This document shows positions 1-12,536 of a stretch of DNA of 12,536 nt, piece after piece (position 1 is the first letter of the stretch; each line of letters starts with the position of its first letter). The translations under genes were made by a program, and so were the position numbers. Source of the stretch: a virus. Below the pieces are notes generated by a model. The model was not told the DNA's origin. It saw only the letters and a program-made list of their open reading frames with translations, and did not search any database. The DNA lies in the UHGV virus genome UHGV-1658101. One strand, given 5' to 3'.

Positions 1-41
1 TGAAGTCGCAAAAATCGGGGTCAAAAAGCACATCTGTTACA

Positions 42-596
42 TCAAGAGTCGGCATTTTTATCCCTCACAACATGGGTAATGGCTCTGCGATATTGCCCGG
101 TGTCGATTAGCGGTTTCACCAGATCGGTTCCGGGGGACTCGCCAGCAGCGCGTCGGGCAAGCTCCGCTTTCGCCCCTTTACGCCCTCGACGCGCGCGGGC
201 TTCAACGGTGCTATCAGCAAGCGGTGTAAAGCCGGTAATAGTCATGTAACGCCTGACGCCATTAGCGGCCAGCGTTCCGGCACGGTTGAGCGCTCTTTCC
301 GCACCCGCCGCATTACCATCAAGCGCAGCCTGCGCCGCTGCTTTGAGCTGCGGCACTGTCTGTTCTTCTACCGATTTAACGCCGGGGACCAGGTGAGGTC
401 GTGGCGGGATGTTTTGCGCCGGTGAGCCGTATTCGTTGAGGTAACCGATCCCGGCATTACCAAACGGAACATCCTCACGCTCGCTGTCTGCTTCCGGGAT
501 ACCCACCAGCACTTCTTTTTTACTGATGGATTTGAGCGCATCCAGAATGGCCTGAGCGTTATCCACCCTCGTTGTTACACCGCTTTTGAAGCTCAT
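42..596 (-). CDS. Phage virion structural protein, function unassigned (possibly head completion or neck)
   Basis: 184-aa ORF with ATG at 596-594 overlapping the upstream stop as ATGA; Ala/Arg-rich; sits at the distal end of the head gene block. Product inferred from position only. Confidence 0.5.
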
Positions 597-1000
597 AGCT
601 GGCGACCGCCTGCGCCAAACATCGTGATCAACTGATAAAATTCAGCGCCATATCGGGTGTTATTCCAGAAACCTGCATCAGGATTCAGCGTCGCGCTGGT
701 GTCATAGCTGACGCTTACCTTATCCACGGACTTTGAGGACTGAACACCATTGGTTGAACCGCCCGGCCCGCCAGCCAGCATCGCCCGGCTGTCTGCCGCC
801 CAGAGCGTCATGTAGTGTGCAACGAACAATCCGGCAAAGTACGGAAACAACTTTTTGCCGGTGACGTTTTCGCTCAGCAGTTCATCGGCCAGATTCAGAC
901 GAAACTGGATTTGCGCTTCGGGATATTTGGCAGGGTCAGCAAACTGCGGGAAGTCGCGGCGAAAATCACTTACCGCTGGCAGACTTTGATTCTTTGGCAT
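593..1000 (-). CDS. Small phage head-tail structural protein (DUF4054-like by position and size)
   Basis: 135-aa ORF; ATG at 1000 preceded by GAGGT about 6 nt upstream; lies two genes downstream of the major capsid gene as in Mu-F/DUF2184-type head modules. Confidence 0.55.
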
Positions 1001-1187
1001 TTTTTACCTCGTTACGCGCGTCAGTGGCTTTGCCAACGGATACTTCCGCGTGCGCACGAGTGAACCAGTGCGTGGCAACGTCTTCCTCCACTGCATGACG
1101 GCCTTTAACAAACTCGCGCCGAGAACCGTCGGGAAGCGTGAGCACAAACGGGGTATGTACGTGTATTACTGCATTATTTTTTGCCAT
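966..1187 (-). CDS. Small hypothetical phage protein
   Basis: 73-aa ORF; ATG at 1187 preceded by AAGGA; overlaps the next gene by 35 nt; begins 42 nt after the capsid gene stop. Confidence 0.45.
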
Positions 1188-1202
1188 CGGGTCATCCTTA
1201 AT

Positions 1203-1219
1203 GGCCCCGCAAGGGGGCC
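1203..1219 (-). other. GC-rich stem-loop immediately downstream of the major capsid gene
   Basis: Minus strand GGCCCC-CTTGC-GGGGCC (6-bp G/C stem, 5-nt loop) between the capsid stop at 1229 and the next RBS; no U-tract, so not a classical intrinsic terminator. Confidence 0.35.
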
Positions 1220-1228
1220 ATATGGCTG

Positions 1229-2170
1229 TTAAATGCCATCAACGTACGAAATGGTTTCTTTGTACACTGGCTCGACTGCACCCAGCTTGCCGTAGTAAGT
1301 GACGATCTGATACAGACCGCGATACTGCACCGGCACACTCTGAAGCGGAACCAGCGGGTAGCGGACGTATTTTTTATCGTTGGTGTACGCAACCATGCGA
1401 TCCTTATTCCCCACACCACGGCCTTTCAGCCATTTAACCGCGCGGATATTCAGCGGAATACCGTTCTGGTGATAGCTGATGGTGTTGGTCTGAAGGTACG
1501 TCAACAGGGACTGGTTACCAGCAGATGAAACGATGATGCTGGACAACAGAGCAAACTGCTCAGGTGGGATCAGCAAATCACTCGGAACCACAGAGTAACC
1601 GGAAGCGGCCCACGCATCAGACAGCACCTGGTTAATGCTTGCGCGGATTTCGTCCGGTGTTGAGGTTGCCCACGTTTTGGCAGCGTTGTTGACAGGAACA
1701 CCGTTCAGGGTAACAAGGCCTTTCAGGTTTAATGCGGAATCGCCAACATACACCTGTTCATCGTTATCCATCTGCCATTTCAGTTGCATCCCGTCATACT
1801 TCTGCGTATCAATCGGGCGTCCGACCTGCTGAGCAGCCTGCAATTCTATGACCGTCCAGCCAAGTTCCATCCCCCACAGGTTCAGCGGGTTACCGGATTT
1901 GCCGATATCCACGTTTACGCCAGCAATAGCAGTTGAGTCTTTGCCTACCCAGTTTTTGCCATTCGGATTTGCACCAGTACCCGCAGCGGCGAAGCTGGTA
2001 TTCGTCCAGCTGGAAATGTCATCTGCGATAGAGACATCTTCACGCAGTTGGATATCGCGGGTCCAGGTGTACCCCACCAGTGGCAGGTTCAGCGTCTGGT
2101 CTAGTCGTTCCAGCTCCCCGATGAGAAAGGCACCAGAGCTGTCAACGGTTGCCTGATCAAAAGTAATCAT
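1229..2170 (-). CDS. Major capsid protein (HK97-fold, DUF2184-like)
   Basis: 313-aa ORF; ATG at 2170 with AAGGA RBS; size and position after the scaffold/protease and decoration-like genes fit a major head subunit. Confidence 0.7.
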   Translation of the reverse strand: MITFDQATVDSSGAFLIGELERLDQTLNLPLVGYTWTRDIQLREDVSIADDISSWTNTSFAAAGTGANPNGKNWVGKDSTAIAGVNVDIGKSGNPLNLWGMELGWTVIELQAAQQVGRPIDTQKYDGMQLKWQMDNDEQVYVGDSALNLKGLVTLNGVPVNNAAKTWATSTPDEIRASINQVLSDAWAASGYSVVPSDLLIPPEQFALLSSIIVSSAGNQSLLTYLQTNTISYHQNGIPLNIRAVKWLKGRGVGNKDRMVAYTNDKKYVRYPLVPLQSVPVQYRGLYQIVTYYGKLGAVEPVYKETISYVDGI

Positions 2171-2181
2171 TCGTCTGTTCC

Positions 2182-2688
2182 TTAAATCTTCCAGGAAATT
2201 TCTGCATTGCCGTCAGCATCACCGGCACCTGTGAATTCAGCGTTGGTCAGCACCACATTTTTGCCACTGACTGACGTGGACATGAATCCACCCAGCGGCA
2301 CTTTGATGGATTCATCAGTGGAGACGACAACGTATACCGGGTCGCCTTTTTTGATGGTGCTGGCATCAAAATCAGAACCGAGATTAACGGTCACGTAGCC
2401 ACGCTTCATGGCGTCGCCAGGGAAGTTCTTGCCACTCCCCACCTGGCGAACCATGTCCGGCTGCGAAGTGGTCGGATAAGGGCGCACATAGATCCCCTTC
2501 ACCTTGTCTGCGGTATCACCATCTGCCAGCGGCACGAAAAAACCGTCATCATCGTATTTACCAGCCAGCCCATAGGCAGCAAAGGCGTTATCGGATTTAA
2601 GGACCACCGGTTCGACGGTTAAGTCCTGCGGACGAGAGACAGCCCCGGCAATGCCAACAGGCATCCGGTACAGAAATACATTATTCAT
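2182..2688 (-). CDS. Putative capsid decoration or auxiliary head structural protein
   Basis: 168-aa ORF; ATG at 2688 with AAGGG RBS; Gly/Val/Asp-rich and beta-strand-like; lies between the scaffold-like gene and the capsid gene. Confidence 0.5.
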   Translation of the reverse strand: MNNVFLYRMPVGIAGAVSRPQDLTVEPVVLKSDNAFAAYGLAGKYDDDGFFVPLADGDTADKVKGIYVRPYPTTSQPDMVRQVGSGKNFPGDAMKRGYVTVNLGSDFDASTIKKGDPVYVVVSTDESIKVPLGGFMSTSVSGKNVVLTNAEFTGAGDADGNAEISWKI

Positions 2689-2691
2689 TTT

Positions 2692-3912
2692 TTACCCTTT
2701 ACGGTTTGCCCAGAATTCAGCGTTTTGTTTGTTCAGGGAAGCGATACTGGTCATGCCCATATTTGGGCGCTGTGCATCGCCGGTGGTGGCGCGGGTGTTT
2801 CGCCCTTTGGCAATCTCAGACACGGCATTAAACGCCATGTTGACCGATTGTTTCGGTAATTTGCGGATATCCGCATCACCGACGATCTGGCGAACCAGCG
2901 TTTTATCTGCGGAAGCCAGAACCTCGCGTTTGAACGCGGTCGGTTTCATCTTACGGCTCAGATCGATACCCGGAACGATAACTTCGGCACGCCAGGCTGA
3001 GTCACCAGTAATCGTGGTTTCCTCTTCATCGTCCTCGCCGTCACCGGTCGGATTATCGTCAGGCTTATTGTCGTTATCGCCCGTCGCATTTCCTTCCAGC
3101 TTAGCCAGCAGGGCTTTCAGTAATGTTTTGAGGTCATCATCACTGTCGCCGGTTGGACCTCCACCCATCTCTGGTGCTTTGTCCGGTAGTGGTTGCTGCG
3201 GGGACAGGTTGATGTTGAGATTAACGCCCTGCGGCAAATCCCCCTCATCTCCTGTAACCGATGCGGGAGCCGACTCCACCAGTTCGTTCATGGTGTCGGC
3301 ATCTCCTGTCTTGATGGCTGCACGCATGCGGGTCCACCAGTTTTTCTTTTGATTTGCCATTGTGTCTCTGTCTCCAATTGCACAACGATTTCCGGCTCTG
3401 CCTTTAGGGACAAGAGCCACATGGTTTCCGGTAATATCGACCTGCTCGGCTTTACCTGGCTCGGTCTGCTCGTACTCCGCGTCATAGCCACACGACACTT
3501 CACGCAGGCCATCTTCGATAAGCTGAATGGCGCTTTCGTCTTTGACGATAAGGTCAGCCAGCATCAAATCAGACAGCTCACCCGTCCCGCGCCGCACATT
3601 CTGAAGATGCCCGACAGCAAGCTCTTTCCAGTTCTCGGGATTTACCAGCCGCACATTCCCGTTTTCATCTTCAGGATGCAGGATCGTGATGCTCATCCCT
3701 TCGAATGAGGCGAGCGTGGCCGGATGGAATACCTGCTCAGGAGAACGCGTTACGACTATCTCACCGAGCTTGTCTGGTTTGAGGTTTGGCAGATCGGCAG
3801 CGCCGTAGAGCTGCTTACCAGTTCGACCTATCGGCACGTCTTTGCACAGCAGCGAGCCGTCAGCCAGCTGATAGCGGGTTTCCCCCAGCCGGGTATTGAA
3901 AAAATATTTCAT
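2692..3912 (-). CDS. Putative prohead protease/scaffolding protein (DUF2213-like)
   Basis: 406-aa ORF; ATG at 3912; N-terminal globular domain of about 180 aa, a strongly acidic Gly/Asp/Glu linker (DSDDDL...GDGEDDEEETT) and a helical Lys/Ala-rich C-terminus, matching Mu gpI-type protease-scaffold architecture. Confidence 0.6.
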   Translation of the reverse strand: MKYFFNTRLGETRYQLADGSLLCKDVPIGRTGKQLYGAADLPNLKPDKLGEIVVTRSPEQVFHPATLASFEGMSITILHPEDENGNVRLVNPENWKELAVGHLQNVRRGTGELSDLMLADLIVKDESAIQLIEDGLREVSCGYDAEYEQTEPGKAEQVDITGNHVALVPKGRAGNRCAIGDRDTMANQKKNWWTRMRAAIKTGDADTMNELVESAPASVTGDEGDLPQGVNLNINLSPQQPLPDKAPEMGGGPTGDSDDDLKTLLKALLAKLEGNATGDNDNKPDDNPTGDGEDDEEETTITGDSAWRAEVIVPGIDLSRKMKPTAFKREVLASADKTLVRQIVGDADIRKLPKQSVNMAFNAVSEIAKGRNTRATTGDAQRPNMGMTSIASLNKQNAEFWANRKG

Positions 3913-3926
3913 GTGTTACCTGCGAT

Positions 3927-4700
3927 TCAGGCGGGATAAGAATGGGAGGTGGGAAAAACGATTTCTTTATAACAGCGACAATTCGGGAGCTCGCCAGCGT
4001 GACCGGTCATGCCATCAAGCGTTGGAGGTTTGCCCCATTCGACAAACTTACCTTCCATCTCCCGATGAGAATGCCGGACGTCGCCATCTTCGGCTGTTCG
4101 CCAGATATAACCATTCGAGCCGATTGACAGCGCACGCGCCTGATCCAGCGCGCCGGTTGCACGTCCAAGCTCGGTACGGGCGATAAGGTTCGCTCGTGAG
4201 CGTGACACGTCACCGGACGCAGCTATCTCTTTCGCGAATGGCTCAGCGCGGCCACCAGTCACAACAGCCTCGATGGCTTTGTTCTGAATGTCATATACCC
4301 GATCGGCGGCCTCAAGAGGCAGCGATTTGATGTACTTAATTTGCTCGATCACGATGGATTTCATCACCTGGCCTACCGGGGCGCGGTCGACCATGTTGCG
4401 CAGCTCTGCGCTGATGTTCCGGCTGTGCTGACGCCACTGCTTTTCATTCTGGCGTGCAATGTCGGCGGTAAAGTTCTCAGCAACCTTCGTCGCCCAGGGG
4501 GTGATGATTTCGCTGTAGCGCTCCAGCGCATCCATTATTTCGGTGACACTGTCATTTGAACCATCGTAGCGACCATTTACGATATCCCCGACCGCCCGCG
4601 CTATCTGCCGTAGGCTCGTTCGATATCGGATTTCCGCCTGGCGACTCTGGCGGTTTGTCGCCAAGTTCGCCGATGCCTGGCGGCGCTTCGTCTTCGGCAT
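3927..4700 (-). CDS. Head morphogenesis protein (Mu F / SPP1 gp7 family)
   Basis: 257-aa ORF directly downstream of the portal; ATG at 4700 with GAGGA 8 nt upstream; overlaps the portal 3' end by 149 nt. An alternative ATG at 4535 would remove the overlap but lacks an RBS. Confidence 0.7.
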   Translation of the reverse strand: MPKTKRRQASANLATNRQSRQAEIRYRTSLRQIARAVGDIVNGRYDGSNDSVTEIMDALERYSEIITPWATKVAENFTADIARQNEKQWRQHSRNISAELRNMVDRAPVGQVMKSIVIEQIKYIKSLPLEAADRVYDIQNKAIEAVVTGGRAEPFAKEIAASGDVSRSRANLIARTELGRATGALDQARALSIGSNGYIWRTAEDGDVRHSHREMEGKFVEWGKPPTLDGMTGHAGELPNCRCYKEIVFPTSHSYPA

Positions 4701-6018
4701 TCTCTATGTCCTCGTCGGTAATGGATGCCCCGATGCCGGTTACGTCAGAATTTTCGCGCAAATCGGTCATAGCGGCTTTCAGTGTCATCAGACCATCACC
4801 CAGCGCCGTACTGATTGCGTTGGTGGTGTTTAACGCCACCGTTGAGCGATCGACATCAGACATTTGCCAGAGCGGGTTAAACTCAAACGTGAAATCGTCC
4901 GGCAGCGGCTTGCCAAGTTCCGAACGATGCATGATGTCCAGTATCCGACGCACCGGAAGACGTAAACGTCTCTCCTGCAGCGAGCTTACCCGATCGTAAT
5001 AGTTGGCAAGGTCTGCATCACCGGTAGAAAATCCCTTCGGGGACTGTCCGAACAACCGCACCAGTGGGATACCAACAGCGCCACTAATCTGTTCTGCAAA
5101 CTGCGAAAGGATGTCATCCAGACCACTGAAGCTGTACTGATGGGTTTCAAACTTATCCCGCGAGTCCATGAGCGTCATGCCTTCATTACTCTGGAACTGT
5201 CGAATCAGGTCGATATTCTTCAGCAACGCTTCATACGCAGGACCACCAAGTGCGATAAGCTCACGTAGCTTCTCCACGCTGTAGGTACGCAAATGCGCTT
5301 TGTAGACCAGCTGCGCCGCGCCGACAGTGGCGCTGTCGAACGCAGTAAGCCGATCCCAGATACGCTCTACAACCGACATTCCCCATTCGTTTTCGGTCAT
5401 CTTCTGCTGGAATGGCAGCGTCACCCCGTCGAAGCGAATCAGGCGGCTGTGATGGATGCGCCAGGCCGGGATGCCCGTTGCAGTGGTCACCACGTCGTAA
5501 AACTCAGGTTTACCCAGGTCCGGCCCCATCTCTTTAATGCGGCGGGTCAGCACAGGGTTAATCATCCAGCGGTCGAGCGGGAGAATGCCCTTAAACTTGC
5601 CTTCTCCAATGGTTTCGAGCCGCAACGGGGTCATTGGTGCCTGCCCCTCAATCATGATGAAGCCAACCGCGCCGCCGTAGAGACGCGACCATTTCATCAC
5701 GTCGTTCAGCGCATCCCAGATCTGCAACTCATCCAGCTGCGCTTCCAGGGTGCCACGGTCTTTGGCGTCAATCTCCGAAGTGATGCGAATGCCTTTCCGG
5801 GTCATATCGTCCGGGATAGCGTCGACCGCTTCGCCGATGATCCAGGACGAACGATAGGACCATTCCACCAGCATGCGGTTGCGGCTGGTGAAGTTAGCCC
5901 GGTAGGTCGATGCTGAGTGCTGGTTAGGTGTCTGCATCCCTACGCGGGCGATAAAATTCTCATAACCATCAGCTGTGGCCTGCGCAGTTCGCCGCAGGGC
6001 TTGTTTGTTTCGTGCCAT
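4552..6018 (-). CDS. Phage portal protein
   Basis: 488-aa ORF immediately after the large terminase (TGATG start/stop overlap at 6018); size and position typical of a portal; low-complexity Gly/Pro/Glu C-terminal tail. Confidence 0.8.
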   Translation of the reverse strand: MARNKQALRRTAQATADGYENFIARVGMQTPNQHSASTYRANFTSRNRMLVEWSYRSSWIIGEAVDAIPDDMTRKGIRITSEIDAKDRGTLEAQLDELQIWDALNDVMKWSRLYGGAVGFIMIEGQAPMTPLRLETIGEGKFKGILPLDRWMINPVLTRRIKEMGPDLGKPEFYDVVTTATGIPAWRIHHSRLIRFDGVTLPFQQKMTENEWGMSVVERIWDRLTAFDSATVGAAQLVYKAHLRTYSVEKLRELIALGGPAYEALLKNIDLIRQFQSNEGMTLMDSRDKFETHQYSFSGLDDILSQFAEQISGAVGIPLVRLFGQSPKGFSTGDADLANYYDRVSSLQERRLRLPVRRILDIMHRSELGKPLPDDFTFEFNPLWQMSDVDRSTVALNTTNAISTALGDGLMTLKAAMTDLRENSDVTGIGASITDEDIENAEDEAPPGIGELGDKPPESPGGNPISNEPTADSAGGRGYRKWSLRWFK

Positions 6019-7640
6019 CAGGCCTGTCTCCCTAGCAACTCCCAGATGTTCAGGGCTGAATTCATTGGGGCATAGTTGATCATCACCGAGTCGGCAAGAT
6101 TTGGCGACCGGGTCCCATCAGGCTGTTTATCAATAACGATTTTTCCCACACCATTAATGGAATAGGTCGGCTGCGAAAGCTCGATGATGAGTTTATCTTT
6201 GAGTGCCATGCTACTGCTGATTGAGATGATTTCGTCCGGGTTGTAAGCCATACCTTCAACCACGGCGCGCCAGGTATTCTGAAAAAGTTTACGTAACCGC
6301 CACCAGCTTTGTGCTTTGGCGTTAGCGAAGAAGTCCTTGTTCAGACGTGCGGCTTGCCCGTTGTCCCCGCGAACAGCTTCATCATCCGGATCAAATACCG
6401 CGCCACTACCTCGAAACGGTGTGGCGAGTATTGACGGTCGACGCGCAGCGTTACGCAGTTCGTTGATAGCGCGTGCATCGCCGCGAACGCCAGCGCCCAG
6501 CCCGTCCTCGTCAAAGCGAAACTCTTCGAGGTTATCCTGTTCGCAAAAGCCGAAAACCTTCTCGACGGACTGATAAATGTCGCTGCCCACACCGGACCAT
6601 TCCCGCACATTTTCCAGGAGGAAGCCATGACGGGTGGAAAAGGCATTTTTGTCCCTGCCTTCGTCGGCGACATCCATCGCGCCAAGTCGTTTGCCTGTTG
6701 GCTGGATACCCAGTTTGATATGCGCATCAACGGCAGCCTGTACCCATTCGGATGGAATCAGGACGCCTTCCGCTGATGCGCTGTAGTTCAGATCAAGTTC
6801 CTGTGCCACCACCACCGGATTATCGATTTTCTCGCATTCCCTGCGATACCACTCTTCATCCTTGCGAGGATCATCCCGCCAGTGGAATGTGAATACCGGT
6901 ATCTTCCCGCCATGACGCTTCTGAGCGAACGGGTTCGCCATGCCGTTAACTGAACTCAGGTCGATACGGCAACGCGTCGTTTGTGACAACGCCGCATCAA
7001 TCAGCAGAGGACGCTGAAGGAATGCAGCCTCATCAACCAGATAAAGCGTGGTACGGTCACCACGACCAATATTATCGCCAGCCTCGCCTTTGATAACGGC
7101 ACCAGTTTCAGGAAACTCAACACGCATATATGGCGCGTGCTTCTTCTCGCTCCACGAACCGCGAAACTCTACAGGCAGTGTTTCCACGAACTTGCGCGCC
7201 TTCCAGAACAATGCTTTCGGGTCACCGGTGCTGTCGACGTATTCCTCTTTACGGGAGCCGAAACCGATAACCATTTCTTTGTTGAAGAGACAAAGCGAGC
7301 AGGCCAGTCCGATCGCGGTCCAACTGAGCCCCATTTCACGGGATTTTTCGGTAATACCATTCTCCCGATTGCCCCAGCGTTCCATAATCCAGTGGATCCA
7401 CTCCTCCTGCTTAGGGAAGAGTAAAAACGGAATGGTCACCGGCAGGCCATAATCAATATTACGCGGGTCCGTTGTCATGCCCCAGTCGATGATGAACTGA
7501 GCCGGGTTGGTTCGGTAAAACTGTTTTAGTGCTGGCAATATTTCAGGGTTCTGGCGAATGCGCTGTAGGCGTTCCATCCGCCATTCAAAAACCATCTGGT
7601 AATCAGGATGTTTAAAATCGAAGGGAAATGGTAACGGCAT
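6018..7640 (-). CDS. Terminase large subunit
   Basis: 540-aa ORF; candidate P-loop [11 protein letters not shown], Walker [13 protein letters not shown]-terminal acidic nuclease-like region ([10 protein letters not shown]); follows the small subunit with a 2-nt gap. Confidence 0.9.
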
Positions 7641-7642
7641 AC

Positions 7643-8197
7643 TTAGCCCATCATTTTTTTATACGCTTCTGCAGCCTGCTCCGGCGTTAAGTTGGTAATT
7701 TCTGTTCTGACTGGGCCTCCATCAGCGCCAGTCACTTCATTTTTGACGTTGTCTTTAAACGCCTGAACAGAAACATGACGCCCAAGCAACTCAAGGTTTT
7801 TAACCTTATCAGGCCATTTGATTTTCTTCAGAAGTGCGGCGCTATCTGCTGATGCCATCTCGACGACATCCATTCCTGATAGCGTTGTACGCCACACCTT
7901 AGGCCAGTCTTTAATCGGCTTCAGTTCGCCATTGGCAAGCAGGATATCCAGCACGTCCATCTGATCGATTTCAGTCAGCCGTCGCAATACATAGGCAGCG
8001 TCTATACCTACCTCTTCATTGCGTTCAGCCTTTAGCTCAGCAATGCGATCTGCTATGTCAGGTTTTGACAGGTTCTCGCTACCAGTGGCGCGAGCAGTTT
8101 TCTCGCTGTAACCCGCCCTGATAGCTGCCTGAGTGGCGTTTAAATCTTTTAAATATTCCCGGCAGAACAGTTCCTGCTTAGGTGTGAGCTGTTTCAA
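7643..8197 (-). CDS. Terminase small subunit (P27 family), probable TTG start
   Basis: Conserved N-terminus [28 protein letters not shown]. The ORF-track start at 8248 is a TTG inside the HNH gene; an in-frame TTG at 8197 with GGGGG 6 nt upstream sits 1 nt after the HNH stop and gives MKQLTPKQ..., with no in-frame ATG nearby. Confidence 0.75.
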
Positions 8198-8198
8198 A

Positions 8199-8696
8199 TC
8201 ACACCCCCGAAACGTTGCTCCAATTTCTATGATTAACGATGTCAGCAATCATGGTAGTGGATACGCCATATCTCTTTGCTAAAGACCTAAGCCCATTACC
8301 TACACTCCCGCGCACATACTCGCGGCGAATGCAGATGACATCGCACTCTTTTAATTTCGCCATTCCGTTCTTTTCACCTGAACGGTCAGGGTATGAGTTT
8401 CTGCCTCGCCTTGACCTGTCACGATTATTGTCAGCGACAGTACCTATAATCAGATGGTCAGGATTCACGCATGATGGATTATCGCATTTATGCCTAACAA
8501 CCAGGTCCTTGATGCTATCTAGCGAAATTCCGTTAGCTTCGCAGTATGCGATTCGATGTGCGTAGTGCGGCTTTCGTGAAATGTGCTTCTGCCCATACCC
8601 TCGCTTATTTATGTAGCCGGTATAAATCACACACTCTCCGACATACACATCATCCGGATGGGAAAACAGCTCTTGTTTGTCTGTGAGCTTTGCCAT
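8199..8696 (-). CDS. HNH homing-type endonuclease, terminase-associated
   Basis: 165-aa ORF; ATG at 8696 with GGAG RBS; motif HKCDNPSCVNPDHLIIGTVADNNRDR (HNH_3-like) and N-terminal YTGYINKRGYG...HYAHRIAY; immediately upstream of TerS. Confidence 0.85.
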   Translation of the reverse strand: MAKLTDKQELFSHPDDVYVGECVIYTGYINKRGYGQKHISRKPHYAHRIAYCEANGISLDSIKDLVVRHKCDNPSCVNPDHLIIGTVADNNRDRSRRGRNSYPDRSGEKNGMAKLKECDVICIRREYVRGSVGNGLRSLAKRYGVSTTMIADIVNHRNWSNVSGV

Positions 8697-8720
8697 TGTT
8701 GGCTCCGTTTATCCGTTAAA

Positions 8721-8742
8721 AGGGATATCAGTTAAGTTATCC
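8721..8742 (-). other. Weak hairpin upstream of the HNH gene
   Basis: GGGATA-N10-TATCCC inverted repeat followed on the minus strand by TTTTAACGG; AT-rich stem, so weak as a terminator. Confidence 0.2.
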
Positions 8743-9050
8743 CGTGTAGGGTATAAGCCATTGTCGAGACCACTCATTGAATGGCCTCTGCAATAACCGA
8801 TGTCTTTCCATCAGTCCGCCACCACAAAGAATCTTTTTTGCCATAAGGCTGGAGGTTCATCTTTCAGTGGCTGCCAGTGTTATTTCCCCACTTACTGGCT
8901 TGGGTTGTTTCGCTGTACTGCCGTTAACTGGTGGCGCACAGATTTAGTTAAATCCGTTCTCGCATGATCCAGCTTTTACATACCTGGATTGTGAGGGATG
9001 TAAATCACGGTTTCATTATCAAGCCCACCAGTAGATGGGCTTTGGAATGG

Positions 9051-9569
9051 TCACTTTGGCAGTCCGGGGATCGATATTTGCGCCTGCTGCTCAATCCTTT
9101 CGATTCTTGCTATGAGTTGAGGTTTTTTGATCCTGCCCCAGCGGTTCAGCAAGCGTCCTGACATACTGGCAACATCCTTTTCCTTCATGAACTCCAGCAT
9201 TAACTCGTTGTGCTCTCTTTGGTATGAGTGAGCCACCTCCATCAGCCTGTCACGCATCCAATTAAATGCTCTGATAAACGCCTCTTTGATGGCGGCAGCT
9301 TTTTTGCCGGTAAACGACATGATGATGTACATCGCACCGTCTTTGGAAATTTCATATTCAACATACTGATTACCCTTGTGTTCATAGGTAACCCGCGAAA
9401 AGTTGCTGGTTAGAAATTCATCCGAACAGTCTAGCTTTTCGATTTTCTGAATGATGTGGTGATGCTGCTTGTCGAAGTAAGCTGCTACCTTGCGGGAGGT
9501 TGTGATCACGCGATCACCAGAAACAACCACCATGTCCCGGAAATCGAGATTAGCCAATTGATGATTCAT
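9051..9569 (-). CDS. rha: Rha-family phage regulatory protein
   Basis: Sequence from MNHQLANLDFRDMVVVSGDRVITTSRKVAAYFDKQHHHIIQKIEKL...YIIMSFTGKKAAAIKEAFIRAFNWM matches the Phage_pRha pattern; ATG at 9569 with AAGG RBS. The track's 253-aa ORF starts at a TTG at 9812 and its extra 81 residues run across an intrinsic terminator, so I treat them as non-coding. Confidence 0.8.
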   Translation of the reverse strand: MNHQLANLDFRDMVVVSGDRVITTSRKVAAYFDKQHHHIIQKIEKLDCSDEFLTSNFSRVTYEHKGNQYVEYEISKDGAMYIIMSFTGKKAAAIKEAFIRAFNWMRDRLMEVAHSYQREHNELMLEFMKEKDVASMSGRLLNRWGRIKKPQLIARIERIEQQAQISIPGLPK

Positions 9570-9611
9570 AGCGTCTTTACCTTTTAGAAAGTGAGCCTGT
9601 CTCACAGAAAA

Positions 9612-9640
9612 GCCGCCCGAGAGAGGTCGCCACCTATAAC
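9612..9640 (-). other. Lambda cosN-like motif (candidate cohesive-end site)
   Basis: Minus strand GTTATAGGTGGCGACCTCTCTCGGGCGGCTTTTC resembles lambda cos (GTTACGGGGCGGCGACCTCGCGGGTTTTCGC, quoted from memory): shared GGCGACCTC, CGGG and TTTTC, at the equivalent position downstream of Rz. Confidence 0.3.
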
Positions 9641-9705
9641 GGCATTTCTCAGGCTCGCTTACTGAAAGGCTCTCGTTAATATGCGCGTGAGATGCGCTGT
9701 GAAAT

Positions 9706-9736
9706 TCAGATATAAAAAGCCCCGCGAATGCGAGGC
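9706..9736 (-). terminator. Rho-independent terminator between the lysis cassette and rha
   Basis: Minus-strand RNA GCCUCGC-AUUC-GCGGGGC (7-bp stem with one G-U pair) followed by UUUUUAUAUCUG; 175 nt downstream of the Rz stop. Confidence 0.55.
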
Positions 9737-9911
9737 TAAATCCTGGTATTTGTAATGAACTGGCTCTTATCTCAACGCAGCCCCTTACTGCGCGCCAGAT
9801 GCTCAATATCAAGCATCAGCAATGAGATGTTTAATCTGGATTTACTCCAGAAGTGATCACCACCCTGTCTACAGAGCCAGATGTGAAGGATGATGAGTAA
9901 AATTATCGCTA

Positions 9912-10349
9912 TCATCGAAGGCATTGCGTCCTGATGTATTCCTGCAGGTAGTTAACCTGCGCGGTTATCCTGTCGATTCCACTTCGGAGACGGTAATAAT
10001 TGAGTTCAGCATCTGCTGTAAGTCTTGGGCTTTCTCCATCGCCCATGCTGCTGGCTCCGGTCGTTGACTTTGCACAGGTGGCGGCGACTTGCAGGCGCTT
10101 ACGACCAGCAGAAACATCAGCACGGAGACTTTCGATAGTCGCGTTAGCATCAGCAAGCTCCTTTGTGTATCTGGCGTCGAGTTCTGCTACATCACGTTGA
10201 CGCTTCTGCATGTCAGCGATTGTGGATGTGGCTTTATCTCGCTGCTCTTTGTAGGCGATGGCGTTATCACGGTAATGATTAACAGACCATAACAGGCAGA
10301 CGATGATGCAGATAACCAGAGCGGAGATAATCGCGGTGACTCTGCTCAT
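9912..10349 (-). CDS. Rz: Rz inner-membrane spanin (i-spanin)
   Basis: 145-aa ORF; N-terminal TM segment [16 protein letters not shown] then coiled-coil-like region; N-terminus resembles lambda Rz while the remainder diverges; start overlaps the R stop. Confidence 0.85.
9965..10150 (-). CDS. Rz1: Rz1 outer-membrane lipoprotein spanin (o-spanin), embedded in Rz in the +1 frame
   Basis: ORF wholly inside Rz; first ATG at 10150 (track start 10156 is TTG); signal peptide with lipobox VSAC then Pro-rich mature region ([13 protein letters not shown]). Confidence 0.7.
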
Positions 10350-10822
10350 ACCTCAATCTCTCTGACCGTTCCGCCCGCTTCTTTGAATTTTGCAATCAGG
10401 CTATCAGCCTTATGCTCGAACTGACCATAACCAGCGCCCGGAAGTGAAGCCCAGATATTGCTGCAACGGTCAATTGCCTGACGAATATCACCGCGATCAA
10501 TCATCGGTAAAGCGCCACGTTCTTTAATCTGTTGCAGTGCCACAGCGTCCTGGCTTTTCGGAGAGAAGTCTTTCAGGCCAAGTTGCTTGCGGTAGGCATC
10601 CCACCAACGGGAAAGAAGCTGGTAACGTCCGGCGGCTGTTGATTTGAGTTTTGGGTTTAGCGTGACAAGTTTGCGAGGGTGATCGGAGTAATCAGTGAAT
10701 AGCTCTCCGCCTACAATGACGTCATAACCATGATTTCTGGTTTTCTGACGTCCGTTATCAGTTCCCTCTGACCACGCCAGCATATCGAGGAACGCCTTAC
10801 GTTGATTATTGATTTCCACCAT
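10346..10822 (-). CDS. R: Endolysin R (lambda-type lytic transglycosylase)
   Basis: 158-aa protein [39 protein letters not shown]... is essentially lambda R as recalled; overlaps the S 3' end by 17 nt. Confidence 0.95.
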
Positions 10823-11129
10823 CTTCTACTCCGGCTTTTTTAGCAGCGAAGCGTTTGATAAGCGAACCAATCGAGTCAGTACCGATGTAGCCGATAAACA
10901 CGCTCGTTATATAAGCGAGATTGCTACTTAGTCCGGCGAAGTCGAGAAGGTCACGAATGAACCAGGCGATAATGGCGCACATCGTTGCGTCGATTACTGT
11001 TTTTGTAAACGCACCGCCATTATATCTGCCGCGAAGGTACGCCATTGCAAACGCAAGGATTGCCCCGATGCCTTGTTCCTTTGCCGCGAGAATGGCGGCT
11101 AACAGGTCATTTTTTTCTGGCATCTTCAT
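10806..11129 (-). CDS. S: Holin S (class I, lambda-type) with dual-start motif
   Basis: 107-aa protein [39 protein letters not shown]... is near-identical to lambda S as recalled; Met1-Lys2-Met3 gives the S107 antiholin and S105 holin starts. Confidence 0.95.
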
Positions 11130-11523
11130 GTCTTACCCCCAATAAGGGGATTTGCTCTATTTAATTAGGAATAAGGTCGATTACTGATAGAACAAATCCA
11201 GGCTACTGTGTTTAGTAATCAGATTTGTTCGTGACCGATATGCACGGGCAAAGCGGCATGAGGTTGTTAGCGCAGCCTCTTGCCACCCGCTTTCACGAAG
11301 GTCATGTGTAGAAGGCCGCAGCGTAACTATCACTGATGAATTCAGGATAGCCAGTGGCTACGGCTCAGTTTGGGTTGTGCTGTTGCTGGGCGGCGATGAC
11401 GCCTGTACGCATTTGGTGATCCGGTTCTGCTTCCGGCATTCGCTTAATTCAGCACAACGGAAAGAGCACTCGGTGCATTTAAGACAAGCTCCATAAGGGA
11501 GAATGCTCTTACCTGTTACACAG

Positions 11524-11586
11524 ATATAAAAAATCCCGAAACCGTTATGCAGGCTCTAACTATTGCCTGCGAACTGTTTCGGGATT
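11524..11586 (-). terminator. tR' late-operon terminator (3' end of the 194-nt 6S leader RNA)
   Basis: Minus strand AATCCCGAAAC ... GTTTCGGGATT (11-bp stem, structured loop with GCAGG/CCTGC) then TTTTATATCTG; matches lambda tR' as recalled. Confidence 0.8.
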
Positions 11587-11720
11587 GCATTTTACAGACC
11601 TCTCAGCCTGCGATGGTTGGAGTTCCAGACGATACGTCGAAGTGACCAACTAGGCGGAATCGGTAGTAAGCGCCGCCTCTTTTCATCTCACTACCACAAC
11701 GAGCGAATTAACCCATCGTT

Positions 11721-11755
11721 GGGTCAAATTTACCCAAGTTTATTCAAAAAGTCAA
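11721..11755 (-). promoter_or_regulatory. Late promoter pR' with the Q-utilisation (qut) region
   Basis: Minus strand TTGACT (-35, fwd 11750-11755), 17-bp spacer, TAAATT (-10, fwd 11727-11732), about 29 nt downstream of the Q stop; predicted start near 11720, 194 nt from the tR' U-tract. Confidence 0.75.
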
Positions 11756-11797
11756 TATCATGCCGTTAATATGTTGCCATCCGTGGCAATCATGCTG

Positions 11798-12421
11798 CTA
11801 ACGTGTGACCGCATTCAAAATGTTGTCTGCGATTGACTCTTCCTTGTGGCATTGCACCACCAGAGCGTCATACAGCGGCTTAACAGTGCGTGACCAGGTG
11901 GGTTGGGTAAGGTTTGGGATTAGCATCGTTACAGCGCGATATGCAGCGCTTGCTGGCATCCTTGAATAGCCGACACCTTTGCATCTTCCGCACTCTTTCT
12001 CAACAACTCTCCCCCACTGCTCTGTTTTTGCTATATCAACCACACGGCCTGTACCGTGGCAATCTCTGCATCTTGCCCCCGGCGTCGCGGCACTACGGCA
12101 ATAATCCGCATAAGCGAATGTTGCGAGCACTTGCAGTACCTTTGCCTTAGTATTTCCTTCGAGCTTTGCCACACCACGGTATTTCCCCGATACCTTGTGT
12201 GCAAATTGCATCAGATAGTTGATAGCCTTTTGTTTGTCGTTCTGGCTGAGTTCGTGCTTACCACAGAATGCAGCCATACCGAATCCGGCTTGTGATTGCG
12301 CCATCCCCATAGCAGCCATCACATCAGTACCGGAAAGAGAGTCAGAAGCCGTAGCCCGTGGTGAGTCGCTCATCATCGGGCTTTTTGGCGAATGAAATTT
12401 AGCTACGCTTTCGAGTCTCAT
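11798..12421 (-). CDS. Q: Late-gene antiterminator Q
   Basis: 207-aa protein MRLESVAKFHSPKSPMMSDSPRATASDSL... with zinc-binding CRDCHGTGR...CGRCKGVGY; essentially lambda Q as recalled. Confidence 0.95.
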   Translation of the reverse strand: MRLESVAKFHSPKSPMMSDSPRATASDSLSGTDVMAAMGMAQSQAGFGMAAFCGKHELSQNDKQKAINYLMQFAHKVSGKYRGVAKLEGNTKAKVLQVLATFAYADYCRSAATPGARCRDCHGTGRVVDIAKTEQWGRVVEKECGRCKGVGYSRMPASAAYRAVTMLIPNLTQPTWSRTVKPLYDALVVQCHKEESIADNILNAVTR

Positions 12422-12536
12422 CGTCTTCCCCTCTTGCCCTGTTTGACCATCAGGACGCCGTTAACTATTGCGTGACGCTCGCCTTTGCTGTCTCGGTTGT
12501 ACTTGAGCACTGTTCCTCTTGCGCAGGAAAGCATCC
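12418..12536 (-). CDS. ninH: NinH-like protein, 3' end only (truncated by window edge)
   Basis: Open frame from the window edge to a TGA overlapping the Q start (ATGA); C-terminus ...CARGTVLKYNRDSKGERHAIVNGVLMVKQGKRGRR resembles lambda NinH (...CSRGTVRKY..DGK.HAIVNDVLMV...) as recalled. Confidence 0.55.
   Translation of the reverse strand, partial: MLSCARGTVLKYNRDSKGERHAIVNGVLMVKQGKRGRR

Follow-up and report, generated by a model that had tools for sequence, protein, structure and literature searches.

Mosaic late-operon start of a lambdoid E. coli prophage with a putative homing endonuclease gene in its small terminase gene

Introduction

In phage lambda the lysis genes lead into bor, cos, Nu1 and A. 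In the window, by which we mean the whole 12,536-nucleotide stretch analyzed here (UHGV virus genome UHGV-1658101), a lambda-type Q and lysis segment is followed by packaging and head genes of another kind, which raises the questions of where these modules are joined, from which phages they come and what an HNH endonuclease gene is doing between them. A sequence-only reading had proposed a single mosaic junction, with bor-cos-Nu1-A replaced by rha, an HNH endonuclease gene, a P27-type small terminase gene and Mu-F-type head genes. The mosaic is confirmed and its interpretation supported here, and replacement of bor-cos-Nu1-A by rha, HNH, and terS and head genes unlike those of lambda was confirmed by Pfam, blastn and tblastx; the proposed break in Rz is real, and the junctions number at least four rather than one. 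It is likely that the window represents the late-operon start of a lambdoid prophage of E. coli from the SEN34 (Brunovirus)-like group of myoviruses, and that this start is composed of at least five pieces and carries an HNH homing endonuclease gene that invaded terS. Every gene lies on the minus strand (Table 1), and positions are followed from high to low.

Table 1. Features of the window in order of transcription
Feature	Position	Strand	Basis
ninH 3' end, P22-type nin region	12418-12536	-	Aligns to PSS-04 prophage ninH/Q annotation and Gally ninH
Q, lambda-type late antiterminator, 207 aa	11798-12421	-	Pfam Antiterm, E=1.5e-57
pR' late promoter (TTGACT-17-TAAATT) and qut region	11727-11755	-	Promoter scan and lambda alignment
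tR' terminator hairpin and U-run, 6S transcript end	11528-11585	-	Lambda alignment and fold
Holin S, MKM dual start S107/S105	10806-11129	-	Pfam Phage_holin_3_1; translation MKMPEK
Endolysin R, lambda transglycosylase type	10346-10822	-	Match to lambda R
i-spanin Rz	9912-10349	-	Pfam Phage_lysis
o-spanin Rz1, +1 frame within Rz	9965-10150	-	Pfam Rz1, E=2.4e-20; lipobox VVSAC
Small ORF, 50 aa	9772-9924	-	phrog_11822, E=2e-37
Terminator-like hairpin, tail TTTTATATCT	9718-9737	-	Terminator scan; upstream of rha
rha, Rha-family regulator, 172 aa	9051-9569	-	Pfam Phage_pRha and ORF11CD3; TIGR02681
Conserved non-coding stretch ending in RBS (GGAG) and start codon	8697-9050	-	
HNH (His-Me finger) endonuclease ORF, 165 aa	8199-8696	-	Pfam HNH_3 and zf-His_Me_endon
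terS, small terminase, 184 aa	7643-8197	-	Pfam Terminase_2, E=4.8e-41
Re-coded terS 5' end, TTG start, 16 codons	8150-8197	-	Comparison with HEG-less allele
Large terminase TerL	6018-7640	-	phrog_2
Portal, Phage_portal_3/DUF1073	4552-6018	-	Pfam, E=3e-105
Head-morphogenesis protein, Mu-F/SPP1 gp7 domain (ORF 3927-4700; start from PGAP call in PSS-04 prophage)	3927-4535	-	Pfam Phage_Mu_F, 5.1e-18; TIGR01641

Results

Similarity to lambda begins on the Q side at position 12431, where the 3' end of ninH adjoins Q, and window 12431-10101 corresponds to lambda 43875-46235 in one single blastn alignment. In nucleotides Q, S and R match lambda at 97.9%, 99.1% and 96.2%, and in protein at 99.0% (205/207), 98.1% (105/107) and 98.7% (156/158), in keeping with the nearly residue-for-residue match that had been proposed; a Pfam search with the R protein gave no match. 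The control elements are conserved as well. Alignment to lambda 44507-45189 revealed the same pR' hexamers, with three substitutions between the -35 hexamer and the start region, and identical hairpin arms and T-run at tR', whose fold (-31.2 kcal/mol, z=-5.45) is followed by U6. The dual start of S and the embedding of Rz1 in Rz are also those of lambda, whereas a stretch of roughly 40 bases beyond tR' on the 3' side is different and bor, cos, Nu1 and A are absent. Below window 10101 no similarity to lambda was found, tblastx included.

The step in lambda identity lies inside Rz, as had been guessed. Sliding identity along the window and the mismatch positions place the break at approximately 10257-10291 (Rz codons ~22-31), where identity drops from about 98% to 61-78%; mismatch density jumps past about 10257, and residual similarity stops at 10101. 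The aligned part of Rz is 78% identical to lambda in nucleotides, and the Rz protein is 57% identical overall, with 35 of its first 39 residues unchanged and a 7-residue deletion; Rz1 is 38% identical. Beyond about codon 30 of Rz and throughout Rz1 the window is thus of another type than lambda, and the proposal that both proteins are lambda-like at the N-terminus holds for Rz and fails for Rz1. Rz is a chimera of a lambda-type N-terminal membrane anchor and a non-lambda periplasmic domain. Gally, a P22-like phage, is near-identical to the window right across this break, which marks the edge of lambda similarity within a Q-to-rha block that is standard in P22-like phages.

P22-like phages are known to carry lambda-type Q and qut, as epsilon34 does, and to exchange lysis cassettes with one another (PMC2629481). 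The lambda-type Q-lysis-rha block is found in the Lederbergvirus phages Gally, HK620, Sf101, IME10 and epsilon34; window 8688-12536 is 97-98% identical to Gally, and the shared sequence takes in the chimeric Rz as well as Rz1, the small ORF and rha and runs through the non-coding stretch as far as the start codon that follows. The small ORF is a variable mini-module after Rz: it is present in Gally, while in the PSS-04 and TUM2820 prophages 9738-9918 has no alignment and similarity resumes at 9737. The non-coding stretch forms the left arm of the joint between lysis and head genes, its last 113 bases being common to more than 2,500 E. coli genomes with a different first gene after it. In P22-like phages and prophages it precedes a DUF2560 gene, which in the phages is followed by P22-type podovirus head genes, whereas in the window the block leads into the HNH gene, a Terminase_2 terS and SEN34-type head genes. 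Gally and the window agree through ATGGCA and diverge directly after, and the functional junction with the head module lies near 8688-8697, at the start codon that opens the first gene of that module. A promoter scan predicted no promoter-like site between Rz and terS.

The head module has other relatives. Window 1-7831 is 95.5% identical to vB_EcoM-606R2 and window 1-7681 is 84% identical to Salmonella phage SEN34, whose early genes are lambda-like and whose virion is that of a myovirus (PMC5261728). The order of TerL, DUF1073 portal, Mu-F-domain, DUF2213, cement and major capsid proteins is common to the window, SEN34 (Brunovirus) and vB_EcoM-606R2/689R2/611R5/683R1, but these phages differ in their Q and lysis genes and in the N-terminal region of terS, and they lack HNH. 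Another junction falls within terS, at about 7831; terS is itself chimeric, its N-terminal two-thirds belonging to one allele and its last 63 codons (7643-7831) being shared with vB_EcoM-606R2. The P27-type label given earlier to this small terminase lacks support, as Terminase_2 was the sole Pfam family returned and no NCBIfam model matched; nor are the head genes of Mu-F type, since the Mu-F domain is confined to one of them and neither portal nor TerL is of Mu type. In its nuclease domain, TerL is similar to Sf6 gp2 and the 8dkr terminase (PDB sequence matches: 8dkr, 2.8e-33; 4idh, 2e-27), which we take to be headful packagers.

Comparison with empty sites locates the HNH gene inside terS. 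The TUM2820 and ET650 prophages have the same flanks as the window and the terS start ATGGCAAAGCTCACAGACAAACAAGAGCTGTTTGCCCGTGAG, and sister prophages without HNH begin terS with MAKLTDKQELFAREYL; the window retains the empty-site start through CTGTTT and continues into the fused HNH ORF. HNH-specific sequence begins at 8663, and codons 1-11 of the ORF (8664-8696) are the original first 11 terS codons, fused in frame. A re-coded terS start directly follows the HNH stop codon. The HEG-less terS 5' end is ATGGCAAAGCTCACAGACAAACAAGAGCTGTTTGCCCGTGAGTACCTG; relative to the HEG-less ET650 allele, terS of the window differs at 18 of its first 48 bases and at 8 of 507 elsewhere (Fisher p=2.5e-15). This re-coded tag is 98-100% identical among most cassettes compared, even with an HNH body only 70% identical, and 92% and 79% identical in the two most divergent ones; it is the most conserved piece of the cassette. 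All 12 IMG/VR contigs with the tag have HNH directly upstream, intact in 10 and as a truncated remnant in two, and E. coli EJN001-type prophages retain a 69-base HNH remnant together with the tag.

Relatives of HNH, at 69-81% identity, occur in Yersinia, Xenorhabdus and metagenomes. Each of them stops 1 nt short of a Terminase_2 terS, despite differing families of TerL and portal, and each except the Xenorhabdus copy begins MA(K)LTDKQE. The next-closest relatives beyond this terS-linked lineage are at most 47% identical, and several of them are annotated homing endonucleases located between other genes of lytic, mostly T7-like phages. The AF2 model of the protein has a pLDDT of 87, with residues 1-7 disordered; structure comparison gave weak matches only (I-PpoI and Smad MH1, E >0.2), and a PDB sequence search with the HNH protein gave no match. 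HNH carriers number 14 among 5,426 E. coli genomes, and at least 120 viral contigs contain an exact copy of the unoccupied 38-base target. The HNH gene appears to be a separate mobile insertion, outside both parental modules. The insertion and the adjoining re-coded terS copy are the one unusual detail of an otherwise ordinary patchwork E. coli prophage.

Discussion

Judged from sequence comparison, the most fitting reading of the HNH gene is a free-standing homing endonuclease that targets terS. It would have invaded terS after codon 12 and would be translated from the terS RBS, start codon and first 11 codons, while the re-coded 5' end behind its stop codon would restore an intact terS that is presumably no longer a cleavage site. 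Its presumed target is the terS 5' sequence that is widely conserved, and unoccupied, in related phages. Because the HNH ORF retains the first 37 target bases at its 5' end, immunity of an occupied genome would require a site spanning or downstream of the insertion point. We infer nuclease activity, cut site and tag immunity from this layout; the very high conservation of the tag could instead reflect translational coupling or a TerS requirement.

As with the T4 seg/mob genes, mobE, which splits nrdA in phage Aeh1, and F-CphI, which adjoins psbA, the nuclease gene of the window lies next to or within an essential conserved gene. It also shares with phage homing endonucleases a presence/absence polymorphism at one site, a presumed target that is altered where the allele is occupied, and copies that have decayed. 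Unlike the known examples, the HNH ORF opens with the first 11 codons of the gene it invaded, fused in frame, and borrows that gene's start signals; the invaded gene is unsplit, terS being rebuilt by the re-coded 5' duplicate of the cassette. The literature searched contained no description of this fused layout or of a terS-specific lineage, which does not prove that none exists. Homing endonuclease genes are known to sit at genetic-exchange boundaries and next to essential genes (PMC10448857), and the free-standing concept is treated there and in PMC2790892.

The location of the gene would also suit a terminase packaging cofactor of the HK97 gp74 type, as in cos phages, which would make it a member of the head/packaging module and not a selfish element: gp74-type proteins are likewise encoded by an HNH-superfamily gene immediately before terS, the usual place of packaging-associated HNH genes, and the close relatives of the window gene are all found there. 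Kala and colleagues reportedly described the same placement in 2014. Such a role is nevertheless very unlikely. The TUM2820 and ET650 prophages, with near-identical terS and TerL, lack HNH, as do the sequenced phages vB_EcoM-606R2 and SEN34; the 14 genomes with HNH compare with 50 that have at least 80% of the window, most head-module carriers being without it, and HNH decays to remnants while terS stays intact. In contrast to gp74-type genes, it is dispensable in sister phages, belongs to other Pfam families (HNH_3 and zf-His_Me_endon), has inter-gene endonucleases of lytic phages as distant relatives and is inserted inside terS instead of forming a separate conserved gene. The accompanying TerL resembles presumed headful enzymes and not that of HK97, and the cassette is found with three different TerL/portal combinations.

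A homing endonuclease gene could further be kept mainly as a weapon that cuts the common terS allele of competitors, whether co-resident or super-infecting lambdoid phages, and blocks their packaging, with spread by gene conversion as a by-product. The target is widespread and terS is essential to the competitor, and E. coli genomes have a median of 2 and up to 12 window-matching places, making encounters likely. Sequence data cannot tell a weapon from homing, but same-site insertion in unrelated backgrounds is the footprint of gene conversion into cut targets, and the low occupancy and decayed copies are more in line with a selfish element's life cycle than with that of a selected weapon; we consider the weapon reading improbable.

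With the HNH gene taken as a homing endonuclease, the window would consist of lambda-type Q, pR'/qut, tR', S, R and the Rz membrane anchor (12431 to ~10260); the P22-like remainder of Rz, Rz1, the small ORF, rha and the non-coding stretch (~10260-8697); the homing endonuclease cassette (8663-8150); a particular allele of the terS N-terminal region (8150-7832); and the terS C-terminus, TerL, portal and head genes of SEN34/606R2 type (7831-1). Such joints might be an artefact of chimeric assembly or of two stitched prophages, for which nothing but the abrupt changes of similarity partner would speak. This is exceedingly improbable given that the same order and joints exist in complete E. coli chromosomes (PSS-04, and 50 complete genomes with at least 80% of the window), that the HNH-terS joint recurs in the 14 genomes and in independent IMG/VR contigs, and that GC content shifts only gently, from 0.46-0.51 to 0.52-0.58. 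No isolated phage is uniformly similar to the whole window.

The junctions may mark places where function survives: the one inside Rz would keep the interacting Rz C-terminus and Rz1 together, the one at the RBS and start codon of the first head-module gene would preserve function, and the one inside terS would keep the terS C-terminus with its own TerL. Q would load on RNA polymerase at pR'/qut, leading to read-through of tR' and later terminators. Read-through from pR' presumably extends across rha, HNH and terS, against which the terminator-like hairpin upstream of rha counts.

The arrangement is not new, in that it joins a known P22-like block to a known SEN34/606R2-type head block, and the mosaic is an established lineage instead of a unique event, because the E. 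coli PSS-04 prophage covers 97% of the window at 96.9% identity. Downstream genes in the same orientation would fall under lambda-type late control, and the modules would thus be interchangeable.

Lambda-type late control and lysis genes

The genes of the window, all of which lie on the minus strand, were assigned with Pfam, NCBIfam and PHROGs. Pfam offers no family for R or TerL and NCBIfam no model for the HNH, terS or TerL products; Rfam at the gathering threshold gave no match in the window, and ARAGORN found no tRNA in it.

Features of the window and the families to which they were assigned
Feature	Position	Strand	Family or type
ninH end	12418-12536	-	
Q	11798-12421	-	Pfam Antiterm
pR'	11727-11755	-	
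tR'	11528-11585	-	
S	10806-11129	-	Phage_holin_3_1
R	10346-10822	-	lambda R transglycosylase type
Rz	9912-10349	-	Phage_lysis
Rz1, embedded in Rz	9965-10150	-	Pfam Rz1
50-codon ORF	9772-9924	-	phrog_11822
rha	9051-9569	-	Phage_pRha
Non-coding stretch, 354 bases	8697-9050	-	
HNH ORF	8199-8696	-	HNH_3 and zf-His_Me_endon
terS	7643-8197	-	Terminase_2
TerL	6018-7640	-	
Portal gene	4552-6018	-	Phage_portal_3
Mu-F-domain gene, then remaining head genes	after portal	-	Phage_Mu_F

The late control and lysis region forms one continuous alignment with phage lambda (lambda 43875-46235, window 12431-10101). In 100-base windows the identity is 92-100% from Q through the start of Rz, except for a patch just 3' of tR' (72-86%); inside Rz it drops to 61-78%, the mismatch density rising sharply past about 10257 (Rz codon 31), and similarity stops at 10101, below which tblastx found nothing that resembles any part of lambda. 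This step, far beyond chance, bears out the sequence-only reading of the window as a mosaic junction between a lambda-type Q/lysis cassette and a non-lambda packaging and head module, with its breakpoint in or just after Rz. The nearly complete match to lambda that had been noted for Q, pR', tR', S and R also holds: the proteins are 99.0% (Q, 205 of 207 residues), 98.1% (S) and 98.7% (R) identical, pR' has the hexamers of the lambda promoter (TTGACT-17-TAAATT), and the tR' hairpin (-31.2 kcal/mol, z=-5.45), which follows a short leader and is itself followed by a U-run, is conserved. Rz and Rz1 had both been described as lambda-like at the N-terminus only; this is true of Rz (57% identity overall, 35 of the first 39 residues), whose lambda-type part is the anchor only, but not of Rz1, which at 38% identity is not lambda-like. 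All components of lambda-type lysis are present, namely a class I holin with a dual start, the lambda R transglycosylase and an Rz1 embedded in Rz. The qut region carries three substitutions. Taking at least about 92% Q identity as a proxy for specificity (PMC2629481), Q is best placed in the lambda specificity class. Acting at pR'/qut, it would let RNA polymerase pass tR' and later terminators into the downstream genes, and because such read-through would reach any downstream gene, a foreign head module should work behind the lambda switch. No promoter-like sites were found in 8600-9950.

Several smaller differences were observed around this region. The left limit of lambda similarity coincides with the start of Q (window 12422-12431; lambda 43875-43886), and the lambda RefSeq record annotates a misc_recomb feature at 43884/43885, at this very edge; upstream of Q the window carries a P22-type ninH, versus ninI in lambda. 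Just 3' of tR' a patch of about 40 bases (window about 11470-11505) is replaced relative to both lambda and phage Dewey, with flanks 95-100% identical. The spacer between Q and S is itself a variable mini-module, since the sister prophage of E. coli PSS-04 has tRNA-Asn and tRNA-Thr genes there (16014-16169 of that prophage), whereas the window has lambda orf-64-like DNA without tRNA genes (11130-11797). Gally, a P22-like phage, also has the phrog_11822 ORF; over 9738-9918 neither the PSS-04 nor the TUM2820 prophage aligns, and their similarity to the window resumes exactly at 9737, the edge of a terminator-like minus-strand hairpin (9718-9737; 8 pairs, 6 of them G-C) that lies between this small ORF and rha and whose tail, TTTTATATCT, is that of tR'. 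Outside the window, the tail/baseplate region of the PSS-04 prophage includes, at 35706-36122, a gene for a YafO-family toxin and a second small gene.

Sources of the modules and position of the joints

The block from Q to rha (8688-12536) is 97-98% identical to Gally, and similar blocks are found in HK620, Sf101, IME10, epsilon34 and others. Gally is nearly identical to the window across the Rz break, indicating that the break is an old joint already in P22-like phages, which have a lambda-type Q and qut and among which lysis cassettes are shuffled (PMC2629481). A joint at this place would leave the Rz periplasmic domain with Rz1, its required binding partner.

Escherichia phage vB_EcoM-606R2 matches the head block (1-7831) at 95.5% identity, and the Salmonella phage SEN34, a lambdoid phage with myovirus morphology (PMC5261728), is 84% identical over window 1-7681. 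The SEN34/Brunovirus-like module is present in full, with syntenic TerL, DUF1073 portal, Mu-F-domain protein, DUF2213, cement protein and PF09950 capsid protein. The sequence-only reading had called these genes Mu-F-type; the name suits a single protein with a Mu-F/SPP1 gp7 domain, whereas the portal is a Phage_portal_3 protein and TerL resembles the Sf6 gp2 and 8dkr terminases. The "P27-type" label of the small terminase is not supported: its sole match is Pfam Terminase_2 (PF03592; E=4.8e-41), with no NCBIfam model at E<=0.01, and we take the P27-family model to be TIGR01558/Pfam Terminase_4.

The PSS-04 prophage, which adjoins a tRNA-Thr gene, aligns with 97% of the window (96.9% identity), and at least 80% of the window is covered in 50 of 5,426 complete E. 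coli genomes. An assembly artefact as the source of the joints is excluded by their occurrence, in identical form, in many independent genomes. The mosaic is thus, on these alignments, real, precisely mapped and ordinary, an instance of textbook lambdoid mosaicism in an established prophage lineage that combines a SEN34-type myovirus chassis with late control and lysis genes of lambda/P22 type.

A further joint marks the beginning of the head module. More than 2,500 E. coli genomes contain the 113 bases that immediately precede the HNH start codon, a stretch which in P22-like phages is followed by a DUF2560 gene. Gally and the window are identical as far as ATGGCA, ribosome-binding site included, and diverge beyond it, which puts the module boundary at the start codon of the first head-module gene; the shared arm upstream could, we infer, support homologous exchange. 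Another joint, at about 7831, makes terS chimeric. Its last 63 codons go with TerL (96-100% identical to vB_EcoM-606R2), the final 13 or so being common to SEN34 as well, while the N-terminal two-thirds represent another allele whose nearest DNA match in an isolated phage is only 76% identical. Small terminases recognize DNA through the N-terminal part and bind TerL through the C-terminal part, and the chimera is compatible with a swap of the DNA-recognition domain in which the TerL-binding end was kept.

An HNH gene inserted in terS

The HNH gene is missing from the TUM2820 and ET650 prophages, which share rha, the non-coding stretch, terS and TerL with the window and whose flanks are 96-100% identical. 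Their terS begins ATG GCA AAG CTC ACA GAC AAA CAA GAG CTG TTT GCC CGT GAG TAC CTG AAA GAT, encoding MAKLTDKQELFAREYLKD. The window keeps this empty-site sequence as far as CTG TTT, where it runs into the HNH ORF (MAKLTDKQELF-SHPDD...); one base past the HNH stop codon terS restarts at a TTG, reading TTG AAA CAG CTC ACA CCT AAG CAG GAA CTG TTC TGC CGG GAA TAT TTA AAA GAT. This re-coded tag (16 codons) differs from the ET650 allele at 18 of the first 48 bases, mostly at third codon positions, and the rest of terS at 8 of 507 (Fisher p=2.5e-15). Such a comparison of occupied and empty alleles identifies the HNH gene, in all likelihood, as an insertion inside terS.

The HNH ORF is full length, as in its relatives; its product matches Pfam HNH_3 (1.5e-9) and zf-His_Me_endon (5.1e-7), and H69, N78, H81 and N90, the catalytic His/Asn residues, do not vary among 40 relatives. 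Outside the terS-linked lineage, relatives are at most 47% identical and are endonucleases from lytic, mostly T7-like phages, their genes lying between those for replication or the virion; several are annotated as homing endonucleases. The AF2 model has a pLDDT of 87, the first 7, terS-derived residues being of low confidence. A PDB sequence search with the protein gave no match, and Foldseek comparison of the model with the PDB returned weak matches only (I-PpoI and Smad MH1, E above 0.2), which are compatible with a His-Me finger and not usable as evidence.

Mobility, distribution and decay of the cassette

Yersinia enterocolitica, Xenorhabdus miraniensis and metagenomes supply the nearest relatives of the HNH protein (69-81% identity). 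These genes all stop 1 nt ahead of a Terminase_2 terS; their upstream DNA is unrelated, the TerL and portal families differ (Terminase_3 with Phage_portal_3, Terminase_6C with DUF4055, and others), and all products except the Xenorhabdus one begin MA(K)LTDKQE. The re-coded tag is 98-100% identical among most cassettes compared, despite HNH coding sequences down to 70% and, in some of these, a downstream terS that decays to 30-45%; in the two most divergent cassettes it is 92% and, in Xenorhabdus, 79% identical. Directly upstream of the tag, an HNH ORF or its remnant stands in 12 of 12 tag-bearing IMG/VR contigs (10 intact, 2 truncated). The unoccupied target, the first 38 bases of an empty terS (window 8660-8696), has exact copies in at least 120 viral contigs, and in the IMG/VR target contigs (L085-L164) the DNA upstream of it is unrelated (21-31% column identity) and the downstream terS about 50% identical. 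These 38 bases form a conserved island at the head-module start that could be both homing target and recombination linker.

The intact cassette is found in only 14 of the 5,426 complete E. coli genomes. Seven genomes of the EJN001 type have the last 69 HNH bases and the tag joined directly to Rz, and one protein (P0039) is a KilA-N/ORF11CD3 product fused to the last 54 HNH residues. Ahead of an intact re-coded terS, 3' remnants of 28 codons or 69 bases persist (L029 near 356, L025 near 2742, L008 3001-3069). In the species-representative genome collection the tag had no exact match, and the HNH_3 relatives picked up there by a protein scan were all distant (no more than 41% across the entire domain), the other hits being terS N-termini recognized through the MAKLTDKQ pattern; the close HNH lineage is therefore absent from this collection, its sources being the protein database, IMG/VR and complete E. 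coli genomes.

A probable homing endonuclease gene and its alternatives

A single site that is found occupied, empty or decayed, and that is used again in unrelated backgrounds, gives the cassette (the HNH ORF and the tag) the signature expected of a homing endonuclease gene; the nuclease family and the altered target in the occupied allele are also those of such an element, from which cleavage, immunity and biased inheritance are predicted. The HNH ORF would take over the first 11 codons of terS together with its ribosome-binding site and start codon; we expect the enzyme to cleave unoccupied terS genes within their conserved 5' end, and repair from the occupied allele would copy the cassette into the cut gene. 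The insertion would break the target site, and the re-coded tag would restore terS without restoring the site. Since the cut would fall in the first head-module gene, we propose that flanking DNA is co-converted in the repair.

An HNH protein of this kind might instead serve packaging, as does the HK97 gp74 type, a conserved and required partner of the terminase. The window protein does not behave as such a partner: it is absent from the sister prophages, vB_EcoM-606R2 and SEN34, all of which share this TerL, its gene has in places decayed to remnants while terS survives, and its Pfam family differs from that of the HK97 gp74 type. The resemblance of TerL to Sf6 gp2 and the 8dkr terminase, presumably headful packagers, also speaks against a packaging cofactor, which we regard as unlikely. 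The nuclease could also be a weapon against competing phages; sequence data alone do not separate this from homing, yet we consider it rather improbable.

For the homing endonuclease gene, a literature search returned no description of one that targets terS or of this cassette layout, and the cassette is apparently an undescribed variant of intron-less homing; that nuclease genes lie at boundaries of exchange is, as a general idea, already published (PMC10448857). In its full form our proposal is a tentative one, which we hold to be quite possible: an undescribed intron-less layout directed specifically at Terminase_2 terS genes through their conserved 5' end, with captured start signals and first 11 codons, 16 re-coded and presumably cleavage-immune codons that are more conserved than the nuclease gene, and co-conversion as a possible driver of the recurrent joint at the terS start in lambdoid phages.

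The window offers a base-resolved example of where joints are placed, that is, in Rz, at a shared ribosome-binding site and start codon, and in terS; the Rz joint keeps Rz1 with its partner domain and the terS joint keeps the C-terminus with its own TerL. Occupied, empty and decayed alleles are all present in sequenced E. coli strains, making the system directly testable. From the cassette one might learn how an essential packaging gene can be invaded by a homing endonuclease and yet remain intact, and whether elements of this kind contribute to recombination hot spots where the lysis and head genes meet.

Follow-up and report, generated by a model that had tools for sequence, protein, structure and literature searches.

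Free-standing endonucleases home with co-conversion of the sequences that flank them, and the insertion may fall within a gene (PMC2988022). Endonuclease genes have a hot spot upstream of terminase genes (PMC10448857). The T4 Mob proteins, I-HmuI of phage SPO1, and the products of HNH_3 genes in T7-like and ICP1 phages belong to the same HNH_3 family as the protein analyzed here and, like it, have a separate DNA-binding domain. A different kind of protein is exemplified by gp74 of HK97 and its counterparts in phiSLT, GVE2, and Skunavirus (HrdP), which, like our protein, are nucleases of the HNH superfamily encoded directly upstream of the terminase genes (PMC9410871, PMC12967558). These gp74-type proteins are conserved in HK97-like modules that package via cos, and cos cleavage requires them or is stimulated by them.

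The window (by which we mean the whole 12,536-nt stretch of DNA analyzed) is the late region of a lambdoid E. coli prophage. Its genes lie on the minus strand in the order antiterminator Q, lambda-type holin, lysozyme, Rz, a Rha/ORF11CD3 gene, and the HNH gene, followed by terS, terL, a PF06381 portal gene, and the genes for a Mu F-like protein, a head protease/scaffold, and the major head protein. No sigma-70-like promoter was found between positions 7600 and 9900, and so the HNH gene and terS would most simply share the Q-dependent late transcript. A megablast search of 50,697 phage records found no phage with the HNH gene of the window; only the flanks were matched.

Several other features of the region were noted in passing. 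A 63-aa ORF with a lipoprotein-like signal (…LLVVSAC…) is embedded in another frame (9965–10156, minus strand) within Rz (9912–10349) and is very likely Rz1. A terminator-like hairpin followed by a T-run (9718–9737, minus strand) falls within the 5′ extension of the 253-aa Rha/ORF11CD3 ORF (9051–9812), and the true start of this gene is probably downstream of the hairpin because relatives annotate the gene as only 519 nt. In the mechanical ORF list, the Mu F-like ORF (3927–4700) overlaps the 3′ end of the portal gene (4552–6018) by 149 nt, and its true start is probably further downstream. No tRNA genes were detected in the whole window; in related prophages (L001, L003, L004, and L017), tRNA-Thr, alone or together with tRNA-Asn, is encoded between Q and the holin gene (compare positions 11130–11797 of the window).

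The HNH_3 endonuclease ORF (8199–8696, minus strand; 165 aa) runs from an ATG at 8696–8694 to a TGA at 8201–8199 and is separated by a single T (8198) from terS (7643–8197, minus strand; 184 aa), which runs from a TTG at 8197–8195 to a TAA at 7645–7643. The terS ribosome-binding site (RBS; 8204–8208, minus strand) lies 6 nt upstream of the TTG, within the last HNH codons, and is GGGGG in the window and GGAGG in most relatives. TerS matched Pfam family PF03592 (Terminase_2; E 6.5e-41) and also PHROG 51, and this Terminase_2 gene is directly upstream of terL (6018–7640, minus strand; 540 aa; PHROG 2), which begins 2 nt past the terS stop codon. The TGA, the TTG one nucleotide further on, and the GGGGG within the HNH 3′ end all occur where a preliminary sequence-only reading of this DNA had placed them, and the Pfam matches bear out its identification of the two genes as an HNH endonuclease and a small terminase subunit.

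The position of the terS start codon required closer consideration, as the frame is open up to a TTG at 8248, from which the mechanical ORF list derives a 201-aa product. The Terminase_2 profile begins at residue 21 of the 201-aa ORF, which is the fourth residue after the TTG at 8197. We compared 13 TerS homologues that are not preceded by an HNH gene (from E. coli, Shimwellia, Pantoea, Erwinia, Symbiopectobacterium, Pluralibacter, and phage 606R2), and found that they start 2–4 residues before an LT(D/P)KQE motif, with N-termini of the form MALTDKQEMF..., MAKLTDKQELF..., or MTKKLKAKHEVF...; their lengths are 157–196 aa, several being exactly 184 aa. The sequence-only reading had chosen the TTG at 8197–8195 and had pointed to about 17 extra conserved N-terminal residues in TerS homologues as the mark of an upstream start; the homologues begin at the position of this TTG and do not carry such residues. 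PGAP calls the same TTG as the start in four related prophages (L018–L021), and the TTG is unchanged across all of the lineages compared.

If TerS instead started elsewhere, at the TTG at 8248 or at a codon within the HNH 3′ end, the two genes would overlap and there would be no stop-and-restart arrangement. Apart from the open frame, this proposal draws on the PGAP annotations of C3728, EC291, and 5CRE51, in which terS is called from an ATG located 18 nt upstream of the TTG, inside the HNH ORF. However, the corresponding codon in the window is ACG (a change that is synonymous in the HNH frame), the TTG at 8248 is not preceded by a purine-rich RBS, and both the homologue N-termini and the start of the Pfam profile agree with the invariant TTG at 8197. 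A start other than this TTG is therefore extremely unlikely, and the 8248 TTG was rejected. We also rejected a chance origin for the arrangement, as the stop, 1-nt spacer, and TTG, with GGAGG or GGGGG upstream, were present in every relative examined (from E. coli, Yersinia, Xenorhabdus, and metagenome contigs). The comparisons support the TTG at 8197–8195 as the terS start, which fixes a position that annotation pipelines call inconsistently.

We then characterized the 165-aa protein. As had been anticipated from the sequence, it matched the HNH_3 profile (PF13392; 37.8 bits against a cut-off of 24.8); its only other Pfam match was to zf-His_Me_endon (PF05551), and it did not match PF01844. 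The catalytic and zinc-binding residues H69, C71, D72, C76, H81, N90, and D93 are invariant across 78 homologues. An AlphaFold (AF2) model built from these 78 homologues (pLDDT 89) comprises a nuclease core followed by a three-helix domain, with residues 1–10 disordered (pLDDT 51), and the protein is thus predicted to consist of a His-Me finger nuclease domain and a C-terminal three-helix DNA-binding (helix-turn-helix) domain. The best structural match was I-HmuI, and the architecture is I-HmuI-like in having a separate DNA-binding domain, although no match of the model in a Foldseek search of the PDB was significant (best E 0.13). A phmmer search of PDB sequences returned chance matches only, and NCBIfam contained no match for the HNH protein, TerS, or TerL.

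In a tblastn search, 1,063 phage records matched the HNH protein, and those that are annotated are labelled HNH or homing endonuclease. These phage relatives are found at many unrelated loci (beside genes for DNA polymerase, primase, ligase, and internal virion proteins), often with several in one genome. In three of the four comparisons made between lineages, pN for the HNH gene was 0.10–0.13 and pS was 0.63–0.84, and pN for the Xenorhabdus comparison was 0.21; intact copies of the gene are thus under purifying selection and have retained protein function. By its sequence relationships, the 165-aa protein appears to be a free-standing, homing-type endonuclease of the HNH_3 family, similar to I-HmuI and the Mob proteins.

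To define the ends of the element, we compared the window with terS alleles that lack the HNH gene. A scan of genome contigs recovered mostly distant HNH_3 genes, and the HNH-less (empty-site) alleles were found through a shared MAKLTDKQ peptide. Three of these alleles (L016, L067, and L068) share the leader and the rest of terS with the window, so that there is a presence/absence polymorphism at an otherwise identical site; in E. coli 13C1065T, E. coli SCPM-O-B-8794, and Shimwellia pseudoproteus, the leader lies directly 5′ of terS. In the empty alleles terS begins ATGGCAAAGCTCACAGACAAACAAGAGCTGTTT–GCCCGTGAGTACCTG–AAAGATTTAAAC..., and alignment with L016 showed that in the window a cassette of 514 nt (8150–8663, minus strand) replaces the 15 nt GCCCGTGAGTACCTG, which correspond to terS codons 12–16. 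In an ungapped comparison with L068 (E. coli SCPM-O-B-8794), there was one mismatch in 245 nt to the left of the cassette and none in 200 nt to its right, and the breakpoints are clean (8664/8663 and 8150/8149).

In order, the insert comprises the HNH body, its TGA stop codon, a single T, and 48 nt in which terS codons 1–16 are repeated in recoded form. The first 11 codons of the HNH ORF (ATGGCAAAGCTCACAGACAAACAAGAGCTGTTT, encoding MAKLTDKQELF; 8664–8696, minus strand) are the captured 5′ end of the native terS gene: these 33 nt are the same as those that open terS in L016, L067, and L068, and the 11-codon start is absent from the Xenorhabdus homologue (P0004). A chance similarity between the N-termini of HNH and TerS was ruled out, as the empty alleles show the duplication directly. 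The replacement terS 5′ end (8150–8197, minus strand) is a recoded copy of the native MAKLTDKQELFAREYL, to which it is identical at 22 of the first 33 nt and at 7 of the next 15 nt, after which the match is perfect for 200 nt. Because the cassette is in frame with terS codons 1–11, the endonuclease is read from the native terS RBS and ATG; it is an 11-residue fusion, within the late operon, that has taken over the native terS start. The 3′ end of the cassette brings an RBS, the stop codon, the TTG, and recoded codons 2–16, and full-length TerS is therefore still encoded. The captured 33 nt probably constitute a left homology arm. Comparison of empty and carrier alleles defined no site that could serve as a discriminating target motif; an Arg codon that is CGY in empty alleles and purine-ended in carriers offers only a hint.

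The leader 5′ of the native terS start (8697–8817, minus strand), with a GGAG RBS at 8706–8703, now drives the HNH ORF and matches the leaders of L016 and L068 without difference up to the ATG. The same leader precedes hkbM (DUF2560) in P22-like phages. Positions 8691–9100 are 95–98% identical to HK620, Sf6, and HK106, and this homology ends immediately after ATGGCA, which marks a mosaic joint at the start codon that is common to two unrelated genes (hkbM and the HNH/terS start).

The closest relatives of the HNH gene (P0001–P0004; 69–81% identity) are from Yersinia enterocolitica, Xenorhabdus miraniensis, and metagenomes. Each lies 1 nt upstream of a TTG-started Terminase_2 terS gene, and their upstream flanks are unrelated. 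The accompanying TerL proteins are of the Terminase_3 or Terminase_6C families or are unclassified, and the portals are of the PF06381 or DUF4055 families; the copy of the cassette in E. coli KCJ3K291 (99.4% identity) lies ahead of a gene for a Terminase_6N/6C TerL. The cassette is thus found with three or four TerL families and two portal families. Across five lineages, the junction and terS codons 1–34 are nearly the same, and the sequences diverge beyond that point. A second, different HNH_3 gene is present in Yersinia prophages L007 and L009 (2664–3191) and in metagenome contig L014 (147–662), in one case with a NUMOD4 domain; it is located ~1–4 kb upstream of the terS-linked gene, in the interval between lysis and terminase genes.

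Among 5,426 complete E. coli genomes, 14 contain the full-length HNH gene and 346 contain the module formed by terL and the terS 3′ part, so that at most 14 of the 346 carry the HNH gene and at least 96% of the genomes with the module are without it. Derivatives of the gene were also found. In E. coli CUPF09 (L020, 3001–3499), the 499-nt HNH gene has been annotated as a pair of overlapping ORFs, which reflects either a frameshifted, decaying copy or a sequencing error. Seven genomes keep just the last 58–61 nt of the gene; in E. coli 5CRE51 and EJN001 (L017 and L018; 2500–2561), this remnant is joined straight to the end of Rz, and a 17-codon ORF with an ATG start still runs to the TGA that lies one base ahead of the terS TTG. 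In a metagenome contig (L076, 2501–3175; P0039), what remains of the HNH gene is its last 165 nt (55 codons), which encode the helix-turn-helix domain only and continue the frame of a KilA-N/ORF11CD3 gene to which they are fused; the junction of stop codon, 1-nt spacer, and TTG is retained. All of the frameshifted or deleted derivatives retain the HNH 3′ end. A "partial" HNH protein of 113 aa (P0005) was discounted as a truncation, as it is cut by the ends of its contig. This pattern of invasion of a fixed site, maintenance, decay, and loss is typical of a homing endonuclease gene and accords with what has been published on free-standing endonucleases and on the hot spot upstream of terminases (PMC2988022, PMC10448857).

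The sequence-only reading had likened the gene to HNH endonucleases beside terminase genes that are needed for cos cleavage in HK97-like phages. In that explanation, the HNH protein would act with terminase to cut concatemers at cos, and would for that reason be co-expressed with TerS. It fits the position of the gene, whose stop codon is 1 nt before the terS start and which is translationally linked to terS, as well as the retention of this linkage across diverged lineages; terminase-adjacent HNH genes are common (PMC3592412), and gp74 is reported to stimulate cos cleavage in vitro (PMC9410871). The characteristics of gp74 used for comparison draw on papers citing Kala et al. 2014 and on a direct comparison with the gp74 sequence. 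HK97 gp74 is a 119-aa protein of a different Pfam family (PF01844), and BLASTP produced no alignment between it and the HNH protein of the window at E ≤ 100. The gp74, phiSLT, GVE2, and HrdP proteins are of ~94–119 aa and have no separate DNA-binding domain, whereas the protein of the window combines HNH_3 and helix-turn-helix domains.

The packaging module also differs from that of HK97. The 540-aa TerL had no Pfam or NCBIfam match at the thresholds used, but its nuclease domain matched those of E217 (8dkr, 2.8e-33) and Sf6 gp2 (4idh, 2e-27), and HK97 TerL did not match it at E ≤ 1. Sf6 packages DNA by a headful mechanism. Together with the portal family (PF06381), these matches make an HK97-style cos system unlikely here. 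Furthermore, the gene is missing from most genomes that carry the module (14 against 346), isogenic prophages without it exist, as do truncated and frameshifted copies, and the cassette associates with several TerL families and both portal families. We consider it very unlikely that the protein is a packaging accessory of the gp74 type, and that part of the earlier reading was set aside. The position of an HNH gene next to terminase genes is a tempting basis for annotation, but by itself it does not identify an HK97-style packaging factor.

The explanation that we consider probable is that a homing-type HNH_3 endonuclease gene invaded the 5′ end of terS in a lambdoid E. coli prophage. The enzyme would nick or cut an HNH-less terS near codons 11–16 when related phages or prophages meet, and repair from the HNH-bearing allele, in which the 33 nt at the start of terS would serve as the left arm and the conserved codons 17–33 as the right, would copy the cassette in; the recoded copy would then protect the carrier. 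TerS translation would be coupled to ribosomes terminating at the HNH stop codon, by means of a hairpin covering the stop, the start, and part of the RBS, and the endonuclease would be dispensable for packaging. From the comparison of alleles we infer that the enzyme homes, where it would cut, and that the recoded copy would be immune. The left arm of 33 nt is short for recombinational repair, and the consistent link to terS in diverged lineages is also compatible with a functional partnership of the endonuclease with TerS.

We examined the junction for features that might couple the two genes. A predicted RNA hairpin (8180–8206, minus strand; GGGUGUGA-U-UUG-AAA-CAG-C-UCACACCU) encloses the stop codon of HNH and the TTG of terS, together with the 3′ portion of the RBS. 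Local folds of this hairpin had energies of −11 to −14 kcal/mol and z scores of −2.1 to −2.9 in three of four lineages; in L011 the fold was weaker, with one pair broken without compensation, and the whole 131-nt region was not unusually stable (z −0.11). RNAalifold analysis of six junction sequences showed covariation in 1 of 42 pairs, but the stem is almost invariant and covariation is therefore uninformative. The 3′ arm of the hairpin (CTCACACC) depends on an Asp-to-Pro change that separates carrier from empty terS alleles. The sequence UGA-U-UUG, with GGGGG or GGAGG 6 nt upstream and the RBS inside the upstream ORF, is found in all lineages, and both kinds of deletion derivative (the 58–61-nt remnant and the KilA-N fusion) keep an ORF that ends at the same TGA. 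Translational coupling of HNH and terS is plausible in view of the conserved 1-nt spacer, the RBS within the HNH 3′ end, the predicted hairpin, and the retained ORF. The sequence-only reading had proposed both tight coupling and stoichiometric co-expression; we retain the first as plausible and not the second, which has no support beyond the coupling itself.

Synonymous divergence was 0.00–0.30 in terS codons 1–16 and 0.11–0.31 in the last 16 HNH codons, compared with 0.63–0.84 in the HNH body for the same three lineages (Yersinia and two metagenome contigs), in which synonymous sites of the HNH gene are at or close to saturation; the recoded terS 5′ end is near-invariant in all HNH-linked terS genes. 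The low divergence indicates nucleotide-level constraint over ~80–100 nt, and the hairpin alone does not account for a stretch of this length. Candidate sources of the constraint are a coupling element, a binding site for the endonuclease, and repeated gene conversion. The only RBS and start codon of terS now lie inside the 3′ end of the endonuclease gene, and a cis element at the constant junction could tie TerS synthesis to HNH translation. We tentatively raise the possibility, itself somewhat doubtful, that the cassette makes terS depend on the endonuclease gene in this way, with the junction acting as a coupling hairpin or as an operator bound by the endonuclease. If so, the HNH gene could be truncated from its 5′ side but never cleanly lost.

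The same conservation bears on a further explanation, in which the endonuclease originated by homing but is now kept for the benefit of the prophage, either because it cuts the terS of superinfecting relatives, and so excludes competitors, or because it binds the junction and tunes TerS synthesis. Strong purifying selection on the protein is consistent with such domestication, as is synonymous conservation of ~80 nt at the junction, beyond what an RBS and start codon need. Homing endonucleases are known to cause marker exclusion (PMC2988022), and domestication is a recognized caveat for endonuclease genes upstream of terminases (PMC10448857). However, the gene is rare (14 of 5,426 genomes) and has decayed copies, both of which argue against a strong benefit, and the data are compatible with selfish spread as well as with a benefit to the phage. 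We regard domestication as unlikely, and favor the invasion of terS by a homing cassette.

Like other free-standing HNH homing endonuclease genes, the gene in the window occurs sporadically at a fixed site in or beside an essential gene and has carried a foreign flank along with it (PMC2988022, PMC10448857). In contrast to the gp74-type genes, it belongs to a non-HK97 module and is missing from most carriers of that module. The endonuclease is likened to I-HmuI and the Mob enzymes on the strength of its sequence and predicted structure, and its cleavage activity and target site are putative. We found no description of an in-frame HNH_3 cassette in the start of terS in the text of the open-access literature. 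The kind of element is well known, and the best reading is that the in-frame cassette at the terS start is a new anatomical variant of it. It provides a natural example of how an endonuclease gene can colonize the start of an essential gene without breaking that gene, and it suggests that a cassette with short arms taken from terS and a recoded target could spread among mosaic lambdoid phages that differ in terL and portal genes. Isogenic empty-site, carrier, and decayed alleles can all be obtained from E. coli strains that have been sequenced.

The closest anatomical parallels are mobE in nrdA of Aeromonas phage Aeh1 and mobA in T4 gene 39/60, in which an HNH gene is located within an essential coding region (PMC2988022). 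In those cases the reading frames are separate, and the host protein is made as two polypeptides, which have to reassemble. Unlike free-standing HNH genes, the cassette described here is in frame inside the coding sequence of its host gene and uses the start of that gene, and it supplies a duplicated, recoded 5′ end and a TTG restart that leave the host protein whole. Thus, where mobE and mobA divide the protein that they interrupt, the 11 codons upstream of the cassette are duplicated downstream of it, and TerS is encoded as one full-length chain.

Follow-up and report, generated by a model that had tools for sequence, protein, structure and literature searches.

An exchangeable rha cassette in a lambdoid late operon stands behind a conserved leader RNA predicted to pair its SD

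The rha gene of virus genome UHGV-1658101 (12,536 nucleotides, analysed in full and called the window below) is likely to be a swappable cassette of the Bro network that is expressed with the late operon and preceded by a pseudoknotted leader RNA pairing its SD. The gene is an ordinary, catalogued phage regulator gene in a well-known lambdoid late-operon swap slot, and by itself it adds little: it is an annotated regulator of the Rha family at a hot spot of mosaicism that is already known. The leader is possibly the only new element of the locus. It could matter more than the gene: it is a strongly covarying RNA, and it also lies upstream of the founding rha genes.

All genes around the rha locus are on the minus strand, as are all features given below, and rha is on the same strand as Q-S-R-Rz. 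The gene order is Q-S-R-Rz/Rz1-(orf50)-terminator-rha-packaging genes, as in P22 and phi80, which places rha 3' of the lysis genes in the late-operon position expected of the Rha family. No tRNA or tmRNA genes were found. The rha coding sequence occupies 9051..9569 (172 aa; ATG 9569-9567, TGA 9053-9051), and homologues align from that Met. A longer ORF with a TTG start (9812-9051, 253 aa) was rejected as the rha gene: the homologues begin at ATG 9569, and the stretch upstream of it shows 1-nt indels and in-frame stops in 36 of the 60 distinct relatives listed. The rha starts annotated in P22, phi80 and EPP-1 fall within the non-coding leader, and correcting them is useful for annotation. A conserved small ORF of 50 aa (9772..9924; Sf6 gp65 / phrog_11822) with a hydrophobic N-terminal stretch overlaps the Rz stop. 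The segment that carries it, 9918-9738, is an indel unit on its own; the ORF is missing in PSS-04, HK106, N7 and Dewey, whose homology passes straight from 9919 to 9737 or further. The preliminary description had set the rha insert at 9051-9911, an interval that also takes in most of this ORF. Its inventory of a terminator, rha, a weak hairpin and a 354-bp gap held up, and the start site and the content of the interval are corrected here.

Residues 23-106 of the Rha protein (9503-9252) match Pfam Phage_pRha (PF09669; E=1.2e-23, 83.9 bits versus a cut-off of 29.9), and residues 115-168 (9227-9066) match ORF11CD3 (E=2.6e-23). TIGR02681 is matched with 76.4 bits (cut-off 45.95) and phrog_518, 'Rha-like transcriptional regulator', with 3.5e-79. 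The protein is 44% identical to P22 ORF201 (Rha) over its full length (E=3e-53) and 37% identical to phi80 Rha (E=3e-34). The earlier assignment to the Rha family is thus supported by HMM matches above the cut-offs (Phage_pRha, TIGR02681, phrog_518), and the judgement that this is a known family, not a novel system, is borne out by Pfam, NCBIfam, PHROG and the P22/phi80 homology. Iyer, Koonin and Aravind reportedly described a Bro/KilA-N/Rha domain-shuffling network in 2002. Phage_pRha plus ORF11CD3 has the make-up of that network, an N-terminal DNA-binding module joined to a shared C-terminal module, and other genes that follow this leader join the same C-module to KilA-N or to P22_AR_N. Judged by its domains, rha is a two-domain member of this 'antirepressor-like' network and a homologue of phi80/P22 rha. 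No solved structure related to Rha was found by a phmmer search of the PDB, and an AlphaFold2 model from single-sequence input was unusable (pLDDT 48).

An intrinsic terminator at 9710..9737 (AGCCUCGC-AUUC-GCGGGGCU plus UUUUUAUAU) closes the lysis cassette and precedes the leader. Its stem (9737-9718) has 8 pairs, 6 of them G-C, with a loop of 4, and is followed by TTTTATAT. A terminator scan of the region found 2 candidates against 2.1 expected, a single match being not above chance; we take the terminator to be real because of its conservation across related loci, not its scan score. A T-run stands at the same place in 144 of the 147 related loci listed, the stems differ and are each self-complementary, and the epsilon34, HK106 and phi80 records annotate the site as a terminator. 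The upstream terminator reported earlier is therefore genuine, at 9737-9710 rather than 9706-9736.

From the layout, the preliminary description proposed an independently expressed accessory gene. A typical moron is flanked by a promoter and a terminator of its own, the one upstream and the other downstream. Neither was found for rha: the terminator lies upstream rather than downstream, and a scan of the minus strand of 9700-8100 returned no intrinsic terminator, the hairpin at 9042-9021 being without a U-tract. A consensus scan, which can miss a weak or activator-dependent promoter, gave no sigma-70-like promoter on the minus strand of 8100-10400 and none in the 260 nt preceding the ATG in the 116 distinct related loci listed. 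The stretch suggested to hold a promoter, 9570-9705, is instead the conserved structured leader. A TTCACA-16-TATTAA picked out by hand upstream of the leader core is not taken as a promoter, because the -7 T is missing and PSS-04, HK106 and phi80 do not conserve its -35.

That rha is a true moron, autonomously transcribed from the prophage and of benefit to the lysogen (for instance through interference with superinfecting phages), is unlikely. Its presence, absence or replacement at one position among close relatives does fit the comparative definition of a moron (N7 has no annotated gene in the slot, and others carry different genes there), the upstream terminator would insulate rha from read-through that is not antiterminated, and the Huey slot carries genes annotated as anti-CRISPR. 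Against it stand the lack of a promoter and of a downstream terminator in the scans above, and PADLOC defence models, which gave nothing beyond a marginal match (E=0.003). Moreover, a transcriptome screen in LF82 classed no gene of prophage Gally, whose DNA is 99.2% identical across leader plus rha, as a moron (bioRxiv 10.1101/2022.10.28.514194), and P22 rha is called a late-operon gene, with phi80 rha likewise described (PMC4936722). Thus, rha is probably not an independently expressed accessory gene. We infer that it has no promoter of its own and is transcribed in the Q-antiterminated late operon through the terminator at 9737-9710. Layout alone is insufficient ground for calling such genes morons.

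The description of rha as a discrete insert between lysis and packaging genes agrees with blastn comparisons against 15 phages, in which breakpoints fall at its start codon (9565-9562) and stop codon (9056-9049), and with relatives that hold other genes or nothing in the slot. Across more than 20 phages compared, the exchanged unit is exactly the rha coding sequence, start codon through stop codon; homology also breaks recurrently at 9919, 9737, 9712, 8799/8797 and 8688. The slot is occupied by genes of the types KilA-N (HK620, Stx2-1717, HK022), T5orf172 (a T5orf172/GIY-YIG-like gene in epsilon34 and HK106), ANT, AntA, P22_AR_N or HNH_3 (Dewey, with a regulator), or by nothing, N7 having no annotated gene there. 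It is a recombination hot spot common to P22-like, HK97/HK022-like, phi80-like, Stx and SEN34-like lambdoid phages. On these comparisons, rha is one interchangeable cassette between conserved non-coding flanks. What stands in the slot behind the leader is drawn from a single protein class, the Bro/KilA-N/Rha 'antirepressor-like' network, rather than being arbitrary cargo, which speaks against the earlier accessory-cargo reading.

Movement of the cassette by a nuclease-driven (homing-like) or site-specific mechanism, with the hairpins as recognition or cleavage sites, is quite improbable. Several observations point that way: (i) The slot behind the leader carries nuclease-related genes, namely the HNH_3 gene of Dewey and the T5orf172/GIY-YIG-like genes of epsilon34 and HK106. 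(ii) An HNH_3 gene adjoins the 354-nt linker in the window. (iii) Related hairpin-plus-GAUAAUG elements occur at cassette ends, with a hybrid copy in Stx2-1717 and Ayreon. (iv) HNH_3 has been suggested as a possible mechanism of Bro-gene mobilisation (PMC10111431). However, Rha lacks a nuclease domain, the slot shows neither target-site duplications nor recombinase genes, and each breakpoint abuts a flank of 40-350 bp that is 90-100% identical, enough for homologous or SSAP-mediated exchange. Gally hybrids formed via short homologies near Rz have been seen experimentally (bioRxiv 10.1101/2022.10.28.514194).

Downstream of rha, the weak hairpin and 354-bp gap noted earlier were confirmed at 9042-9021 and 9050-8697. 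Hairpin A (9021..9042; AAGCCCAUC-UACU-GGUGGGCUU, then GAUAAUG) directly follows the rha stop, is found 3' of the cargo stop in 47 of the 137 related loci listed and has a diverged second copy, hairpin B, at 8787-8765. The non-coding linker (8697..9050) measures exactly 354 nt and has no ORF of at least 40 aa on its minus strand, but it is more than a spacer: over 200 phage records conserve it, and it is highly structured (z=-5.4). Besides hairpin B and the insertion point at 8799/8797, it contains a 70-bp indel (9007-8934) and a hairpin GGGAUA..UAUCCC followed by UUUU (8743-8718), and it leads on to the next gene's SD and ATG. Data on Gally from macrophages hint that the linker may attenuate the transcription that enters the packaging genes. 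We do not regard the micro-ORF at 8775-8707, which corresponds to P22 orf25, as coding: Gally, Sf6 and Ayreon have CTG or CAG in place of its ATG, and variation there preserves a hairpin instead.

Between the terminator and the rha ATG lies a non-coding stretch of 136 nt (9570..9705) that RNAalifold, covariation and a covariance model mark as a conserved structured leader RNA. It is predicted to fold as a conserved pseudoknotted RNA in which the outer helix pairs the SD with an upstream CCUUU. The predicted elements are helices P0 (9697-9694:9686-9683), P1 (9669-9658:9591-9580), P2 (9656-9650:9599-9593), P2b (9649-9646:9609-9606), P3 (9643-9640:9615-9612) and P4 (9635-9632:9627-9624, with a GGCG loop), and the pseudoknot PK (9675-9670:9623-9618). 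P1 includes the SD of rha, AAAGG (9580..9584), opposite CCUUU (9668-9664). The minimum free energy is -46.9 kcal/mol (z=-2.5).

The SD-pairing helix was recovered by RNAalifold. In the MAFFT alignment A3, 96.7% of cells pair, versus 39-53% when the partners are slid, and the covariation score was reached by 0 of 500 shuffles. Once the divergent homologues that the covariance model found are added (P22, HK022, Stx2-1717, Dewey, EPP-1), double compensatory changes are seen at 24 of 33 pairs and 99.2% of cells pair, alignment A4 having been fitted to the model structure, which inflates the pairing counts. The P1 pairs are kept at 98.9-99.2%, with compensatory changes such as U-A to A-U in EPP-1; the leader thus has the conserved SD-pairing helix, backed by covariation, that is expected of an SD-sequestering leader. 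The PK arms are complementary in six versions (CGAGAG/CUCUCG, CCCGAG/CUCGGG, CACAGAG/CUCUGUG, CCAAGAA/UUCUUGG, CCAAGAG/CUCUUGG and CACCGA/UCGGUG), their registers lying one column apart between types and checked by eye. The constraint is strand-specific, since single changes are G-U compatible, and the covariance model scores 162 bits on the mRNA strand versus 23-26 on the reverse strand. The P22-type leader has its SD immediately 3' of P1, adjacent to the helix rather than inside it, and SD occlusion may therefore not be a universal function.

The leader is present in at least 953 of 5426 E. coli genomes (about 18% of complete genomes), including Stx phages; all counts from the viral-contig and genome-contig scans are lower bounds, and about 100 of the first 120 genome matches, which had arisen by chance in GC-rich genomes, were discarded with the help of nhmmer. 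In phi80, the leader is 100% identical over 124 nt, and the coding sequence diverges right after ATGAAT. Most leader sequences were fetched with the exact pattern GAGAA..GCCG..GGTGGCGACC, so the invariance of these bases is by construction. Rfam 15 gave no match in the whole window at E<=1 and noise alone in 9540-9760 at E<=10 (at most 19 bits versus gathering scores of 42-90).

It is very unlikely that the leader is no functional RNA, with an incidental fold and a conservation that stems from horizontal spread in recent times or from a role at the DNA level, as a recombination linker or a binding site for a protein. In favour of this reading, neighbouring lysis genes are likewise 95-98% identical among many of these phages, the diversity of the alignment is dominated by two sequence types and a direct repeat upstream of the core (CGCGCAT-N4-CGCGCAT) is a possible DNA-binding site. 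Against it, the leader keeps 78-100% identity in elements of Hafnia, Yersinia, Edwardsiella, Pantoea, Rahnella, Klebsiella and Salmonella that differ in their flanking genes; P22, HK022, Dewey and Stx2-1717 retain every helix via double changes, which affect 24 of 33 pairs, a level that 0 of 500 shuffles attained; and the G-U compatibility and high score belong to the mRNA strand alone.

In the mechanism that we propose for the late-expressed, leader-controlled cassette, the Q-antiterminated late transcript would read through the terminator at 9737-9710 into the leader and rha. The leader would then fold, with P1 pairing AAAGG and CCUUU, and this pairing would probably hold the translation of a regulator that may be harmful at a low or conditional level. 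From the modelled fold, SD pairing probably limits rha translation. Candidates for release are RNase III cleavage of the stacked P1-P2-P2b helix of ~23 bp, a protein or a ligand. The 354-nt linker could belong to this late-mRNA control layer as well, as its second structured element. Tentatively, and with somewhat more doubt than belief, we suggest that the leader represents an undescribed class of pseudoknotted, riboswitch-sized cis-regulatory RNA that gates late-phase translation of Bro-network genes on a specific signal. The genes that such a class would gate are Rha, KilA-N, P22_AR_N, AntA, ANT, T5orf172 and HNH_3 in enterobacterial lambdoid phages, and the signals named are a ligand, a protein or RNase III.

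In published genetics, Rha is taken to be a regulator that binds DNA and that, when expressed, stops phage growth and DNA synthesis in hosts deficient in IHF. To our knowledge, this phenotype, now 40 years old, is still without an explanation. Our search with the IHF consensus WATCAANNNNTTR gave no site anywhere in the window, which is weak negative evidence given how loose the consensus is, and the window thus offers no such site to account for the published IHF link. Because the leader lies upstream of the classical phi80 and P22 rha genes, it could be a missing link in the Rha/IHF phenotype. It offers a testable handle on the late-infection control of antirepressor-like proteins in lambdoid phages and on the reason for Rha toxicity in IHF-deficient hosts.

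Among known systems, the morons of HK97/HK022 (Juhala et al. 2000) and the 'ant moron' of P22 (PMC2629481) resemble the present rha in being extra DNA in some relatives, with high genetic flux at one late-operon position. Unlike them, rha appears to have no promoter or downstream terminator of its own, and it is co-oriented with the late transcript and apparently dependent on it. The KilA-N proteins HK620 hkbK, Stx2-1717 gp49 and HK022 gp73 occupy the same slot in the same terminator-leader-ATG context, with a downstream hairpin and linker as here. They carry KilA-N at the N-terminus instead of the Rha domain; hkbK shares the ORF11CD3 C-domain (ending ...IPGLPG versus ...IPGLPK in the present Rha), whereas HK022 gp73 carries a P63C C-domain.

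Lambdoid 'boundary sequences' have reportedly been described by Clark et al. in 2001 (HK620) and Casjens et al. in 2004 (Sf6), and the Sf6 record annotates one, bsq7. Like the present flanks, they are short conserved stretches found where modules meet and mosaic breakpoints gather. At about 140 and 354 nt, the present flanks are longer, and they have conserved RNA structure, which suggests a function beyond supplying homology. The systems P1/P7 c4-icd-ant, P22 sar-ant and P4 CI/seqA, the last within the Bro-network gene eta (PMC10111431), gate antirepressor or Bro-type genes by RNA near the ribosome-binding site, as proposed here. Those systems use trans-acting or antisense RNAs, whereas the present element is a cis-acting folded 5' leader, and neither the Rfam C4 and isrK models nor other Rfam families match it.

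Another close comparison is with the founding Rha genes, phi80 rha and P22 rha (ORF201), reportedly described by Mozola and Friedman in 1985 and Henthorn and Friedman in 1995. The Rha phenotype belongs to those genes, which the present allele resembles in sequence. All share a Pfam/TIGR family and a site that immediately follows Rz/Rz1 and a terminator; the neighbours on the downstream side differ, and here they are an HNH_3 gene and packaging genes of the SEN34 type. The N-terminal Rha domain is only ~30-40% identical to those of phi80 and P22. The P22 Rha C-terminus is ORF11CD3-type like the present one, at roughly 85% identity, whereas that of phi80 Rha is unrelated to ORF11CD3. Upstream, the phi80 leader matches the present one base for base over 124 nt, and the P22 leader is a divergent version of it with compensated pairs.

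By every sequence criterion tested, rha (minus-strand CDS 9569-9051) is a member of the Rha family and hence already known. Its protein matches Phage_pRha (E=1.2e-23) and ORF11CD3 (E=2.6e-23) in Pfam, as well as TIGR02681 and phrog_518, and its locus is the same as that of the founding phi80 and P22 genes. It is an ordinary gene, correctly recognised in the preliminary description. According to the literature, Rha prevents both DNA synthesis and growth of phages when the host is IHF-deficient (PMC4936722; the phi80 record notes likewise); no IHF consensus site is present in the window. Translation begins at ATG 9569, and the product has 172 aa. TTG 9812 was rejected as the start, given that P22 and phi80 Rha align from the Met at ATG 9569; the stretch upstream of this ATG contains 1-nt indels and, in 36 of 60 distinct relatives, in-frame stops. 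The interval originally assigned to the gene does contain rha, but also takes in a conserved ORF of 50 codons with a hydrophobic N-terminus (phrog_11822, Sf6 gp65; 9924-9772, minus strand), which overlaps the Rz stop. Some database starts lie inside the non-coding leader RNA: those of P22 rha (ORF201; L010 1605-1676) and the EPP-1 AntA gene (L017 1542-1610) are each 23 codons too far upstream, and that of phi80 rha (L262 1886-1924) is 12 codons too far upstream. The real start in these genes is the ATG after the Shine-Dalgarno sequence.

Every relevant gene from Q to portal is carried on the minus strand, in the following order: the antiterminator Q (12421-11798), the lambda-type holin S (11129-10806), the lysozyme R (10822-10346), Rz with Rz1 embedded (10349-9912), the 50-codon ORF, rha, then after the 354-bp gap an HNH_3 endonuclease gene (8696-8199), and the small (8248-7643) and large (7640-6018) terminase genes, with portal next. 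Together they form a mosaic lambdoid prophage's late operon. The segment from the lysis genes to the 354-bp gap is 95-98% identical to P22-like phages, e.g., Gally, HK620 and Sf6. The head module (1-8250), which belongs to the SEN34 / Hafnia yong1 / vB_EcoM-606R2 type, is joined to this P22-like lysis region at a clear inter-family mosaic junction, ~8690. The packaging and head module encodes a Terminase_2 TerS, TerL, a DUF1073 portal, DUF2213 and DUF2184. The HNH_3 gene also matches zf-His_Me_endon and is homing-endonuclease-like; its ATG is that of the DUF2560 gene (hkbM/orf80) of P22-like phages, with homology stopping 8 nt in. A related HNH_3 gene in Dewey is placed behind a homologue of the leader RNA. 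The order rha-gap-HNH-TerS is rare (6 of 5426 complete E. coli genomes). ARAGORN found no tRNA genes in the 668-bp Q-holin stretch (11130-11797), a position that holds tRNA-Asn and tRNA-Thr in Sf6 and in the otherwise similar PSS-04 prophage. Segment 9918-9738 is an independent indel missing in PSS-04, HK106, N7 and Dewey.

We compared 10400-8100 by blastn with 15 annotated phage loci and found homology breakpoints that recur at the end of Rz (9919), on either side of the terminator (9737 and 9712), three to seven bases inside rha (9565-9562), at its stop codon (9056-9049), at 9008/8933 and 8799/8797, and eight bases inside the following gene (8688). Because breakpoints fall at the rha start and stop, the CDS is exchanged from start codon to stop codon, the non-coding flanks staying in place. 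The self-contained insert proposed earlier is confirmed, and is delimited more precisely than suggested. Other occupants of this slot include KilA-N proteins (HK620, Stx2-1717, HK022), T5orf172/GIY-YIG-like proteins (epsilon34, HK106), an HNH_3 endonuclease plus regulator (Dewey), genes annotated as anti-CRISPR (Huey) and a different Rha (P22, phi80); N7 has no annotated gene there. At the sequence level, the sharpest example of a CDS swap behind a constant leader is phi80, in which 124 nt of leader are 100% identical to the window, the CDS diverges just after ATGAAT, and the Rha proteins are 37% identical.

The flanking signals previously described are also present. Upstream, the terminator consists of a stem (9737-9718) in which G-C accounts for 6 of the 8 pairs, with a T-run after it. 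Terminator-like matches in the region number 2 versus 2.1 expected, and one such match is not above chance; we take the terminator as real on positional conservation rather than scan score, as a T-run lies at the same place in 144 of 147 related loci, preceded by differing, self-complementary stems. Downstream are the weak hairpin (9042-9021), which has no U-tract, and a gap (9050-8697) of exactly 354 bp.

A moron is preceded by a promoter and followed by a terminator, both its own. Several observations speak against the proposal that rha is a moron, that is, INDEPENDENTLY expressed, from a promoter in 9570-9705: (i) A consensus scan of 8100-10400 gave no sigma-70-like site on the minus strand. 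Under the same criteria there were zero sites within the 260 nt preceding the start codon at 116 distinct homologous loci; 9570-9705 is a conserved structured RNA leader. (ii) The terminator lies upstream of the gene, the hairpin downstream has no U-tract, and rha lacks two of the three structural features of a moron. (iii) rha runs in the same direction as the late operon, which depends on Q, and P22 rha has been described as a late-operon gene (PMC4936722). (iv) The LF82 prophage Gally, whose DNA is 99.2% identical to the window over leader plus rha, was found in a transcriptome screen to be "apparently devoid of any moron" (bioRxiv 10.1101/2022.10.28.514194). Thus, the reading of rha as independently expressed accessory cargo is probably wrong, although, as the promoter evidence is computational, a weak or activator-dependent promoter may exist.

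The leader (9705-9570; ~140 nt from terminator to ATG) is conserved ahead of different genes. RNAalifold predicts a long-range helix, GCCUUUCAGnAAG : CUUUCUAAAAGGU, which pairs the Shine-Dalgarno sequence AAAGG (9584-9580) with CCUUU (9668-9664); inside it lie three more helices as well as a hairpin capped by GGCG. When 55 distinct sequences were aligned with MAFFT in an unbiased way, pairing held in 96.7% of cells, compared with 39-53% when partners are slid, and the covariation score is above all 500 shuffles. A covariance model built from this alignment finds divergent leaders missed by the exact pattern, ahead of P22 rha, Stx2-1717 KilA-N, HK022 gp73 and the Dewey HNH gene, as well as second leader copies in four loci. 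The enlarged alignment that includes divergent leaders was fitted to the model; in it, both sides have changed with the pair kept at 24 of 33 pairs, pairing holds in 99.2% of cells, and on every measure 0 of 500 shuffles equal it. Single changes still allow G-U pairing, and on the reverse strand the score is 23-26 bits versus 162, which places the constraint on the mRNA strand. A seventh interaction is a pseudoknot (9675-9670 / 9623-9618), whose arms were seen by inspection to keep their complementarity in six sequence versions. The leader folds at -46.9 kcal/mol (z=-2.5), has no match in Rfam 15, and is not described in the literature searched. Between terminator and leader core, at 9683-9697 (minus strand) and in homologues, lies a conserved element that is either a GC hairpin or a direct repeat: CGCGCAU-N4-CGCGCAU, or GCGCN-loop-NGCGC with A-U/U-A covariation between loci L249 and L246. 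The element may work as RNA or as a DNA site.

The leader was detected by blastn in 152 phage records and 953 of 5426 complete E. coli genomes, and by exact-pattern scans in at least 120 IMG/VR contigs and, among the first 120 genome matches listed, as 18 true matches in species-representative genomes, the genera including Shimwellia, Apirhabdus, Pluralibacter, Rahnella, Rouxiella, Pantoea and Yersinia. A network of domain-shuffling antirepressor-like proteins was reportedly described by Iyer et al. in 2002. The genes behind the leader belong to this "Bro network" (term from PMC10111431): Rha+ORF11CD3 (74 loci), KilA-N with or without ORF11CD3 or P63C (~19), T5orf172/MUG113 (13), long Rha (4), ANT/KilAC (2), and further P22_AR_N+ORF11CD3, AntA and HNH_3. 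Some phages have two leader+cassette units (L021, 152-293 and 1518-1660; L148, 3511-3648 and 4838-4976; L022; L087); in Stx2a phage PV11-77, Rz is preceded by a P22_AR_N+ORF11CD3 unit, placed between it and R, and followed by a second unit with Rha. Units at different sites indicate that the leader is tied to the gene class rather than to one genomic slot.

The gap contains no minus-strand ORF of at least 40 aa. It is 93-98% conserved in >200 phage records, whatever the cargo upstream or head module downstream, and folds at -119.2 kcal/mol versus -92.1 +/- 5.0 for shuffles (z=-5.4). On the minus strand, hairpin A (9042-9021) directly follows the rha stop codon, and is followed by a 70-bp indel (9007-8934), an insertion point (8799/8797) that is occupied by gene 66 in Sf6, by one gene in Huey and by 257 bp in Gally, hairpin B (8787-8765), which covaries among phages, a hairpin GGGAUA..UAUCCC+UUUU, and, at the end of the gap, the Shine-Dalgarno sequence of the next gene. 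Hairpin B is a diverged second copy of A, the two being related hairpin+GA(U/C)AAUG elements that bracket the mid-gap; in 47 of 137 related loci an A-type element comes after the stop codon of the cargo. Stx2-1717 and Ayreon have a single hybrid hairpin with an A stem and B tail (L014 2497-2540; L015 1977-2020), consistent with deletion between the copies. For Gally inside macrophages, rha mRNA is unchanged and terS, terL and portal are down 2-7 fold, a pattern that hints at regulated termination or processing in the gap.

We infer that Q-modified RNA polymerase would pass through the terminator, and that the leader would then limit or condition translation of a regulator whose mis-expression does harm. 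Candidates for opening the leader are RNase III, which the stacked P1-P2-P2b helices (~23 bp) would suit, and a specific protein or ligand, for which the pseudoknot and the invariant nucleotides of loop and junction would be suitable. Leaders of the P22 type have the Shine-Dalgarno sequence just outside P1, and therefore occlusion may not explain everything. The structured leader, perhaps with the structured linker formed by the gap, is the sole potentially new element, with a putative regulatory role, and both merit experimental attention. As a possible RNA-level control of antirepressor genes the leader resembles P1 c4, P22 sar and P4 CI, but it is cis-acting, whereas those are not, and lies outside their families.
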